From contig WLKK01000001.1 of NCBI GenBank assembly GCA_009701305.1, positions 140 to 64,139 on the forward strand: a DNA stretch of 64,000 bases. The letters run 5' to 3'. Under the pieces are notes generated by a model that made no database searches, had not been told where the DNA came from, and was given only the letters and a program-made list of their open reading frames with translations. The position numbers and the translations under genes were made by a program. Position 1 is the first letter of the stretch. The number at the start of each line of letters is the position of its first letter. This stretch comes from Actinomycetota bacterium (GTDB lineage: Bacteria > Actinomycetota > Actinomycetes > Nanopelagicales > Nanopelagicaceae). This document shows, piece by piece, positions 1-64,000 of the stretch.

Positions 1-2
1 AG

Positions 3-236
3 CTTGAGCTCCAGATTCTGGAGTTTGAGCGGCAATGGTGGCGCTACCCGGGCTCAAAAGAGGCTGCAATCCGTGAACTGTTCTCGATTAGCACCCCTCG
101 TTATTACCAATTATTGAATGCATTGCTGGATAACAGCGCGGCTGAAACCGCTTATCCCACGCTCGTACGGCGCTTACGCCGGTTGCGTGAGAGCCGAACT
201 CAGGCTCGATCCCCGATCGCCCCACTGCACCTCTAG
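3..236 (+). CDS. DUF3263-like small protein, C-terminal part (5' end outside window)
   Basis: Frame 3 is open from the window edge to TAG at 234-236. The translation LELQILEFERQWWRYPGSKEAAIRELFSISTPRYYQLLNALLDNSAAETAYPTLVRRLRRLRESR resembles the actinobacterial DUF3263 family as I remember it. It is not in the ORF track because there is no in-window start. Confidence 0.55.
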   Translation, partial: LELQILEFERQWWRYPGSKEAAIRELFSISTPRYYQLLNALLDNSAAETAYPTLVRRLRRLRESRTQARSPIAPLHL

Positions 237-294
237 CGGCAACCAAGCCCAATCTCCGTTTGGCCGACTCACCCTTCCTGCCGTAGATTATGCG

Positions 295-321
295 TTAGCA
301 CTCTCCCGATGAGAGTGACAG
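295..321 (+). promoter_or_regulatory. CIRCE-like HrcA operator upstream of groEL
   Basis: TTAGCACTC-N9-GAGTGACAG ends 41 nt before the groEL GTG. The left arm equals the CIRCE consensus (TTAGCACTC-N9-GAGTGCTAA); the right arm matches 6/9. Confidence 0.7.
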
Positions 322-359
322 CCAAGAGCTGTAAATGTGCTTAATTTTGCAAGGAGTAA

Positions 360-1985
<1,626 letters not shown>

Positions 1986-1992
1986 ATTCAAA

Positions 1993-2697
1993 ATGGAAAC
2001 AACCACGGATCAACTTTTAAGTAACGCGATCAGATTAGCGCGCGCAGCAGCAATTGATGAGGCACGCGCAAGTGGTCTTCCTTTCGAAGGTGAATTAGTT
2101 GGAGAGCACCTAGGTGTAGAAGTTGATGGTGAAAGATTTTTAACACATTTATTTAGAACCGGACTATCTGGATATCGTGATTGGCGTTGGGCTGTAACAC
2201 TTACTCGCGCTGATGAAAATACAAGTAGTGAGGCAACTGTTTGTGATGTTGTTTTACTTCCTGGTCCAGATGCTTTGCTTGCACCGAAATGGATTCCGTA
2301 TCACGAAAGAATTCAAGCTGGCGATTTAACACCTGGTGCAATTGTGCCGACCTCTCACGACGATGCGCGTTTAACTCCTGGTTATGCCGCACTTCCTGGT
2401 GATGAAGAGTTGGATATGGCGCAATTATTTGAATTGGGGTTAGGAAGAGAGCGAGTGCTTTCCGCATTTGGAAGAGATGCAACAAGTCAACGTTGGTACC
2501 GTGGTGATTTTGGACCAGAGGCCCAAATGGCAAAAGCTGCACCACTTCCTTGTGCTGCTTGTGCATTTTTCATTCCAATGGCCGGCTCGATGCGATCCGC
2601 ATTTGGAGTCTGTGCCAACGAGATTTCACCGGCCGATGGCCATGTAGTTTCGATAGATCATGGGTGTGGTGCCCACTCGCAAGCCCAAGTTATTTAA
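1993..2697 (+). CDS. DUF3027 family protein
   Basis: The track ORF 1918-2697 overlaps the groEL 3' end; the in-frame ATG at 1993 lies just after the groEL stop. The Cys-rich C-terminus (PCAACAFFIP...FGVCANE...DHGCGAHS) and position next to a cold-shock-domain gene are typical of actinobacterial DUF3027. Confidence 0.75.
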   Translation: METTTDQLLSNAIRLARAAAIDEARASGLPFEGELVGEHLGVEVDGERFLTHLFRTGLSGYRDWRWAVTLTRADENTSSEATVCDVVLLPGPDALLAPKWIPYHERIQAGDLTPGAIVPTSHDDARLTPGYAALPGDEELDMAQLFELGLGRERVLSAFGRDATSQRWYRGDFGPEAQMAKAAPLPCAACAFFIPMAGSMRSAFGVCANEISPADGHVVSIDHGCGAHSQAQVI

Positions 2698-2831
2698 CCC
2701 AAGAACGGTATTTGCCCCGACTTAGGGGAAATCGAGCCTAAAAACTGCTTAGCAAGTCCGGCCTATTTCTCGGTAAACTCGGCCCCCTAGCTACTTTCCC
2801 AGCTATACCTGAACTGTTGATGGAGATGATG

Positions 2832-3215
2832 ATGCCTACCGGTCGTGTTAAATGGTTTAGCCTAGAAAAAGGCTTTGGTTTCATTGCATCTGAAGAGGGC
2901 GATGATGTCTTTCTTCCAGCAACTTCACTTCCTGCGGGAGTAACAAGTGTTAAACCTGGAACACGACTTGAATTTGGCGTGGCCGATGGTCGTCGTGGAC
3001 CTCAAGCACTTTCAGTAAGCATTCTCGAAGCGCCCCCATCATTAGTAGCGAGTTCAAGAATTAACCCTGATGATTTAGCTGCAATCATTGAAGATGCGAT
3101 AAAGATTTTAGATCGTGTTGGAAATGGATTGCGTCATGGTCGTCATCCATCAACTAATGAAGCTGAGCGCTTAGGAAAAGTTTTGCGCGGTATTGCAGAT
3201 CAGATCGAAGCTTAG
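2832..3215 (+). CDS. Cold-shock domain protein (long, about 127 aa actinobacterial type)
   Basis: MPTGRVKWFSLEKGFGFIASEEGDDVFLP is a CSD/RNP-1-like motif. The track ORF starts at TTG 2817. There are four in-frame ATGs; ATG 2832 follows GGAG (2822-2825) with 6 nt between them. Confidence 0.85.
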   Translation: MPTGRVKWFSLEKGFGFIASEEGDDVFLPATSLPAGVTSVKPGTRLEFGVADGRRGPQALSVSILEAPPSLVASSRINPDDLAAIIEDAIKILDRVGNGLRHGRHPSTNEAERLGKVLRGIADQIEA

Positions 3216-3222
3216 TTTTAAC

Positions 3223-3420
3223 TTATTTTCGTTTTTTGATTGCCTGCAAACCGTATAAGCCAAGTGCAACACCGATCGCGCTAGTTATCGCCCAATTTCC
3301 ATATTTGTTATTTGCTAATTGTGAAACAAATGCAGCAGCAAAAATAACTGTCCAGATAGTGATACCAATCTTCACGACCTGTTCATCTTTGAGTTGCATA
3401 AGGCTATTGTAGGAGGACAT
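3223..3420 (-). CDS. Small two-TM membrane protein (about 65 aa), function unknown
   Basis: The track ORF 3223-3507 would overlap the MFS gene start; the internal ATG at 3420 avoids this. Two hydrophobic helices are present (VVKIGITIWTVIFAAAFVSQLA and WAITSAIGVALGLYGLQAI). There is no clear SD, so the start is uncertain. Confidence 0.45.
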   Translation of the reverse strand: MSSYNSLMQLKDEQVVKIGITIWTVIFAAAFVSQLANNKYGNWAITSAIGVALGLYGLQAIKKRK

Positions 3421-3428
3421 ACAGAAAT

Positions 3429-3458
3429 ATCCAGAGAAATCCAGAGAAATCCAGAGAA
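3429..3458. repeat. Perfect 3 x 10-bp tandem repeat (ATCCAGAGAA)
   Basis: Exact period-10 identity from 3429 to 3458. It fills the spacer between the divergent small membrane ORF (start 3420) and the MFS gene (ATG 3458). Confidence 0.95.
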
Positions 3459-4717
3459 TGAGTGGCGAGAAGTTGGCGAAATCTTCCGGAACTTTCCGCT
3501 CCTTCAAGCACAGAAATTTTCGGATCTTCTTTATTGCCAGCTTTTTTTCAAATATTGGAACTTGGGTTCAGCGGATTGCCCAAGATTGGTTGGTACTTGA
3601 ATTAACCCATAATGCATTTCAGTTAGGAATTGTTACTGGTTTGCAATCAATTCCATTTATATTTTTTTCGAGTTTCGGTGGAAAGCTAGCTGATAGGTTC
3701 CCAAAACGTAAGTTATTAATTATTGCTAATTCAACTGTTGCATTATGGGCACTAATTCTTGGGGTGCTCGTGATTTCTGGCAATGTGCAGATCTGGCATG
3801 TGTACATAATTGCGTTACTACTGGGCGTCTCAAGTTCGATTGAAGCCCCAATTGCACAATCATTTATAACGCAGATAGTTCCGCCTGAAGACATGGCCAA
3901 TGCGATTAGTTTACGAGCTGTGAATTTTAATTCGGCCAGATTAATCGGACCTGCAATATCTGGATTTATGATCAGCGCATTTGGTACTGGGCCTTCCTTT
4001 ATCTTTAATTCTTGTTCTTTTGTTTTTATTTTAAGCGCCTTATTTTTTATGAGTACTGGCGGAATCAGAGAACTAAATCCAGAACAAGGTAAAGTTTATA
4101 TTCGCGAAGCAATTGATTACATAAGAGCGAGGCCTGACTTAAAAGCATTAATGTTGTTAACTTTCTTTTTTGCAACTTTTGGATTCAATCCAGAGCTATT
4201 TAGCGCAACAATGGCAACAATGGCTTTTGGTAAAGATGCAAAAGGGTTTGGTCTTTTAGGAAGTTGCATCGCAGTAGGTTCATTATCTGGTTCCTTGCTT
4301 GCAACTAAATTGGAGTGGAAGCCGGGCACAAGGCGGGTAATTGCCTGTTCAATTGGTTTTGGAGTTGCGCTAATAATTGGATCTCTCGCGCCTTCATACA
4401 CTTTGTATGCCATCGCATTACCATTATTTGGTGCAGGAATGCTGACAACTGGAATAGCCGCAAATAGAACCGCTCAACTGGGTAGTGATCCATTAATTCG
4501 TGGGCGAGTAATGGGAATCTACTTTACGATTTTTATGGGTGGAACTCCAATAGGTGCGCCGTTTATCGGATGGTTAGCTGAGATCTTTGGACCGAGACAA
4601 GCCTTAATAACAGCCGGATTAATTGTAATTGTTGGCTCAATATTTGTTTCTTGGCGTTTTCGAGGTCGACTTGAACCCCCTGAAGATGTTTCCATTGAGG
4701 CAACTTTTAATAAATGA
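3458..4717 (+). CDS. MFS transporter (EntS/MFS_3-like), copy 1
   Basis: 419 aa and multi-TM. The N-terminal FRSFKHRNFRIFFIASFFSNIGTWVQRIAQDWLVLELT is typical of this MFS subfamily. Confidence 0.9.
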   Translation: MSGEKLAKSSGTFRSFKHRNFRIFFIASFFSNIGTWVQRIAQDWLVLELTHNAFQLGIVTGLQSIPFIFFSSFGGKLADRFPKRKLLIIANSTVALWALILGVLVISGNVQIWHVYIIALLLGVSSSIEAPIAQSFITQIVPPEDMANAISLRAVNFNSARLIGPAISGFMISAFGTGPSFIFNSCSFVFILSALFFMSTGGIRELNPEQGKVYIREAIDYIRARPDLKALMLLTFFFATFGFNPELFSATMATMAFGKDAKGFGLLGSCIAVGSLSGSLLATKLEWKPGTRRVIACSIGFGVALIIGSLAPSYTLYAIALPLFGAGMLTTGIAANRTAQLGSDPLIRGRVMGIYFTIFMGGTPIGAPFIGWLAEIFGPRQALITAGLIVIVGSIFVSWRFRGRLEPPEDVSIEATFNK

Positions 4718-4743
4718 ATATTAGAGATCAGAATGGATAAAAC

Positions 4744-5997
4744 TTGGTAAACGAATCTATATCTAGTGGATCTCTTCGATCATTCCGTCATAAAAATTTT
4801 CGCTTATGGTTTTTTGCTAGTTTCTTTGGAAATATGGGAACGTGGGCGCAGCGGATTGCTCAATATTGGCTAGTTCTTGAATTAACCGATGATGCATTTC
4901 AGTTAGGCATTGTTGCCGGATTGCAATCATTTCCATTCATATTTCTTTCGAGTTTCGGTGGAAAACTTGCAGATAGATTTTCGATGCGAAAAATGATCGT
5001 CATCGCAAATCTAAGTGCTTCTCTGTTGGCTGCGATACTGGGGACACTTGTGATTTCTGGAAATGTTCAAATTTGGCATGTTTACATAATCGCTACATTG
5101 CTTGGTATTTCGAGTGCTATTGAATCGCCAATAACCCAATCTTTCTTAACACAATTAGTTTCACCTGAAGATATCTCTAACTCAATAAGTCTAAGGTCAG
5201 TGAATTTTAATACGGCCCGACTATTTGGTCCCGTAGTTTCTGGATTTATGATTAATGCTTTTGGAACGGGACCTTCCTTTTTATTTAATTCTCTCTCATT
5301 TGTATTTGTAATTTCGGCTCTGGCATTAATGAAAAAAGAAGATATATCTGAAGTTAATCCACTTAAAGAGAAAGTTTATATAAAAGAGGCGATTGAATAC
5401 ATTAAAGCCAGGCCGGATCTAAAAGCATTACTGTTGGTGGTTTTTTTCTTTGGAACCTTTGCTGCATTGCCAGAACTATTCAGCGCGACAATGGCTACCA
5501 AGGTATTTGATAAAAATGCACTGGATTTCGGAATTTTAGGAAGTTGCATTGCGGTTGGTTCTATGTCCGGATCAATACTTGCAACTAAATTTGAGTGGAA
5601 ACCATCCACTAGAAGCGTGATTCTGTGTACGTGCTGGTGGGGGTTAGCGATAATTATTTCTTCATTAGCCCCAACGTATTATTGGTACGCATTAATCCTT
5701 CCCGTTTATGGAGCAATCATGCTAATAACCGGAATTTCAGCACTCAGGACAGCACAGTTGGGAATTGATGCAGCAATCAGGGGACGGATTATGGGGATTT
5801 ATATTTCAGTTTCTATGGGTGGTGTTGTCTTTGGGGCCCCACTTATTGGCTGGGTCACAGAATTTTTTGGACCTCGGGAGGCGGTGGCCAGCGGAGGAGT
5901 CATGACAATAATTGGGTCAACATTTGTATATTTTCGCTACCGTGGCCGACTGGAAGCACCAGAAGATCTATCAATTGGTGCCACACTAGGCAAATAA
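4744..5997 (+). CDS. MFS transporter (EntS/MFS_3-like), copy 2 (tandem paralogue)
   Basis: 417 aa with a TTG start. It is colinear with copy 1 at roughly two-thirds identity by eye (LRSFRHKNFRLWFFASFFGNMGTWAQRIAQYWLVLELT). Confidence 0.9.
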   Translation: MVNESISSGSLRSFRHKNFRLWFFASFFGNMGTWAQRIAQYWLVLELTDDAFQLGIVAGLQSFPFIFLSSFGGKLADRFSMRKMIVIANLSASLLAAILGTLVISGNVQIWHVYIIATLLGISSAIESPITQSFLTQLVSPEDISNSISLRSVNFNTARLFGPVVSGFMINAFGTGPSFLFNSLSFVFVISALALMKKEDISEVNPLKEKVYIKEAIEYIKARPDLKALLLVVFFFGTFAALPELFSATMATKVFDKNALDFGILGSCIAVGSMSGSILATKFEWKPSTRSVILCTCWWGLAIIISSLAPTYYWYALILPVYGAIMLITGISALRTAQLGIDAAIRGRIMGIYISVSMGGVVFGAPLIGWVTEFFGPREAVASGGVMTIIGSTFVYFRYRGRLEAPEDLSIGATLGK

Positions 5998-6061
5998 CCA
6001 TTAGAAATGGTTAGAATTGAATACAATCAAGTAACAGTCAGAAAAAAACTTTGGAGTTGAA

Positions 6062-6169
6062 ATGGCTAACAAGGAACAAAAAAGCAATGCGAACCAGAAA
6101 AAGGAACCAAAGCTTTCGCTAAAAGAAAAGCGTTTGAAGAAGCAAGAAAAACAATCCAAGAAGGATTAA
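6062..6169 (+). CDS. Small lysine-rich protein (35 aa), unannotated in the ORF track
   Basis: ATG 6062 lies 5 nt after GGAG (6053-6056) and the stop is TAA 6167-6169. Translation is MANKEQKSNANQKKEPKLSLKEKRLKKQEKQSKKD. It sits in one of the few long non-coding gaps. Confidence 0.4.
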   Translation: MANKEQKSNANQKKEPKLSLKEKRLKKQEKQSKKD

Positions 6170-6258
6170 TTTTCTTAAAGGCCACCAATTGCGATTAGGC
6201 CGAGCAGGGAAATAAGAATTACTAAAGAGGTTATGCGACGAGCGCGCGGACTCAACTT

Positions 6259-7386
<1,128 letters not shown>

Positions 7387-7400
7387 CTACCGATGAATTG

Positions 7401-8081
7401 TTATGGGGCGAGACGAGTTAATTGCCACATTCTGTTTTCATCCGATGTGTAGCGCAGCCGATCGTGGAGCCGTGAGTAACGGCCTTGCCAAAATTCAATT
7501 GAGTGGGGTACAACACAGTAACCGCCCCAATTTGGTGGAAGCGGCACAGTGCTGCCCTCTGGATATTTCGCGGCGATTTTATCCCAAGTTTTCTGCAAGC
7601 TATCCCGGCCAGAAATTACTTCGGATTGGTTACTCGCCCATGCGCCAATTTTGCTAGACCATGGTCGAGTAGCAAAATAATCCGCAGATTCAGCATTGCT
7701 AACTTTTGTTGCACTACCCAAAACAATGACCTGTCGCTCCATTGGAAACCATGGGAAAGTCAGAGAGACATTTTGATTTTGGCTGATCTCTTTACCCTTG
7801 TCTGATTCGTAATTCGAGTAAAAAACAAAACCGTTTTCGCTGACCTCTTTAAGCAGCACTGTCCGGGCCTTAGGTTGATCGCCAGAGATAGTTCCGAGCA
7901 CCATGGCATTTGCTTCCACCACATATGGGTTCTCAGCGGCGGCTGTGAGCCAGATCTCAAATTGAGTTACTGGATTTGGATTGGCGTCACTCTCACTTAG
8001 CCCTAATTCACCGTACGAGCGGCGCATCGCCCTGATTTCATCCCGATCCATTGGAGTATTAGAGCAGGTGGCCGCCCCCAT
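7401..8081 (-). CDS. pdxH: Pyridoxamine 5'-phosphate oxidase
   Basis: 226 aa with RTVLLKEV, GFVFYSNYESDKGKE, IEFWQGRYSRLHDRLRY. An alternative start is the internal MDRDEIRAMRRSY (8051). Confidence 0.92.
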   Translation of the reverse strand: MGAATCSNTPMDRDEIRAMRRSYGELGLSESDANPNPVTQFEIWLTAAAENPYVVEANAMVLGTISGDQPKARTVLLKEVSENGFVFYSNYESDKGKEISQNQNVSLTFPWFPMERQVIVLGSATKVSNAESADYFATRPWSSKIGAWASNQSEVISGRDSLQKTWDKIAAKYPEGSTVPLPPNWGGYCVVPHSIEFWQGRYSRLHDRLRYTSDENRMWQLTRLAP

Positions 8082-8215
8082 AGCGAGTCGAGAAGTGCTG
8101 GCTAAATTTATGAATAGTTGGGTAAGAGGGGCAGAATAAGCGAGTGGGCTAGAACAGAATGGCTCAACCCGAGCAAGTTTGCCGGTGACTTTTATTTAAG
8201 GGGTTAAGGAATCTC

Positions 8216-9328
8216 ATGAGCGAATTCAAACCAGGTCTTGAAGGTGTTATTGCATTTGAATCAGAGATTGCTGAACCTGACAAAGAAGGAAGTGCGCTGC
8301 GCTACCGCGGTGTTGATATTGAAGATTTAGTTGGTCGCGTTACTTTTGGAAACGCTTGGGGCTTACTAGTTGACGATGAATTTAATCCAGGTCTTCCACC
8401 AGCTGAACCATTTCCACTGCCAGTTCACTCTGGTGACGTGCGTGTAGATGTGCAATCAGCAATTGCAATGTTGGCACCAGCCTGGGGATTTAAACCACTT
8501 TTAGATATTACGGATGAAGAAGCTCGTAGCAACCTTGCTCGCGCATCTGTAATGGTTTTGTCATACGTTGCACAATCCGCTCGTGGAACTTGGCAACCAA
8601 TGATTCCGCAATCTGAAGTTGATAAAGCGCACACAGTTGTCGAGCGCATGATGATTCGTTGGCGCGGTGAACCAGATCCAAAACATGTACGAGCAATTGA
8701 TGCATATTTTGTTTCTGCAGCCGAACACGGAATGAATGCTTCTACATTTACAGCTCGTGTTATTGCTTCAACCGGTGCTGATGTTGCCGCCGCTCTGTCA
8801 GGTGCGATTGGTGCGATGTCAGGCCCACTACATGGAGGTGCACCTTCACGTGTGTTGCATATGATTGAAGGCGTAGAGAAAACTGGCGATGCACGTAAAT
8901 ATGTAAAAGATTTAATGGATCGCGGCGAACGTTTAATGGGATTTGGTCATCGGGTTTACCGCGCAGAAGATCCACGTGCACGTACTTTGCGCCGCACCGC
9001 TGAAGAGTTAGGTGCTCCTCGTTACCAAGTAGCTCTCGCACTTGAGGAAGCAGCGCTCGCCGAACTTAAAGAACGTCATCCAGATCGAGTACTTGCAACC
9101 AACGTTGAATTTTGGGCCGCGATCGTCCTTGATTTTGCTGAAGTTCCAGGACCGCTATTTACTTCAATGTTTACTGCAGCACGTACCGCTGGATGGAGTG
9201 CGCATATTCTTGAACAAAAGCGAACTGGTCGCTTGGTGCGTCCATCAGCTACTTACATCGGTAAAGCTCCTCGCAGACCAGAAGATGTAAAAGGCTGGGA
9301 TCAAAGCGTAATTTCTTTGCACGCCTAA
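8216..9328 (+). CDS. Citrate synthase family protein (short CitA-like type)
   Basis: 370 aa with the GFGHRVY signature, GPLHGGA and NVEFW. Confidence 0.9.
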   Translation: MSEFKPGLEGVIAFESEIAEPDKEGSALRYRGVDIEDLVGRVTFGNAWGLLVDDEFNPGLPPAEPFPLPVHSGDVRVDVQSAIAMLAPAWGFKPLLDITDEEARSNLARASVMVLSYVAQSARGTWQPMIPQSEVDKAHTVVERMMIRWRGEPDPKHVRAIDAYFVSAAEHGMNASTFTARVIASTGADVAAALSGAIGAMSGPLHGGAPSRVLHMIEGVEKTGDARKYVKDLMDRGERLMGFGHRVYRAEDPRARTLRRTAEELGAPRYQVALALEEAALAELKERHPDRVLATNVEFWAAIVLDFAEVPGPLFTSMFTAARTAGWSAHILEQKRTGRLVRPSATYIGKAPRRPEDVKGWDQSVISLHA

Positions 9329-9343
9329 GGGATATTTAAGCTA

Positions 9344-10693
9344 ATGCCAAAAACTTCAATATTTTGGTTTCGGCGCGATTTGCGCATCTCTGATAATCCT
9401 GCGCTATTAGCAGCATTAGCTGAAGGCGATGAAGTTTTACCGATTTTTATTGTAGATCAAGCAATTTCAGATCGCGCAGGTGAATTTAGGCGCTCTTATT
9501 TAGCAAGTGCGTTGAAACATTTGGACAAAACTCTTGCTGGAAATTTACAAGTTTTTGAAGGCGACGCTGTGGGAATTTTACAAAAGCTTACAAAGAAATA
9601 CAACGCAACTTCAATTCATTGCGCAAAACAGTATGCACCTTACGGGATCGCATTAGAGAAAAGAATTTCCGAAAGTGGAATTGAATTGCAATTTACTGGT
9701 TGTGATTATGCGGTTGATCCTGGAAAAGTTCGTAAACCTGACGGCACTCCTTACAAGGTTTACACTCCATTTTTTAAGGCATGGAGTGTTGTAGGTTGGG
9801 AACGGCCATACAACTCACCTAAGTCTCCTAATTGGGTGAGTGTAAAAGATGCAAAACGATATTTTCCGGATTGGGATCTAGCAAAAAACACGAAAACTTT
9901 TGAAGTTGGCACAGATGTCGCACTAGAAAAATGGAATCAATTTTTTAAAGGACCGATAAATTCTTACAACCATAATCGAAATTTTCCGGGGATCAGCGGA
10001 ACAAGTGGAATGAGTCCGCATTTACGTTGGGGTGAGGTACATCCAAGAACTTTGTTAGCCAATTTGAACAATAGTGCTGACCAAGAGGTATACCGCAAAG
10101 AGATCGCCTGGCGGGAATTTTATGCTGATGTTCTACACCACAATCCACATACATCTCGTGAATATTTAAATCCACAATTTACCAAAATGCGCTATGACAA
10201 ACCTGGTAAGAAATTTGATGCCTGGTGTGAAGGTAAAACTGGATTTCCTTTTGTAGATGCAGGAATGAGACAACTTATACAAACGGGATGGATGCATAAT
10301 CGGGTACGAATGGTTGTTGCTTCTTTTCTAGCTAAGGATTTACATATCGAATGGCAACATGGGGCAAATTTCTTTATGCAATATTTGATTGATAATGATG
10401 TCGCCTCGAATTCGCATGGATGGCAATGGACTGCAGGTTGCGGAACTGATGCCTCTCCGTATTACCGAATCTTCAACCCCATTGAACAGGGCAAAAGATT
10501 TGATCCTGAAGGTGAGTACATTAGAAAATATGTGCCCGAACTTGCTCACCTAAGAGGTTCAGATATCCATGAACCTTGGCTATATCTTGATGGATATTCG
10601 GGAGGTTATGTTGAGCGAATGGTGGATCACGCAGCGGAAAGAATTGAATCCCTCGCTCGACTAGAAGAAATTAAGGTTAGCGCGCACTTTTAG
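9344..10693 (+). CDS. phr: Deoxyribodipyrimidine photolyase (class I CPD type)
   Basis: 449 aa with IFWFRRDLRISDNPAL, TSGMSPHLRWGE, WREFY, GWMHNRVRM, WQWTAG and YYRIFNP. Confidence 0.93.
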   Translation: MPKTSIFWFRRDLRISDNPALLAALAEGDEVLPIFIVDQAISDRAGEFRRSYLASALKHLDKTLAGNLQVFEGDAVGILQKLTKKYNATSIHCAKQYAPYGIALEKRISESGIELQFTGCDYAVDPGKVRKPDGTPYKVYTPFFKAWSVVGWERPYNSPKSPNWVSVKDAKRYFPDWDLAKNTKTFEVGTDVALEKWNQFFKGPINSYNHNRNFPGISGTSGMSPHLRWGEVHPRTLLANLNNSADQEVYRKEIAWREFYADVLHHNPHTSREYLNPQFTKMRYDKPGKKFDAWCEGKTGFPFVDAGMRQLIQTGWMHNRVRMVVASFLAKDLHIEWQHGANFFMQYLIDNDVASNSHGWQWTAGCGTDASPYYRIFNPIEQGKRFDPEGEYIRKYVPELAHLRGSDIHEPWLYLDGYSGGYVERMVDHAAERIESLARLEEIKVSAHF

Positions 10694-11999
10694 CTTTATA
10701 CATCGCTTCATCTGCAGCTCGGATCAAATCAATCCCGACCGTTTTTTCGGCTACCCCAATACTCACAGATAGATATCTTGGAACTTGGTCTACATAAATT
10801 GGAGAGGTAAGGGAAAGTTCTAGACGTTTTGAAATCTCTGCAGCTTCTTGGAAATCTGCATGAACTAAAACTCCAAATTCATCCCCACCAAGTCTTGCCA
10901 GAAAAGCATTGCTTGGAAGTACTTGTTCAAAGCGACGAGCAACCTCTCTTAGTACAGCGTCGCCAGCATCATGTCCGAAGTCATCATTAATTTCCTTAAA
11001 AGAATCTAGATCTAATAGCAACATGCAATGAGTGGGACCGAATTCGGCATCATTCAATTTAGCAAGAAGTGATCTTCTATTTGCAATTCCGGTTAGCTCA
11101 TCGGTACGCGCCAACTTATGTTCTTCGTCAAGATTTTGGGAATGTTTTAATGCGATCGACATACGTAAGAAAGCCATGATTAGAGCAAGAACTGCGGGGA
11201 TAACGGCAAATTTTGAAAGAGAATCTGACCAAATAGTTAATGAACCAAGCGTCAAGAAACTCAGGAAAATCGCGAGAAATATCATTTTTTGATTAAAGAG
11301 GTGGTTTTCACTTTCTTTTTTAGAATCACGATCATGATGCAGAGATATAAGAATTAAGGCAAATATCCAACCACTCTCTATCCATGAGCCTAGTGAGTAA
11401 TCTTCATTAGCTGATATCCAAAAGAATTTTATATCTGTTATGGTGAAAGCAAGAAAACCAAATCCTTGCAAAATATTTACTAGTGAAATTTTATGCTTAG
11501 AAAAAATGGTAATTACAAGTGCACATAAAATTACATCAGAGATTGGATAGAAATTGTTTAATATATTGCGCAGGTTTATTGAGCCTTCAAGATCTGGAAT
11601 CGGCTTGAGTGCAAAAGCTGTCAAAAATGATGAGATACCAAGAGCGATAATTGCTGCATCTATAAATTGAATTTTTGATTTAGGGCTGCTGTTAGAGAGT
11701 TTAAGGAAGTGAATTATTAGAAATGGAAAAAATAGTACATAGCCAAGGTCAAGAATTATTGGGGCAGCAGCCACGCTGTTCAATGCGAACCAGCTTGACG
11801 CGGCGCTGCTTAACCCCCAGCAAGCAAAACCAACACTGAGGAGAACCTCAGCTTCCACTAACAATGTCACGGCCAAAGCAAAAACAATCAGGTTATAAAT
11901 TAGTAAATCCCAAAAAAAGGAAGGCTGGGGAGAAATTATTCTTTCGAAGGCATGCGCGGCTAGGAACCCGATGCAAGCACCTCGAACAGATAACCGCAT
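10677..11999 (-). CDS. Membrane-anchored diguanylate cyclase (GGDEF domain)
   Basis: 440 aa. About 8 predicted TM helices are followed by RTDELTGIANRRSL and the GGDEFGVL active-site motif. The 3' end overlaps the phr 3' end by 17 nt (convergent). Confidence 0.88.
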   Translation of the reverse strand: MRLSVRGACIGFLAAHAFERIISPQPSFFWDLLIYNLIVFALAVTLLVEAEVLLSVGFACWGLSSAASSWFALNSVAAAPIILDLGYVLFFPFLIIHFLKLSNSSPKSKIQFIDAAIIALGISSFLTAFALKPIPDLEGSINLRNILNNFYPISDVILCALVITIFSKHKISLVNILQGFGFLAFTITDIKFFWISANEDYSLGSWIESGWIFALILISLHHDRDSKKESENHLFNQKMIFLAIFLSFLTLGSLTIWSDSLSKFAVIPAVLALIMAFLRMSIALKHSQNLDEEHKLARTDELTGIANRRSLLAKLNDAEFGPTHCMLLLDLDSFKEINDDFGHDAGDAVLREVARRFEQVLPSNAFLARLGGDEFGVLVHADFQEAAEISKRLELSLTSPIYVDQVPRYLSVSIGVAEKTVGIDLIRAADEAMYKAKSAR

Positions 12000-12049
12000 G
12001 AGTTAAAGGTAAATCTAATTGACTAGATTGAGAAGGCCTGAATGGACAG

Positions 12050-12496
12050 ATGACCCTTTTTGGGGATAATTACGACATGGGAATGGAAATCAGTCGTAGA
12101 GGATTTATTTGTGGCGGATTGGCAACTGCTGCTGGAGTTGCAATTTCTGGCCCTTCGGCTGAAGCTGCCGGTGGCATAAAAATTTTACGAGACGGACGTG
12201 TTGAAGTTGAGCTTTCAAAATTTAAAGTTTTTGCAAAGATAGGTGGCGCACTTGTAGTTGGGAATGTAAAGGATGTCCCAACAGCTTTAGTACGTACTGG
12301 CAAAAACTCTTATCAAGGATTAGATCTGCGCTGCACTCATCAACAAGTAACATCAAAATTGGTGTCAGGTACCTTTAAATGTCCAGCGCACGGATCAGAG
12401 TTTACAAAAATGGGTGCGGTAAAAATTGGCCCAGCTCAAACTGGATTAAATAAAATTAATACAGAAGTTGTCGGTAAAACGGTAATTCTTGGTTAA
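12050..12496 (+). CDS. Tat-exported Rieske [2Fe-2S] domain protein
   Basis: Twin-arginine signal SRRGFICGGLATAAG and Rieske ligand boxes CTHQQ and CPAHGSEF. The start may be ATG 12077 or 12083 rather than 12050. Confidence 0.85.
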   Translation: MTLFGDNYDMGMEISRRGFICGGLATAAGVAISGPSAEAAGGIKILRDGRVEVELSKFKVFAKIGGALVVGNVKDVPTALVRTGKNSYQGLDLRCTHQQVTSKLVSGTFKCPAHGSEFTKMGAVKIGPAQTGLNKINTEVVGKTVILG

Positions 12497-12497
12497 G

Positions 12498-12947
12498 TTA
12501 TAAACCAGGAGTACAAGCTAGATCGCGAACCTGCTTGTTCATTTTGCTCAAAGTGTTGTAGGTATTAATGATTGTGTCATAGAGATTTAAGCCATCTTTT
12601 TTCGCTTGAGCTAACATTTCGCGATCAGCGACGCTTAGAGTCTGATCAGATTCAGTTGCTGCTGTCTGAGCTAAAAATACGCCCCTTTTAATTTTCTCCT
12701 CAGTCAATTGTGTAGTGCCTTTGTTGTAAGCTGCATTTGAGGTTAAGCAATCTGCAACCACCCAAGTATTTTTTGCATTTACAACAATCGGATTTTTTGA
12801 ACACACATATGACTTGCCACCAATTTTAGCTTTTGCGTTAGCGGTTTTGCAGGCCGCCCCAGATTTGTTAGCAGCTTGAGCGGGAGAAACGACCCCACCG
12901 ATTAGAAGTACGGTAAGTGCGATAGCTAACCCGTTACGTTTGATCAT
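12498..12947 (-). CDS. Secreted hypothetical protein
   Basis: 149 aa with signal peptide MIKRNGLAIALTVLLIGGVVSPAQA. The mature part contains four Cys. I do not recognise a family. Confidence 0.6.
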   Translation of the reverse strand: MIKRNGLAIALTVLLIGGVVSPAQAANKSGAACKTANAKAKIGGKSYVCSKNPIVVNAKNTWVVADCLTSNAAYNKGTTQLTEEKIKRGVFLAQTAATESDQTLSVADREMLAQAKKDGLNLYDTIINTYNTLSKMNKQVRDLACTPGL

Positions 12948-12988
12948 GAGCCAACCTTAACTTGAGAGCCCACTAAATCGCTGGATAT

Positions 12989-13753
12989 TCAAGTGAACTT
13001 CCTGTGAGTCTGGATTTTGCGTACTAATTTGCGGGGTAAATGTCGGGCTATAAAAACTATAACTCGATACTGCTTCCCTGAGATCACTACGGCATCGCCG
13101 CGACGAGCACCCTCCCAACCTGCTTTAGCCACCTCTGCGGCTTTTTCCCATAAAAATTCCGGCACTGCACCCATCTTCATTCCACCACGTTGATGAAATT
13201 CGGTGTGGGTAAATCCAGGCGCAAGTGAGGTAACTGTGATTCCATCCTTAGCTAAATCCGCATTTAGATACTCAGAAAAAACATTTACCCAGGCTTTTGC
13301 CGCGCTATAAGTACTTCCAGTTAGCCATCCGGCAACACTACCGACATTAATAATGTAACCACTTTTTGCATTTCGCATATTTGGAAGTGCTGCGTGAGTT
13401 AACCGTAAAATCGCAGTTACTAATACATTTAGCAAATCAACCTCTGCTGCAGAAGTATGGTTAATAAACCTGCCTTTTAGGCCATATCCAGCATTGTTGA
13501 TCAGCACACCTACGGCCAGAGATGGATTTGAAGATAGCAGGCGTTTTTCTACTAGAACAATTTCGTTTTCAACCGATAGGTCTGCAACAATTATTTCAGT
13601 TATAACTCCAAATTCTTGCTCTAACTCTTCAGCGGATTTCTTTAATCGAATCTCATCGCGGGCAACAAGAATGATGTTGTAATGCTCTTTAGCTAAAAGT
13701 TTTGTAAATTCCGCCCCAATGCCTGATGTAGCTCCAGTTACCAATGCCCACAT
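12989..13753 (-). CDS. SDR family oxidoreductase
   Basis: 254 aa with TGATSGIGAEF (TGxxxGxG), NNAG and YSAAKAW (YxxxK). Confidence 0.9.
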   Translation of the reverse strand: MWALVTGATSGIGAEFTKLLAKEHYNIILVARDEIRLKKSAEELEQEFGVITEIIVADLSVENEIVLVEKRLLSSNPSLAVGVLINNAGYGLKGRFINHTSAAEVDLLNVLVTAILRLTHAALPNMRNAKSGYIINVGSVAGWLTGSTYSAAKAWVNVFSEYLNADLAKDGITVTSLAPGFTHTEFHQRGGMKMGAVPEFLWEKAAEVAKAGWEGARRGDAVVISGKQYRVIVFIARHLPRKLVRKIQTHRKFT

Positions 13754-13844
13754 AATTTAATCTTACGAGATTTTTTCGAGCGCTGCGGTAAATAATCTGC
13801 TGAAGGGTAGTTACATTTATGAGTGGTTGGTGTAGGTTTTTTAT

Positions 13845-15032
13845 ATGAAAATAACCAAGATTGAATGCCACGTTCTCTTAGACCCAGAATATGACCCAGC
13901 CGCAACTAGTTCGGCTCAGGATGATCTTGTTGTAGAAGTACATACCGATGAGGGGATTGTTGGCATTGGTGAAACGGATCTAAATCCATGGATCGCGCGG
14001 GAGTGCATTGAGGCACCTGGTACGCACACTATGGATCAAGGTCTTGGTTCTATGTTAATTGGGGAAAACCCATTAGAGATCGAAAAACTTTGGTGGAAGG
14101 CATATCAAGCAACCGCAATGACTGGAAGACGTGGTGCATTAATTAATGCACTCGGTGCAATAGATATGGCGCTTTGGGATATTGCTGGCAAAGCGGCCGA
14201 TAAACCAGTTTGGCAATTATTAGGTGAAAAATCCCGCGAACATCTTGGTGCTTATGCTTCTTTGCAACCCGAGGTTGGATCTTTTGATGCTTACATAACA
14301 TCAATGGTTAAGTGGGCTCACTCTGCAAAAGAGATGGGTTTTCGCGCAGCGAAATTAGAAACAACTTTTTCTGGACCGTATGCAAATATGGGAATCAGAG
14401 AAGATGATGAAAAAATGACTGAAGTTATTAGGGCAGTACGAAATGCGGTAGGTCCAGATTTCACGCTGATGGTGGATGTTCAATATGCATTTGATTCTGT
14501 TGACCGCGCAATAAAGACAATTAACACTTGGCAAGAGTTTGATTTGTTTTTTGTAGAAACCCCACTTTGGGTAGATGATCTTGAAGGATTAGCAAAACTA
14601 GTTGCGGCAACTCCAATAAAGATTGCATCAGGGGAGTGGTTAAGTACACGTTATGAATTTTCTGATTTGATTAAGTATGGAAATGTTGGCGTAGTACAAC
14701 CAGATATTGGTCGAGTTGGTGGATTGTCAGAAGCACGAAATGTTTGCGACATGGCAAAAGCCAATAACAAGATCGTGGTTCCGCATCTTTGGAAAACTGG
14801 AATTTCAGTCGCAGCTGCTGCGCATTTGGCTACCGTGACTCCACATATGCCATTTTTTGAGTTTTTACCACCTGCGTTATGTGAATCACGACTCCGTAAA
14901 GAGTTGGTAGTTGATGAGGTCACCATGGTGGATGGAAAAGTTACGATTCCACAACGGCCTGGCCTTGGAATTGAATTAAACCGCGATGCACTTGAGTTGT
15001 TTAAAGATGCTGCACGAAGGATCAGAGCCTAA
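13845..15032 (+). CDS. Enolase-superfamily enzyme (mandelate racemase/muconate lactonizing family, acid-sugar dehydratase-like)
   Basis: 395 aa with AIDMALWDIAGK, metal ligands MVDVQ / FVETP / ASGEW, and VQPDIGRVGG plus VPHLW. The catalytic set looks intact. Confidence 0.88.
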   Translation: MKITKIECHVLLDPEYDPAATSSAQDDLVVEVHTDEGIVGIGETDLNPWIARECIEAPGTHTMDQGLGSMLIGENPLEIEKLWWKAYQATAMTGRRGALINALGAIDMALWDIAGKAADKPVWQLLGEKSREHLGAYASLQPEVGSFDAYITSMVKWAHSAKEMGFRAAKLETTFSGPYANMGIREDDEKMTEVIRAVRNAVGPDFTLMVDVQYAFDSVDRAIKTINTWQEFDLFFVETPLWVDDLEGLAKLVAATPIKIASGEWLSTRYEFSDLIKYGNVGVVQPDIGRVGGLSEARNVCDMAKANNKIVVPHLWKTGISVAAAAHLATVTPHMPFFEFLPPALCESRLRKELVVDEVTMVDGKVTIPQRPGLGIELNRDALELFKDAARRIRA

Positions 15033-15073
15033 AGAGTAAACTCTGTTTATAGGTTTATAGCTCTTTTGATCAG

Positions 15074-15150
15074 GTCCTCGTAGCTCAGTTGGATAGAGCG
15101 ATCGCCTCCTAAGCGGTAGGTCACCAGTTCGATTCTGGTCGAGGACACCA
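15074..15150 (+). tRNA. tRNA-Arg (anticodon CCT)
   Basis: Hand-folded cloverleaf: acceptor GTCCTCG/CGAGGAC, D arm GCTC-AGTTGGATA-GAGC, anticodon arm ATCGC-CTCCTAA-GCGGT, T arm ACCAG-TTCGATT-CTGGT, A73, encoded CCA. Confidence 0.93.
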
Positions 15151-15165
15151 CTAAAGATTCCGACA

Positions 15166-16014
15166 CTAAGAAAAAACTACGGTACGCGCCCCAACTAGAA
15201 ATACTCGATCTTCAGCATATAAACGAACAGCTTTTGCAAGAACTCGTCTTTCGATATCACGGCCTATTGCAACTAAATCTTCCGGAGTTGCAGAGTGGGA
15301 AACATGTGTGATGTCTTGCTCGATTATTGGACCTTCATCTAAATCTTCAGTTACAAAGTGCGCAGTTGCACCAATAATTTTTACACCACGTGCGTGAGCC
15401 TGGTGATAAGGCTTGGCACCTTTAAATCCAGGAAGAAATGAATGATGGATATTTATTATATGGCCGGTAAATTTTCGGCAAAAATCAGCGGAGAGAATTT
15501 GCATGTACCTGGCAAGTACAACCACATCGATTTGATGCTTCTCGATTCTTTCAATCAATTGCGCTTCTTGCTCTTTTTTAGTGGCCGCTGCAACTGGAAG
15601 GTATTCAAAAGCAATTCCATGGGACTCAACAAGTGGGCGCAGCTCTTCGTGATTAGAAACAACTAGCGGAATATCAACTGGAAGTTCGCCAAGATCACGT
15701 AAGTAAAGTAAATCTCGCAAACAATGGCTTTCCTTAGTCACCAGAATTAGCGCACGTTTACGATTTTCAAATGGTCTGATCTCTAAAGTCGGGGAAAATC
15801 GGCTTAACTCCTTGCCTAAAATTTCTTTTGCTGTTGAAAGATTTTCTGCTGTGGTAAATCGAGTACGCATACAAAATAACCCAGTTACCGGATCGGTAAA
15901 TTGTTGGTTTTCAATAATATTTCCGTTTGAATTCAAGACTGCTGTGGTCATCGCATGGACAATGCCAGGCCGATCAATACAGGTCAAAGTAGCCAATAAA
16001 TCAATTGTGGACAT
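15166..16014 (-). CDS. purU: Formyltetrahydrofolate deformylase
   Basis: 282 aa with an N-terminal ACT domain followed by the formyltransferase core (IINIHHSFLPGFKGAKPYHQA, ATAHFVTEDLDEGPII). Confidence 0.93.
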   Translation of the reverse strand: MSTIDLLATLTCIDRPGIVHAMTTAVLNSNGNIIENQQFTDPVTGLFCMRTRFTTAENLSTAKEILGKELSRFSPTLEIRPFENRKRALILVTKESHCLRDLLYLRDLGELPVDIPLVVSNHEELRPLVESHGIAFEYLPVAAATKKEQEAQLIERIEKHQIDVVVLARYMQILSADFCRKFTGHIINIHHSFLPGFKGAKPYHQAHARGVKIIGATAHFVTEDLDEGPIIEQDITHVSHSATPEDLVAIGRDIERRVLAKAVRLYAEDRVFLVGARTVVFS

Positions 16015-16053
16015 GCCCTTAAGTCTATTGCATCCCCTGTATCTGCTGAATTC

Positions 16054-18159
16054 TTAATGTGAGATGGTGAAGCGTTTTAACTGCTTGGGAGCCCACCAAT
16101 TGGCGTTCCCAAAGAGCCTCATTAAAGCTGGCACAAGCAATCCACGAACAACAGTGGCATCAAGCAAGATTGCAAATGCGACGCCAAAGCCAAGCATTTT
16201 AATTGAAGTTACCCCACCAAGCACAAAGGCACCAAATACAACCGCTAGCACAAATGCCGCCGCAGTAATAATTCGTGCAGATCTTTGCAAACCAATTGCT
16301 ACGGCGTCAGCATTTGATTTCCCAGCCTCGTACTCTTCTTTTATGCGAGAAATAAGAAATACTTCATAATCCATCGATAAACCAAAAGTAGTTACTGCAA
16401 TCAAAATTACCGAACCTGTATCTAATGTTCCAGTTACTGTAAATCCGCCAAATAGGTTTGCAAGATGACCATCAATAAAGATCCATGTTATAACGCCTAA
16501 TGTAGCTCCAAGTGAAAGCATGTTAAGCAAGACAGCTTTTAGTGGCAATAGTAGAGATCCGGTAAATATAAATAAAAGTAAAAAAACAGAGATCGAAATC
16601 CAAAGTAGCGCCCATGGAAGTGCGTCGGCTATTCCTTGTTGAGTGTCTGTGTAATCAGCGGCCGCCCCACCAATTAATGTTCCAACAGGTGCTGGAATTT
16701 CGCGCAATTTATCAATAAGAGCTTCCGCAGGTAATGAGCGCGGAGCCATGGAATGGATTGCGGTAAAGCGTAATATTTTTCCTGATGTAACTGCGTCAGT
16801 CAGGTACAAAATTCCCTCGGTAGAACCTATTTCCGCTTGATATAACTTGAGCTCGGCACTACCAAGAAACTTTGTTCCATCCTCAATCACAAATTCAACT
16901 GGAACCGATTCACGGCCAGGAAATCTTTCACCTACAACTCGAGCTGATTCGGCGGCTGGATGGTTCTTCGGAAGAACTTGTGAATCCACTTGTCCGAAAG
17001 CAATATCTTTTATAGGAGCAGCAAAAATTCCCAACCCAATTAGAGTTAAAACCAAAACCGCAACTGGTCGCCGCATTACAAAATGTGCAGTATTTGCCCA
17101 GCCGCCATGCTCCTTTGGAGTTATTGCGCTTTTCCGAACAGCGTATTTGTCAATTCGATTTCCTAAAAGAGCGAGCATTGCTGGAAGGGGAATAAGCGCA
17201 CCAATTACCGCCATAGCAACTACTGTGATTCCGGCGTATCCAAAAGATTTTAAAAAGTACAAGGGGAAAATTAACATCGATCCCAAAGTCATCATGATTG
17301 TTAGGCCTGAGAAAAATACCGTTCTTCCTGCTGTTGCAACAGTTTTAATCACTGCATCATTTACTGATAATCCTCGATGTAATTCTTCACGAAATCTATT
17401 CACAATCAGGAGTGAGTAATCAATTCCAAGACCGAGACCAAGCCCAGTTATTAAATTTATGGCAAAAATACTTACATCTGTAAGCAATGAGATCAGAAAT
17501 ATCACAAAAAATGAACCAAGTATTGCGCTAACCCCTACAACCAATGGAGTAGCTGAGGCGACCAATCCTCCAAAAATAAAGAGCAAAAGCAAAAATGTTA
17601 GTGGTATTGCGATCGCTTCAGATTTTGCTAAGTCCTTACTAATTTGACCATTAATTGCGTGTCCTGCGACGCCAGTACCGGTGGCGTACAAAGTCAGAGA
17701 GCGATATTTATTTCCATAAGTTTTTGTAACTACTCCTGCGACCTTACTTAATACGTCAAAATCGGATTTAGTAGCATAAATAAAAATGTAAGCTGCTTTT
17801 CCATCAGTGCTTTTAAGTTGTGGAGCTTTCGAATCCCAGTAAGAGAATGTTTTACTAATATTTTGCATTTGTCGTAATTCAGATGTCAATGCAATTACAT
17901 CAGAAATAACAGTTGGATCATCAACACTTCGCGATCCGGAATCGACTATAAGAACAACGGCAGGATCTTCAATATCAAAATTCTCTTGGAGGTATTTGTA
18001 AGCTTTTGCTGATTCGCTCTTTGGGTTTGTATATCCACCGCTATCTAACCTGCCAAAAGCAAGAGAGCCAATAACACCTGCAGATATAAAAATAATTAGA
18101 AAAATAGCCAGGATCCTGGATTTACGATGAACTATTACTCGCCCAAGACGCTCAAACAT
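16054..18159 (-). CDS. MMPL family (RND superfamily) membrane transporter
   Basis: 701 aa with two blocks of about 6 TM helices and two extracytoplasmic loops. GLGIDYSLLIVNRFREE and GLSMDYEVFLISRIKEE are typical MMPL motifs. Confidence 0.9.
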   Translation of the reverse strand: MFERLGRVIVHRKSRILAIFLIIFISAGVIGSLAFGRLDSGGYTNPKSESAKAYKYLQENFDIEDPAVVLIVDSGSRSVDDPTVISDVIALTSELRQMQNISKTFSYWDSKAPQLKSTDGKAAYIFIYATKSDFDVLSKVAGVVTKTYGNKYRSLTLYATGTGVAGHAINGQISKDLAKSEAIAIPLTFLLLLFIFGGLVASATPLVVGVSAILGSFFVIFLISLLTDVSIFAINLITGLGLGLGIDYSLLIVNRFREELHRGLSVNDAVIKTVATAGRTVFFSGLTIMMTLGSMLIFPLYFLKSFGYAGITVVAMAVIGALIPLPAMLALLGNRIDKYAVRKSAITPKEHGGWANTAHFVMRRPVAVLVLTLIGLGIFAAPIKDIAFGQVDSQVLPKNHPAAESARVVGERFPGRESVPVEFVIEDGTKFLGSAELKLYQAEIGSTEGILYLTDAVTSGKILRFTAIHSMAPRSLPAEALIDKLREIPAPVGTLIGGAAADYTDTQQGIADALPWALLWISISVFLLLFIFTGSLLLPLKAVLLNMLSLGATLGVITWIFIDGHLANLFGGFTVTGTLDTGSVILIAVTTFGLSMDYEVFLISRIKEEYEAGKSNADAVAIGLQRSARIITAAAFVLAVVFGAFVLGGVTSIKMLGFGVAFAILLDATVVRGLLVPALMRLFGNANWWAPKQLKRFTISH

Positions 18160-18173
18160 GGTTAAATCCTAAT

Positions 18174-18311
18174 GTGGAAAACCAAGGCGTCGAACCAACC
18201 AAGAAAAACGTTGAAAAAAATCCGCTTGCTAAACCAGAGTTTGTTGATCCATCAGAGGAGCGAGCAAGAGATGAGGAGATCCGAAGAGAGGTGCCTCCCC
18301 ATCACTCATGA
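18174..18311 (+). CDS. Possible small acidic protein (45 aa)
   Basis: GTG 18174 to TGA 18309-18311. Translation is VENQGVEPTKKNVEKNPLAKPEFVDPSEERARDEEIRREVPPHHS. The composition looks non-random and it lies in a 162-bp gap, but there is no SD and no ATG. Confidence 0.3.
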   Translation: MENQGVEPTKKNVEKNPLAKPEFVDPSEERARDEEIRREVPPHHS

Positions 18312-18330
18312 TCACTCATGATCATTTATG
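18301..18330. repeat. 10-bp tandem repeat ATCACTCATG (2 perfect units plus 1 at 7/10)
   Basis: 18301-18310 equals 18311-18320; 18321-18330 is ATCATTTATG. This creates TGATCA at 18309-18314 and 18319-18324. Confidence 0.9.
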
Positions 18331-18801
18331 AGTTTCAGGGAGCAATAGAAAATCTAGTTCGCCCTCTCGTCTGGCCTGGACAATAGCTAACACATCTTTT
18401 TCCTGAACTGCCAGCAATGCCCGCACATCTTGATTTTGAGGAATACTTTTAATAACTCTTAAATTGCGAGCAAGAGTCCAAGATTTTGCAGATACATCAT
18501 CATCAATAATATTTTGCTGCACATTAGTTGCAATTAAATCTATTCGGTCTTGTGGATGTAAGATATTTTCAGCGCCAGATAAAATCAAGGAAATTCCAAC
18601 CTCGCCGGTGTGTAGTACAGGAACCGTAATTTGTACTTTTGAAGCATCTGGGCGATAAAAAAGAGTTACTCCAATAATTACCGTAAGCCCAGTAGCAAGT
18701 ATTAATCTCCGACGTATCGAAAATAATGCAAAAACCCTTTTAATCTTTTCAATATCTTGTGAAGGAATGATTCTTTTGAGATTAAGTAGATTAATTAGCA
18801 T
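18322..18801 (-). CDS. Membrane-anchored hypothetical protein (possibly SAF/CpaB-like)
   Basis: 159 aa with one N-terminal TM helix (LILATGLTVIIGVTLFY). It sits next to the FmdB gene, where actinobacteria often carry a SAF-domain protein. The domain call is tentative. Confidence 0.55.
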   Translation of the reverse strand: MLINLLNLKRIIPSQDIEKIKRVFALFSIRRRLILATGLTVIIGVTLFYRPDASKVQITVPVLHTGEVGISLILSGAENILHPQDRIDLIATNVQQNIIDDDVSAKSWTLARNLRVIKSIPQNQDVRALLAVQEKDVLAIVQARREGELDFLLLPETHK

Positions 18802-18840
18802 CGCGTAAATCTGGCAGAGATTTAAAGAATAATAATTTTC

Positions 18841-19146
18841 TTACTTAGTGCCTGTGGATGGTGCGGTCGGAGTGGATGCTGGTGCGGGCGTAGATGGGGT
18901 AGAGGGGGTAGGTGCTGATGTAGCCGCAGGTGTTGACGAAGCCGGAGGTGGTGAACTAGAGGTTGCCGCACCACGTGAATCGGTGCGATAGAAGCCAGAG
19001 CCTTTGAAGACAACGCCAACTGATGAGAAAACTTTGCGAACGATGCCATTGCACTCAGGACAGGTTGGAACTGTTGAATCTGTGAAGGCTTGCGTCACTT
19101 CAAAAGAGTGTTCGCACTCGGTGCAGATATATTGGTATGTAGGCAC
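18841..19146 (-). CDS. FmdB-family putative zinc-ribbon regulatory protein with Pro/Ser/Thr/Ala-rich tail
   Basis: PTYQYICTECEHSFEVTQAFTDSTVPTCPECNG (CxxC...CxxC). The track ORF starts at 19152; the GTG at 19146 lies 5 nt after AGGAGG and gives the canonical MPTYQY N-terminus. Confidence 0.88.
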   Translation of the reverse strand: MPTYQYICTECEHSFEVTQAFTDSTVPTCPECNGIVRKVFSSVGVVFKGSGFYRTDSRGAATSSSPPPASSTPAATSAPTPSTPSTPAPASTPTAPSTGTK

Positions 19147-19209
19147 AGCCACCTCCTGTCAGTGCAGAGTTTAGGGAAGTGGCACGATTGGGGCTAATTG
19201 AGGGGGGTT

Positions 19210-19758
19210 ATGAAGAAATTTAAGTTGATCTTTTCCGTTTTATTGCTCATGATCTTCACTCATGCGAACCCAAATCTGGCTACAGCAGCAGAACTGACCT
19301 CCTCATCGCCGGCGGCTGGATCCTCCATAACTTCGGCTCCAAGTGTCGCAACAATTACTTTTTCAAATTCCATCGGAGATGTCGGAAATTCAGTAACTGT
19401 GATTGCGCCCAATGGAGATCGCGTCGATGATGGCTCACTCCAAATTGCAGATACTCAAATTTTAGTTGGGCTAAAACCATTAAATATTGGTGGCGAGTAT
19501 GCAGTTGAGTATGAGGTTGTTACAAGTGAAGGTGAAACTTTAATTGGTCAATACAAATTTACTTTTGTTGCCCCAGCGGTTCTGGCAACTCCCGCCCCAG
19601 AGAGTAGCGAATCTCCCACGCCTGATTTAAATAAAGAGACTGACTCATCTAGGACAACTGATTTTTTTATGATCGGATTATTAGCTTTATCAATTTTAGT
19701 TCTGGTTTTGATTTCTAGATCATTACGAAAGCCAAAGAAAAAGAAACGCAAGAAGTGA
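19210..19758 (+). CDS. copC: CopC-domain copper-binding protein, membrane-tethered
   Basis: Signal peptide MKKFKLIFSVLLLMIF, a CopC-like beta-sandwich (SSSPAAGSSITSAP...ITFSNSI...YAVEYEVVTSEGE), a C-terminal TM helix and a KKKKRKK tail. ATG 19210 follows a G-rich SD; the track start is 19198. Confidence 0.8.
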   Translation: MKKFKLIFSVLLLMIFTHANPNLATAAELTSSSPAAGSSITSAPSVATITFSNSIGDVGNSVTVIAPNGDRVDDGSLQIADTQILVGLKPLNIGGEYAVEYEVVTSEGETLIGQYKFTFVAPAVLATPAPESSESPTPDLNKETDSSRTTDFFMIGLLALSILVLVLISRSLRKPKKKKRKK

Positions 19759-21608
19759 AAACTGAAGAAATAAATTTGATATTACATTTTTTAGCTAAAT
19801 TTATAACGCTTTCCTCTTTCATTACCTTAATTGGAATTTTAGTGGGGCTTGCATTTTTGGCCCCAGAAAATAAAGGTTGTTTTGAACCGTCTCGCCTACA
19901 AAAATTTCTTGCACCAGTTTCACTTGCTTGGCTGCTTAGCAGTATTTTCTTCCTCATGTCAGAAGTGGCATTTATTTTAAATACTCCTATTTCTGAAGTT
20001 ATTGATGGCAACATTTTGCGATCTTTTATAACGCAAACAACCTTAGGTAAACTTTTTGAGATTCAAATCGTTGCCGCATTGGTATGTGCATTTGCCGCTG
20101 TCCGAGTTAAGAAAACAGGCGGTGCAGTATTTTTGATTTTTATTGCGTGGATTGGTGGATTAGCGCCCTATTTAGAAAGCCATGGCAGCGGTGCTGGTAA
20201 CCATATGCTGGCAATCGGCTTAGTAATAGTGCATGTGGCTGCAATTTCTTTATGGTTTGGTGGAGTTGTTGCACTTTTCTTAATGTCAAAGAGTGACCGT
20301 GAAATTGCGCGAAAAAGATTTACCCCTTTGGCGCTGTGGTGTGTTTCTGCTATCGCATTAACCGGAGTTGTTAACGCTTTTATACGAATTGAAAGTTTTG
20401 CAAATATCAGATCTGATTATGGAGTTTTGGTAATTCTAAAAACTGGCATCTTTATATTTGTCCTTGCTCTTGCAGCTTATAGTAGGAAAAAACTTGGGGA
20501 GCAAAATTTTACAAAACAGCTAATCCAAGAGTTGATTTTACTTACAACTGTTTTGGTCTTAGGAGTTTTTCTAGGTCAAGGAGAACCTCCAGCACATAGT
20601 TCAGCTGATGTAGTTGAAGCGATCGGCATAAAAATGCCTGAGAGCCCCACACTTTCTAGATTACTTTTTGAATATGAGCCAGATGGTTTATTCCTTGCAC
20701 TTTTAATTCTTGCAGTAGCGCTCTACGTAAAAGGAGTAATGATTTTAAGTAAACGTGGAGATAAATGGCCTATCGGACGTACTGTCGCTTTTGCTTTGGG
20801 AATTACTGCCATTGATTACGCAGTCAATGGTGGGTTGGGTGTATATGCACAAGTTGCATTTTCATTTCACATGATTTCACATATGGTTTTAGCAACACTT
20901 GCTCCAATTGGAATTGTTTTAGGAGCACCAATTACATTGGCATTACGTACATTGCCGATTGGGCGTACTCAAGATGAGAGAGGCGTGAGGGGTTACGCTA
21001 TTGCAATTCTGCATTCAAGATATTCGAGCATAATTACTCATCCGGTGAGTGCCCTAATTATTTTTGAGGCTTCACTCTTTGCACTTTATTTTACAAATTT
21101 ATTTAATTGGCTTATGAGTTATCACTTTGGTCATTTTTTTATGGGGTTACATTTCCTTCTATCAGGAATTTTACTATTTTTTGTAATCATCGGAGTTGAT
21201 CCAACCCCACAAAAAAGCCCATTCATTTTTCGGATAGTAATTCTTTTTGTGGCAATCAGTATTCATGCATTTTTCTCTGTCGCACTGATATCTTCATCAC
21301 AATTAGTTGATGGCGGGTACTTTGCCGAAATCGCCAGGCCGTGGTGGCCAGATTTCTTGGCGGATCAAAAGATGGGCGCTTCCATTGGGTGGGCAATGGG
21401 CGAGATTCCAATTTTGCTGGCGCTGATCGCCACTTTCTTGCAATGGATCCGAGCCGATGAACGAGATGCCAAGCGGATTGAACGTAACTCAAACCGGGCT
21501 CGCCAATTTGGGGAACCGGATGAATTAGATAAGTACAACCAGTACCTCTCAGGATTAAATCAAAGGAATGGTTCACCAGACAAGACAGATAAGGAAGCTA
21601 ATAATTAG
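19755..21608 (+). CDS. copD: Fused CopD / cytochrome c oxidase assembly factor CtaG-like membrane protein
   Basis: 617 aa and polytopic. The N-terminal half is CopD-like and the C-terminal half is caa3-CtaG-like. The GTG start overlaps the copC stop (GTGA). Confidence 0.75.
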   Translation: MKTEEINLILHFLAKFITLSSFITLIGILVGLAFLAPENKGCFEPSRLQKFLAPVSLAWLLSSIFFLMSEVAFILNTPISEVIDGNILRSFITQTTLGKLFEIQIVAALVCAFAAVRVKKTGGAVFLIFIAWIGGLAPYLESHGSGAGNHMLAIGLVIVHVAAISLWFGGVVALFLMSKSDREIARKRFTPLALWCVSAIALTGVVNAFIRIESFANIRSDYGVLVILKTGIFIFVLALAAYSRKKLGEQNFTKQLIQELILLTTVLVLGVFLGQGEPPAHSSADVVEAIGIKMPESPTLSRLLFEYEPDGLFLALLILAVALYVKGVMILSKRGDKWPIGRTVAFALGITAIDYAVNGGLGVYAQVAFSFHMISHMVLATLAPIGIVLGAPITLALRTLPIGRTQDERGVRGYAIAILHSRYSSIITHPVSALIIFEASLFALYFTNLFNWLMSYHFGHFFMGLHFLLSGILLFFVIIGVDPTPQKSPFIFRIVILFVAISIHAFFSVALISSSQLVDGGYFAEIARPWWPDFLADQKMGASIGWAMGEIPILLALIATFLQWIRADERDAKRIERNSNRARQFGEPDELDKYNQYLSGLNQRNGSPDKTDKEANN

Positions 21609-21648
21609 TGGAGTAGCGCTGTTCCTAAATCTCTGCGTTAATTAACCC

Positions 21649-22788
21649 ATGGACGCGCTTTTTCAATTACCTGATGAGTACATCTCTTTACGTAAATCTG
21701 TACGAGCACTAGCCGAAGAAAAGATTGCCCCATTTGCTCGAGAAGTTGATGAAGATGCAAGATTTCCAGAAGAAGCGGCAATAGCGCTATCTGCAAATAA
21801 ATTATCAGCGGCTCATGTCCCTGAAGAGTTCGGTGGTGAAGGTGCTGATGCTTTAGCCGTTGTGCTAATCATTGAAGAAGTTGCTCGGGTTTGTGGTTCG
21901 TCCTCACTCATACCTGCAGTAAATAAATTAGGATCACTACCATTGATATTGGCTGGTAATAAAGATCAAAAAGAGCGATGGCTACGCCCGCTAGCAAGTG
22001 GTAAAGGTTTTTCTTACTGCCTATCCGAGTCAGAGGCGGGATCAGATGCCTCCGCATTAAAGACAAAAGCAGTGCGCTCTGGAGATAAATGGATTCTTTC
22101 AGGAAGTAAAAAATGGATTTCAAATGCAGGCGAGTCTGAGTTTTATACAGTTTTAGCAGTAACCGACCCTGAAAAAGGTAGTAAAGGAATTAGCGCTTTT
22201 ATAGTTGAGAAAAACGATAAAGGGATTTCTTTTGGTGCACACGAAAAGAAAATGGGGTTTAGAGGTTCTCCAACTCGTGAGGTTTATTTTGATCAAGTTG
22301 AATTAGCAAATGATCGAATGTTAGGCGTTGAAGGTACTGGATTTGCCCTGGCTATGAAAACATTGGACCACACTCGAATCACAATTGCTGCGCAAGCAAT
22401 AGGCCTAGCTCAAGGCGCATTTGATGTGGCAAATAAATATTCACATGAACGTAAGCAATTCGGTAAAGAAATTTTTGATTTTCAAGCGATTCAATTTATG
22501 TTAGCGGATATGGCAATGAAAATCGAAGCAGCACGCCAATTAACTTATGCCGCTGCCGTTAAGAGCGAAAATGAAAGTTCTGACTTAACTTTTTATTCAG
22601 CGGCTTGTAAATGTTTAGCATCGGACACTGCCATGCAGGTCACCACAGATGCTGTTCAAATTCTTGGTGGTTATGGATATGTATCTGATTATCCAGTAGA
22701 GCGCATGATGCGAGATGCAAAGCTGACTCAAATTTATGAAGGTACGAATCAAGTACAACGGATAATTATTGCGCGAAATCTTGTGTGA
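21649..22788 (+). CDS. Acyl-CoA dehydrogenase (short/branched-chain type)
   Basis: 379 aa with CLSESEAGSDA, GSKKWISNAG, and QILGGYGY...IYEGTNQVQR carrying the catalytic Glu. Confidence 0.92.
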   Translation: MDALFQLPDEYISLRKSVRALAEEKIAPFAREVDEDARFPEEAAIALSANKLSAAHVPEEFGGEGADALAVVLIIEEVARVCGSSSLIPAVNKLGSLPLILAGNKDQKERWLRPLASGKGFSYCLSESEAGSDASALKTKAVRSGDKWILSGSKKWISNAGESEFYTVLAVTDPEKGSKGISAFIVEKNDKGISFGAHEKKMGFRGSPTREVYFDQVELANDRMLGVEGTGFALAMKTLDHTRITIAAQAIGLAQGAFDVANKYSHERKQFGKEIFDFQAIQFMLADMAMKIEAARQLTYAAAVKSENESSDLTFYSAACKCLASDTAMQVTTDAVQILGGYGYVSDYPVERMMRDAKLTQIYEGTNQVQRIIIARNLV

Positions 22789-23313
22789 TTAAATAAAGCG
22801 AATTATTTTAGTAGGTGTAACAACAGCGTTAACTTTTTGATCGTGAATTTCTTGTGGCAACTTACCTTCAAAAATTTCACCATCATGCAATAGGCAGACT
22901 TTCCAACCTGAGTTCAATTTGAGAGCTCGATCATATGAACCACCACCTTGGCCAATTCTCGTTCCGCTCTCATCAACGCTTAATGCCGGCACAACAACAA
23001 TTTGGGCCAAAGAAATTCCAGTAATTCCGAAATTTTTGCCGGTTTTGGAATCTATCCACTCCAAAGAATTGTCCTCGAGTAAATGTGGCAGAAGTACTTG
23101 AACCCCACGGCCGAGAAGAGTGGAGTTAAAACCTTGAGTTGATGGCTCATTTCCGTAAGAGGTGTAGGAGGCGACCACTTTTATAGGTTTTTTAAGTTTT
23201 AAATGATCAAATTCAACTTGTTCAAGCAGTAATGAACTTGCTCGCTCCTCGCCTTCAGGGGCTAATTTTCGCAAGTTGCGCAGCACACGCCGAGTCTGAC
23301 TCTTTTCTTCCAC
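22789..23313 (-). CDS. 5-formyltetrahydrofolate cyclo-ligase
   Basis: Motifs YTSYGNEPST, VLLPHL and VVPALSVDESGTRIGQGGGSYDR. The track ORF extends to 23409 and would overlap galU antisense; the in-frame GTG at 23313 (VEEKSQTRRVLR) is more plausible. Confidence 0.85.
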   Translation of the reverse strand: MEEKSQTRRVLRNLRKLAPEGEERASSLLLEQVEFDHLKLKKPIKVVASYTSYGNEPSTQGFNSTLLGRGVQVLLPHLLEDNSLEWIDSKTGKNFGITGISLAQIVVVPALSVDESGTRIGQGGGSYDRALKLNSGWKVCLLHDGEIFEGKLPQEIHDQKVNAVVTPTKIIRFI

Positions 23314-23329
23314 GTGATCAGCGTAGGGT

Positions 23330-24241
23330 GTGATCACTATGGGATCTAGCGTATTTAAGGCAGTTATTCCGGCGGCCGGTCTGGGCACTCGTTTTTTGCC
23401 AGCGACCAAGTCGATCCCAAAAGAGATGCTCCCGATTGTTGATAAGCCGGCGATTCAATATGTAGTCGAAGAGGCCATTCGTGCAGGTTTAAGTGATGTG
23501 TTATTAATTACTGGAAGAAATAAAGGTGCCCTTGAAGATCATTTTGATCGAGCTATTGAACTTGAGGCAACATTAGAAAATCGTGGCGATGTTGAAAAGT
23601 TGGCAGCAGTTAAGCAAATAACTGAACTCGGTAAAATCCATTATGTGCGTCAAGGAGATCCGCTCGGACTCGGTCATGCTGTTCTCACAGCCGCTAATCA
23701 TGTTGGCAATGAAACTTTCGTAGTTTTACTTGGTGATGACTTAATCGCTGAACAAGATAACTTATTAGGTGAAATGCTTGAGGTACATAAAAAATTTGGA
23801 GGAAGCGTCATTGCTTTGATGGAAGTTCCTGATTCTCAAGTTTCGCTATACGGCATCGCATCAGTCAAAAAAACTGACTCACCTAATATTGTTGAGATTC
23901 TAGATTTAGTTGAGAAGCCTAATGTCGAGAATGCTCCATCAAATTTTGCAATCATTGGCAGATATGTATTAGATCCTGCAATTTTCAAAGTATTGGAAAA
24001 AACGCAAGCCGGTCGTGGTGGCGAGATTCAATTAACTGATGCAATTCGTGAACTGGTGGTAAATGAGAAATTAGGTGGACCGGTTCATGGAGTTATTTTT
24101 TCAGGACGACGTTATGACACGGGCGACCGTGTTAGTTATTTAAAAACAGTAGTTGAATTAGCAAGTGAAAGAGCAGATGTTGGCGGAGAGTTCACTATGT
24201 GGTTGAAAAACTTTGTTGGGAATTTGAATGGAAAACGTTGA
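23330..24241 (+). CDS. galU: UTP--glucose-1-phosphate uridylyltransferase
   Basis: AVIPAAGLGTRFLPATKSIPKEMLPIVDKPAIQYVVEEA and VLLGDD. Start is GTG 23330 or ATG 23339. Confidence 0.95.
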   Translation: MITMGSSVFKAVIPAAGLGTRFLPATKSIPKEMLPIVDKPAIQYVVEEAIRAGLSDVLLITGRNKGALEDHFDRAIELEATLENRGDVEKLAAVKQITELGKIHYVRQGDPLGLGHAVLTAANHVGNETFVVLLGDDLIAEQDNLLGEMLEVHKKFGGSVIALMEVPDSQVSLYGIASVKKTDSPNIVEILDLVEKPNVENAPSNFAIIGRYVLDPAIFKVLEKTQAGRGGEIQLTDAIRELVVNEKLGGPVHGVIFSGRRYDTGDRVSYLKTVVELASERADVGGEFTMWLKNFVGNLNGKR

Positions 24242-25118
24242 AAGTTATTTAAAGCAACTCTTATTACTGGCCCAACCATTGGCACCGCTAGATTTACCAC
24301 TATTAGATGCACATGGTGCAACTCTTGCTTCAGATATTGAAGTAGGCACTCGCCGGGTATTAACAGGTGGAAGTCGAATTAGATCTACACATATTGGAAT
24401 AGCGGCTTCTGTTGGCCTAGATCATCTGCCCACACACCCACATCCTCGTGTCGTAGTGATTTCAGCAGGTGGAGATTTGACTGAACCGGGCGAGCAACTT
24501 GAAACTGCTCATTTTTATGAGGTTAACTCTTGGTTATTAACCACATCAGTTCGAGAGGCCGGAGCAATTGGTTATCGGGTACATACAATTCCAACAACCT
24601 CGGCACAACTTCGGTTACTGATTGAAGACCAACTTGTGCGTGCTGATCTAATAGTCATTACAAGTGGACCAGAGTCCGAGGAGATGACCCAAGCGGCACT
24701 AACTGAACTTGGAATTATTAGTAAAATTCAAATAGAGCTGAACCCCAGTGGAAGCCATAGTTTTGGGTTAATTGGACCAGATAAGACGCCGGTAATAACT
24801 TTGCCAACTGACCCAATGACCTCATTTATTTCATTTGAATTATTTGTGCGGCCAATGATTCGCCAGATGTTTGGCAGAAAAAATATTTTTCATCCAATTT
24901 TAAATGCGAAATTAATAGATGCAGTTACCTTTGAGGCTGGAGCACAGCGATACCTTCCAGCGGTCATAGATTTAACTCAAAGTGAAAAAACTGTTAAAGC
25001 TCTAGATTTAGAAAATTGGGCAGATGCTAACTCTTTTATTATCGTTCCGGCGGGAGTCAGTAATTTAGCAGTCGGAGAATTAGCATCTGTTATGAATCTT
25101 GAGTTGAGAGCTGATTAA
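24228..25118 (+). CDS. Truncated, motif-degenerate MoeA/gephyrin-like protein
   Basis: 296 aa versus about 400-430 aa for MoeA. It is colinear with the MoeA N-terminus, MoCF-binding domain and C-terminal domain, but about 100 aa (the domain carrying DNSAMDGYA) are missing. SGGVSVGEADY reads SGPESEEMTQ and PGNPVS reads PTDPMTS. Confidence 0.7.
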   Translation: MENVESYLKQLLLLAQPLAPLDLPLLDAHGATLASDIEVGTRRVLTGGSRIRSTHIGIAASVGLDHLPTHPHPRVVVISAGGDLTEPGEQLETAHFYEVNSWLLTTSVREAGAIGYRVHTIPTTSAQLRLLIEDQLVRADLIVITSGPESEEMTQAALTELGIISKIQIELNPSGSHSFGLIGPDKTPVITLPTDPMTSFISFELFVRPMIRQMFGRKNIFHPILNAKLIDAVTFEAGAQRYLPAVIDLTQSEKTVKALDLENWADANSFIIVPAGVSNLAVGELASVMNLELRAD

Positions 25119-25119
25119 A

Positions 25120-25647
25120 GTGTTGCTTCAAAGTGGTGAAATAAAATTGCGACCACTACGCAGAACCGATAAAAAAGAGTGGGAATTACTTCGATATAAA
25201 AATGAAAAATGGCTTAGCCCGTGGGAGGCCACCTCTCCAGATCCATTAGTTTCATTACCCACCTTCCAGCAGATGAGAGCATTCCATCGGCGTGAAGAGA
25301 AAGCTTTGCGATCACTTACCTGGGCCGTGATTTACCAGGGAAGAATTTCTGGCCAAGTCACCTTGGCAGGAATCTCATTAGGCTCATATCGAGGTGGCCA
25401 TATCGGTTATTGGATCACCGCAGAACTAGCTGGACGAGGATTTATCCCAATAGCTGTGAATTTAGTGAGCGAATATGCCTTCAAAGAACTGGGGTTACAT
25501 CGCTTGGAAATTTCTATGCGTCCAGAAAATGTCGCTTCAAAGCAGGTAGCGCTGAAATGTGGATTTGAATTTGAAAGTTTGCGAAAGCGGTTTTTACATA
25601 TCGATGGCGATTGGCGAGACCATCACACTTATGTGAAACTCCACTAA
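25120..25647 (+). CDS. GNAT family N-acetyltransferase (RimJ/RimL-like)
   Basis: 175 aa with a GTG start. Motifs include IGYWITAELAGRGF, LHRLEISMRPENVASKQVALKCGFEFE. It occupies the rimJ position after the moeA-like gene. Confidence 0.85.
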   Translation: MLLQSGEIKLRPLRRTDKKEWELLRYKNEKWLSPWEATSPDPLVSLPTFQQMRAFHRREEKALRSLTWAVIYQGRISGQVTLAGISLGSYRGGHIGYWITAELAGRGFIPIAVNLVSEYAFKELGLHRLEISMRPENVASKQVALKCGFEFESLRKRFLHIDGDWRDHHTYVKLH

Positions 25648-25715
25648 TCAACACGAACCAACACGAGTCAACACACTCCTTAAATCCATGATTTGAGCCA
25701 TCCGGACTCGTATCG

Positions 25716-26402
25716 TTGACCATCATGAGTTCTGGTTTGATCTACTTCGCAGTCGTCGCAATGTGGGTAGCGTATTTCCTTCCAAGATGGCTGCGCACCC
25801 ATGACGAAATTTCAGACAATAGAAGTTTAGAGCGATATCAGAGTGCCATGAGTTTGGTATCACTAGGTACCAGCCATGAAAATCTTCCAAGTCGTACAGA
25901 GGTGGCTGAAAATAAAATTCGCCAAATGCGCCAACGTCAACTTATTTTGATCGGGCTCGCTGCGATTTTTCTAATTGTTTTTATTTCAACTTTATTTGGT
26001 GGAGTTCCCTTTAGAACAAATGCACTTCCTCTTTCACTAATTTTAATTTATGTCATTCATGTCCGCAGACAAAAAATTGTTGAAGAAGTTGCAACTCGTC
26101 GTCGACTTGCAGCAGCAAGAGCGACAAGTGGAGTTCGTGCGAATTTTTCAGATGTGCTCTATCGCTCTAATGAAAGTACTACCGAACACTGGATCCCATT
26201 ACGCCCATCCACCACAGTCACTGTTATTCCTAATACAACGTGGCAACCATTAGATGTTCCACTTCCAACATATGTCACAGCCCCTAAGGCAACCTCTCGA
26301 CCAATGAAAGAGGTAGCTACAAAAGTAGAAGTGGCAATAGGGCCAGATGAGATATTTGATCAAGTTGCCGTAGAAGAAGCGGATTTACGCGCTGCAAATT
26401 AA
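25716..26402 (+). CDS. Membrane protein, unknown function (two TM helices)
   Basis: 228 aa with TM1 LIYFAVVAMWVAYFLP and TM2 LILIGLAAIFLIVFISTLF. The alternative start is ATG 25725. Confidence 0.6.
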   Translation: MTIMSSGLIYFAVVAMWVAYFLPRWLRTHDEISDNRSLERYQSAMSLVSLGTSHENLPSRTEVAENKIRQMRQRQLILIGLAAIFLIVFISTLFGGVPFRTNALPLSLILIYVIHVRRQKIVEEVATRRRLAAARATSGVRANFSDVLYRSNESTTEHWIPLRPSTTVTVIPNTTWQPLDVPLPTYVTAPKATSRPMKEVATKVEVAIGPDEIFDQVAVEEADLRAAN

Positions 26403-26407
26403 GTAAA

Positions 26408-27739
26408 TTAGATCCACTTTTTAAACCACATCAATGAATTCCAATCATCATAAGTGGTAATTTGTCCAACAAAAATTGGAAAGTGGTAAACGAAATTTGC
26501 AGTAATGACGCAGGTAATAAAAATTATTGAATAAAATTTTAATTTTGGATTACCTAATGAACTTAAATAGTAATTACGCAGAACGGCGACAAAAGCCATT
26601 ATTAGCCAAGGTTCAAAAACCACTGCATAGAAGGTGAAAGTTGTGCGTTGTGGAAAGACAAACCAAGGTAAATATCCGGCACTTACTGCGAGCAAAATAA
26701 ATCCAGTACTCCATTGTTTATTTTTAAACCAAAGCACGACCAAAATCACGAGTGAAATTGCTGCGCTCCACCAAAGTACTGGAGTTCCCATGGCCAGAAC
26801 TTCTTGTGCGCAAGATGCTGCTCCACAACCTTTTGGGGTCTCGTAAAAAAAAGATGTCGGGCGATACATAATTAGCCAAGACCAAGCTTTAGCCTCGTAG
26901 CTATGGTTTTCGGTTAGGTGGGTATGAAAGTAAAGGATTTCGGATTGATAATGCCAAAAGGATCTGAGGGCATTTGGTAGTAGGCCAGCATTTTCAACTC
27001 CCCAATTTCTGCTCCAGCCCAATGTGGAATTAAACCAACCAATCCAAGTTGCCACGTAAGTAGAAAGAGGCAGAATCACTAATTCAGCGGCTCGCAGGGC
27101 TGTTATTTTGAGGTAATTTCTGACTTTACTTTCTTCATTGAGATGGATTCGATAGATATCTCTTGCTAAATAGTAAACCCCAAAAATAGCGATGTAGTAA
27201 ACAGCACTCCACTTAGTTGCGAGTGCTAATCCAAATAAAAACCCAGCAAGCCAAAAATTTTCTTTTATTAAAGCGTAGAGACCAACTAATATAAAAAACA
27301 TTAGTGTCATATCCAGAAGAGAGGTACGTGACATTACAAGATGTAACCCATCTAGCGAGACTAATGCTGCAGAAAGTAAAGCCCATTTTTCTGAGTTAAA
27401 TAAATGTTTTGAAATTAAATAGATAAAAAGGATAGACAGAGTTCCGAGCAATGCGGTAGAGAATCTCCATCCAAATGAATTATCACCAAATAATTTAATT
27501 CCCAATGCAATAACCCATTTGCCAATCGGTGGGTGGACGATAAATTCAGATTTACCATTTTCAACTTCGACCGCGTACTTCAAGAAATCTTTTGCTCCAT
27601 CTACGTAGTAAATCTCATCAAAAACTAATTCATCCGGACGGCCAAGATTTACAAAACGCACACTCGCTGCGAATGCAAGAATCAGAACTAGCCAACGGCG
27701 CAGCAAAAGGTATCGGATGCCTTCCAGCGCTTTGGTCAT
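26408..27739 (-). CDS. Dolichyl/polyprenyl-phosphate-mannose protein mannosyltransferase (PMT, GT39-like)
   Basis: 443 aa and polytopic, with the loop-1 acidic motif LVFDEIYYVDGA. It is syntenic with mycobacterial pmt next to rsmI. Confidence 0.82.
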   Translation of the reverse strand: MTKALEGIRYLLLRRWLVLILAFAASVRFVNLGRPDELVFDEIYYVDGAKDFLKYAVEVENGKSEFIVHPPIGKWVIALGIKLFGDNSFGWRFSTALLGTLSILFIYLISKHLFNSEKWALLSAALVSLDGLHLVMSRTSLLDMTLMFFILVGLYALIKENFWLAGFLFGLALATKWSAVYYIAIFGVYYLARDIYRIHLNEESKVRNYLKITALRAAELVILPLSTYVATWIGWFNSTLGWSRNWGVENAGLLPNALRSFWHYQSEILYFHTHLTENHSYEAKAWSWLIMYRPTSFFYETPKGCGAASCAQEVLAMGTPVLWWSAAISLVILVVLWFKNKQWSTGFILLAVSAGYLPWFVFPQRTTFTFYAVVFEPWLIMAFVAVLRNYYLSSLGNPKLKFYSIIFITCVITANFVYHFPIFVGQITTYDDWNSLMWFKKWI

Positions 27740-27772
27740 GGAGGATAGGTTAGAACCTGAGATGATAAGTGT

Positions 27773-28624
27773 GTGAAAAAAGGCCTATTAATCCTCGCTG
27801 GTGCCCCATTAGGCAATAGCCGAGACCTCTCGCTACGTGTGCGAGATTTACTGGGCGAGGTCGATCTTATTGCTGCGGAGGACACCCGCCGACTCTTGCG
27901 GCTTTGTAGCGATTTAGAGATTTCACTTAGCGCTCCAGTGGTTTCTTTTTTTGCCGGCAATGAAGCACAGCGCACCCCAGAATTAATTTCTGCATTAATT
28001 CAAGGTAAAACTGTTTTAGTAATTACCGATTCAGGAATGCCAGGAATCAGTGATCCAGGATATTTAATTGTTAGAGCGGCACTAGACGCAAATATTGATA
28101 TTGAAGTTGTGCCTGGTCCAAGTGCAGCAAGTACAGCGTTACTTATTTCTGGTTTACCAATGGAACGATATATTTTTGATGGTTTTCCACCGCGAACTCA
28201 ACAAGCGCGGCAAAATTATTTTGAAACAATAAAAGCGGAAGGTAGAACCGTAGTTTTATTTGAAGCTCCGCATCGAATCAGAGAGACTCTAGCTGATGCG
28301 ATAGAAATTTTGGGAGGTCAACGCCTAGGTGCTGTTTGTCGCGAAATGACAAAAACCCATGAAGAGATTGTGCGCGGTTCACTTACTGAATTGGAAACAT
28401 GGTCCAATTCAAAAGAGATGCTTGGCGAAATAACTTTGGTAATTGCCGCACCCAGTGCTGGGGAAATATCAGAGTTAACACCTCTGGAAATAGCCGCAAA
28501 GGTGAAGGAGCTGGAGGGAGTTGGGGCAACAAGACAAGAGGCGGTCGCACAGATTGCAACGGAGTTTGGCTTACGCAAACGCGCGATATTTGATGCCTTA
28601 GTCGCCTCTAAGATAGCACAGTGA
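27773..28624 (+). CDS. rsmI: 16S rRNA (cytidine1402-2'-O)-methyltransferase
   Basis: 283 aa with LAGAPLGNSRDLSLRV...IAAEDTRR and DSGMPGISDPG. Confidence 0.93.
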   Translation: MKKGLLILAGAPLGNSRDLSLRVRDLLGEVDLIAAEDTRRLLRLCSDLEISLSAPVVSFFAGNEAQRTPELISALIQGKTVLVITDSGMPGISDPGYLIVRAALDANIDIEVVPGPSAASTALLISGLPMERYIFDGFPPRTQQARQNYFETIKAEGRTVVLFEAPHRIRETLADAIEILGGQRLGAVCREMTKTHEEIVRGSLTELETWSNSKEMLGEITLVIAAPSAGEISELTPLEIAAKVKELEGVGATRQEAVAQIATEFGLRKRAIFDALVASKIAQ

Positions 28625-30198
28625 GCAACAAAGCCTTTTATCTGACCACGCCGATTTACTATGTAAATGATGCGCCGCATATAGGCCATGCATATACGAC
28701 AGTGGCTGGCGATGTTTTGACTCGTTGGCACCGTCAAAAAGGTGAGCAAGTTTGGTTTCTAACTGGCACTGACGAGCATGGACAAAAAGTTATGCGCACC
28801 GCAGAAGCCAATGGTAGCGACCCGCAGAGTTGGGCTGATCGGTTGGTCAAATCTGCTTGGATCCCAACTTGGGAAAAATTAAATATTGCGAATGATGATT
28901 TTATTAGAACAACTGAAGATCGACACATGGATCGCGTCCAACGCTTCTTACAAGGACTCAAAGATTCTGGCCATATCTACGAAGGTAAATATGAAGGACC
29001 ATACTGTGTTGGGTGCGAAGAGTTTAAACTTGCTGGAGATTTACTTGATGGTGCAACTCCTGATGAAAAACTTTGCCCGACCCACTCAAAACCTGTTGAG
29101 TTATTGAGTGAGACAAATTGGTTTTTTAAATTATCTGCTTTTGCTCAGCCCCTGATTGAACATTACAAAACGAATCCAAGTGCTTGTGAGCCGGCAAGTG
29201 CACGAAATGAAGTCCTCTCCTTCTTGGAAGGTGGCGTTTCAGATCTTTCAATTTCGCGCTCTTCGTTTGATTGGGGCATTCCAGTTCCTTGGGATACCAA
29301 GCAGGTCGTTTATGTCTGGTTTGATGCGCTCCTCAATTATGCGACTGCAGTAGGAATTGGTGATGATCCAAATTCTGAAGGTGGCAAAAAATTTGCGCAA
29401 AGTTGGCCTGCCGATGTTCACCTAGTTGGCAAGGACATCCTTAGATTCCATGCGGTCATCTGGCCAGCGATGTTAATGGCAGCAGGAATTCCGGTGCCGA
29501 AAAAAGTATTTGCGCATGGCTGGTTGCTTGTAGGTGGCGAAAAAATGAGCAAGAGCAAGTTAACTGGCATCGCACCCTCAGATATAACTGATTTTTTTGG
29601 TGTTGATGCATTTAGATATTACTTTTTGCGCTCAATTCCATTTGGCACAGATGGCTCTTTTTCTTGGGAAGATATGGTCGCTCGATATACCAGCGAACTT
29701 GCCAACGATTTCGGAAATTTAGCATCGAGATCTATTGCGATGATTGAAAAGTATTGCGACGGCAAAGTTCCACAACCAGCAGCGGAACCAAAAGTAGCCG
29801 AGGCAGCGCAAAAAGCTTGTGAAATAGCAGATGAGCAGATTTGCGCATTAGATTTTCAAGGTGGAATTTTAGCAATTCTAGATTTTTGTAAAGTGGTAAA
29901 TGGATATGTTACCGAACAGGCTCCATGGGTTTTGGCAAAAGATCCGGCAAATAAAGCTGAACTTGAAAAAGTTTTATATACAACCGTGGAGTCACTTCGA
30001 ATACTTGCTGTTTTATTTTACCCAGTGATGCCAGAAACTTGTGAAAAATTATGGGAAGCTCTTGGTGCAAAAATTCTAGGTCCAATTGGTGCTCAGAAAA
30101 TAAGTGAAGTTGCTACTTGGGGGCAATTACCAGCAGGTGTTCAAGTATCAAGGGGAGATGTGCTTTTCCCAAGATTGCCAGAACCGGAGAACGCGTGA
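28621..30198 (+). CDS. metG: Methionine--tRNA ligase
   Basis: 525 aa with the HIGH-type motif PHIGHAYT and KMSKS. The GTG start overlaps the rsmI stop (GTGA). Confidence 0.97.
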   Translation: MSNKAFYLTTPIYYVNDAPHIGHAYTTVAGDVLTRWHRQKGEQVWFLTGTDEHGQKVMRTAEANGSDPQSWADRLVKSAWIPTWEKLNIANDDFIRTTEDRHMDRVQRFLQGLKDSGHIYEGKYEGPYCVGCEEFKLAGDLLDGATPDEKLCPTHSKPVELLSETNWFFKLSAFAQPLIEHYKTNPSACEPASARNEVLSFLEGGVSDLSISRSSFDWGIPVPWDTKQVVYVWFDALLNYATAVGIGDDPNSEGGKKFAQSWPADVHLVGKDILRFHAVIWPAMLMAAGIPVPKKVFAHGWLLVGGEKMSKSKLTGIAPSDITDFFGVDAFRYYFLRSIPFGTDGSFSWEDMVARYTSELANDFGNLASRSIAMIEKYCDGKVPQPAAEPKVAEAAQKACEIADEQICALDFQGGILAILDFCKVVNGYVTEQAPWVLAKDPANKAELEKVLYTTVESLRILAVLFYPVMPETCEKLWEALGAKILGPIGAQKISEVATWGQLPAGVQVSRGDVLFPRLPEPENA

Positions 30199-31052
30199 CC
30201 GATCGGCACAATCGCGATATTGAAAGAGTTGCTGCGCCATTACCTGAACCGTTGGAAGAAACAACAATAGATTCACACTGTCACATGGAGTTAATTGCTG
30301 AAGGAAATGCAGATGACCCTACAGTTGGAATTATTTTAGCTGAAGCAAAAAGTGTGGGAATTGATCGAGTCGTTCAAATTGGTTATGACTTAGCACAATC
30401 AAAATGGTCAGTTGCATGTGCGAATGCTTGGCCAGGCAAAGTGCTTGCAGCTGTGGCTTTGCACCCAAATGAGGCTCCAGTTGTTGAAAATCTGGAAGAG
30501 CAGTTAACAGAGATTGAGAAATTAGCTGCGGATCCACGGGTTAGAGGAGTGGGGGAAACTGGGTTAGATTTTTTCAGAACTGAACCGGCTCTTCGTGCAA
30601 AACAAGAAGATTCCTTTAGAGCACACATTGAAATTGCGAAAAGAAAAAACAAGGCGTTAATTATTCACGATAGAGACTCGCATTCAGATGTCCTTCGAGT
30701 TTTGCGAGAAGTGGGAGCGCCTGAGAAAACTATTTTTCATTGCTTCTCTGGAGATCGAGAAATGGCAGAAGAATGTATTTCGGCTGGCTACTTCTTATCT
30801 TTTGCAGGAACGGTCACTTTTAAAAATGCTCCTGAACTGCGTGAGGCTTTGAAAATAACTCCACTTTCACAGATGTTAGTTGAGACAGATGCGCCATTTT
30901 TAGCTCCGATGCCACACCGAGGTTTGCTTAATTCGCCCGCTCAAATTCCAAACACTCTTAGATTTATGGCTGATGTAGTTCAACGTAACGTTAATGAATT
31001 AGCTATCGCAACCCGTGAAAATGCCTTAACTATCTTTGGCGCTTTCGAGTAA
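30195..31052 (+). CDS. tatD: TatD family metal-dependent hydrolase/DNase
   Basis: Motifs IDSHCHM, GETGLDF and ETDAPFLAP. The track ORF starts at 30117 inside metG; the in-frame GTG at 30195 overlaps the metG stop (GTGA). Confidence 0.9.
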   Translation: MTDRHNRDIERVAAPLPEPLEETTIDSHCHMELIAEGNADDPTVGIILAEAKSVGIDRVVQIGYDLAQSKWSVACANAWPGKVLAAVALHPNEAPVVENLEEQLTEIEKLAADPRVRGVGETGLDFFRTEPALRAKQEDSFRAHIEIAKRKNKALIIHDRDSHSDVLRVLREVGAPEKTIFHCFSGDREMAEECISAGYFLSFAGTVTFKNAPELREALKITPLSQMLVETDAPFLAPMPHRGLLNSPAQIPNTLRFMADVVQRNVNELAIATRENALTIFGAFE

Positions 31053-31054
31053 TA

Positions 31055-31924
31055 ATGGAAAATACTGAGCCTATTTCTTCGACTTCCCCAACTTTGGGTG
31101 CAAGTGAGATCCGTGAAATTGCAAAGCTGCTAGATCTACATCCGGCTAAATCCCTTGGCCAGAATTTTGTTATTGATGGAAATACCTGCAGAAAAATAGT
31201 GCGGCTAGCCGATATAAATAATGAGGATACTGTTTTAGAAATTGGCCCAGGGCTCGGGTCATTAACTATTGCACTTTTGCCAGTGGCACGTGAAGTGATT
31301 GCAGTAGAGATTGACCGTAGATTAGCCACCCAGTTAATAGAAACGATGCAAAATAAAATTCCAAACCATGCAGACAAATTGCAAATTATTAATGAGGATG
31401 CTCAATTAATAAATACTTTGCCACAATCCCCAACAGCTTTAGTCGCAAACCTTCCGTATAACATTTCAGTACCGGTAATTTTACACTTACTTGAAAAGTT
31501 TCCGTCAATTAATAAAGGGTTAGTAATGGTGCAAGCAGAAGTCGCCCAACGTCTGGCTGCCAAGCCTGGAAATAAAATTTATGGAACTCCCAGTGTTAAG
31601 GCAAAATGGTGGGCTGATATGTCTATTGCTGGAAATGTTTCAAGGGAAGTGTTTTGGCCAGTCCCAAATGTAGATTCATTGTTGGTGGCATTTAAGCGCG
31701 GAGAATCCCCAGGGGATGAAGCGCTCAGAGTTCAAACCTTCACTGTCATTGACGCTGCTTTTTCACAGCGTCGCAAAATGCTGAGAAGTGCATTAAGTGT
31801 TTGGGCAGGAGGAAGTTCTTCTGCAATTGAAATTTTAGAAAAGGCTGGAGTAGCCCAAACTTCTCGGGCGGAGGAGCTAGAACTTAAAGAATTCATTGCA
31901 ATTGCTCAGGCTAGAAGCATTTAG
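31055..31924 (+). CDS. rsmA: 16S rRNA (adenine1518/1519-N6)-dimethyltransferase
   Basis: 289 aa with SLGQNFV, EIGPGLGSLT and ANLPYNIS. Confidence 0.95.
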   Translation: MENTEPISSTSPTLGASEIREIAKLLDLHPAKSLGQNFVIDGNTCRKIVRLADINNEDTVLEIGPGLGSLTIALLPVAREVIAVEIDRRLATQLIETMQNKIPNHADKLQIINEDAQLINTLPQSPTALVANLPYNISVPVILHLLEKFPSINKGLVMVQAEVAQRLAAKPGNKIYGTPSVKAKWWADMSIAGNVSREVFWPVPNVDSLLVAFKRGESPGDEALRVQTFTVIDAAFSQRRKMLRSALSVWAGGSSSAIEILEKAGVAQTSRAEELELKEFIAIAQARSI

Positions 31925-31951
31925 ATTAATTCTTACCAATAAGGTAAAGCC

Positions 31952-32854
31952 ATGAAAGTTGTTGTTCGTGCCCCCGCAAAGATAAATTTGCAATTATCAG
32001 TTGGGCCACTCGGTGAAGATGGATTTCATGAATTAGCGACTGTCTTTCAAGCGATTTCTATCTATGATGAAATAACAATTGAATCTGCAGCAAAAGCAAG
32101 TGGGATTAATTTAACTTTTTCAGGAGATGGCGCTGCAGGTTTACCAGTAGATGATAAAAATCTGGCTTGCCAAGCCACAAAATTATTTGCCAAATATACA
32201 AAAATTGAGTGTGATATTAAAATTTCAATAAAAAAAGGAATCCCAATTGCTGGAGGCATGGCTGGCGGAAGTGCAGATGCAGCAGGAACGCTTGTGGCCC
32301 TTGACGCATTATTTGAGACAGCTCTACGAAAAGATGAGTTGCTTAAACTTGCAGCAAAACTTGGAAGCGATGTTCCTTTTTCATTGATGGGTGGAACAGC
32401 TATTGGTAGTGGCCGTGGAGATCAACTAACGCCAGCATTATGTCGTGGTACTTTTCATTGGGTTTTAGCTTTTTCCTCTCAAGGGCTATCGACCCCTGCG
32501 GTCTATGCCGAATCCGATCGGTTACGCCAATCCCTAGATATTAGAAAACCACGAGTTAGTGAAGAGTTGATGCACGCGCTAAGTGGTGGAGATGCAATTG
32601 GATTAGGAAAAGCTTTAGTTAATGATTTACAACCAGCAGCAATCTCTCTTCGTCCCGCTCTTAAGATGGCGATAGGTGCTGGAATTGAATGCAAAGCGAT
32701 TGGTGCAATAGTTTCTGGATCTGGGCCAACGGTTGCGTTTCTAGCGGTTGATGAGGAGAGTGCGATCGACTTAGCAGTAGCACTTTCTTCCACTGGCGCA
32801 GTCACAAAGATCAACCGAGCCAGCAGCCCAGTGCATGGACCTAAAGTTATCTAG
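31952..32854 (+). CDS. ispE: 4-diphosphocytidyl-2-C-methyl-D-erythritol kinase
   Basis: 300 aa with APAKINLQLSVG and PIAGGMAGGSADAAG (GHMP kinase motif). Confidence 0.95.
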   Translation: MKVVVRAPAKINLQLSVGPLGEDGFHELATVFQAISIYDEITIESAAKASGINLTFSGDGAAGLPVDDKNLACQATKLFAKYTKIECDIKISIKKGIPIAGGMAGGSADAAGTLVALDALFETALRKDELLKLAAKLGSDVPFSLMGGTAIGSGRGDQLTPALCRGTFHWVLAFSSQGLSTPAVYAESDRLRQSLDIRKPRVSEELMHALSGGDAIGLGKALVNDLQPAAISLRPALKMAIGAGIECKAIGAIVSGSGPTVAFLAVDEESAIDLAVALSSTGAVTKINRASSPVHGPKVI

Positions 32855-33987
32855 TAAATCTCAACAGTGTGCTTGTCAATGAAATCCCAGTCATATTCAA
32901 TTCCTAGTCCAACGCCAGTTGGAGCTTGAACATAGCCATCTTTGATTACCAATCCATTTTTTAATCCAAAATTGAAGTCATCAAATGGATACAAAGTTTC
33001 GAAGAATTGGCAATTTGATATTGCAAGCGAAGCATGAAGTTGAACCATCTCAAGTCCATGATAAATAGTTGTATGCAATTCGCATCGAACACCAAAAGCT
33101 TCAGCAAGGTGTGCAGTTTTCATAACAGCGGTTAAGCCACCGCGCCAAGAGACATCGGTTCTGACTATGTCCACAATATCTTCTTTAATATAAAGCGCTG
33201 TTGAATATTGAGCACCTGCTATTACTTCAGTTCCACAGATTGGAATATCTAACTTCTCCCGTAACTTTCTAAGCGTATTAAAATTGACATCTAGAACTGG
33301 TTCTTCCATCCAAAGATAATTTAACCGCTCTAGTTCACGGCCTACTTTTAACGCTTCTTCATAGTTATAAGCAATAACTGAATCTGCCATTAAATTGAAA
33401 TCATCGCCAACTGCTTTTCGGACTGCACGGTAGCAAGCAATATCCTCTTCTACAGTTCCAGGTGGGTGCAGCTTGTAACCTTTATAGCCTTTTGCCTTTG
33501 CAGATAAAGCCTCTGCAACATACTCATCTGGTCCTGGTAAAAACATTGAGCTGACATAAAGTGGAACTTCTTCGCGCGCAGCGCCAAGCATTTTATAAAC
33601 TGGCATTTCAGCAATTTTGCCTTTTATATCCCAGCATGCGTTATCAAAAGGACCATATGCATAAATTGGAACGTGATTCCATTTGCGATCAAAATTTTCA
33701 AACTCTTTTAATGCTTTCTCTGTATCAAAAGGATTTCGACCAATGAAAAATGGCTTAATAGCTGACATGGCTTTACCGGCGATAGTTGCATCAAGTGCGC
33801 CAAAACCAAATGAAGTTCCAGTTACTCCATCAGCAGTTGTTAACGTCACGACTGTGAAATCTGGACGGTTGCCGCCCGGCAACTTGACTCCACGTACTGC
33901 GTCAATCGATTCGCCCTTGTCGCTGCCACGGCAGGCGCGGATCTCTACTTTTTCAATTACTGAATCGCTTTTGGCATTCTTACTCAC
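32851..33987 (-). CDS. Enolase-superfamily enzyme (mandelate racemase/muconate lactonizing family)
   Basis: 378 aa with NACWDIKGK, YKLH, ligands MADSV / MEEP / CGTEV, and VRTDVSWRGG plus CELHT. The catalytic set looks intact. Confidence 0.88.
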   Translation of the reverse strand: MSKNAKSDSVIEKVEIRACRGSDKGESIDAVRGVKLPGGNRPDFTVVTLTTADGVTGTSFGFGALDATIAGKAMSAIKPFFIGRNPFDTEKALKEFENFDRKWNHVPIYAYGPFDNACWDIKGKIAEMPVYKMLGAAREEVPLYVSSMFLPGPDEYVAEALSAKAKGYKGYKLHPPGTVEEDIACYRAVRKAVGDDFNLMADSVIAYNYEEALKVGRELERLNYLWMEEPVLDVNFNTLRKLREKLDIPICGTEVIAGAQYSTALYIKEDIVDIVRTDVSWRGGLTAVMKTAHLAEAFGVRCELHTTIYHGLEMVQLHASLAISNCQFFETLYPFDDFNFGLKNGLVIKDGYVQAPTGVGLGIEYDWDFIDKHTVEIY

Positions 33988-34072
33988 GGATAGCTCCCTT
34001 ATGAAAAATGTGAAAAATCGTTTTCCCAGAGGCTACAGCGCGGAGGGTGCAAATTCAATACTTATTTGCTGG

Positions 34073-34110
34073 TGATCAACTCTGATCAACCCTGATCAAC
34101 CCTGATCAAG
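34073..34110. promoter_or_regulatory. Array of four TGATCA palindromes at exact 10-bp spacing (candidate operator)
   Basis: TGATCAACTC TGATCAACCC TGATCAACCC TGATCAAG, with TGATCA at 34073, 34083, 34093 and 34103. It spans the marR stop codon and lies 86-123 nt upstream of the enolase-family gene start (33987). Confidence 0.6.
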
Positions 34111-34587
34111 GTTGTTGAGCACCGCCCCTAATAGATTTGCCAATACCTTCTGCTGAGAAGAATCAAGTGAGTTAATTAACTCTCGCTCCCGTAAAAGCAG
34201 ATCGGCCATAGATTCATCCACTGCTTTGATTCCAAGAGAACTCAGTTTTACTAATGAGCCCCGACCATCAGATGGATCAGCGCTTCGTGAAAGAAATCCA
34301 GCACCTTCTAATAAATCAAGTCGATGTGTAATTGTTCCACTAGAAACCAATGTTTCATGCATTAACTGTCCAGGAGTTAATTGATATGGCTTGCCAGCCC
34401 GACGCAATGCAGCAAGCACATCAAATCCCCAAGTTTCTAAACCATGATGCGAAAAAGCATTCCTTCTAGCAATATCTAATTGACGGGCTACTCGAGTTAT
34501 TCGACTTAAAATTTCAAGTGGCGCAACATCTAAATCTGGACGTTCGCGTTTCCATGCAGAAACAATTCGATCAACTTCATCGCTCAT
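34096..34587 (-). CDS. MarR family transcriptional regulator
   Basis: A winged-helix MarR core is visible (FDVLAALRRAGKPYQLTPGQLMHETLVSSGTITHRLDLLEGAGFLSRSADPSDGRG). The likely start MSDEVDR at 34587 overlaps the TetR 3' end by 11 nt; the track start is 34638. Confidence 0.85.
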   Translation of the reverse strand: MSDEVDRIVSAWKRERPDLDVAPLEILSRITRVARQLDIARRNAFSHHGLETWGFDVLAALRRAGKPYQLTPGQLMHETLVSSGTITHRLDLLEGAGFLSRSADPSDGRGSLVKLSSLGIKAVDESMADLLLRERELINSLDSSQQKVLANLLGAVLNNLDQG

Positions 34588-35224
34588 TATTTTTCCCTGC
34601 CGGATTTCGCGATAATTTAGGGTTAGATTCCAATCCAACTAAACCATTCCAGGCAAGGTTTACAATGTGTGCAGCGACTTCCTCGCGTGTAAGTAACCGG
34701 GCATCAAGCCACCACTGACCAGTCAATGCAACCATTCCTACGAGCATCTGCGCATACATCGGAGCCATTCGTGGATCAAAGCCGCGCGCACCTAATTCAG
34801 CAACAAAGATGTGTTCAACTTGTGATGCAGCTTCACTTAGTAAAGTTGCGAAAGATCCACTCTGTCCACCAACAGGAGAGTTCAAAACTAAAATTCGGAA
34901 ACCATCACTGCGAGTTTCAATGTAAGTTAAAAAAGCCAACGCCGCATTTTCTGCTTTGACTCGCGGACTTCCCGTTAAAAGTGATTCTGAAATCAATTGC
35001 AGCAACGCCCGCATCTCGCGATCGACTACAACGGCATACAAACCTTCTTTGCCTCCGAAATGTTCATAAATAAGTGGCTTGGATACACCGGCGCTGGCCG
35101 CGATCTCTTCGACACTGGTTCCTTCAATCCCTTTTTCAGCGAAAAGGGCGAGGCCAACTTCAATTAATTGAGCCCGTCTTTGGGCGCTGGTCATCCGGAT
35201 TCTGGCTGGAATTGGGGCACTCAC
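34577..35224 (-). CDS. TetR/AcrR family transcriptional regulator
   Basis: 215 aa with an N-terminal HTH (RRAQLIEVGLALFAEKGIEGTSVEEIAASAGVSKPLIYEHFGGKEGLY). It is divergent from tRNA-Gln and glmU. Confidence 0.9.
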   Translation of the reverse strand: MSAPIPARIRMTSAQRRAQLIEVGLALFAEKGIEGTSVEEIAASAGVSKPLIYEHFGGKEGLYAVVVDREMRALLQLISESLLTGSPRVKAENAALAFLTYIETRSDGFRILVLNSPVGGQSGSFATLLSEAASQVEHIFVAELGARGFDPRMAPMYAQMLVGMVALTGQWWLDARLLTREEVAAHIVNLAWNGLVGLESNPKLSRNPAGKNNER

Positions 35225-35281
35225 GAGAAAGAGGGTAGCGGTATGGTCGAAAGTGGCTAATTTTTGCGAGAGAATACAGGT

Positions 35282-35353
35282 TCCGCCATTGTGTAGTGGC
35301 TAGCACATGGGCCTTTGAAGCCCAGGGTCCAGGATCGATACCTGGTGGCGGAG
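35282..35353 (+). tRNA. tRNA-Gln (anticodon TTG)
   Basis: Hand-folded cloverleaf: acceptor TCCGCCA/TGGCGGA, D arm GTGT-AGTGGCTA-GCAC, anticodon arm TGGGC-CTTTGAA-GCCCA, T arm CCAGG-ATCGATA-CCTGG (unusual A54), G73, no encoded CCA. Confidence 0.85.
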
Positions 35354-35425
35354 CTCTCTTCCCCGGCTAGACCTTAGGCTTAACCCAGTGCAGTAGATAT
35401 AGAAGCTAGCAGAGGGGAGACATTC

Positions 35426-36874
35426 TTGTCTGGGATGTCTGTTAAGTCTGGGGCATCTGCCGGTCCAGTGATCTTTATTCTCGCTGCAGGTGAAGGCACT
35501 CGGATGCAATCTCAACTTCCCAAAGTTTTACATAAAGTTTTAGGCCGCACATTAATTGAACATGTAATCGATGCAACTAATGAATTAAATCCAAGTCAAT
35601 TAGTAATTGTCGTTGGCGCACATCGTGAGATGGTTGAAGAAGTTGTAAATAAAGTCTCCCCTAACGCAAAAATCGTCGTACAAGAAAAACGTGGCGGAAC
35701 TGGTCATGCCGTTCGAATAGCGTTAGAAAATGTAAAAGTATCTGCAGAGGTTCCCATATTGGTTTTGGCTGGTGATATTCCACTTATTACTTCAACAACT
35801 TTACTATCACTATTGGATACGCATGTAGCAGAACAAAATTCGGCCACAGTTCTCACTGCAGAGATAGATGACCCTGAAGGTTATGGACGAATTGTGCGAG
35901 ATGGAAGTGATGGAATTCTAAGAATTGTTGAAGATCGAGATGCAACGGAGATAGAGCGCGAAATAACTGAAATAAATTCCAGCGTTTACGTTTTCAATTC
36001 ACATGATCTTGTTGATTCATTAAGTAAAATTAATAGTAAGAATGCCCAAGGTGAAGAGTATTTAACTGACGCTATTGGAGTATTGCAATCGACAGGCAAG
36101 CGAGTTGAGCCAGTTATTGTTGAAGACTTCATCGAAATTCTTGGCGTAAATGATCGGTTCCAATTATCAGAGTGCACGGCATTATTGCGAGACCGAATTA
36201 ACCTGCATTGGATGAAAAACGGCGTGACCATGATTGACCCAACAACTGTTTGGATTGACCCAACAGTTTCATTATCGCAAGATGTAATTATTTATCCAGA
36301 AGTTGCGCTCGCCGGAAGCACTTCAGTTGAAAGTGGAGTAACCATCGGCGCCCGAACTACGTTAATTAATTGTGAAGTTAAAAGTGGAGCAAATATTCGA
36401 GATTCATATTGCGATGGAGCTCAAATTGGGGCTGACGCAACGGTCGGACCTTTTTCATATTTGCGACCTGGAACGGTTCTTGAAAAAGGCGTCAAAGTAG
36501 GCGCGTATGTTGAAGTAAAAGGATCTCAGATCGGCGCCGGCTCTAAAGTTCCGCACCTTTCATATATTGGAGATGCCACAATTGGCGTCGGCACAAATAT
36601 TGGTGCTGCAACAGTTACAGTGAATTACGACGGAGTTGAAAAGCATCACACCGTTATCGGCGACCATGTTCGAATTGGTAGTGACACCATGTTGGTTGCG
36701 CCGCTTTCAATTGGTGATGGGGCATATACCGCCGCTGGATCAGTAATTACTGAAGATGTACCGGCGGGTTCAATGGGTGTTGGACGTGCGCGCCAACGTA
36801 ATATCCTCGGGTGGGTGCTGCGCAAGCGCAGTGGAAGTGACTCAGCTAGAGCTGCCGAGAAGCATGCGAAATAA
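35426..36874 (+). CDS. glmU: Bifunctional GlcNAc-1-phosphate uridylyltransferase / glucosamine-1-phosphate acetyltransferase
   Basis: 482 aa with LAAGEGTRM and C-terminal left-handed beta-helix hexapeptide repeats. Start is TTG 35426 or ATG 35435. Confidence 0.96.
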   Translation: MSGMSVKSGASAGPVIFILAAGEGTRMQSQLPKVLHKVLGRTLIEHVIDATNELNPSQLVIVVGAHREMVEEVVNKVSPNAKIVVQEKRGGTGHAVRIALENVKVSAEVPILVLAGDIPLITSTTLLSLLDTHVAEQNSATVLTAEIDDPEGYGRIVRDGSDGILRIVEDRDATEIEREITEINSSVYVFNSHDLVDSLSKINSKNAQGEEYLTDAIGVLQSTGKRVEPVIVEDFIEILGVNDRFQLSECTALLRDRINLHWMKNGVTMIDPTTVWIDPTVSLSQDVIIYPEVALAGSTSVESGVTIGARTTLINCEVKSGANIRDSYCDGAQIGADATVGPFSYLRPGTVLEKGVKVGAYVEVKGSQIGAGSKVPHLSYIGDATIGVGTNIGAATVTVNYDGVEKHHTVIGDHVRIGSDTMLVAPLSIGDGAYTAAGSVITEDVPAGSMGVGRARQRNILGWVLRKRSGSDSARAAEKHAK

Positions 36875-36889
36875 CGAGGGGATCTAATT

Positions 36890-37873
36890 ATGAGCAACGA
36901 GATTCGACTCTCCCCCGAAAAGCGATTGCGGCTTTTTACTGGTCGCGCTTTTCCCGAGTTAGCCGAACAAGTTGCCGCTGAACTTGGAATCCCAATTACA
37001 CCAACATCTGCATATGACTTTGCTAATGGTGAAATATTTGTTCGATTTGAAGAGAGTGTGCGTGGTTGCGATGCATTTGTTTTGCAAAGCCATGCAACCC
37101 CAGTAAATAAACACATTATGGAACAATTGATTATGGTTGACGCACTAAAACGTGCTTCTGCAAAACGAATTACTGTAGTTGCACCTTTCTATGGGTATGC
37201 ACGTCAAGACAAGAAGCACCGTGGACGCGAACCAATCTCAGCTCGATTGATGGCCGATTTATTTAAGACTGCTGGCGCTGATCGCTTAATGGTTGTTGAT
37301 TTGCACACATCACAAATTCAAGGATTTTTTGATGGGCCGGTTGATCATCTCTTTGCACTTCCTTTGCTGGCAAATTACGTTGGAAGCAAAGTTGATAGAT
37401 CGCGATTGACTATTGTTTCACCAGATTCAGGTCGAGTTAGAGTGGCTGAACGTTGGAGCGATTTGCTAGGCGGATGTCCTATTGCCTTTATCCATAAAAC
37501 TCGTGACCCAAGAATTCCAAATGAATCATCAACCGGAAGAGTAGTTGGTGATGTCAAAGGACAAACTTGCGTAGTAATCGATGACATGATCGATACAGCA
37601 GGAACAATTACTAAAGCAGTTGATGCACTTTTTGAAGATGGAGCCGCTGAAGTAATAATTGCAGCAACACATGCGGTTATGTCAGGACCTGCAATTGAGC
37701 GTTTACGTAATTCGCGCGCAAGTGAAATCGTGATTACAGATACTTTGCCGATTGCAGATGAATGGAAATTTGACCGATTAACTGTGCTTTCAATCGCCCC
37801 ACTTCTTGGCCGAGCCATCCGTGAGGTTTTTGAAGATGGATCAGTCACCAGCCTCTTTGATGGTCATTCTTAA
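36890..37873 (+). CDS. prs: Ribose-phosphate pyrophosphokinase
   Basis: 327 aa with YARQDKK, DLHTSQIQGFF and VIDDMIDTAGT. Confidence 0.97.
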   Translation: MSNEIRLSPEKRLRLFTGRAFPELAEQVAAELGIPITPTSAYDFANGEIFVRFEESVRGCDAFVLQSHATPVNKHIMEQLIMVDALKRASAKRITVVAPFYGYARQDKKHRGREPISARLMADLFKTAGADRLMVVDLHTSQIQGFFDGPVDHLFALPLLANYVGSKVDRSRLTIVSPDSGRVRVAERWSDLLGGCPIAFIHKTRDPRIPNESSTGRVVGDVKGQTCVVIDDMIDTAGTITKAVDALFEDGAAEVIIAATHAVMSGPAIERLRNSRASEIVITDTLPIADEWKFDRLTVLSIAPLLGRAIREVFEDGSVTSLFDGHS

Positions 37874-38031
37874 GCCTTAGCCAGTTAATCAGTTAGGTAC
37901 TGCCTGAGCCACAATTTCCATTTCCAACCATCATTGGCTAACCTTCGGCTTATTCCGGCGAGGGGGAAACCTCCCGTTATCGACGGGGCTTCGAAAGAAG
38001 TTCTCGCTGGGCAAATTACCAGGAGGATGTA

Positions 38032-38661
38032 ATGGCTGAGATCAAAATCGCAGGTGCCCGCCGGACTGAATTCGGAAAAGGTGCATCTCGTCGAACCAGA
38101 CGTGATGGATTAGTTCCAGCTGTTATTTACGGCCATGGCGAAAATCCAATCCACATCTCGTTGCCAGCTCGCGAACTTGGTATCGCTCTCAAATCTTCAA
38201 ACGTATTGCTAGATATTGATCTTGGGGATCATGTTGAGTTAACACTTCCAAAATCTATTGTTCGCCATGCGATCAAAGGAACTCTTGAGCACATCGATTT
38301 AATTATTGTACGACGTGGTGAGCGCGTAGTTGTTTCAGTTCCGGTCCACACATCCGGAGAGTACGATCGTGATGGAATTTTGGAACACAATCACAACTCA
38401 ATTGAAGTTGAGACTGAAGCAACATCAATTCCAAGCTTCTTAGAATTAGATATGACTGGATTGGAAGCCGGAAGTTCACTACATGCATCTGATGTGAAAC
38501 TTCCTGCTGGTGTAATTCTTATCAGTGATCCAAAGATGGTTGTTGTACATCTTTCTGTTCGCGCCGCTCAAGAAGAGCCTGCCGCAGTTGTTGCACCTGT
38601 TGAAGGTGCTGACGCACCTGCTGAAGGCGCTGCCGCACCTGCTGAAGGTGCAAAGAGCTAA
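38032..38661 (+). CDS. rplY: 50S ribosomal protein L25 / general stress protein Ctc
   Basis: 209 aa with RRDGLVPAVIYGHG and a C-terminal Ala/Pro/Glu-rich repetitive tail (APVEGADAPAEGAAAPAEGAK). Confidence 0.93.
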   Translation: MAEIKIAGARRTEFGKGASRRTRRDGLVPAVIYGHGENPIHISLPARELGIALKSSNVLLDIDLGDHVELTLPKSIVRHAIKGTLEHIDLIIVRRGERVVVSVPVHTSGEYDRDGILEHNHNSIEVETEATSIPSFLELDMTGLEAGSSLHASDVKLPAGVILISDPKMVVVHLSVRAAQEEPAAVVAPVEGADAPAEGAAAPAEGAKS

Positions 38662-38678
38662 TCCGCTAGCCTTCTTTC

Positions 38679-39254
38679 ATGAGTTGGCTTGTAGTAGGTC
38701 TTGGTAATCCAGGAAATGAATATTCGGCAACCCGTCACAACATCGGATTTCAGGTTGCTGATTATTTAGCTGCACAAGTTGCTGGAAAATTTAGCAAACA
38801 TAAATCAAAGGCAGAAGTTTTAGAAGGTCGATTTGGCGTGGGAGTTGATGCTCCCAAAATAATTATTGCCAAGCCGCAAACATATATGAATGATTCCGGG
38901 AAATCGGTAGTAGCACTTAGGAACTTTTATCAATTATCCAATTCTCAAATTATTGTCATTCACGATGAATTAGATATTGATTTTGCAAAGATCCGTGTCA
39001 AGCAAGGTGGCGGAGATAATGGACACAACGGGTTGAAAAGTTTGACCCAATCTCTTTCAGGGCCAGATTACTTTCGAGTTCGAGTTGGAATTGGTAGACC
39101 AGTTGGCCATATAGATGCGGCAGATTTTGTATTACAAGGCTTTAGCAATATTGAAAAAAAATCACTGGAAGATCTGATTATCAAAGCCGGAGATGCGGTT
39201 GAATCAGTTATGCGAAATGGGTTAGAGCGCACGCAGCAAGATTTTAATGAATAG
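38679..39254 (+). CDS. pth: Peptidyl-tRNA hydrolase
   Basis: 191 aa with VVGLGNPGNEYSATRHNIGF, MNDSG and GGDNGHNGLKS. Confidence 0.96.
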   Translation: MSWLVVGLGNPGNEYSATRHNIGFQVADYLAAQVAGKFSKHKSKAEVLEGRFGVGVDAPKIIIAKPQTYMNDSGKSVVALRNFYQLSNSQIIVIHDELDIDFAKIRVKQGGGDNGHNGLKSLTQSLSGPDYFRVRVGIGRPVGHIDAADFVLQGFSNIEKKSLEDLIIKAGDAVESVMRNGLERTQQDFNE

Positions 39255-40671
39255 CGCGTTCAACCCACTCTAAATATTTTGTGTATTCAATATTTGCAAT
39301 ATTTTGATTTTCAGTGGTTGCGGTAAAGGAGAGCTTTTCACCTGAGAATTTAAGTGCTAAGACCTCTGGTGCGACTCCACTTGCTGCACTTGCTGCCAAG
39401 ATTGCAGCCCCAATGCTTGAAGAATCAGATTCACTAAAAGAAATTACCTCAGAGCGCAAAATTCGACTTCTAATATCGCGCCACAATTTTGATTGATGGG
39501 ATGCACCGCCAAGGTGAACGGTTGATGGCAACTCACCACTTAGGGATTTAGCTTGATCGATTATATGTCGAGCCGTAAAACCAACTCCGAAAATTACCGC
39601 ATGTGCGATGTCGCCAAATTTACTTTGGTGTGAAAGTCCGGCAAAGAGGGCTCGAATGTCACTGCGCCAAATAGGAGCACGTTCACCGGCAAGGTATGGC
39701 AAAAAGATTTCACTGTGAGCATTACTACTTTCGAGAGATTTAGAGAGCAACTCTTCAGGTGTGGAATTAAAAAGATCTGCAGCCCAAGAGATTGCAGAGC
39801 CACTACTTTGAGTTGGACCAAATATCACCGGGATTGGGGCACAACTTTCAGGAACGGTAGAAAGGTTATGTTTACCTTCACTTAATTTTCTACAAGATAT
39901 TCCAGCGATATCCGAACTTCCAGAGATAACAAATGCGGTGGGTTTTGAAAATACTTCAAGAGCCAACATCCCAGCAAGTGCATCTGACCAACCAATTGCC
40001 ACTGGAATTTCAGCGGGTAGAAATTTATTGCCAACAGAAGTTGCACCAGCAACCTCCCATGGTTTACCAATCGCCGGGATTAATTCATTTGGTAAGCCAA
40101 GACTCTTCCAAGCCTGTGTCGGCTTTAATGTTGTGGCATGAATTAAACCTTTGCTTGACCAATTGTCAGAAGAAAATTGTCCGGTTAAATGGAAAAGTAA
40201 AAAATCTTTTGCTTGCAACAAACGCGAATCTTTTTGTAAAATTTTCGGCTCATGCTCTTTTAACCAGCGAACTTTTGGCAAAATTCCAGAAGGGGCCCAT
40301 GGTAGAGAGAGTCCAAAATCTTTCGCGACATCTGGGATTTCAACGGCAAATAGATCTGCTTCTTTTTGTGAACGCGTATCTTGCCAAGTCATGGCCGGGC
40401 GCAAAGGATTACCAAGCAAATCTGTCACTACTAACGTAGGTGTCTGACCAACAATTCCAACTCCGGTGATTTCGGCTAAATCAATATCAAGTTCAGTTAA
40501 AACCTTAGAGAGCGCAGCCAACCAATCGCGTGGATCTTGCTCTACCCAATTTTCATTTGGACGATGCGTTTCATACCCAGCAGAAGTTCTGGCCAAGACC
40601 AGGCCATCTTGATTGATTACTGTTGCTTTTAGAGCAGAGGTTCCTAAATCAACTCCAAGCCAGATTTGCAT
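39244..40671 (-). CDS. FGGY-family carbohydrate kinase (xylulokinase-like)
   Basis: The N-terminus reads MQIWLGVDLGTSALKATVI and the C-terminal domain contains HLGGASHQSKLWRDI. The track ORF starts at 40737; ATG 40671 gives the canonical N-terminus. The 3' end overlaps pth by 11 nt (convergent). Confidence 0.85.
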   Translation of the reverse strand: MQIWLGVDLGTSALKATVINQDGLVLARTSAGYETHRPNENWVEQDPRDWLAALSKVLTELDIDLAEITGVGIVGQTPTLVVTDLLGNPLRPAMTWQDTRSQKEADLFAVEIPDVAKDFGLSLPWAPSGILPKVRWLKEHEPKILQKDSRLLQAKDFLLFHLTGQFSSDNWSSKGLIHATTLKPTQAWKSLGLPNELIPAIGKPWEVAGATSVGNKFLPAEIPVAIGWSDALAGMLALEVFSKPTAFVISGSSDIAGISCRKLSEGKHNLSTVPESCAPIPVIFGPTQSSGSAISWAADLFNSTPEELLSKSLESSNAHSEIFLPYLAGERAPIWRSDIRALFAGLSHQSKFGDIAHAVIFGVGFTARHIIDQAKSLSGELPSTVHLGGASHQSKLWRDIRSRILRSEVISFSESDSSSIGAAILAASAASGVAPEVLALKFSGEKLSFTATTENQNIANIEYTKYLEWVERAIH

Positions 40672-40694
40672 GGGACTCCCTTTCTGCCTGAGTT

Positions 40695-40706
40695 GAGGGT
40701 ACCCTC
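40695..40706. promoter_or_regulatory. Perfect 12-bp palindrome GAGGGTACCCTC in a divergent promoter region
   Basis: It lies in the 59-bp spacer between the FGGY kinase start (40671) and the DgoD-like gene start (40731). Confidence 0.4.
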
Positions 40707-40730
40707 GCGATTGCAATAGAAGGGGCCAAG

Positions 40731-41843
40731 ATGACAACTATAAAGAAGATCTCAACGTATTTATTGGGGCAAGATCAAATATTTGTAAAAATTGATACTT
40801 CAGAGCCGGGATTATTTGGTTGGGGGAGTGTTGCTTTCGCGGGCCACCACAAATTAATTGCAATTAGTGTTAATGATTACTTAACTGATTTCTTGATCGG
40901 CAAAGAGATAACTGAGATTGAAGATATTTGGCAAACCTCTCAAGTGCAATCATCATGGCGTAATGATCCAGCGCTTAATTGTGCCCTTTCGGCAATTGAT
41001 CAAGCGCTTTGGGACATTAAAGGTAAAGAGGTTGGCAAGTCGGTAGTAGATCTCATCGGCGGGCGAGCTCGTAAAGCGGTTCCGGTATTAATGAAATGCG
41101 AAAAGAATTTAAATTCAGGATTGCTAGATGAGATTGCAAGATTGCAAAACGATGAAATTGAATATTTTTTGATTAATCCAGAGATGGATTCAAAAGCAGT
41201 GACATATGGCAGACAAATTGTTGAAGTTTTTAGTAAATTGCGATCTGAGTTCGGCAATAAAGTACATCTTGCCCATGATTTTGACGGGCGGTTATCACCG
41301 ACAGAAGTTCTTGCAGTTGTTAAACGGCTAGAAGAATTTCACCCATTCTTTTTAGAAGATGTATTTCCTCCTGAGCATATTGATTGGCACCTTGCCATGA
41401 GAATGCAAACAAAGGTCCCAATGGCCACAGGTAAAAGATTTGTAAATCCACATGAATGGCTCAACATAATTCCACAAATGGCAATTGATATATTGCGCTG
41501 CAATATAAGTGCAATTGGTGGATTAAGCCAAGCCTTGAAAGTTGGGCATTACGCCGCTCCAATTAGCATTCGAACTTCATGGTCAGCTGGTGAATTACAA
41601 AGTCCAATAGAGTCGGTAGCCACCGGCCATCTTTCACTCAACCTGCTAAACGCTGGCCCACAAGAATGGCGCCAACCTTCATCGGTAATAACTGATGTGG
41701 TTGGGGGATTACCTGAAATGAAAAACGGATACCTTTATTTCAACGCAAAACCCGGATTTGGTCTAGAAATTTCAGAGCAAAATCTCACCCTATTGAATAA
41801 TTTGCCAATAAATAGAAAGATAACCCACTATGACAACCATTAA
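40731..41843 (+). CDS. DgoD/ManD-like enolase-superfamily protein with substituted catalytic residues
   Basis: 370 aa. The capping-domain motif AIDQALWDIKGKEVGKSVVDLIGG is intact. Barrel positions read AHDFDGRL (D183, D185), FLED (E209), ATGKRF (K235), LRCNISAIGG (N258) and RTSWS (S285). Confidence 0.85.
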   Translation: MTTIKKISTYLLGQDQIFVKIDTSEPGLFGWGSVAFAGHHKLIAISVNDYLTDFLIGKEITEIEDIWQTSQVQSSWRNDPALNCALSAIDQALWDIKGKEVGKSVVDLIGGRARKAVPVLMKCEKNLNSGLLDEIARLQNDEIEYFLINPEMDSKAVTYGRQIVEVFSKLRSEFGNKVHLAHDFDGRLSPTEVLAVVKRLEEFHPFFLEDVFPPEHIDWHLAMRMQTKVPMATGKRFVNPHEWLNIIPQMAIDILRCNISAIGGLSQALKVGHYAAPISIRTSWSAGELQSPIESVATGHLSLNLLNAGPQEWRQPSSVITDVVGGLPEMKNGYLYFNAKPGFGLEISEQNLTLLNNLPINRKITHYDNH

Positions 41844-42687
41844 TAATGTAAATGAGATTCGTAGCGAAGTTGGCGAAGGTCCAAACTGGGATGCAGGGAC
41901 TTCAACAATTTCCTGGGTAGATATTGCCGGAAAGTTATGGTTTGAGCAGAACATTGAAGGTGGTCCAGTCACCACCCATTCAGTACCAGAAGTTATTGGT
42001 GCGATTGTTGGTCGGAAGAAGGGTGGCTATTACGCCGCAACTAAAGAAGGATTTGCTGAATTAAATCCAGATAATGGTTGGAAAATTACCAAGAATTTTC
42101 TAAAAGAAGATGAACGTATGAATGATGCAAAAGTTGATTCTGCTGGAAGATTTTGGGCCGGAAGTTGCACTATGGATATGGTGCCAGGAACCGGCGCTTT
42201 GCATGTCTTATCTGGTGATCTGACCATGAAAACTGTGGCCACGGGAATTACACTTCCAAATGGGTTGGCATGGAGTGCAGATAATTCATATTTTTACCAC
42301 GTAGATAGCATGCAACACGTTCTATCTAGCTATGAAGTAGATTTTGAAAATGCTGAGTTACATAATAAGAAAACTTTAGTTTCATTCCCTGATGATGGAT
42401 CAGTCCCTGACGGAATGTGTATTTCAAACGAAGGTTTATTACTAGTTGCCATGTGGGGCGGTTCACGAATTGAAATTTATGACCAACAGGGTAAAAAGCA
42501 ATCGGTTATAGATATGCCAGTAAAACAACCAAGCTCATGCACTTTTGGTGGCGCAAAGGGAGATCGCCTGATCGTGACTTCAGCTAGAGCATCACTTGGT
42601 GATACTGCTAACGAATTAGATGGTGGTTTGTTTATAGTTGATGGGCTCGGACTTACCGGTGCTCAAAGTGAAAAATTCAACGGTTAG
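41830..42687 (+). CDS. SMP-30/gluconolactonase/LRE-family lactonase
   Basis: 285 aa with GEGPNWD, NDAKVDSAGRFWAG, PNGLAWS and PDGMCI. The start overlaps the upstream gene by 14 nt. Confidence 0.88.
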   Translation: MTTINNVNEIRSEVGEGPNWDAGTSTISWVDIAGKLWFEQNIEGGPVTTHSVPEVIGAIVGRKKGGYYAATKEGFAELNPDNGWKITKNFLKEDERMNDAKVDSAGRFWAGSCTMDMVPGTGALHVLSGDLTMKTVATGITLPNGLAWSADNSYFYHVDSMQHVLSSYEVDFENAELHNKKTLVSFPDDGSVPDGMCISNEGLLLVAMWGGSRIEIYDQQGKKQSVIDMPVKQPSSCTFGGAKGDRLIVTSARASLGDTANELDGGLFIVDGLGLTGAQSEKFNG

Positions 42688-42695
42688 GAGAAATT

Positions 42696-43730
42696 ATGCG
42701 CGCACAATCACGTAATCACTCATGTCGGATCCACGATAATTTCAAAATAGGAAAATTGGCAGCTGTTGTATTAGAAAATGAAAAGTTGCGCATCACAGTT
42801 GCCGCAGGCCGTGGCGCTGATGTAGTTGAATTTTTGCACAAGCCGGATGATTTAGATTTAGTTTGGCTTACACCCAACGGTTTGGTAGACGGCGAAGTTA
42901 ATTACAACTACAACGACCCTCTTGGTGCATTTACTGATGAGTATCCAGGTGGTTGGCAAACAATTTTTCCAAATGGTGGTGCTGCATCTAATTACCAAGG
43001 TGCAGATTTTGGGCAACATGCCGAAATGGCACTTTTGCCATGGGATTTTAAGATTTTGAAAGATACCCCTGAAGAGATTTCCGTTGAATTTTTTGTGTAT
43101 GGTCGGAAAACTCCATTTTTAGTAAAACGAACCATGAGTTTGAAATCCAACTCCACAACTTTAGACATGGTCGAGACAATTGAGAATTTGTCTGATGTAG
43201 AGATTCCGACAATGTGGGGATTCCACTTCACATTTGGCCCACCATTTATGGATGATGATTGCCGAGTGGTACTCCCAGGAAAACCAACTGTGATGCCGCA
43301 CGCCAGTGAGGTATTCGGTAGTTCACGCCGATTAAAGGGAAATGAAAATTTTGCTTGGCCGGTAGGTGTTGGGCCAGATGACAAGCCAGTTGATTTCAGC
43401 AATATTCCACCACGAAATACTCCGACTGAAATGTTGTACCTAAAGGATTTAGAGCAAGGCGAGTATCGAGTCGAATCACCAAACAAAGGTTTAGCCGCAG
43501 TTGTTAAGTGGGATAAAACAAATCATCCATACCTTTGGTTTTGGCAAGAGTTTGGCGCAACTACGGGATATCCATGGTATGGCCGTTATTACAACATTGG
43601 GTTAGAACCATTTTCAAGTCTTCCAACAACAGGTGTAGTTGATTCAGTAAATAATGGAACTGCGCTGATTTTTAAAGGCCGGGAAGTTAAGAGTAATAAA
43701 TTCTCATTTGGCGTTGAAAAGTTAAAGTAA
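42696..43730 (+). CDS. Aldose-1-epimerase-fold protein (DUF4432-like)
   Basis: 344 aa, predicted all-beta, with YPGGWQTIFPNGG and GQHAEMALLPWDF. The family call is from memory and is tentative. Confidence 0.55.
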   Translation: MRAQSRNHSCRIHDNFKIGKLAAVVLENEKLRITVAAGRGADVVEFLHKPDDLDLVWLTPNGLVDGEVNYNYNDPLGAFTDEYPGGWQTIFPNGGAASNYQGADFGQHAEMALLPWDFKILKDTPEEISVEFFVYGRKTPFLVKRTMSLKSNSTTLDMVETIENLSDVEIPTMWGFHFTFGPPFMDDDCRVVLPGKPTVMPHASEVFGSSRRLKGNENFAWPVGVGPDDKPVDFSNIPPRNTPTEMLYLKDLEQGEYRVESPNKGLAAVVKWDKTNHPYLWFWQEFGATTGYPWYGRYYNIGLEPFSSLPTTGVVDSVNNGTALIFKGREVKSNKFSFGVEKLK

Positions 43731-43748
43731 AAATTAGTAAGGAGTGAA

Positions 43749-44543
43749 ATGGATTTTGTTGGAAAAGTAGTAATAGTTACCGGTGCCGCAAAAGGTATGG
43801 GTTTTGGCGCTGCAGTTAAATTCGCAAACGAAGGTGCAAGTGTGGGACTTGTGGATAATGATGCTGCGACGCTTGCTACTGTTGAGAAGAACTTTTTAAC
43901 ATCAGGAAAGAAAGTAAAAGCTTTTCCAACTGATGTGAGTAATGCAAAAGATGTTGAGAAGATGGTTGCCGGGGTTATTGCTGAATTTGGAGCGCTAGAT
44001 GTAATTGCAAATTGCGCTGGAATCCAAACTTATGGCGATGCAGTGGAGACAACCGAAGAGATTTGGGATAAAACCCTTGATGTAAATGTTAAATCTATGT
44101 TTTTGACTGCAAAGTATGGTGTTCCGCATATGCGCAAGCGGGGCGGAGGCGCAATTGTAAATATTTCTTCAGTTCAGTCCATAGGTGCTCAAAAACAAGT
44201 TGTTGCTTATTCCACTTCTAAGGGTGCAATCAACGCATTAACGCGAGCGATGGCAATGGATTTTGCAGTGGATAAAATTCGAGTTAATTCAGTACTTCCA
44301 GGTTCGGTTGATACGCCTTTGCTGCGTTTTGCTGCCGAAACTCACAAAGGAAATAAAACAGTGGATGAAGTTGTGGCTGAATGGGGAAGTTCACATCCGA
44401 TAGGTCGGATGGGAACTATCGAAGATATCGCCGAACTTATTGTATTTCTAGCGAGTGATAGAGCACTATTTATTACTGGTTCAGATTATGTAATAGATGG
44501 TGGCTTGATGGCACAAATTCCAGTAATACTTCCAGAAAAATAA
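43749..44543 (+). CDS. SDR family oxidoreductase
   Basis: 264 aa with VTGAAKGMGFG, NCAG, YSTSKGA and PGSVDTP. Confidence 0.9.
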   Translation: MDFVGKVVIVTGAAKGMGFGAAVKFANEGASVGLVDNDAATLATVEKNFLTSGKKVKAFPTDVSNAKDVEKMVAGVIAEFGALDVIANCAGIQTYGDAVETTEEIWDKTLDVNVKSMFLTAKYGVPHMRKRGGGAIVNISSVQSIGAQKQVVAYSTSKGAINALTRAMAMDFAVDKIRVNSVLPGSVDTPLLRFAAETHKGNKTVDEVVAEWGSSHPIGRMGTIEDIAELIVFLASDRALFITGSDYVIDGGLMAQIPVILPEK

Positions 44544-44549
44544 TTCAAC

Positions 44550-47261
44550 TCAGCCGGTATTACGTAAACCCGCTGCAATGCCGTTGATGGTAAGAAGTAA
44601 TGCTCGACGCAGAGTTGCCTCATCGCTGTTGTCACCTTGGCGAACTCTTTGCAGTAGTGAGACTTGCAGAAGTTGAAGTGGGCGAAGGTAAGCATCACGA
44701 ACTTGCAAAGTTTGTGAAAGAATTGGCTGATCACTTAGCAGTTCGCTCTTTCCAGTCAAAAGTAAAATTTCCGCGACGGTTAGATCAAATTCAGCCCGAA
44801 TTTCAGCTAAGAAATGATGAAGCTCAGGGGTAACCAATGTTTTTACATAATGTTCCGCGGTTGCAAGATCTGTTTTTACCAAAGTCATTTCGACATTGCT
44901 GATAAATGTCCGGAAAAAATGCCATTCAGTAAGCATGTGCGCCAACACTTCAGATTTACCTGCTTCACGCGCTGCTTTTAATCCAGTTCCAACACCGAAC
45001 CAACCTGGAACAATTTGGCGCGATTGAGTCCAACCAAATACCCAAGGAATTGCCCGCAATCCACTTAAGTCAGCGCTTGAATCTGGGCGTCTTGATGGTC
45101 GCGAACCTAGGAAAAGATCTCCTAGTTGTTCTACTGGGGTTGATTCAAAGAAATATTGGGGAAGATCAGGATGATCAGTCAAGGTACGGTACTGCGTCAT
45201 TGCAGCACCACTAACTAGATCCATACATGAATCCCATTTTGCTAAATCTTTAGGATTTTGCCGCGGCGCACGATTTAAAACTGTTGCTTCTAAAGATGCC
45301 GCCAGCATTAACTCCACATTTTCACGTGCAAGTGATGGAAGGGAGTATTTATCGCTGATGACTTCCCCTTGTTCAGTCATTTTAATCTCACCATCAACTG
45401 AACCCCAAGGAAGTGCAATTAATGCGTCATAAGTTGGCCCACCGCCACGACCTACAGAACCACCCCGGCCATGGAATATTCGAAGTGCAATCCCATGTTT
45501 CATGGCGACATCACGCAGGCGTCTTTGTGCTCGGTGAATTTCCCATTGGCTAGTTGTAATTCCAGCATCTTTGTTTGAATCTGAGTATCCAAGCATTACT
45601 TCCTGAACATTTCCGCGTAGCTCAAGAATCTGTCGGTATTCCGGAACTGTAAAAAGTGATTCCAAAATTTTGTCCGCAGATTGCAACTCAGCAACAGTTT
45701 CGAGAAGTGGAACATATCCAATTAAAGAATAAGGCTCCTCACTATTTAAATTTAATAATCCTGCTTGTTTGCCGAGAACTACCGCGGCCAATAAATCATC
45801 AGCACCTTTTGTCATTGAAACGATGTAACTCTCGATCGCTTCATTGCCATATCGTTCGATAATCTCACCTATTGCATCAAAAGTTGCCAAAGTTTGTTTA
45901 CCAAGTTCATCAAGTTCATCGACTTCATTTTTAGAATTTCCTGTTAATGGGCGAGGGTTTGCTAATTCTGCTGCTAATAGATTTAGCCGTTCGGCACTAT
46001 TCAATTCTAGATAATTCTTGGTTCCAACACTGCTAAATAATTGATTTAAAAGATGATGATGGCGATCAGAATGCTCGCGCACATCAAGGGTTGCATGGGT
46101 TAATCCAAATGCTGAAACATTTCGGATCATTCGATCAAGTTCACCATTTGCAATTAATTCACCTTTATGGCTCATGAGTGAATCGCGCATCACCAGTAGA
46201 TCATCAAGTAATTCTTGAGTATTTGCATAGTCGCGGCCTGGCTCATGATCTTGTAGGAAAGCATGGCGCTTTTGAGTAAGCAACAATTTGTGGCGAATGG
46301 CAGTGGCTTTTAATCGATATGGTTCTTCTACGTTGATCCGCCTAAACCGTTCTTCAATTTCGGGCAATATTCGTAAATCTGCATCCACAGAGGCAAGTAG
46401 TTCGGCAGAGGCTCCAGCAATACGCGTAGAAACCGAAAGTGATTGACGAAGTGCATCTAATCTTTCGAGAGTTACGCGGATGCTATGACCAACTTGGGTG
46501 GTGATGGCGTTTTTAGTTACTTCAGCGGTTACGTGTGGATTTCCATCTCTATCTCCACCGATCCAACTTCCAAAAGAAAGTGGACGTGCGGTCGCATCAA
46601 GAGTTATTCCAAATTTATTTAATTCAAAAGCAAAATCTTCAAGAACTTGGGAAACAGTAGATCTGCTTAAATCATCTAAGTAGTAAAGAGCATTCATTGC
46701 TTCATCAATTGGTTCTGGACGTTCTAAACGCAACTCATCTGTCTGCCATAACAGTTCAATAGCCTCAGCAAGTCTGCGATTATTCTCTGGCGCATTTTTC
46801 GCATCAAGTAAAACTGCAATTGTTGCCAGTTTGCTCAAAATAGATCTGCGTGCAGCTTCAGTCGGATGTGCTGTGAATACTGGCCGAACTGAAAGAGATG
46901 CAACTGCCCTAGCCAATTCATCTCGTGAAATTTTTTGATCGGCGATGCGATGTGATGCACGTTGCAACCAAGATTCACCACTTCCGCGTTCTTGAGCTAA
47001 TGTGCGAGCGCGGTGAACTTGTTCCGCAACGTTTGCTAAGTGAAAGTAAGCGTTAAAAGCTCTTACTAATCTGATGCTGTCGTCAACATTAACTTTGGCA
47101 AGCAAATTTGCACCTGCCGGTGAATCTTCACGGACTGCTTGGCGAACTTGTTCAACCAGATCTAGGAGTGATTGCCCTTCTTGACGGGCGATTGTTTCTC
47201 CCAATAAATCGCCTAAGCGGCGAACATCAGCGCGTAACTCCGCGCCATCACTGGAAGGCAT
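44550..47261 (-). CDS. ppc: Phosphoenolpyruvate carboxylase
   Basis: 903 aa with VFTAHPTE, GYSDSNKDAG, FHGRGGSVGRGGGP and the C-terminal GLRNTG. Confidence 0.97.
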   Translation of the reverse strand: MPSSDGAELRADVRRLGDLLGETIARQEGQSLLDLVEQVRQAVREDSPAGANLLAKVNVDDSIRLVRAFNAYFHLANVAEQVHRARTLAQERGSGESWLQRASHRIADQKISRDELARAVASLSVRPVFTAHPTEAARRSILSKLATIAVLLDAKNAPENNRRLAEAIELLWQTDELRLERPEPIDEAMNALYYLDDLSRSTVSQVLEDFAFELNKFGITLDATARPLSFGSWIGGDRDGNPHVTAEVTKNAITTQVGHSIRVTLERLDALRQSLSVSTRIAGASAELLASVDADLRILPEIEERFRRINVEEPYRLKATAIRHKLLLTQKRHAFLQDHEPGRDYANTQELLDDLLVMRDSLMSHKGELIANGELDRMIRNVSAFGLTHATLDVREHSDRHHHLLNQLFSSVGTKNYLELNSAERLNLLAAELANPRPLTGNSKNEVDELDELGKQTLATFDAIGEIIERYGNEAIESYIVSMTKGADDLLAAVVLGKQAGLLNLNSEEPYSLIGYVPLLETVAELQSADKILESLFTVPEYRQILELRGNVQEVMLGYSDSNKDAGITTSQWEIHRAQRRLRDVAMKHGIALRIFHGRGGSVGRGGGPTYDALIALPWGSVDGEIKMTEQGEVISDKYSLPSLARENVELMLAASLEATVLNRAPRQNPKDLAKWDSCMDLVSGAAMTQYRTLTDHPDLPQYFFESTPVEQLGDLFLGSRPSRRPDSSADLSGLRAIPWVFGWTQSRQIVPGWFGVGTGLKAAREAGKSEVLAHMLTEWHFFRTFISNVEMTLVKTDLATAEHYVKTLVTPELHHFLAEIRAEFDLTVAEILLLTGKSELLSDQPILSQTLQVRDAYLRPLQLLQVSLLQRVRQGDNSDEATLRRALLLTINGIAAGLRNTG

Positions 47262-47355
47262 GGGGTAATTCTCTCAGATAGAGTCGTCCTATTGCCCCCC
47301 GCATCTAGCGGATTGGGGCTTGTCGTGCTGTATCAAGAAGAGAATTGGGGCAAAG

Positions 47356-50300
47356 ATGGCAGTCGAATCCTTATTGCCTCATCTCAAATTGCAAGATCTA
47401 AGTTCAGCAATCACCTCTGGCAAAAAGGTAATAGCCCCAAACTCACTCCACTCTTGGTTAATTGCTCAATCTGCAAATTCAAATAGCGAAAATCAAAGTG
47501 CTCCAATCTTGGTGGTTACGCCAGGAAGCATTCTTGATTTGCAACGGGAATTACATGAGATTGCACCAGATTTAGTAATTCAAACTTTTCCTAATTGGGA
47601 AACTTTGCCACATGAAAGATTGAGTCCACAAAGCGATACGGTTGCAGCCAGATATAAAGCTTTAAATATGCTGCGTACAAATCAACCAATTGATATTTTG
47701 CTGACGCCCGTTCGTGCACTAATGCAACCATTTGTTAAAGGATTTGGTTCAATTGCTGCTCCAAAATTTGAAGCAGGTTTACAGATTGATATGCATGAAT
47801 GTGCAAGTGAATTAGTTTCACTTGGATATGTAAGAACTGACTTAGTTGAAAAACGTGGTGAGTTTGCAATTCGAGGTGGCTTACTTGATATTTTCCCACC
47901 ACAAGAAGATCACCCGGTCAGAGTTGAATTTTTTGATGACACAATTGAAGAAGTTCGTAGCTTCTCTATTGCCGATCAAAGAACTATGGCACTTATCGCC
48001 GGATCTGTGACAGCACTTCCTAGTCGTGAAATGGCCTTGACAGATGATGTCAAAAAACGAGCTGGAGCATTAGTCGAAAAGTATCCCGGGATCTCTGACC
48101 TGTTAGGAAAAATAGCAAACGGGATAGCCGCTGAAGGAATGGAATCTTTAATCCCAGCCTTGGTCGATTCAATGGAATCTTTAACTGAAGTACTTCCGGA
48201 GGGTTCAAAAGTAATTTTAGTTTCGCCTGATTTAATAAATTCTCGGGCTGGTGAATTAATTTCAACTGGACGCGAATTCCTAGAAGCATCCTGGCTTAAT
48301 GCCGCACATGGAAATACTGTTCCAATTGAATTAGGTAGAAGTTCATTTCTAGAGTTGGCTGAAGTTTTATCGGCACTACAAAATCGCAATTTCAATATTG
48401 GCTCTGTTGCACCATTTGGAATCGATGGTGATAATTCAGAGTTTGCCGAGTTTGAAGTGATTGAACCTATAAGGGGAAACATTGATCGCTTCACTCTGCA
48501 GATCAATGAAAAGATTAAAGCCGGATGGCGAGTCGTGATTACAGCCATAGGACATGGAACTGCCGAAAGATATGCAACTCTGCTTAATGATGCAGATATA
48601 CCCATGAAGCTAATAGAAGATTTGGCAGATCTCACACCAAATGTTGCGCATGTGACAACTTCAGCTATCAGATTTGGATTTAGCGCCCCACATGAAAAGA
48701 TTTTTTTGGTAACTGAACGAGATTTTGTTGGGGCTAAGGCTGTTAATACCGAAGGTGCTCGGCTTGCCCCCAGAAGAGGTAAAAGAATTGACCCGCTTGC
48801 ATTAAAAGATGGCGATTACGTCGTGCATGAAATCCATGGAGTAGGTCGTTTTATTGAAATGGTTGAGCGAGTAGTTGGGGGAACAACCCGCGAGTACTTA
48901 GTCATTGAATATGCTTCAAGCAAACGGGGCCAGCCAGCAGATCGACTTTATTTACCAACTGACTCATTAGATCAGATAACTCGTTATGTTGGTGGGGAAG
49001 CTCCAAGTGTGCACCGTATCGGTGGTGCAGATTGGCAAAAAGCAAAGGGACGAGCTAAAAAAGCGGTTCGTCAGATCGCTAGTGAGTTAATACAACTCTA
49101 TGCAGCACGCACAAGTTCACCAGGATTCGCATTTTCACCAGATACTCCATGGCAACGTGAATTAGAAGATGCATTTCCATTCTCAGAAACACCAGATCAA
49201 CTTTCAACAATTTCAGATGTAAAGGCGGATATGGAAAGACCGTATCCAATGGATCGGATTGTTTGCGGAGATGTTGGATTTGGAAAAACTGAGGTTGCAA
49301 TCCGTGCGGCATTCAAGGCAGTCCAGGATGGAAAACAAGTTTCAATTTTGTGTCCAACCACATTGCTTGTGCAACAACATTTAACAACTTTTAGAGAACG
49401 TTATTCAGGTTTTCCAATTAGAGTTGAAGCGCTATCTCGTTTTTCAACGCAAGGGGAGATCAAAAAAGTACTCACAGATTTAGCATCAGGAAGTGTTGAT
49501 GTAGTTATCGGTACCCACAGGTTACTTTCTACTGATGTGATTTTTAGAGATTTGGGTTTGATGGTTGTAGATGAAGAGCAAAGGTTTGGAGTCGAACACA
49601 AAGAGATATTGAAGAAATTTAGGGCTCATGTTGATGTTTTATCAATGTCGGCAACTCCGATTCCGCGCACACTAGAAATGTCTATTACGGGTATTCGTGA
49701 AATGTCTATTATGGCTACTCCTCCTGAGGAGCGGCATCCAATTCTGACTTATGTTGGTGAGTATGAAGAGAAACAGATTACTGCAGCCATCAGAAGAGAG
49801 TTATTAAGAGATGGTCAGATTTTTTATATTCATAACAGAGTTGAGAGTATAGATAGAGCAGTAATTAGATTGCATGGGTTGGTACCAGAAGCCAGAATTA
49901 GGATCGCTCACGGTCAAATGTCGGAAGATGCTCTTGAAAAAGTAATTGTCTCTTTTTGGGAAAAAGAGTTTGATATGTTGGTTTGTACAACAATTGTAGA
50001 AAATGGAATTGATATTCCTAATGCAAATACTTTGATTGTCGAACGTGCAGATCTGATGGGTTTATCACAACTTCATCAATTACGTGGAAGAGTTGGCCGC
50101 GGTCGTGAACGTGGTTATGCGTATTTCTTGTATCCAACTGAAAAGCCATTAACTGAAACTGCATTTGATCGGCTTGCAACTATTGCCGCCAACACTGAAC
50201 TTGGATCAGGAATGCAAGTTGCATTAAAAGATTTAGAGATCCGCGGTGCCGGAAATCTATTAGGTGGGGAGCAATCTGGACACATCGCAGATGTTGGTTT

Positions 50301-50835
50301 TGATTTATATATGCGCATGATTGGCGAAGCTGTTTCAGAGTTCCGCGGGAAGAAGCCAGAAAACCTTGATTGCAAAATCGAATTACCTGTAGATGCGCAT
50401 TTGCCGCATGATTATGTGGAAAGCGAACGAGTTAGATTAGATATTTACCGAAGATTGGCTGACTCTAAAAATGATGTGGAAGTAAATGAGATATCAGCAG
50501 AATTGCTAGATCGGTTCGGCGCACTGCCTGATGTGGTTTTAAATTTAATGAATGTTGCGAAATTACGGGCAACGGCCAAAGCTCGTGCATTGCGGGAAGT
50601 TGTAATGCATGGGAAATTCCTGAGATTGGCTCCAATTATTTTGAGTGATTCGCTCTCGGTTCGAATGGATCGGATCTACCCAGGACATATATATAAGGCA
50701 ACTGCTGAAACCCTGCTTTTGCCTACACCGGGATCTCGAAATCTCGCCAATTCGCTCACACCTATGGCCATAGGGAATACTGAACTCCTGAGTTGGGTAA
50801 ATGAGGCACTCGAAAATGCAGCGCCGATAAAATAG
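47356..50835 (+). CDS. mfd: Transcription-repair coupling factor
   Basis: About 1159 aa from ATG 47356 (track start is TTG 47320). It has a UvrB-like N-terminus, the RNAP-interacting region (DYVVHEIHGVGRF), and superfamily-2 helicase motifs GDVGFGKTE, DEEQRFG and QLHQLRGRVGRG. Confidence 0.96.
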   Translation: MAVESLLPHLKLQDLSSAITSGKKVIAPNSLHSWLIAQSANSNSENQSAPILVVTPGSILDLQRELHEIAPDLVIQTFPNWETLPHERLSPQSDTVAARYKALNMLRTNQPIDILLTPVRALMQPFVKGFGSIAAPKFEAGLQIDMHECASELVSLGYVRTDLVEKRGEFAIRGGLLDIFPPQEDHPVRVEFFDDTIEEVRSFSIADQRTMALIAGSVTALPSREMALTDDVKKRAGALVEKYPGISDLLGKIANGIAAEGMESLIPALVDSMESLTEVLPEGSKVILVSPDLINSRAGELISTGREFLEASWLNAAHGNTVPIELGRSSFLELAEVLSALQNRNFNIGSVAPFGIDGDNSEFAEFEVIEPIRGNIDRFTLQINEKIKAGWRVVITAIGHGTAERYATLLNDADIPMKLIEDLADLTPNVAHVTTSAIRFGFSAPHEKIFLVTERDFVGAKAVNTEGARLAPRRGKRIDPLALKDGDYVVHEIHGVGRFIEMVERVVGGTTREYLVIEYASSKRGQPADRLYLPTDSLDQITRYVGGEAPSVHRIGGADWQKAKGRAKKAVRQIASELIQLYAARTSSPGFAFSPDTPWQRELEDAFPFSETPDQLSTISDVKADMERPYPMDRIVCGDVGFGKTEVAIRAAFKAVQDGKQVSILCPTTLLVQQHLTTFRERYSGFPIRVEALSRFSTQGEIKKVLTDLASGSVDVVIGTHRLLSTDVIFRDLGLMVVDEEQRFGVEHKEILKKFRAHVDVLSMSATPIPRTLEMSITGIREMSIMATPPEERHPILTYVGEYEEKQITAAIRRELLRDGQIFYIHNRVESIDRAVIRLHGLVPEARIRIAHGQMSEDALEKVIVSFWEKEFDMLVCTTIVENGIDIPNANTLIVERADLMGLSQLHQLRGRVGRGRERGYAYFLYPTEKPLTETAFDRLATIAANTELGSGMQVALKDLEIRGAGNLLGGEQSGHIADVGFDLYMRMIGEAVSEFRGKKPENLDCKIELPVDAHLPHDYVESERVRLDIYRRLADSKNDVEVNEISAELLDRFGALPDVVLNLMNVAKLRATAKARALREVVMHGKFLRLAPIILSDSLSVRMDRIYPGHIYKATAETLLLPTPGSRNLANSLTPMAIGNTELLSWVNEALENAAPIK

Positions 50836-50845
50836 GGAGTCTGGA

Positions 50846-51484
50846 ATGAGCTTGGAGAAAAATATGAAATTGCGCAAAATCAAGGCATTGCAAATCGGTG
50901 GCTTACTCATCGTTGGTGCCATTCTTGCTGGGTGCGCTAATTCAAGTTCAGCCGTAAGTATGAAACATGGCTCAATCTCTATTTCAAATTTGCAATCCAC
51001 TATTAATGCGATAACTGCAGAGCGAATTGCAACAAATACCACGCCTGAAAATGCGTTAACAGGTGCCGATTTAGTACGTGCCCAGTTGCGCCTAAAAATA
51101 ATTTCTTTTTTGCTGCACCGTGGAGCAAGTGAAAAAGGCATAACTCTTAACCCTGCTGAAGTCGCTGCAAATCGGGCAAAGATTGTTGCTCAGGTCGGTG
51201 GAGAAACCGCCATGCCTGCAGCTCTTGCAAATGCTTCCATCGCTGCCAGTGATTTAGATCGCTATATCGAAGATATTATTATCCAAGGAAGTCTGCGCAC
51301 GAAGTTAGTTGCGCCAACTGCAACTGACCAAGATTTCAGTATTGCTTTGCAAAAATATGTAAGTGAAATTGGAGCTCGTGAAAAAGTTAAGTTAAATCCA
51401 CGTTATGGAACATGGGTTGCGGCTACTTCAGATATCAATCCAATTGATGCCACCAATGGCGCCGTAACTGATCCTGCCAAATAA
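50846..51484 (+). CDS. Lipoprotein, SurA N-terminal-domain-like
   Basis: 212 aa with lipobox LLIVGAILAGC. It occupies the mfd-mazG position where actinobacteria commonly carry a SurA-N-like protein. The family call is tentative. Confidence 0.65.
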   Translation: MSLEKNMKLRKIKALQIGGLLIVGAILAGCANSSSAVSMKHGSISISNLQSTINAITAERIATNTTPENALTGADLVRAQLRLKIISFLLHRGASEKGITLNPAEVAANRAKIVAQVGGETAMPAALANASIAASDLDRYIEDIIIQGSLRTKLVAPTATDQDFSIALQKYVSEIGAREKVKLNPRYGTWVAATSDINPIDATNGAVTDPAK

Positions 51485-51493
51485 CGTACAACG

Positions 51494-52138
51494 ATGATCG
51501 AAAAATCCCAGCTTCAACATTTAGTTGAAGTTATGGATCGTTTGCGCGCACCAGGGGGATGTCCCTGGGATGCACAACAAACACATGAATCATTACTGAC
51601 CTATTTGATTGAAGAAAGTTATGAGTTTATTGATGCAGTCGAGCGATCTGATCGTGCAGAGATGCTCGAAGAACTTGGTGATATTTTGCTGCAAGTTGTT
51701 TTTCACGCTCGAATTGCCAGCGAAGAGAATGGCCTTGGGTTTAATATCGAAGATGTAGCAAAAGGGATTAGCAACAAATTAATTAGCCGCCACCCTCATG
51801 TTTTTTCAGAAGAAAAGCAATTAACTCCAAAAGAGGTTGAAGTTAATTGGGAGAAAATTAAAAGTGCCGAGAAAGATCGAAAATCTGCCGGGGATGGTGT
51901 GCCATTAGGTCAACCAGCCTTAGCATTGACCGCCAAATTGATTCATAGAGCTAAGAAACATGGAGAACGTGCAGAGCCAGTAGTTGAGATCAAAAATCCA
52001 CCTGTTGTGGATCAGGCCACTATCGGGGATTTACTTTTCGCTGTAGTTGCACTTGCCACCGAGCATGGGGTTGATCCAGAGCAAGCCATGCGAAATAAGG
52101 CACGTGCTTATAAAGAATCGCTATCCAGAAGCGAATAG
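51494..52138 (+). CDS. mazG: MazG nucleoside triphosphate pyrophosphohydrolase
   Basis: 214 aa with GGCPWDAQQTHESLLTYLIEESYEFIDA and EELGDILLQV. Confidence 0.93.
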   Translation: MIEKSQLQHLVEVMDRLRAPGGCPWDAQQTHESLLTYLIEESYEFIDAVERSDRAEMLEELGDILLQVVFHARIASEENGLGFNIEDVAKGISNKLISRHPHVFSEEKQLTPKEVEVNWEKIKSAEKDRKSAGDGVPLGQPALALTAKLIHRAKKHGERAEPVVEIKNPPVVDQATIGDLLFAVVALATEHGVDPEQAMRNKARAYKESLSRSE

Positions 52139-52195
52139 AATTAAGGCTTGACCTGAAATACCTGAAATATTAGGTCTTAAAAAAAGGAGTAGTAA

Positions 52196-53488
<1,293 letters not shown>

Positions 53489-53511
53489 TTTTAATTAGGC
53501 GGTGAATTTCA

Positions 53512-53928
53512 TTGGCAAAGCGAATTAAAGGAGTTACCAGCAGATTTGTCGCGCTATCGGTGGTCTTTTTTCTAATTGCTTTAACTATCGCACCGCCAAT
53601 GCAAAGATATTTTAGTCAACGAGCCCAAATTAGTGCCGTGGAAGCACAGATAGGTGCGAGCAAAGAGCGTTTACAAAATGCTGAAGCCGAGTTAGCAAGA
53701 TGGCGGGATCCTGCTTATGTGAAATCACAAGCAAGAAATCGATTGCACTTCGTTCTTCCAGGGGAGCGTCAATACATTGTGGTTGGAGCAAAATCCCAAT
53801 CGCAAAGTGCAGCAGATGAACAAAACTCTGTCGCAGATCAACTTCCAGATCATGCACCTTGGTATGAGCGATTAATTTCATCAATCCAAACAGTGGCCAC
53901 TTCTGGAGCAGTAATTGAAACCAAGTGA
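53512..53928 (+). CDS. ftsB: Septum formation initiator (FtsB/DivIC-like)
   Basis: 138 aa with a single TM helix (FVALSVVFFLIALTIAPP) followed by a coiled coil (ISAVEAQIGASKERLQNAEAELARW). It has the conserved position after eno. Confidence 0.8.
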   Translation: MAKRIKGVTSRFVALSVVFFLIALTIAPPMQRYFSQRAQISAVEAQIGASKERLQNAEAELARWRDPAYVKSQARNRLHFVLPGERQYIVVGAKSQSQSAADEQNSVADQLPDHAPWYERLISSIQTVATSGAVIETK

Positions 53929-54418
53929 ACGAGATCTAGAAGTTGTACAGGAGCAACTAGGTAGAACTCCGCGAGATGTACATGGTGTTGCTCATCGGTG
54001 TCCATGTGGTGAAGTAAGTGTTGTAGAGACCCCACCTCGTTTGGGTGATGGAACTCCATTCCCCACTTTTTACTATGCGACTTGTCCGCGTTTAACTGGA
54101 GCCATCTCAACTTTAGAGACCACCGGGATGATGGGTGAGATGAGTTCAAGATTAGAAAATGATCCAGAGTTAAACGGCGCATATAAAGCAGCACACCTTG
54201 ATTACATAGCTGCACGCAGTGCTCTAGGAATCGATGTTCCGGAGGTTGAAAACATAAGCGCTGGCGGAATGCCAGATCGGGTGAAATGTTTACATTCATT
54301 AGTAGCGCATTCTTTGGGTGCTGGCCCTGGGGTGAATCCATTAGGTGATGAAGCGTTAGCCGCATTGCCGCAATGGTGGCTTGAAAACCCATGCAGTGCT
54401 TTTGGTACGCAGGAATGA
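53915..54418 (+). CDS. DUF501 family protein
   Basis: 167 aa with CPCGEVSVVETPPRLGDGTPFPTFYYATCPRL. It overlaps the ftsB end by 14 nt. Confidence 0.85.
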   Translation: MKPSERDLEVVQEQLGRTPRDVHGVAHRCPCGEVSVVETPPRLGDGTPFPTFYYATCPRLTGAISTLETTGMMGEMSSRLENDPELNGAYKAAHLDYIAARSALGIDVPEVENISAGGMPDRVKCLHSLVAHSLGAGPGVNPLGDEALAALPQWWLENPCSAFGTQE

Positions 54419-55338
54419 GACGAGTTGCAGCGCTAGATTGCGGAACAAATTCAATTAGATTACTTATCGCTGAAGAAAATCCGGGAGCAAGTGCTTTTAC
54501 TGAGATTTCACGGAAGATGTCGATCGTAAAACTTGGTGAAGGCGTAGATAAAAACAAAGCATTTCTGCCTGATGCAATTTCACGCACTCTTGCAGCACTA
54601 AAAGCATTTGCTGCAGAGATTGCCGAAGCTAAAGTAGAGAAAGTGCGTTTTTGTGCAACTAGCGCAACAAGAGATGCCCAAAACCGTGATGACTTCCTAA
54701 TTCCAGTGGCCCAAATATTAGGAATTACACCAGAAGTTATTTCAGGTGACGAAGAAGCCAAACTCTCTTTTTTGGGTGCAACGCAGGCTTTATCCAAAAG
54801 CGATGGCCCCTTTTTAGTAATAGACATTGGTGGGGGTTCAACTGAGTTTGTTTTTGGTGTTGAGCAAGTTGAGGCGGCGCGAAGCGTAAATATCGGATGT
54901 GTTCGCATGAGTGAACGTCATTTCAAAAATGATCCGCCAAATCAAAGTGAGATTGATTCTGCCCGCATAGATATCAGGAATGCGATTGCGCAAGCCGCCG
55001 AAGTTGTTCCGATTAAGAATGCTAAAACTTTAGTTGCAGTAGCTGGCACTGCAACAACAGTTGCGGCAGCTGCATTAAATCTTGCTGAATACGATTCTGA
55101 ATTAATTCACTTGGCAAAAATAAGTGCGAAAGAAACGCGCAGAGTTTCAGACTGGCTCTTAACACTTACTAGACAAGAGCGTTCTGATCTTGGATATATG
55201 CACCCCGGTCGAGTCGACGTAATTGCTGCCGGATCTCTGGTCCTTGCTGAAATTATCAAAGCAACAGGGCTAGAAAGTTTTGTAGCAAGTGAAAATGATA
55301 TTTTGGATGGAATGGTTTGGTCGATGTTAAATGCTTAG
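54415..55338 (+). CDS. ppx: Exopolyphosphatase / Ppx-GppA family phosphatase
   Basis: MRRVAALDCGTNSIRLLI and IDIGGGSTEF. ATG 54415 overlaps the DUF501 stop (ATGA); the track start is 54391. Confidence 0.92.
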   Translation: MRRVAALDCGTNSIRLLIAEENPGASAFTEISRKMSIVKLGEGVDKNKAFLPDAISRTLAALKAFAAEIAEAKVEKVRFCATSATRDAQNRDDFLIPVAQILGITPEVISGDEEAKLSFLGATQALSKSDGPFLVIDIGGGSTEFVFGVEQVEAARSVNIGCVRMSERHFKNDPPNQSEIDSARIDIRNAIAQAAEVVPIKNAKTLVAVAGTATTVAAAALNLAEYDSELIHLAKISAKETRRVSDWLLTLTRQERSDLGYMHPGRVDVIAAGSLVLAEIIKATGLESFVASENDILDGMVWSMLNA

Positions 55339-56047
55339 TGAAGTCGCAATATCTAAATTAGCCGATATCAAAGCTCTAGACAAAGAATTAATTAAGTGCG
55401 ACGGATGTTTGCGTTTAAAACTTTGGCGTGAAGAAGTTGCCGTAACTAAGCGACGTGCGTATCAAGATGAAACTTATTGGGGAAAGCCGGTTCCGGGCTT
55501 TGGCCCGGTTGACGCCCAAATTATTTTGGTGGGTCTAGCCCCTGGCGCACATGGTGCCAATCGCACCGGCCGAATATTTACTGGTGATGCTTCAGGTGAT
55601 TGGCTATTTCCAGAATTATTTTCTGCGGGTCTTGCAAATCAACCAACAAGCAAGGGAATTGATGACGGTTTGCAATTAATTAATACTCGTGTCTTATGTG
55701 CAGTTAGATGTGTTCCACCAGACAACAAAGCAGAAACAAGTGAGCGAGATACCTGTTCTGTTTGGTTTAATCGTGAAATAGCAATATTGATGCCAACTGC
55801 AAAAGTTTTTGTGGCCCTAGGTGCATTTGCTTGGGACAGTTTGTGGCGCACTTTAAGAGCGCAATCTGATCAGTTGCCTGTAAAAAAAGTGGCTTTTGGT
55901 CATGGTGCAGAAGTGATTTTTGGAGACCAACTCTTATTGGCCTCATTTCACCCAAGCCAGCAAAATACTGCCACTGGAAAGCTGAAGGTTGGGGCAATGG
56001 CAGAGATCTTCCTGAGAGCAGGTAGATTTACCCGCTCAGGCAAGTAG
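55331..56047 (+). CDS. Uracil-DNA glycosylase superfamily protein (family 5/UdgB-like, Fe-S type)
   Basis: 238 aa with motif A LVGLAPGAHGANRTGRIFTGD and motif B ASFHPSQQN. N-terminal Cys residues (CDGC) and others fit a 4Fe-4S cluster. Confidence 0.82.
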   Translation: MLSEVAISKLADIKALDKELIKCDGCLRLKLWREEVAVTKRRAYQDETYWGKPVPGFGPVDAQIILVGLAPGAHGANRTGRIFTGDASGDWLFPELFSAGLANQPTSKGIDDGLQLINTRVLCAVRCVPPDNKAETSERDTCSVWFNREIAILMPTAKVFVALGAFAWDSLWRTLRAQSDQLPVKKVAFGHGAEVIFGDQLLLASFHPSQQNTATGKLKVGAMAEIFLRAGRFTRSGK

Positions 56048-56062
56048 CAGCAAATGAAGCAC

Positions 56063-56138
56063 GCCCCGATAGCCCAATGGCAGAGGCAGAGGACTTAAAA
56101 TCCTCCCAGTGTGGGTTCGACCCCCACTCGGGGCACCA
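56063..56138 (+). tRNA. tRNA-Leu(UAA)-like gene with atypical 5-nt variable loop
   Basis: Acceptor GCCCCGA/TCGGGGC, 3-bp D stem GCC/GGC with loop CAATGGCAGA, anticodon arm GAGGA-CTTAAAA-TCCTC, variable CCAGT, T arm GTGGG-TTCGACC-CCCAC, A73, encoded CCA. It is 73 nt plus CCA. Confidence 0.7.
56111..56136 (+). repeat. Direct repeat copy 1 (tRNA-Leu T arm plus 3' acceptor), att-like
   Basis: GTGGGTTCGACCCCCACTCGGGGCAC is identical to 57853-57878. Confidence 0.95.
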
Positions 56139-56231
56139 GTTCGTACTTTAAGAATTTCGCACTCAGTGTGAATAATTAATTAATGAATTAAGAATGCATA
56201 TAGGCTATTTATATGGGAAAGATTCTCGAAA

Positions 56232-57839
56232 TTGCGTAGAACTTATTTTTCTACAAAGGGGATTACTCGCGTATTACTCCTCGTAGCTGTGTTTGCTTCG
56301 ACATTTACATCGACGGAGATTGCCTCGAGCGCTCAACTCTACAAAGTTAGAATTGGGGAAATAGGGAAAACGGACCTTTTTTTTGTTGGCCACAAAGCCT
56401 TCAAATATACCGAAAGAGGTTATAACTCGTACTACGGTGCAAATCTATATTTAATTCCCTGCTTAACGGCAAAAGATTCTGATTGCATTGAGTCATTGAG
56501 TTATCGAGTAAGTAACTCGCAAGAATGGAAAAAAGCTGAGTTGGACTCAAGTTGGACAATTCCTGCAACTGGGGTCCCGATGATTGGATCCGATAAAGGT
56601 TCAAACGCTACATTCGTTATTAAGAGTCTAGTAGCAACGCCTGCTGACCCAGAAAATAATTATCCCGCCAGTGGAGCTACCTCCATCTGGAAAGTTTCCC
56701 AAACAGGGCATGACTCAAATTTTAGACTCTTTTTGAACTTTAACCTTAGCGGGACAAATCCTGATCCGAAATCAGAAAAAATAATCTGGAAAGAATTCAC
56801 CACTCAAGTGCTCCCAATCTCTGGTTATTTTCCACACTCAGGTGGAATCCCAAGCGGGAGAGCCGATAATTCTTTTGGAAATATTTCAGGGCTTAAAGTT
56901 AAAGTTAGGGTGGGGATCCTTAAACAAATCCTTAATGGTTGGGTGCATTCAAGAACGACCAACCCTGAACTATCGTATGGAGTTGACTCAAGTTCTGGGG
57001 AATTTGTGGACTTCTCAGGAGCTCCACTTTCTGTACCCACAGCGGAAGCGGTTATGGATGCAACCCAATATTTGTCTGTATGGAAAAAACCGTATTTTGA
57101 GGCCCTGGTAAAACTATATGGTTTGCCTGATCTTTCTGATCTCGTGAAGAATCCTCCGGGTGTAGGTATGTGGCCGTCCACTAGTGGCATCGAGCAGGGT
57201 GAATTGAAGATGTGGAGCGCGTATGAACCTTATTGGTCAAAGACAGCAGCTTCCATATCTTCTTTGTGGAAGATCAGTGGGGAAGGAAATCTAAACTTAC
57301 AAAAATTCAATTCATCTGAATGTGTCTCTCAAGGAAAAATCGATGGAATCCTTGCTACTAACGCAACGCAGTATTCTCCCACCCCACCTATTTTTGACGA
57401 AAGTAGCCAGGAACTTTCCTATCAACTCGCAGCCCCCCACTTTAAAGATGCTAATGAAGAATTCAAAGGTACCTATTCTCTTGTTATTTCTGAAAAGTTA
57501 GCCCATTGCATTTGGGGTAAATCGTTAACTAATGCATCTGCGAGAGTCTCGATTTTAAACTCTGATGGTAGAAGTTCAGTTGTGAGCCAATCTTTGAACA
57601 AACGATCAGGGTTTTACTATTTTGATGTAAATGGATTTGGTTTTTCTGCGCCAACAATTCGTATTAAATTAACACAGGATGCTGTTGCGGATTCGCCAAC
57701 TCCTTCGGCCACCCCAACTCCGAAGATTGCAATAGCGACCCCAAAGAAGATGAGCACCATCACCTGCATAAAGGGAAAGACAACCAAGAAAATAACTGGT
57801 GTAATTCCGAAGTGTCCAGCGGGCTATAAGAAGAAGTAA
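56232..57839 (+). CDS. Secreted/cell-surface protein of unknown function
   Basis: 535 aa with a TTG start and signal/anchor RVLLLVAVFASTFTSTEIASSA. A P/T/S linker is followed by a lysine-rich two-Cys C-terminal module, TITCIKGKTTKKITGVIPKCPAGYKKK. Confidence 0.75.
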   Translation: MRRTYFSTKGITRVLLLVAVFASTFTSTEIASSAQLYKVRIGEIGKTDLFFVGHKAFKYTERGYNSYYGANLYLIPCLTAKDSDCIESLSYRVSNSQEWKKAELDSSWTIPATGVPMIGSDKGSNATFVIKSLVATPADPENNYPASGATSIWKVSQTGHDSNFRLFLNFNLSGTNPDPKSEKIIWKEFTTQVLPISGYFPHSGGIPSGRADNSFGNISGLKVKVRVGILKQILNGWVHSRTTNPELSYGVDSSSGEFVDFSGAPLSVPTAEAVMDATQYLSVWKKPYFEALVKLYGLPDLSDLVKNPPGVGMWPSTSGIEQGELKMWSAYEPYWSKTAASISSLWKISGEGNLNLQKFNSSECVSQGKIDGILATNATQYSPTPPIFDESSQELSYQLAAPHFKDANEEFKGTYSLVISEKLAHCIWGKSLTNASARVSILNSDGRSSVVSQSLNKRSGFYYFDVNGFGFSAPTIRIKLTQDAVADSPTPSATPTPKIAIATPKKMSTITCIKGKTTKKITGVIPKCPAGYKKK

Positions 57840-57852
57840 ACGACTCGGGATG

Positions 57853-57878
57853 GTGGGTTCGACCCCCACTCGGGGCAC
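57853..57878 (+). repeat. Direct repeat copy 2 (orphan tRNA-Leu 3' end), att-like
   Basis: A 26/26 match to 56111-56136. No tRNA 5' half lies upstream. It starts 14 nt after the stop of the 535-aa ORF. Confidence 0.95.
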
Positions 57879-57942
57879 TTCATACTTGCATCAATATGTA
57901 GTTTTGAACCTTTTTACGGACATAACGAAATACGGTCAATTA

Positions 57943-58692
57943 CTAAATTCCTAAAACTTGCCCATTAATTTGATTTGAAGTCGACTCTGCTAAAAAAGCA
58001 ACTGCTCGCGCAATGTCCATTGTCGTGACTGCTTCGGTACTTTTGAGAGAGGCACGGCGCGCTAATTCTTCCTTTGCGCCGTGGCCCATGTGTTTCAAGA
58101 AGTTCTGATCATTTTCGTAAAAGAGGTTGGACTCAACAGTTGAAGGTGATACAGAATTGCTAGTGATTCCATATTTCGCAAAAGAGATCGCCGCACTTTT
58201 TCCAATTGAATGTTGTGCTGCTTTTGCAGCTTGATAATGCGAAGTAAATTCACTGGCGCCGGCACCGAGTGCTGAAACAATATTAACGATTCTGCCAAAT
58301 TTTTGCTGCTTCATAAATGGAACACAGTTTTGAATAAATAGAAAAGTCCCCATTACATGGACATTAAACATGCGGGTTATTTCCTCATGAGAAATATCCA
58401 TTATGGGTTTAATTTGGCAGTAGCCTGCGTTGTTAACCAGCAAATCTATTCTTCCCCATTGTGCAATGACTTCATTGACGCAATGAGCTACGTCAGTCGG
58501 AATTGAAACATCACCTACAACTCCAATAGTTTGTTTGGATTGTGGATCTATTAGTGAAATAGTTTCAGCAACACGTTCTGGGTTGAGATCTTGAATTGCC
58601 ACTTTGTACCCGAGTTCGATCAGATGAGATGCAATCCCACGACCAATTCCACTTCCTGATCCAGTTACGATGGCAATTCGGTCTGTAGTCAC
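57943..58692 (-). CDS. SDR family oxidoreductase
   Basis: 249 aa with VTGSGSGIGRG, NNAG and YQAAKAA. Confidence 0.9.
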   Translation of the reverse strand: MTTDRIAIVTGSGSGIGRGIASHLIELGYKVAIQDLNPERVAETISLIDPQSKQTIGVVGDVSIPTDVAHCVNEVIAQWGRIDLLVNNAGYCQIKPIMDISHEEITRMFNVHVMGTFLFIQNCVPFMKQQKFGRIVNIVSALGAGASEFTSHYQAAKAAQHSIGKSAAISFAKYGITSNSVSPSTVESNLFYENDQNFLKHMGHGAKEELARRASLKSTEAVTTMDIARAVAFLAESTSNQINGQVLGI

Positions 58693-59573
58693 TATATTCT
58701 CTTCTCATCTTGTAATTTAAGAATAATTTCGTGCATAAAATTAGATGCGGCCGGAACTTGATCGGCTGATAAGTGTTCAAGAGCAATGTATTTGTTGAGT
58801 GCGAATTTATCTGCTTTAAACACATAATCACTCCAATCGAAAATTCCCTCGCCAACTGGCACTTCAGTAATGCGAAGGACCATTTGTGACTCAACGATGA
58901 AATCTTTTGCATGAGCTGTACCCATACGAGAGCCTGAAACAGCAATCATTTCATCGATCAATTTAGGAGTGTCATACATGTAATCATGGGTAACTATATT
59001 TGTCGGGTCAAATCCCAAACGAAGTGATTTTGAGGGGATGTGATCGAAGATTCTCTTGATTGTTTTTGGATCACGAACGGTGGAAAGAACATGAGGTTTG
59101 ACTACTAAGTACATGCCCTGATCTTCAGCGACTGGGATAATTTGCTGGAGCGAATCTATATAGCGCTCTAGTGAGGCCTCGCTGTGATTCTCCGGTACCG
59201 GATACCAAGCAGATATAGGGGAGTTTGATCCTGCTCCGGTGACGACAACATTTGAACCAAGTGCTCTAGCAACCTTAAATGAATCTTTGACAAGTTGGAT
59301 CGAATCTTTTCGCAATGAGTCATTAAATGTGCAGAGCGAGGCCCAATAGCCCCAATTAGAAATAGGTTCTATTCCATTCTCGCGAAGTAATTCACCGGCA
59401 CGTTTAACAGCATCGAAGTCTGTTTCATTGGGTTTGCGGATTGATTTGCCATCTCCCAAACCGAAGTGGCAGATAACTCCCTCGATTCCCATCCCGCGAA
59501 GCTTTTTAGCTAGATCAGAATCGATCTCAGCAGGATCGGTAGTAAACGCAGTTAGCATGAGTGCGACTTTCAT
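58692..59573 (-). CDS. Sugar phosphate isomerase/epimerase (xylose isomerase-like TIM barrel)
   Basis: 293 aa with an alternating beta/alpha pattern and conserved acidic/His positions (VVKPHV, GFDPTN, HAKD, IALEH). It has a 1-nt overlap with the downstream SDR. Confidence 0.75.
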   Translation of the reverse strand: MKVALMLTAFTTDPAEIDSDLAKKLRGMGIEGVICHFGLGDGKSIRKPNETDFDAVKRAGELLRENGIEPISNWGYWASLCTFNDSLRKDSIQLVKDSFKVARALGSNVVVTGAGSNSPISAWYPVPENHSEASLERYIDSLQQIIPVAEDQGMYLVVKPHVLSTVRDPKTIKRIFDHIPSKSLRLGFDPTNIVTHDYMYDTPKLIDEMIAVSGSRMGTAHAKDFIVESQMVLRITEVPVGEGIFDWSDYVFKADKFALNKYIALEHLSADQVPAASNFMHEIILKLQDEKRI

Positions 59574-59594
59574 AACAGCGCTCCTAGACCAAGG

Positions 59595-61601
59595 TTAAAT
59601 AGCATGTAGTTTCCGAATAGCTTCAACAATCTTTGGCACATCTGGAATTAGAGCCTTCTGCATAACTGGTGATGCTGGAATTCTTGAATCTGGTACGCCT
59701 AACCGAATTACTGGAGCTTTCAATTCGGCAAAAAGACGCGAGCTAATTCGGGCAGATATTTCAGCACCAAAGCCACCAGTTACGTTTGCTTCATGCACGA
59801 TAATTGCTTTTCCATTACTACTCTTCACGGCTTCAAAGATTGTTTCTTCATCGAGCGGATTGAGCCAACGCAGATCTACAACGCAGACATCGATTCCATG
59901 TTCGGCTTTAATTTCTTCTGCGGCACGAAGGACTACTGCTGTTGTTTTACCCCACGTTATTACCGCAAGATCTTTTCCTTCTCGCGAAATGCGAGCTCCA
60001 CCAAGTGTTTCGATAGGAGCATCGAAATCAACTGGATCTGAGTTCATGTAGAGAGCGCGTGATTCGATAAGAATGACTGGATCAGGATCGAGTACTGCAG
60101 CCTTGAGCATCTGATATGCATCATGTGAATTGGAGGGCAAGCCAACTTTGATTCCAGGAATGTGGGCAAGTATGGCTTCCATGCTCTGTGAATGCTGTGC
60201 ACATGATCCTGGGGTAATACCTTGCTGAACGCGAACGACCATTGGCGCAGTTACTTTGCCATTAGAAATGTAGCGAACATTGGATGCCTGATTTACTAAT
60301 TGATCAAGGGCAACGAAGAGAAAATCCATCCACATAATTTCAACAATCGGCTTTAAACCGTTTTGGCTCGAACCAATTGCCGCACCAAGAATCGCTGCCT
60401 CGGAGATCGGAGTATCAAAACAACGCTCCCCATATTTTTTCCTCAAATTTCGAGTTACACCGAATACGCCACCAGCAGTGCCTACATCTTCACCGAAAAT
60501 TAAGGCGTTAGGATCATGGGAGAGAATCTCATCGAGTCCTTTATTGATTGCAAGACCGTAAGCAACTTTCTCTGAATCAATCGGTAGCGGGCGAATTTTT
60601 TCACGCACATATTTCGAAGCAACTTCGCCTATTCCATCCATTGCACCTGGAAGTGGTGCAGCAATACTTTGAGCGGAACTTTCTTCAACGTAGGAGATAA
60701 CTTCACTCTCAAGGATTGTTAAAGCACTTTCATCGATCCCATGCTTTGTTTTGAGTAGCTCTCTTAAACGGGGCAATGGATCGCGAGTTGCATGTTCCTT
60801 GCTATCGCCACTGGGGCGGTAATGCTCAATGTCTGCGTTGTAATGTCCAAGAAGTCGCGGGACAGTAACTTCTAAGAAAGTTGGACCACCTCCACTTCGA
60901 GCGCGCTCGACCGCTGCTGCACCTGCTGCAAATAGCGAAGGCATATCTGCGCCATCAATCTTCAATGCATTCATGCCATAGTTTGCAGCCCTTTGCCAAA
61001 GTTCAACATGAGGGACTGTTTCACTGATTGGTGTCATCTCTGACCAAGCATTATTTTCGCAAACAAAAATTACTGGAAGATTTCGCGCGATTGCAAAAAC
61101 TAGCGCTTCATGTGACGAACCTTGATTAGTTGCTCCATCTCCAAATGATGTTACAACTACACCCTGATTCTTTTTGTGAAGTTGGCCCATCGCTAAGCCA
61201 TTAGCAATCGGTAGCCCTGCACCGACAATGCTATTTTCACCAACAAAACCAAATTCTGGTGCAGACAAATATGGCGAACCGGCTCGACCCCCATTTGTTC
61301 CAGTTGCTTTTCCCATAATCTCTCCAAGCAAAGCCGGTGTTGGAACTCCAGCAGCTAGCGCCCAACCATGCCCTCTGTATGTAGCGGTTACTAGATCTCG
61401 CTCATCGCATGAAGCGAGAATTCCTACCGGAACCGACTCTTGACCAATGCATGGATGCACGGAGCCCGTAATCAAGTCACTCTTTCGTAATTCCAAAACC
61501 TTCTCTTCAACTTTACGAATCAAGAACATCTTCCGATATATTTCAAGAAGATTCATTCCACGTACAGGTAAATCCATTGGATGACGATCAAGAGTTTTCA
61601 T
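59595..61601 (-). CDS. Fused TPP-dependent 2-oxoacid/acetoin dehydrogenase E1 alpha-beta
   Basis: 668 aa. The N-terminal half is E1-alpha (SFGDGATNQGSSHEALVFAIARNLPVIFVCENNAWSE). The C-terminal half is E1-beta (FDTPISEAAILGAAIGSSQNGLKPIVEIMWMDF). Confidence 0.88.
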   Translation of the reverse strand: MKTLDRHPMDLPVRGMNLLEIYRKMFLIRKVEEKVLELRKSDLITGSVHPCIGQESVPVGILASCDERDLVTATYRGHGWALAAGVPTPALLGEIMGKATGTNGGRAGSPYLSAPEFGFVGENSIVGAGLPIANGLAMGQLHKKNQGVVVTSFGDGATNQGSSHEALVFAIARNLPVIFVCENNAWSEMTPISETVPHVELWQRAANYGMNALKIDGADMPSLFAAGAAAVERARSGGGPTFLEVTVPRLLGHYNADIEHYRPSGDSKEHATRDPLPRLRELLKTKHGIDESALTILESEVISYVEESSAQSIAAPLPGAMDGIGEVASKYVREKIRPLPIDSEKVAYGLAINKGLDEILSHDPNALIFGEDVGTAGGVFGVTRNLRKKYGERCFDTPISEAAILGAAIGSSQNGLKPIVEIMWMDFLFVALDQLVNQASNVRYISNGKVTAPMVVRVQQGITPGSCAQHSQSMEAILAHIPGIKVGLPSNSHDAYQMLKAAVLDPDPVILIESRALYMNSDPVDFDAPIETLGGARISREGKDLAVITWGKTTAVVLRAAEEIKAEHGIDVCVVDLRWLNPLDEETIFEAVKSSNGKAIIVHEANVTGGFGAEISARISSRLFAELKAPVIRLGVPDSRIPASPVMQKALIPDVPKIVEAIRKLHAI

Positions 61602-61715
61602 GAGGTCCTTACTTCACTTTCTAGGAATCCTATACATTTCTCCGCTACTTGTTAAGGGGTATTTTGAGAGTTAAACTGCCGGTTATAAGAGTTTTGGATT
61701 TTTATAGGCTTAAAC

Positions 61716-63101
61716 GTGATTCTAAATCTGATGAATAGGAGTGGATTAATTGTGAAAAATAATTCGCATTTTAATTTACTCGATTGGCTATACATGGATG
61801 ATGCCGCAGCGGAGATCTTCTCTTTCGAAGAGAGCGTAAAGAATTGGATCGCTATAGAAATTGCCTTAGCGGAAACACAGAACCAACTGGGTCTCGTTCC
61901 TGATGATGTATTGGTAAAAATTCAAGGATTAAAGGGTTTCCAGATCAAGGATACAGATCAATTCTTCAGTGCTTCGGTCAATGTGGGTTATCCAATCGTC
62001 GAACTTCTCAAAGAACTCAATGACTCACTAGAACCAAGCGCCCAAGGCTTTCTTCACCTGGGTGCGACTACCCAAGACATTATGGATACGGCACTGGCAA
62101 TGCAGGTCAAAAAATGTGGCGAGCTGATTGAAGAGCGAATCATCGAGCTAGGTGATGTTTTAGTGAAGATTATTACTGAACACTCTGAGAGCATCATGCC
62201 TGGGCGAACACATGCACAGCATGCAGTTCCAATTACTTTTGGTTTCAAAATCTCTATCTTTTTATCCGAATTAAGTCGTCATCTGGAGCGAATCAGAAAA
62301 GCTAATCATGATTCTGGAAGTATCTCTCTATTTGGTGCTGGCGGAACTTCTGCCGGATACGGAAAAGATTCAGCGAAGATTCGCACAGAAGTGGCAAAGA
62401 AACTCAATTTAAATAATGTGAATGTCCCATGGCATGTAAGTCGCGATCGCTTTATCCAGAGTGCAACCGCAGCGGCTATGATTGCAACGACTCTTACAAG
62501 GCTAGCGCGAGAGATTATTGATCTCTCGCGAACCGAAATACTTGAAGTAGCCGAACCTGGTGGCTGGCATAAAGGTGCATCATCAACAATGCCGCAAAAG
62601 CGCAACCCAGTTATGTCTGAGTCGATTATTGGATTGGCCATTACGGCAACTGGCAATGCAGCCATGATGTTTCGTGCTGGAGAAGCAGGACACGAACGAG
62701 CTGCTGGAGAATGGCAACTAGAGTGGAAAGTTCTGCCTGAAACACTTGTCAGCACTGCTTCAGCGTTAAAAATTGCAGTTGAAATGTGTAGTGGTTTAAC
62801 TGTCAATGTTGAAAATATGAAAGCAAATCTCAATAAAGATGACGGCTTGATTATGGCTGAAGCATTGATGATTGGACTTGCACCCAAAGTTGGACGCGAA
62901 CGTGCCCACGATCTTGTCTATTCGGCGGTGGGAATTGTGAGATCTGAGCACATCGATTTACTTGCAGCTTTGAAGCGAGTCAGTAAAGGGATTCTGACAG
63001 ATTCAGATTTCACAGAGATAAGTACAGATTCATATTTGGGCGAAGCTACTAGTATTTGCAAAATTTCATGCAAAGAATGGCTAGCGGGAAAAATTTCTTA
63101 A
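61716..63101 (+). CDS. Class II fumarase/adenylosuccinate-lyase-superfamily protein (3-carboxy-cis,cis-muconate cycloisomerase-like)
   Basis: 461 aa with GATTQDIMDT, MPGRTHAQHAVPITFG and the signature GASSTMPQKRNP. The start is uncertain (GTG 61716, ATG 61731 or later). Confidence 0.85.
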   Translation: MILNLMNRSGLIVKNNSHFNLLDWLYMDDAAAEIFSFEESVKNWIAIEIALAETQNQLGLVPDDVLVKIQGLKGFQIKDTDQFFSASVNVGYPIVELLKELNDSLEPSAQGFLHLGATTQDIMDTALAMQVKKCGELIEERIIELGDVLVKIITEHSESIMPGRTHAQHAVPITFGFKISIFLSELSRHLERIRKANHDSGSISLFGAGGTSAGYGKDSAKIRTEVAKKLNLNNVNVPWHVSRDRFIQSATAAAMIATTLTRLAREIIDLSRTEILEVAEPGGWHKGASSTMPQKRNPVMSESIIGLAITATGNAAMMFRAGEAGHERAAGEWQLEWKVLPETLVSTASALKIAVEMCSGLTVNVENMKANLNKDDGLIMAEALMIGLAPKVGRERAHDLVYSAVGIVRSEHIDLLAALKRVSKGILTDSDFTEISTDSYLGEATSICKISCKEWLAGKIS

Positions 63102-63109
63102 AGCAAATA

Positions 63110-64000
63110 TTATTTAAAGAGTTGTAGATCAAACTTAGCTGTTGTCAGCATGTGCGGAATTGTTAAAGCCCAAATAATTACCAAAATCGTCCAAAGTAAA
63201 CCGGTGTCGAAATATTCAGGGCGAAAAACCATAAGTCCAACTGCTAAAAGAATTGTTCCGAACACGGCGTAAAGACCCGGTATAACAGCGGATATAAAAG
63301 CCATAAGTGGCTTTATAGAACGTGCATGCAAAAGAGCTTCAGGTAATTTAGGGACTAGCCGTGCTGTATGGCGGACTGCGTGCCAGCAACCGAAATAAAC
63401 GGCAAACGCAATTAATGGTGGTGCTAATAAAGACAAAATGGCTAAAAGAAGTAGGTCAAGTGCAGCTTGGAAATTCTTAGTTATTAGAAGAAGTAGCAAT
63501 CCAAACAGCGCTAAAGCCAAAGTGATATTTCGCAAGGTTTGATTAATCGAACCTGACCAATTAGCTATTTCAGGATTAATCCGGTTCAAGGCAGATAGGG
63601 CACGAGAATCTGTCAATGGCAAGATGACAGGCAAGAATCCGGCAGGTAAGGCATAAGCACAAACCTTGAGAAATCCATCTTTGTTTGTACCGCGCGAATT
63701 ATTCCATTGGCTCTTAAATGCGCCGTCACCAAATCCAAAGTGCAGAGCACTGATTACCAGAATTAATTGAAAACCTATCTGGTTCCATGTTGCTATCGCG
63801 TAACCCGCAGCGACTGCCAACAAGATATAAAAAATTACGAAAGCAATAAAGCGAACTCGTGATTCTCTCGGAATAGTAATTAAGTGATCAATTGCGCCAT
63901 GGGGAATGCCAATCAAAAGAGCAATAACCGCAATTACTATCTGCCCAGATAAAGGGAGTTCAAAGGAAATCAGATCAAAGATGCCAAAAGTAATGATCGC
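63110..64000 (-). CDS. blh: Brp/Blh-family beta-carotene 15,15'-dioxygenase (5' end probably beyond window)
   Basis: Four His boxes are present: GIPHGAIDH, ALHFGFGD, GCWHAVRH and LTIPHML. These are colinear with Blh as remembered (GLPHGALD, IHFGMADF, FIHSRRH, TVPHMIL). The reading frame stays open from 63916 to the window edge. Confidence 0.82.
   Translation of the reverse strand, partial: AIITFGIFDLISFELPLSGQIVIAVIALLIGIPHGAIDHLITIPRESRVRFIAFVIFYILLAVAAGYAIATWNQIGFQLILVISALHFGFGDGAFKSQWNNSRGTNKDGFLKVCAYALPAGFLPVILPLTDSRALSALNRINPEIANWSGSINQTLRNITLALALFGLLLLLITKNFQAALDLLLLAILSLLAPPLIAFAVYFGCWHAVRHTARLVPKLPEALLHARSIKPLMAFISAVIPGLYAVFGTILLAVGLMVFRPEYFDTGLLWTILVIIWALTIPHMLTTAKFDLQLFK

Follow-up and report, generated by a model that had tools for sequence, protein, structure and literature searches.

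What does an enolase-superfamily protein do once the residues that define its chemistry have been replaced? The question is raised by an ORF at 40731–41843 (+) of a 64,000-nucleotide stretch of Nanopelagicaceae DNA (the window), described in the initial annotation as a DgoD-type member of the superfamily that is full length and has its acid/base residues and one metal ligand replaced. The ORF encodes 370 aa with no frameshift, and the capping-domain motif AIDQALWDIKGK...LIGG reported for it is present. The residues named were all verified at their codons: D183 (GAT, 41277–79), D185 (GAC, 41283–85), E209 (GAA, 41355–57), K235 (AAA, 41433–35), N258 (AAT, 41502–04) and S285 (TCA, 41583–85). Alignment with E. 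coli K-12 DgoD (alignment A3) gave D183, H185, E209, E235, D258 and H285 for that enzyme, so the one-to-one numbering given in the annotation is correct. Two other enolase-superfamily ORFs in the window, at 13845–15032 (+) and 32851–33987 (−), both contain MR_MLE_N and MR_MLE_C domains and keep the canonical residues ascribed to them, namely the Glu of ASGEW and CGTEV, the β6 Asp of VQPDIG and VRTDVS, and the β7 His of VPHLW and CELHT.

Pfam analysis of the ORF identified MR_MLE_N (E 2.5e-17) and MR_MLE_C (E 6e-31). An AF2 model (pLDDT 92.5, pTM 0.91) contains every barrel strand, at residues 117–123, 145–148, 179–183, 207–209, 231–233 and onward, consistent with the N-terminal α+β capping domain and (β/α)7β barrel of the enolase superfamily. 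The label DgoD-type did not survive comparison. A phmmer search of the PDB gave 3t6c, 3tw9 and 4ihc of the ManD subgroup as the top sequence matches, with E about 1e-73, while DgoD-type matches reached only 1e-39 or weaker. The top Foldseek matches were gluconate and mannonate dehydratases of the ManD subgroup (TM about 0.9), the homolog lists also gave this subgroup as closest, and a neighbor-joining tree, built with no bootstrap support, showed the ORF as a long branch within the ManD subgroup, away from DgoD. DgoD family membership was rejected on the basis of the PDB matches, the tree position and a score of 168 bits against PRK14017 (cut-off 311); the DgoD acid/base groups, the His285-Asp258 dyad and His185, are here S285, N258 and D185. 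Scores against the NCBIfam ManD equivalog NF043051 (198.6 bits, cut-off 550) and the PRK15072 subfamily (188.2 bits, cut-off 430) were also below threshold. By sequence, fold and tree, the ORF is a derivative of the ManD subgroup, and will be called the ManD-like ORF. Given this descent, the relevant catalytic set is not the His285-Asp258 dyad; it is the ManD set of Asp/Glu/Glu ligands, a Tyr-Arg dyad and His212.

Compared with canonical ManDs, the loss of catalytic residues proved real and more complete than claimed, the initial annotation having missed the deletion of the Tyr loop, the change of Arg147 to Leu and the loss of the C-terminal tail. Where β2 ends and passes into a shortened β2-α2 loop (41169–41201, +), the alignment has Leu147 for the Arg of the Tyr-Arg dyad, together with a deletion of the approximately 20-aa segment that carries the invariant ..YG.. 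catalytic Tyr in canonical ManD. The Arg147 column is 100% conserved in the ManD alignment and the Y-G columns 99–100%. The dyad, formed by the β2-end Arg and a Tyr of the 150–180s loop acting as general base, is missing as a whole; the roles of Arg147 and Tyr159 in ManD are said to have been described by Rakus et al. in 2007. At 41277–41288 (+), D183-F-D185-G186 stands against the canonical D-x-H-E: Mg ligand 1 is retained, the general-acid His, present in 100% of 117 canonical ManDs, is replaced by Asp, and the next Glu by Gly. Mg ligand 2, E209 of the FLED motif (41355–41357, +), is kept. At the end of β5, K235-R236 (41433–41438, +) replaces the Glu that serves as third Mg ligand in canonical ManD and the Leu that follows it. 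Of the three Asp/Glu/Asn metal ligands that the superfamily mechanism places at the ends of β3, β4 and β5, D183 and E209 remain, and the third position is Lys235 in 22 of the 22 family sequences covering the site. Farther along, R256-C-N258 (41496–41504, +) keeps an Arg shared by all 120 sequences of alignment A2 and has Asn in place of the subgroup His (Asp in DgoD), S285-A286-G287 (41583–41591, +) occupies the place of the conserved H-G-P after β7, and E312 at β8 (41664–41666, +), conserved in at least 90% of alignment A2, is retained. The conserved ManD tail W..R..DG..RP is absent; orthologs stop at residue 357, and the 13 extra C-terminal residues of the window copy bear no relation to it. 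Structure-level comparison placed no canonical Glu or His at the changed positions.

Of 124 columns in which at least 90% of the 117 canonical ManDs agree, the ManD-like ORF departs from the consensus in 54 (44%), including R147L, the YG-loop deletion, H185D, E186G, E235K, L236R, H258N, H285S, G286A, P287G and the tail deletion. Among 210 full-length relatives, position 235 is Glu in 205 and Lys in none, and position 185 is His in 194 and Asp in none; since no relative has either state, K235 and D185 are, judged by these sequences, not a chance pattern. The other two changed DgoD positions are weak evidence alone, because a ManD paralog whose other checked residues are canonical likewise has N258 and lacks H285. 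The ManD-like ORF is in this respect what a pseudoenzyme is, a homolog of an enzyme family that lacks residues essential to the family reaction.

The neighborhoods of canonical relatives point to the ancestral state. At two loci (L080 and L086), ManDs with all motifs adjoin the same SGL lactonase and DUF4432 pair that follows the ManD-like ORF, and identity to the L080 counterparts is 44% for the window SGL and 51% for the window DUF4432. This shared arrangement indicates that the ManD-like ORF goes back to a working dehydratase, from which it diverged in a burst of change. The canonical ManDs are 55–79% identical to one another but only 35–42% identical to the ManD-like ORF, and a relative-rate test counted 139 unique changes in the latter versus 10, assuming that P0004 is the closer sister; the neighboring DUF4432 is not accelerated. 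A search of 1.84 billion cluster representatives for evolutionary intermediates returned only fragments of the same family, and after these nothing above 40% identity. One candidate intermediate, P0003 (47% identity), was rejected, as a variant-type N-terminus is joined in it to a canonical body of the P0005 type at the IEDIWQT motif; it is most likely an assembly chimera.

Loss of catalytic residues, together with the loss of the stop codon in the window copy, is also what a decaying pseudogene or an assembly artefact would display. Seven orthologs with 87–95% identity and identical synteny were recovered from Nanopelagicaceae (acI) MAGs of several lakes. Their frames are intact throughout these independent assemblies, five ending with a stop at 357 aa and two being truncated by contig ends, and the exact window sequence of the ORF is present on 23 contigs. 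The dN/dS of the ManD-like ORF is 0.071 at dS values of 0.23–1.04, within the 0.03–0.09 of neighboring genes, and the key residues are invariant in 21–23 family sequences despite synonymous codon changes at L147, D185, G186, R256, N258, S285, A286 and G287. Together with the confident AF2 model, these results make decay or artefact scarcely credible, and the pseudogene was rejected: the ManD-like ORF is under strong purifying selection and is not a decaying gene. The view of the initial annotation that this is a maintained variant is thereby borne out, as seven species-level genomes and a further 15 or so metagenome sequences all have D185, K235, N258 and S285. The replaced positions are less variable than others (33% versus 50%, p = 0.04); the family is shallow, at 82% identity or more, so that site-wise tests of this kind have limited power. 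The 90%-identity metagenome cluster containing the ORF has 509 members, whose source names read 'mannonate dehydratase'.

The window copy differs from the five orthologs that cover the gene end in having TTG at the position of their TAG stop (41802–41804, +). Loss of the stop, private to this copy, lengthens the gene by 13 codons and produces the 14-nt overlap with the lactonase gene at 41830. The overlap noted in the initial annotation is thus real and private to this genome; translational coupling as a conserved feature was rejected, since these orthologs stop 13 codons earlier. Downstream lie three conserved neighbors on the same strand: the SGL lactonase of the SMP-30/gluconolactonase family (41830–42687, +), a DUF4432 protein, called 'galactose mutarotase-like' in some sources (42696–43730, +), and an SDR dehydrogenase scoring above the NCBIfam glucose 1-dehydrogenase subfamily cut-off (43749–44543, +). 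Upstream is a divergent FGGY (xylulokinase-like) sugar kinase (39244–40671, −), which probably starts at the ATG at 40669–40671 rather than at the listed TTG at 40737. The kinase and the ManD-like gene diverge from a 59-nt intergenic region (40672–40730) that presumably carries promoters; a promoter and terminator scan of 40400–44800 gave sites no more frequent than in shuffled sequence, and none in the 59-nt gap. The PDB matches of the kinase and lactonase are generic, and DUF4432 had no PDB sequence match; a literature search on DUF4432 likewise gave nothing pertinent. The nearest DUF4432 relatives adjoin GH38 α-mannosidases, which is only a hint of mannose.

In the operon, the ManD-like gene takes the slot in which a dehydratase is expected after the dehydrogenase and lactonase. 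No other ManD-subgroup dehydratase gene was found in the 64-kb window, the two paralogs there being generic MR-subgroup members in unrelated contexts. Slot and absence together raise the prior that the product is still an enzyme, and in streamlined genomes operon proteins are mostly enzymes. One form this could take is an acid-sugar dehydratase that remains Mg-dependent with a rewired site, in which Asp183 and Glu209 would bind the metal along with Asp185 or a carbamylated Lys235, and another group would act as base. Canonical relatives fill that role in the same module, D183, E209, R256 and E312 are kept, and Asp185 could indeed substitute as a metal ligand or Lys235 be carbamylated: in the amidohydrolase superfamily a metal ligand can be either Glu or carbamyl-Lys, and RuBisCO has carbamyl-Lys together with Asp and Glu. 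An unchanged reaction should, however, preserve the catalytic residues, whereas 44% of the subgroup-conserved columns are changed, the Tyr loop is deleted, Lys replaces a Glu that nearly all full-length relatives share, and the scores fall far below every dehydratase family cut-off. We regard this reading as improbable. With one Mg ligand and all known catalytic groups lost, the residue pattern suggests that the ManD-like ORF probably has some other, non-dehydratase job.

The distribution of conservation bears on what that job might be. Residues 181–300, which line the barrel mouth, form the best-conserved block, and the outer helices (residues 121–180 and 300–357) are the most variable part. 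This distribution disfavors a non-catalytic structural or regulatory partner that makes no use of the old pocket, such as a subunit joining oligomers of a ManD paralog or a scaffold for neighboring enzymes, as does the absence of an active ManD paralog from the operon. In favor of such a partner, the MAG containing ortholog L001 also has a ManD paralog (L009) that is canonical at the residues checked, and six putative mannonate dehydratases have been reported in an acI-C genome (PMC5301498). The ManD-like ORF has also acquired many new surface charges (P53D, G79D, G294E and G125K). Even so, a purely structural role appears more doubtful still than a rewired dehydratase.

Conservation of the barrel mouth is more readily accommodated by a new metal-independent enzyme, with a reaction unlike ManD dehydration, for example aldol cleavage, isomerization or lactone chemistry. 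Lys235 would take over from Mg2+, stabilizing an enolate electrostatically or attacking the C2 carbonyl of a 2-keto-3-deoxy acid to give a Schiff base, and Asp185, Lys122 or His39 could serve as new acid/base groups. In ManD, the product carboxylate and 2-keto oxygen reportedly chelate the metal (attributed to Rakus, 2007), so that a Lys at the metal position would adjoin C2. The Schiff-base variant would be analogous to the switch between class II and class I aldolases. K235, R236, D185 and K122, all new, do not vary within the family, and the gene, part of a catabolic operon in a streamlined genome, has a dN/dS of 0.07. Against such an enzyme, both active-site lids (the 150–180s loop and the C-terminal tail) are gone, and in most replacements the new residue is smaller or neutral (Tyr to Ser, His to Ser, His to Asn, Arg to Leu and Gln to Gly). 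In the enolase superfamily, Mg-assisted enolate stabilization is regarded as the common mechanistic thread; to our knowledge, the three metal ligands are held to be its only universally conserved residues, and we know of no precedent for a metal-independent enzyme. A literature search for non-catalytic or metal-ligand-lacking members of the superfamily found nothing relevant. New metal-independent chemistry is a close second to the explanation we prefer, albeit a doubtful one, and the specific proposal that the ManD-like ORF is the first metal-independent enzyme of the superfamily, with Lys235 replacing the metal at the Mg2+ site, is rather unlikely.

The explanation we tentatively favor, with somewhat less than even confidence, is a metal-free, ligand-binding pseudoenzyme serving the adjacent dehydrogenase, lactonase and kinase genes. 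The ancestor was a working ManD-type acid-sugar dehydratase in a dehydratase-lactonase-DUF4432 sugar-oxidation module. In one freshwater Nanopelagicaceae (acI) clade, a burst of change then stripped the dehydratase machinery, removing or replacing the Tyr general-base loop, its partner Arg, the general-acid His, the third Mg ligand Glu, the H-G-P and the C-terminal tail. The capping domain and barrel were left intact, and the new state has since been held by strong purifying selection, tightest at the barrel mouth. Mg binding, and with it Mg-dependent dehydration, has probably been lost, and the ammonium group of Lys235 probably sits in the former Mg site, paired with Asp183 and Glu209. The result would be a remodeled, more open pocket formed by D183, D185, E209, K235, R236, R256 and E312, which probably still binds an aldonate, lactone, keto-deoxy acid or similar carboxylate-type ligand of the neighboring pathway. 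The presence of Arg256, Glu312 and all but one of the Mg ligands counts against a pseudoenzyme. The suggestion that the gene is retained for a non-dehydratase role, be it binding, scaffolding or new chemistry, is partly supported, in that the ortholog and selection tests favor a maintained variant.

The acI Actinobacteria are dominant freshwater bacterioplankton with streamlined genomes. An acI clade that has dispensed with one metal ligand and every acid/base group at a dN/dS of 0.07 offers a clean natural test of the enolase scaffold separated from its chemistry. Given the 'mannonate dehydratase' labels of the cluster, acI metabolic reconstructions that count the ManD-like ORF as the dehydratase step of sugar oxidation are probably wrong. 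If the ManD-like ORF is indeed a metal-independent enzyme, hexose or aldonate catabolism would gain a new reaction in one clade of the bacteria that are most abundant in fresh water.

Among known systems, the ManD subgroup, for example Novosphingobium aromaticivorans ManD (2QJJ) and the D-gluconate dehydratases of Salmonella (3TW9/3TWB) and Pantoea (3T6C), is the closest to the ManD-like ORF, with the same two-domain fold (TM about 0.9) and the best sequence matches (35–41% identity). The two have in common D183, E209, β6 R256, β8 E312, the capping-domain motifs and, as genomic neighbors, SGL lactonase and DUF4432; they differ in the Glu to Lys, His to Asp and Arg147 to Leu replacements, the deleted Tyr loop and W..R..DG tail, and the change of H-G-P to S-A-G. 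E. coli DgoD, of the mandelate racemase subgroup, is alike in length, in its short β2-α2 loop, in the numbering of the six positions and in having Asn149, Gly186 and Arg236, but is only 27–29% identical, according to the alignment used, and its His185, Glu235 and His285-Asp258 dyad are missing from the ManD-like ORF. Wichelecki et al. are said to have described, in Biochemistry in 2014, 'no-activity' members of the ManD subgroup for which no dehydration of the acid sugars tested was seen and which reportedly retain the Mg ligands and the Tyr-Arg and His residues. The ManD-like ORF has lost these, so that its sequence predicts no dehydratase activity. The LigI lactonase of the amidohydrolase superfamily and the pseudoenzyme HisZ exemplify offshoots of metal-dependent barrel superfamilies that have become metal-independent or non-catalytic. 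They belong to superfamilies other than that of the ManD-like ORF and, by analogy only, likewise keep the fold, have lost the canonical metal-binding or catalytic residues and are maintained by selection.

The ORF at 40731..41843 (+) encodes an intact protein of 370 aa, which bears out the full-length, unbroken reading of the initial annotation. Its DgoD-type label gave way to ManD in PDB sequence, NCBIfam, Foldseek and tree comparisons. The best solved-structure matches in the PDB sequence search were the ManD-subgroup entries 3t6c, 3tw9 and 4ihc (E ~1e-73), against E values of 1e-39 or weaker for DgoD-type entries, and a DgoD identity was rejected. NCBIfam scores were 199 bits for ManD and 168 bits for DgoD, both far under the respective cut-offs of 550 and 311. 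The confident AlphaFold model (pLDDT 92.5, pTM 0.91) contains the capping domain and every strand of the barrel, and its best 50 Foldseek matches were all ManD-subgroup structures (TM ~0.9), comprising gluconate/mannonate dehydratases and enolase-family entries that are uncharacterised and carry a ManD-homologue annotation. With DgoD as the root, a neighbour-joining tree without bootstrap support placed the protein inside the ManD subgroup, at the end of a long branch. The ManD-like protein has the enolase-superfamily fold but not the three metal ligands that mark the superfamily mechanistically. None of the catalytic features specific to ManD or to DgoD is present, and no curated cut-off is reached. 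The protein descends from the ManD subgroup without being a functional member of it.

A codon check placed D183, D185, E209, K235 (AAA, 41433-35), N258 and S285 exactly where they had been reported, and the claimed one-to-one numbering with E. coli K-12 DgoD was reproduced, D183/H185/E209/E235/D258/H285 aligning column by column. The window's other enolase-superfamily ORFs, 13845..15032 (+) and 32851..33987 (-), are homologues of generic MR-type acid-sugar dehydratases, and retain the third-ligand Glu, β6 Asp and β7 His in the alignment, as had been stated. The claim that four of six key positions were changed held as a count (of six canonical catalytic residues in ManD, four are gone), although the residue set is partly different. 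ManD enzymes reportedly bind Mg through Asp210, Glu236 and Glu262 and use His212 as acid and, as base, a Tyr159-Arg147 dyad whose Arg stands at the end of β2 and whose Tyr lies in the next loop. The barrel-region offset in the PDB alignment (query 163-350 versus 2qjj 190-377) is 27 residues, so that D183, D185, E209 and K235 correspond to D210, H212, E236 and E262.

The protein was compared with 117 canonical ManD-type sequences. The Arg column, 100% conserved among them, reads Leu147, and the Y-G columns (99-100% conserved) are deleted with about 20 loop residues. Further replacements are His185 to Asp, Glu186 to Gly, Glu235 to Lys, Leu236 to Arg, His258 to Asn and His285-Gly-Pro to Ser-Ala-Gly; the conserved C-terminal W..R..DG tail is absent. 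Altogether, 54 of the 124 columns at least 90% conserved in canonical sequences are changed, while D183, E209, R256 and E312 are retained. Among 210 full-length relatives, position 235 is Glu in 205 and Lys in none, and position 185 is His in 194 and Asp in none. Taken alone, N258 and the loss of H285 would carry little weight, because a 410-aa ManD paralogue (L009:7977-9209) in the same MAG as one orthologue (L001) reads RLN and GSYAG there and is otherwise canonical at the residues checked, retaining the Arg, GGYG loop, D-x-H, both Glu ligands and the C-terminal tail. This paralogue is flanked by genes for an ABC sugar-binding protein, SDRs and an FGGY kinase. ManD active sites appear to be diversifying across acI genomes. 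Five other representatives near the ManD/DgoD groups (P0180, P0237, P0248, P0133 and P0159) lack at least one metal ligand as aligned, P0180 reading D, Q, G and Q at 183/185/209/235, with misalignment possible; degenerate members are therefore probably not unique.

A scan of GTDB species representatives identified seven orthologues (87-95% identity), all of them in MAGs assigned to Nanopelagicaceae or to other Actinobacteria; the source lakes include Mendota, Baikal and Kiruna. All share the order L25, pth, FGGY kinase (-), ManD-like gene, SGL lactonase, DUF4432, SDR and PEP carboxylase (-). At 90% identity the cluster comprises 509 members; a protein identical to the window's was seen on 23 contigs. 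L147, N149, D183, D185, G186, E209, K235, R236, R256, N258, S285, A286, G287 and E312 are invariant in 21-23 family sequences, with synonymous variation across genomes at 8 of these codons. Pairwise Nei-Gojobori analysis of six genomes gave a mean dN/dS of 0.071 (dS 0.23-1.04), alongside 0.036 for pth, 0.094 for the kinase, 0.039 for the lactonase, 0.041 for DUF4432 and 0.030 for the SDR. The family is shallow (identity at least 82%); within it, replaced ManD-conserved positions vary in 33% of cases versus 50% for other positions (p = 0.04), and the longest invariant stretches fall within residues 181-300, which form the barrel mouth. Orthologues and dN/dS agree with the proposal of a maintained rather than decaying variant, and a pseudogene or artefact is exceedingly improbable. 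The protein has kept its fold and lost the dehydratase groups and both lids of the active site, and selection acts on the new residues.

The 3' overlap was interpreted differently after orthologue comparison. The five orthologues reaching the gene end encode 357 aa and stop at TAG; in the window that codon (41802-04) is TTG, and the reading frame continues for 13 more codons, reaching into the start of the lactonase gene (41830..42687 +). The 14-nt overlap therefore stems from a stop loss private to this genome: it is present as described, but the suggested translational coupling is not conserved. The 13-residue extension, LPINRKITHYDNH, likewise occurs in this genome only, with pLDDT <50 for its last residues. 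At the 5' end, the listed FGGY kinase ORF, 39244-40737 (-), has a TTG start and overlaps the ManD-like start codon. This overlap is spurious; orthologues have a stop at kinase-ORF codon 11, which makes the ATG at 40669-40671 the probable kinase start and leaves a divergent intergenic region of 59 nt.

The closest canonical relative, P0004 from an Actinomycetota MAG, has all catalytic residues, and its gene is divergent from adjoining SGL, DUF4432 and MFS transporter genes. The arrangement recurs at locus L086, where the ManD is fully canonical and genes for a PfkB kinase and a DeoC-type aldolase follow downstream. Since canonical ManD accompanies SGL and DUF4432 at other loci, with window versus L080 identities of 44% (SGL) and 51% (DUF4432), the three-gene module is ancestral. 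Canonical ManDs across phyla share 55-79% mutual identity versus 35-42% to the ManD-like protein, and a relative-rate test, assuming a sister relationship with P0004 closer, counted 139 versus 10 unique changes. Acceleration of this kind was not seen in the adjacent DUF4432, and no evolutionary intermediate was present among 1.84 billion cluster representatives. The picture is of a working dehydratase remodelled in a single burst, then frozen. P0003, on an ENA contig of 1844 nt, was rejected as an intermediate: alignment A1 shows a variant-family N-terminus (~70 residues) fused at the conserved IEDIWQT motif to a P0005-type ManD body that is canonical, which most likely reflects chimeric metagenome assembly. 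Separately, an actinobacterial metagenome scaffold (L081:6753-10405) carries three tandem MR_MLE genes, of which two are of ManD type, with 39-40% identity to the ManD-like protein.

The SDR neighbour scores above the glucose-1-dehydrogenase subfamily cut-off, and the other neighbours encode a lactonase, a kinase and a DUF4432 protein ('galactose mutarotase-like' in some sources). The adjacent-gene products would make an aldonolactone, then an aldonate. The closest DUF4432 relatives outside the clade (L084:626-8017 and L085:672-8017; 52-57% identity) are encoded after two GH38 α-mannosidase genes and a GNAT acetyltransferase gene, a hint that they act on mannose-type sugars and the sole hint to the cluster's sugar. 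The cluster is flanked by housekeeping genes, glmU, prs, L25 and pth upstream and ppc, mfd, mazG and eno downstream. The glycolytic enolase gene, 52196-53488 (+), lies 8 kb downstream and brings the window's enolase-superfamily genes to four. A xylose-isomerase-like TIM barrel (AP_endonuc_2) gene lies beside another SDR gene (58692-59573 (-) and 57943-58692 (-)); this domain type also accompanies the canonical ManD modules of L080 and L086.

Having lost Glu235 as well as its Tyr-Arg base and acid His, the protein is very unlikely to carry out Mg-dependent dehydration; an Mg-dependent dehydratase with a rewired site, in which Asp185 or a carbamyl-Lys would supply the third ligand, is improbable. 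Lys235 sits at the end of β5, exactly in the former metal-ligand place. In the simplest view it would fill the cation site, pairing with D183 and E209, while retained R256 and E312 and new R236, D185 and K122 would line a polar, more open pocket able to take a carboxylate-type ligand. We tentatively favour a metal-free ligand-binding pseudoenzyme, at somewhat below even chances. The chief point against it is that this operon slot is normally a dehydratase's; moreover, the 64-kb window holds no second dehydratase gene of the ManD subgroup, and its two generic MR-type paralogues and the glycolytic enolase all lie in unrelated contexts. Of the alternatives, new catalysis without a metal, centred on Lys235, comes next but is rather unlikely, and a scaffold or partner for active paralogues is a decidedly doubtful role. 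Source names in the cluster are 'mannonate dehydratase', a label that is very probably wrong.

A limited literature search turned up no account of a conserved clade in the enolase superfamily that lacks a metal ligand. Reported ManD-subgroup proteins without detectable activity are said to keep their catalytic residues, whereas most of those of the ManD-like protein have been lost.

Follow-up and report, generated by a model that had tools for sequence, protein, structure and literature searches.

A type I tRNA-Leu(UAA) gene in a freshwater acI actinobacterium belongs to a family found across Actinomycetota and in many phages

Introduction

A bacterial system with a short tRNA-Leu has been described in Streptomyces coelicolor, which has four type II tRNA-Leu species together with one type I tRNA-Leu(CAA), all of them charged by a single leucyl-tRNA synthetase (LeuRS) (Fan et al. 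2019, PMC6614811). The kcat/Km of this enzyme (ScoLeuRS) for the type I tRNA is slightly less than one-half of that for type II, and Fan et al. linked features of the LeuRS leucine-specific domain (C-terminal LSD, around L732/G733) to type I charging. In the same work, U8:A14 emerged as an identity pair, how many nucleotides make up the variable loop was found to matter, and the E. coli LeuRS proved unable to charge the S. coelicolor type I tRNA-Leu (PMC6614811). Human mitochondrial tRNA-Leu(UUR) was not charged by ScoLeuRS (PMC6614811), and the identity sets of the mitochondrial and S. coelicolor tRNAs therefore differ. The published literature on bacterial type I tRNA-Leu is thin, Fan et al. 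2019 being the only match in full-text searching; a review of tRNA identity (PMC9976931) mentions neither S. coelicolor nor type I tRNA.

Tabulated mycobacterial tRNAs provide a second point of reference. In both Mycobacterium tuberculosis H37Rv and Mycobacterium smegmatis, Leu-TAA and Leu-CAA are 74-nt type I tRNAs, each the sole gene for its anticodon, and mycobacterial Leu-CAG, Leu-GAG, and Leu-TAG measure 83-89 nt (PMC11541572 supplement). A short-loop tRNA-Leu(TAG) has also been described in a mycobacterial tRNA cluster (PMC6582537).

Here, we describe a tRNA-Leu(UAA) gene found in a 64,000-nucleotide stretch of DNA (the window) from a freshwater acI actinobacterium (Ca. Nanopelagicaceae). 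The gene is a real and ordinary actinobacterial type I tRNA-Leu(UAA) of a known family, whose sequence and conservation indicate a functional product. The short form is the normal UUA-reading tRNA-Leu of Actinobacteria, including M. tuberculosis, and of many phages.

Results

A short tRNA-Leu(UAA) gene with an intact cloverleaf

ARAGORN, run on the window, called a tRNA-Leu(taa) gene at 56063-56138 on the forward strand with the anticodon at position 34. Rfam family RF00005 matched 56063-56135 across the full model (1-71) with 58.9 bits (E 3.5e-10), above the gathering score of 29, so that membership in the tRNA family is supported by a full-length match as well as by ARAGORN. The gene comprises 73 nt followed by an encoded CCA, and the full tRNA reads GCCCCGA-UA-GCCC-AAUGGCAG-AGGC-A-GAGGA-CUUAAAA-UCCUC-CCAGU-GUGGG-UUCGACC-CCCAC-UCGGGGC-A-CCA. 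The acceptor stem is GCCCCGA/UCGGGGC, and U8 and A9 are present. The D arm (56072-56087, forward strand) is of the Leu type, with a 3-bp stem (GCC/GGC), a C13-A22 mismatch, and the loop AAUGGCAG. The anticodon stem GAGGA/UCCUC closes the loop CUUAAAA, which carries the anticodon UAA (56096-56098, forward strand) for UUA and, by wobble, UUG. The variable loop, CCAGU (56106-56110, forward strand), is 5 nt long, and its invariant U48 can form a Levitt pair with the invariant A15. The T arm, GUGGG-UUCGACC-CCCAC, is followed by the 3' acceptor strand and the discriminator A73. All of the identity and tertiary elements given for LeuRS recognition in PMC6614811 are in place: U8:A14, A15-U48, G18G19/U55C56, U54-A58, and A73-C74. 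A scan for promoter and terminator consensus sequences around the tRNA revealed nothing above the shuffled background.

Since only the 5 nt of CCAGU part the anticodon stem from the T stem, the molecule has the type I (class I) shape. With its 73 nt and 5-nt loop, it falls outside canonical bacterial class II tRNA-Leu, which has a variable arm of more than 10 nt and a length of about 85-90 nt. It falls instead within type I, with a variable loop of about 5 nt, and no gap was opened at that loop on alignment with Leu-TAA and Leu-CAA of M. tuberculosis and M. smegmatis. The anticodon is one of the two of the UUR box of Leu (UAA or CAA), and the D arm has the Leu-type 3-bp stem, 13-22 mismatch, and A14 A15 U G18 G19 Y A G loop.

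The preliminary description of this locus had drawn the same cloverleaf of 73 nt plus CCA with a UAA anticodon and a 5-nt CCAGT loop, and the sequence, ARAGORN, and Rfam agree with it in every coordinate and feature. Its reading of the D arm as Leu-like, with A73, was borne out by the sequence and by the alignment presented below, and its assignment of the tRNA to Leu held up on the grounds of the D arm and the nearest M. tuberculosis tRNAs.

Leu isoacceptors are the nearest tRNAs in M. tuberculosis

The window tRNA was compared with 40 tRNAs of M. tuberculosis. Leu-TAA was the nearest, with 66 identical positions (86%), followed by Leu-CAA (83%) and then by Lys-TTT (72%); none of the 38 tRNAs other than the two Leu species exceeded 72% identity. 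The D loop AAUGGCAG matches GGAATGGCAGAC of the type II Leu-CAG and Leu-GAG of M. tuberculosis. The acceptor and anticodon stems resemble those of E. coli tRNA-Phe. A tRNA-Phe derivative with its anticodon changed from GAA to UAA was ruled out by the D arm, and Phe did not rank among the ten nearest of the M. tuberculosis set.

The Leu-TAA of M. tuberculosis and M. smegmatis ("Leu-4", PMC11541572) shares with the window tRNA the type I form, the UAA anticodon, a CCCAAU(U)GGCAGAGG D arm, an NNAGU variable loop, and A73, and comes from the same phylum. At 86% identity overall, the differences are one D-loop nucleotide fewer in the window tRNA and stem base pairs that differ in a compensatory manner. 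The S. coelicolor type I tRNA-Leu(CAA), for which the mycobacterial Leu-CAA was aligned as a proxy, is likewise an actinobacterial UUR-box isoacceptor of type I with U8:A14. Its anticodon is CAA rather than UAA, and the UAA isoacceptor of Streptomyces is the type II, regulatory bldA tRNA. Like the window tRNA, bldA is an actinobacterial UUA decoder, but it has a long arm, reads a very rare codon, and acts as a developmental regulator (PMC6614811), whereas the window tRNA is of type I and UUA is abundant. Animal mitochondrial tRNA-Leu(UUR) has the type I shape, the UAA anticodon, and A73 in common with the window tRNA; there is no specific sequence relationship, and the resemblance is one of shape only.

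The gene is conserved in Nanopelagicaceae

Upstream of the tRNA are genes for PEP carboxylase, mfd, mazG, eno, ftsB/DivIC, DUF501, ppx, and udg, an arrangement that is actinobacterial, and the G+C content of about 42-45% has no break at the tRNA. In a species-level genome collection, relatives of the Ppx protein come first from Ca. Nanopelagicaceae and Ca. Planktophila MAGs (62-90% identity) and then from other Actinomycetota. The exact UDG protein was found on many ENA lake-metagenome contigs, and in all ten contigs that were read the identical 76-nt tRNA follows udg directly. An assembly deletion, which had been raised as a possible source of the short form, is therefore excluded by the identical short gene in ten independent metagenome assemblies, together with about 20 MAGs.

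A tRNA-Leu(taa) gene of 74-76 nt follows ppx/udg in 21 of 24 Nanopelagicaceae-like loci (L013-L036); in the other three, the sequence retrieved contains no tRNA. Of the 21, 18 have a 73-nt tRNA identical to that of the window, and BLAST against those genomes gave 100% identity for the tRNA and only about 72-74% for the adjacent udg DNA. The variant tRNA of the remaining three loci (L026, L033, and L035) has compensatory changes in the acceptor pairs 6-67 and 7-66, and its anticodon-stem pair G29-C41 is replaced by C-G. Such conservation, together with a compensatory variant, points to a functional RNA under strong purifying selection and not to a pseudo-tRNA. A decaying pseudogene, which had also been considered beforehand, appears very unlikely given perfect conservation of the tRNA beside a diverged udg. 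At this locus, none of the relatives carries a long arm.

Type I tRNA-Leu(UAA) across Actinomycetota

Short tRNA-Leu(taa) genes of 75-77 nt were also found 3' of ppx in Actinomadura, Nocardiopsis, Cellulosimicrobium, an uncultured actinomycete, Jatrophihabitans, Nakamurella, Actinomyces, and Gleimia. Counting Nanopelagicaceae and seven other actinobacterial genera, the type I Leu(UAA) gene is located 0.05-5 kb downstream of ppx, as befits orthologs. No tRNA was present within 6 kb of ppx in Williamsia (L042/L043), in Acidimicrobiia (L049/L050), or in Streptomyces tauricus (L059). Given the S. tauricus result and the type II form of bldA (PMC6614811), a reading of the gene as the positional ortholog of Streptomyces bldA was rejected. 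Many Actinomycetota, though not all, therefore have type I Leu(UAA) linked to the eno-ppx cluster. Unlike the short actinobacterial genes, the Leu(UAA) of a Halanaerobiales locus (L057) is canonical, at 90 nt.

Alignment A1 brings together 16 type I tRNA-Leu sequences: those of the genera above, Leu-TAA and Leu-CAA of mycobacteria, and three from phages. Invariant positions were T8, C11-C13, A14, A15, G18, G19, A22-G24, A35, A37, T48, G53, T54, C56, A58, C61, and A73. Within the cloverleaf 99.4% of cells pair, and 16 of the 20 pairs have changes on both sides; none of 500 shuffles reached the observed values, and pairing collapsed to 31-53% in slid controls.

Several members depart from the common pattern. 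In Actinomadura macrotermitis (L037, 11685-11761) and Nocardiopsis prasina (L038, 8880-8954), both of them high-GC Streptosporangiales, the anticodon loop is CCUAAAA, with C33 in place of the near-universal U33, and the variable loops are 6-7 nt long; function may be relaxed or altered in these hosts, where UUA is very rare. The genes of Cellulosimicrobium (L040, 10384-10458) and the uncultured actinomycete (L041, 6953-7027) have the loop CUUAAAC, with C38 instead of A38, and the latter has the T loop GTCCGAG, with C55 instead of U55.

The window holds three tRNA genes, Arg-CCT (15074-15150), Gln-TTG (35282-35354), and Leu-TAA (56063-56138), which are ordered as in M. tuberculosis (1.025, 1.138, and 1.177 Mb; PMC11541572 table), although their strands differ. 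This order is consistent with long-range synteny of the region.

Phages carry many members of the family

BLAST against GenBank phages revealed annotated tRNA-Leu(TAA) genes of 73-76 nt in Streptomyces, Rhodococcus, Acinetobacter, Pseudomonas, and Erwinia phages and in cyanophage P-RSM6. IMG/VR was scanned with the signature CCCAA-N1-3-GGCAGAGG-N7-YTTAAAA (loci L064-L183), which yielded at least 119 contigs with a tRNA-Leu(taa) of 78 nt or less (119 of 120 among the matches listed). The variable loop is 5 nt, mostly NNAGT, in 111 of the 117 parsable phage homologs among the matches listed. The family is thus abundant in phages.

The phage tRNAs (e.g. Streptomyces phage Genie2, Acinetobacter phage vB_AciJM_313, cyanophage P-RSM6, and many IMG/VR contigs) share the CCCAA-N-GGCAGAGG D arm, the 5-nt NNAGU loop, and the UAA anticodon with that of the window, to which they are 63-93% identical (46-68 of 73 positions, median 57, among the matches listed). 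They differ in their divergent acceptor stems and in their location in phage tRNA clusters, and many of these phages infect non-actinobacterial hosts. The tRNA-Leu(UAA) of one 5.1-kb IMG/VR contig (L082, IMGVR_UViG_3300022745_000451) is identical to that of the window at 68 of 73 positions; this contig, classified as viral, may come from a phage that infects acI bacteria or may be a host island placed among the viruses by mistake. The hosts of phage copies include Acinetobacter, Pseudomonas, Erwinia, and Prochlorococcus/Synechococcus, and the loci L011 and L012 also carry type I tRNA-Leu(UAA). Charging of the phage copies in non-actinobacterial hosts is a puzzle, as the E. coli LeuRS cannot charge the type I tRNA (PMC6614811).

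The preliminary description had held that class I-shaped tRNA-Leu is otherwise known only from animal mitochondria. That statement was wrong in view of the Actinomycetota loci, mycobacteria, S. coelicolor, and phages, and the rarity that it implied is contradicted by type I Leu(UAA) at the orthologous locus across Actinomycetota and in at least 119 phage contigs.

An insertion at the 3' end of the gene

The 3' 26 nt of the tRNA, spanning the T arm, the 3' acceptor strand, A73, and C74 (56111-56136, forward strand), recur with 100% identity at 57853-57878 (forward strand), in keeping with the att-like repeat remarked on at the outset. The second copy marks the distal limit of a 1.7-kb insertion that abuts the 3' end of the tRNA. 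The sole cargo between the copies is a 535-aa ORF (56232-57839, forward strand), which had no Pfam or PHROG match; no integrase lies between the copies. The exact 26-nt att core had no match in IMG/VR, so that neither a candidate phage nor an attP for the insertion emerged from that search.

Relatives of the window cease to be homologous to it exactly at the tRNA 3' end, position 56138. The second repeat copy was found only in contigs of the window's own population (L001-L004 and L007-L010), to which the 535-aa ORF is also confined; neither L005, L006, nor any MAG relative has this second copy. The contigs L005 and L006, from sister populations, have different cargo at the same junction (GH116 or other ORFs). 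Together these features form the pattern that site-specific integration into a tRNA 3' end usually leaves. Immediately beyond the variable region come genes for a beta-carotene dioxygenase (BCD) and two lycopene cyclases (window about 63110-63916 and beyond; L001 17780-19427), in line with the retinal/actinorhodopsin pathway that typifies acI bacteria.

UUA is the commonest Leu codon in the window

Codon usage was tallied for 43 window ORFs (17,464 codons). TTA codons, which had been noted as visibly frequent, are the commonest for Leu, at 539 of 1763 Leu codons (30.6%, or 31 per 1000 codons); TTG makes up 18.5%. This abundance sets the window tRNA apart from a bldA-type regulator of rare-codon genes. 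Mycobacteria are high-GC and UUA is rare in them, whereas in the window genome it is the Leu codon used most. As TTA accounts for 31% of Leu codons, the window tRNA probably carries a heavy decoding load; a high decoding flux would hold if it is the sole UUA reader, as its counterpart is in mycobacteria.

Discussion

The above considerations strongly indicate that the gene product is a functional type I tRNA-Leu(UAA), the acI ortholog of an Actinomycetota family that includes those of M. tuberculosis and M. smegmatis. By analogy with ScoLeuRS, the single LeuRS of the cell would charge it with leucine. Such an enzyme would neither read the anticodon nor need a long arm, relying rather on the Leu-type D loop and elbow (U8:A14, A15-U48, and G18G19) and the ACCA end; leuS itself is absent from the window. 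The charged tRNA would then decode UUA, the most used Leu codon, and probably UUG by U34 wobble, and it may be the sole UUA decoder of the cell. The 3' end of this highly conserved core tRNA gene would serve as an integration target, leaving the DNA just downstream as a variable island. We consider this explanation as a whole (a functional type I tRNA-Leu(UAA), charged by LeuRS, decoding UUA, and used at its 3' end for integration) to be highly probable, with charging argued from the S. coelicolor system.

The gene might instead be redundant, a relic kept as an integration target while a type II tRNA-Leu(UAA) elsewhere decodes UUA. Streptomyces does have a type II Leu(UAA) in bldA (PMC6614811), and the window gene does sit at an att-like repeat. 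A relic is hard to reconcile, however, with 76 of 76 positions identical across genomes whose flanking coding DNA is at about 72-74%, with intact conserved tertiary positions, or with a sole variant whose changes are compensatory rather than disruptive. In the mycobacterial tRNA lists, moreover, the type I gene is the only Leu(UAA), and we regard redundancy as very unlikely. A horizontally acquired phage or island tRNA outside the core genome seems less likely still. Phages commonly carry closely similar type I tRNA-Leu(UAA) genes, that of L082 matching at 68 of 73 positions, and the downstream DNA is a variable island. The tRNA nevertheless lies on the conserved side of the junction, where homology with relatives extends across udg and the tRNA and breaks off precisely at the 3' end of the latter. 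It occupies the same place after eno-ftsB-DUF501-ppx(-udg) in all Nanopelagicaceae and in distant actinobacterial genera, without a G+C break, and IMG/VR yielded no match to the exact 26-nt att core.

We give the least credence to charging with another amino acid, for example through a tRNA-Phe or tRNA-Lys derivative with a mutated anticodon that deliberately mistranslates UUA. The class I shape would suit such a tRNA, UAA is one change from the GAA of Phe, and the GCCCC acceptor stem resembles those of M. tuberculosis Lys-TTT and some Arg and Thr tRNAs. Yet the D arm, with its 3-bp stem, 13-22 mismatch, AAUGGCAG loop, and A15-U48, is common to type II actinobacterial tRNA-Leu, and Leu-TAA and Leu-CAA are the nearest M. 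tuberculosis tRNAs by a wide margin; on these two grounds an origin from Phe or Lys is rejected. The homologous S. coelicolor type I tRNA is, in addition, leucylated in vitro (PMC6614811). With UUA at 3% of all codons, its mistranslation would be very costly.

Beyond the identity of this one gene, a broader reading can be put forward tentatively, at a little short of an even chance. Type I would be the ancestral, phylum-wide UUR-decoding tRNA-Leu of Actinomycetota, and the type II bldA a secondary replacement. The short tRNA would be the sole decoder of the commonest Leu codon in the low-GC acI lineage, and phages would have spread the family widely, including to hosts with a LeuRS that is not known to take type I as a substrate. 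The type II form of the Streptomyces UAA isoacceptor bldA hints at replacement. Were the broader reading true, the acI organism would be the first free-living bacterium relying mainly on type I tRNA-Leu.

For annotation, the functional type I reading means that the gene should be recorded as a normal actinobacterial tRNA-Leu(UAA), not as a pseudogene or an assembly error. In textbooks, and even in Fan et al. 2019, the type I tRNA-Leu of bacteria figures as a rarity; the loci described above show it phylum-wide in Actinomycetota and very common in phages. As an integration hot spot, the gene further signals a flexible genomic island in a bacterial group that ranks among the most abundant in fresh water. 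In acI bacteria the type I tRNA-Leu probably serves the most frequent Leu codon, and the lineage thereby offers a natural setting well suited to testing how, at high flux, LeuRS copes with two tRNA architectures.
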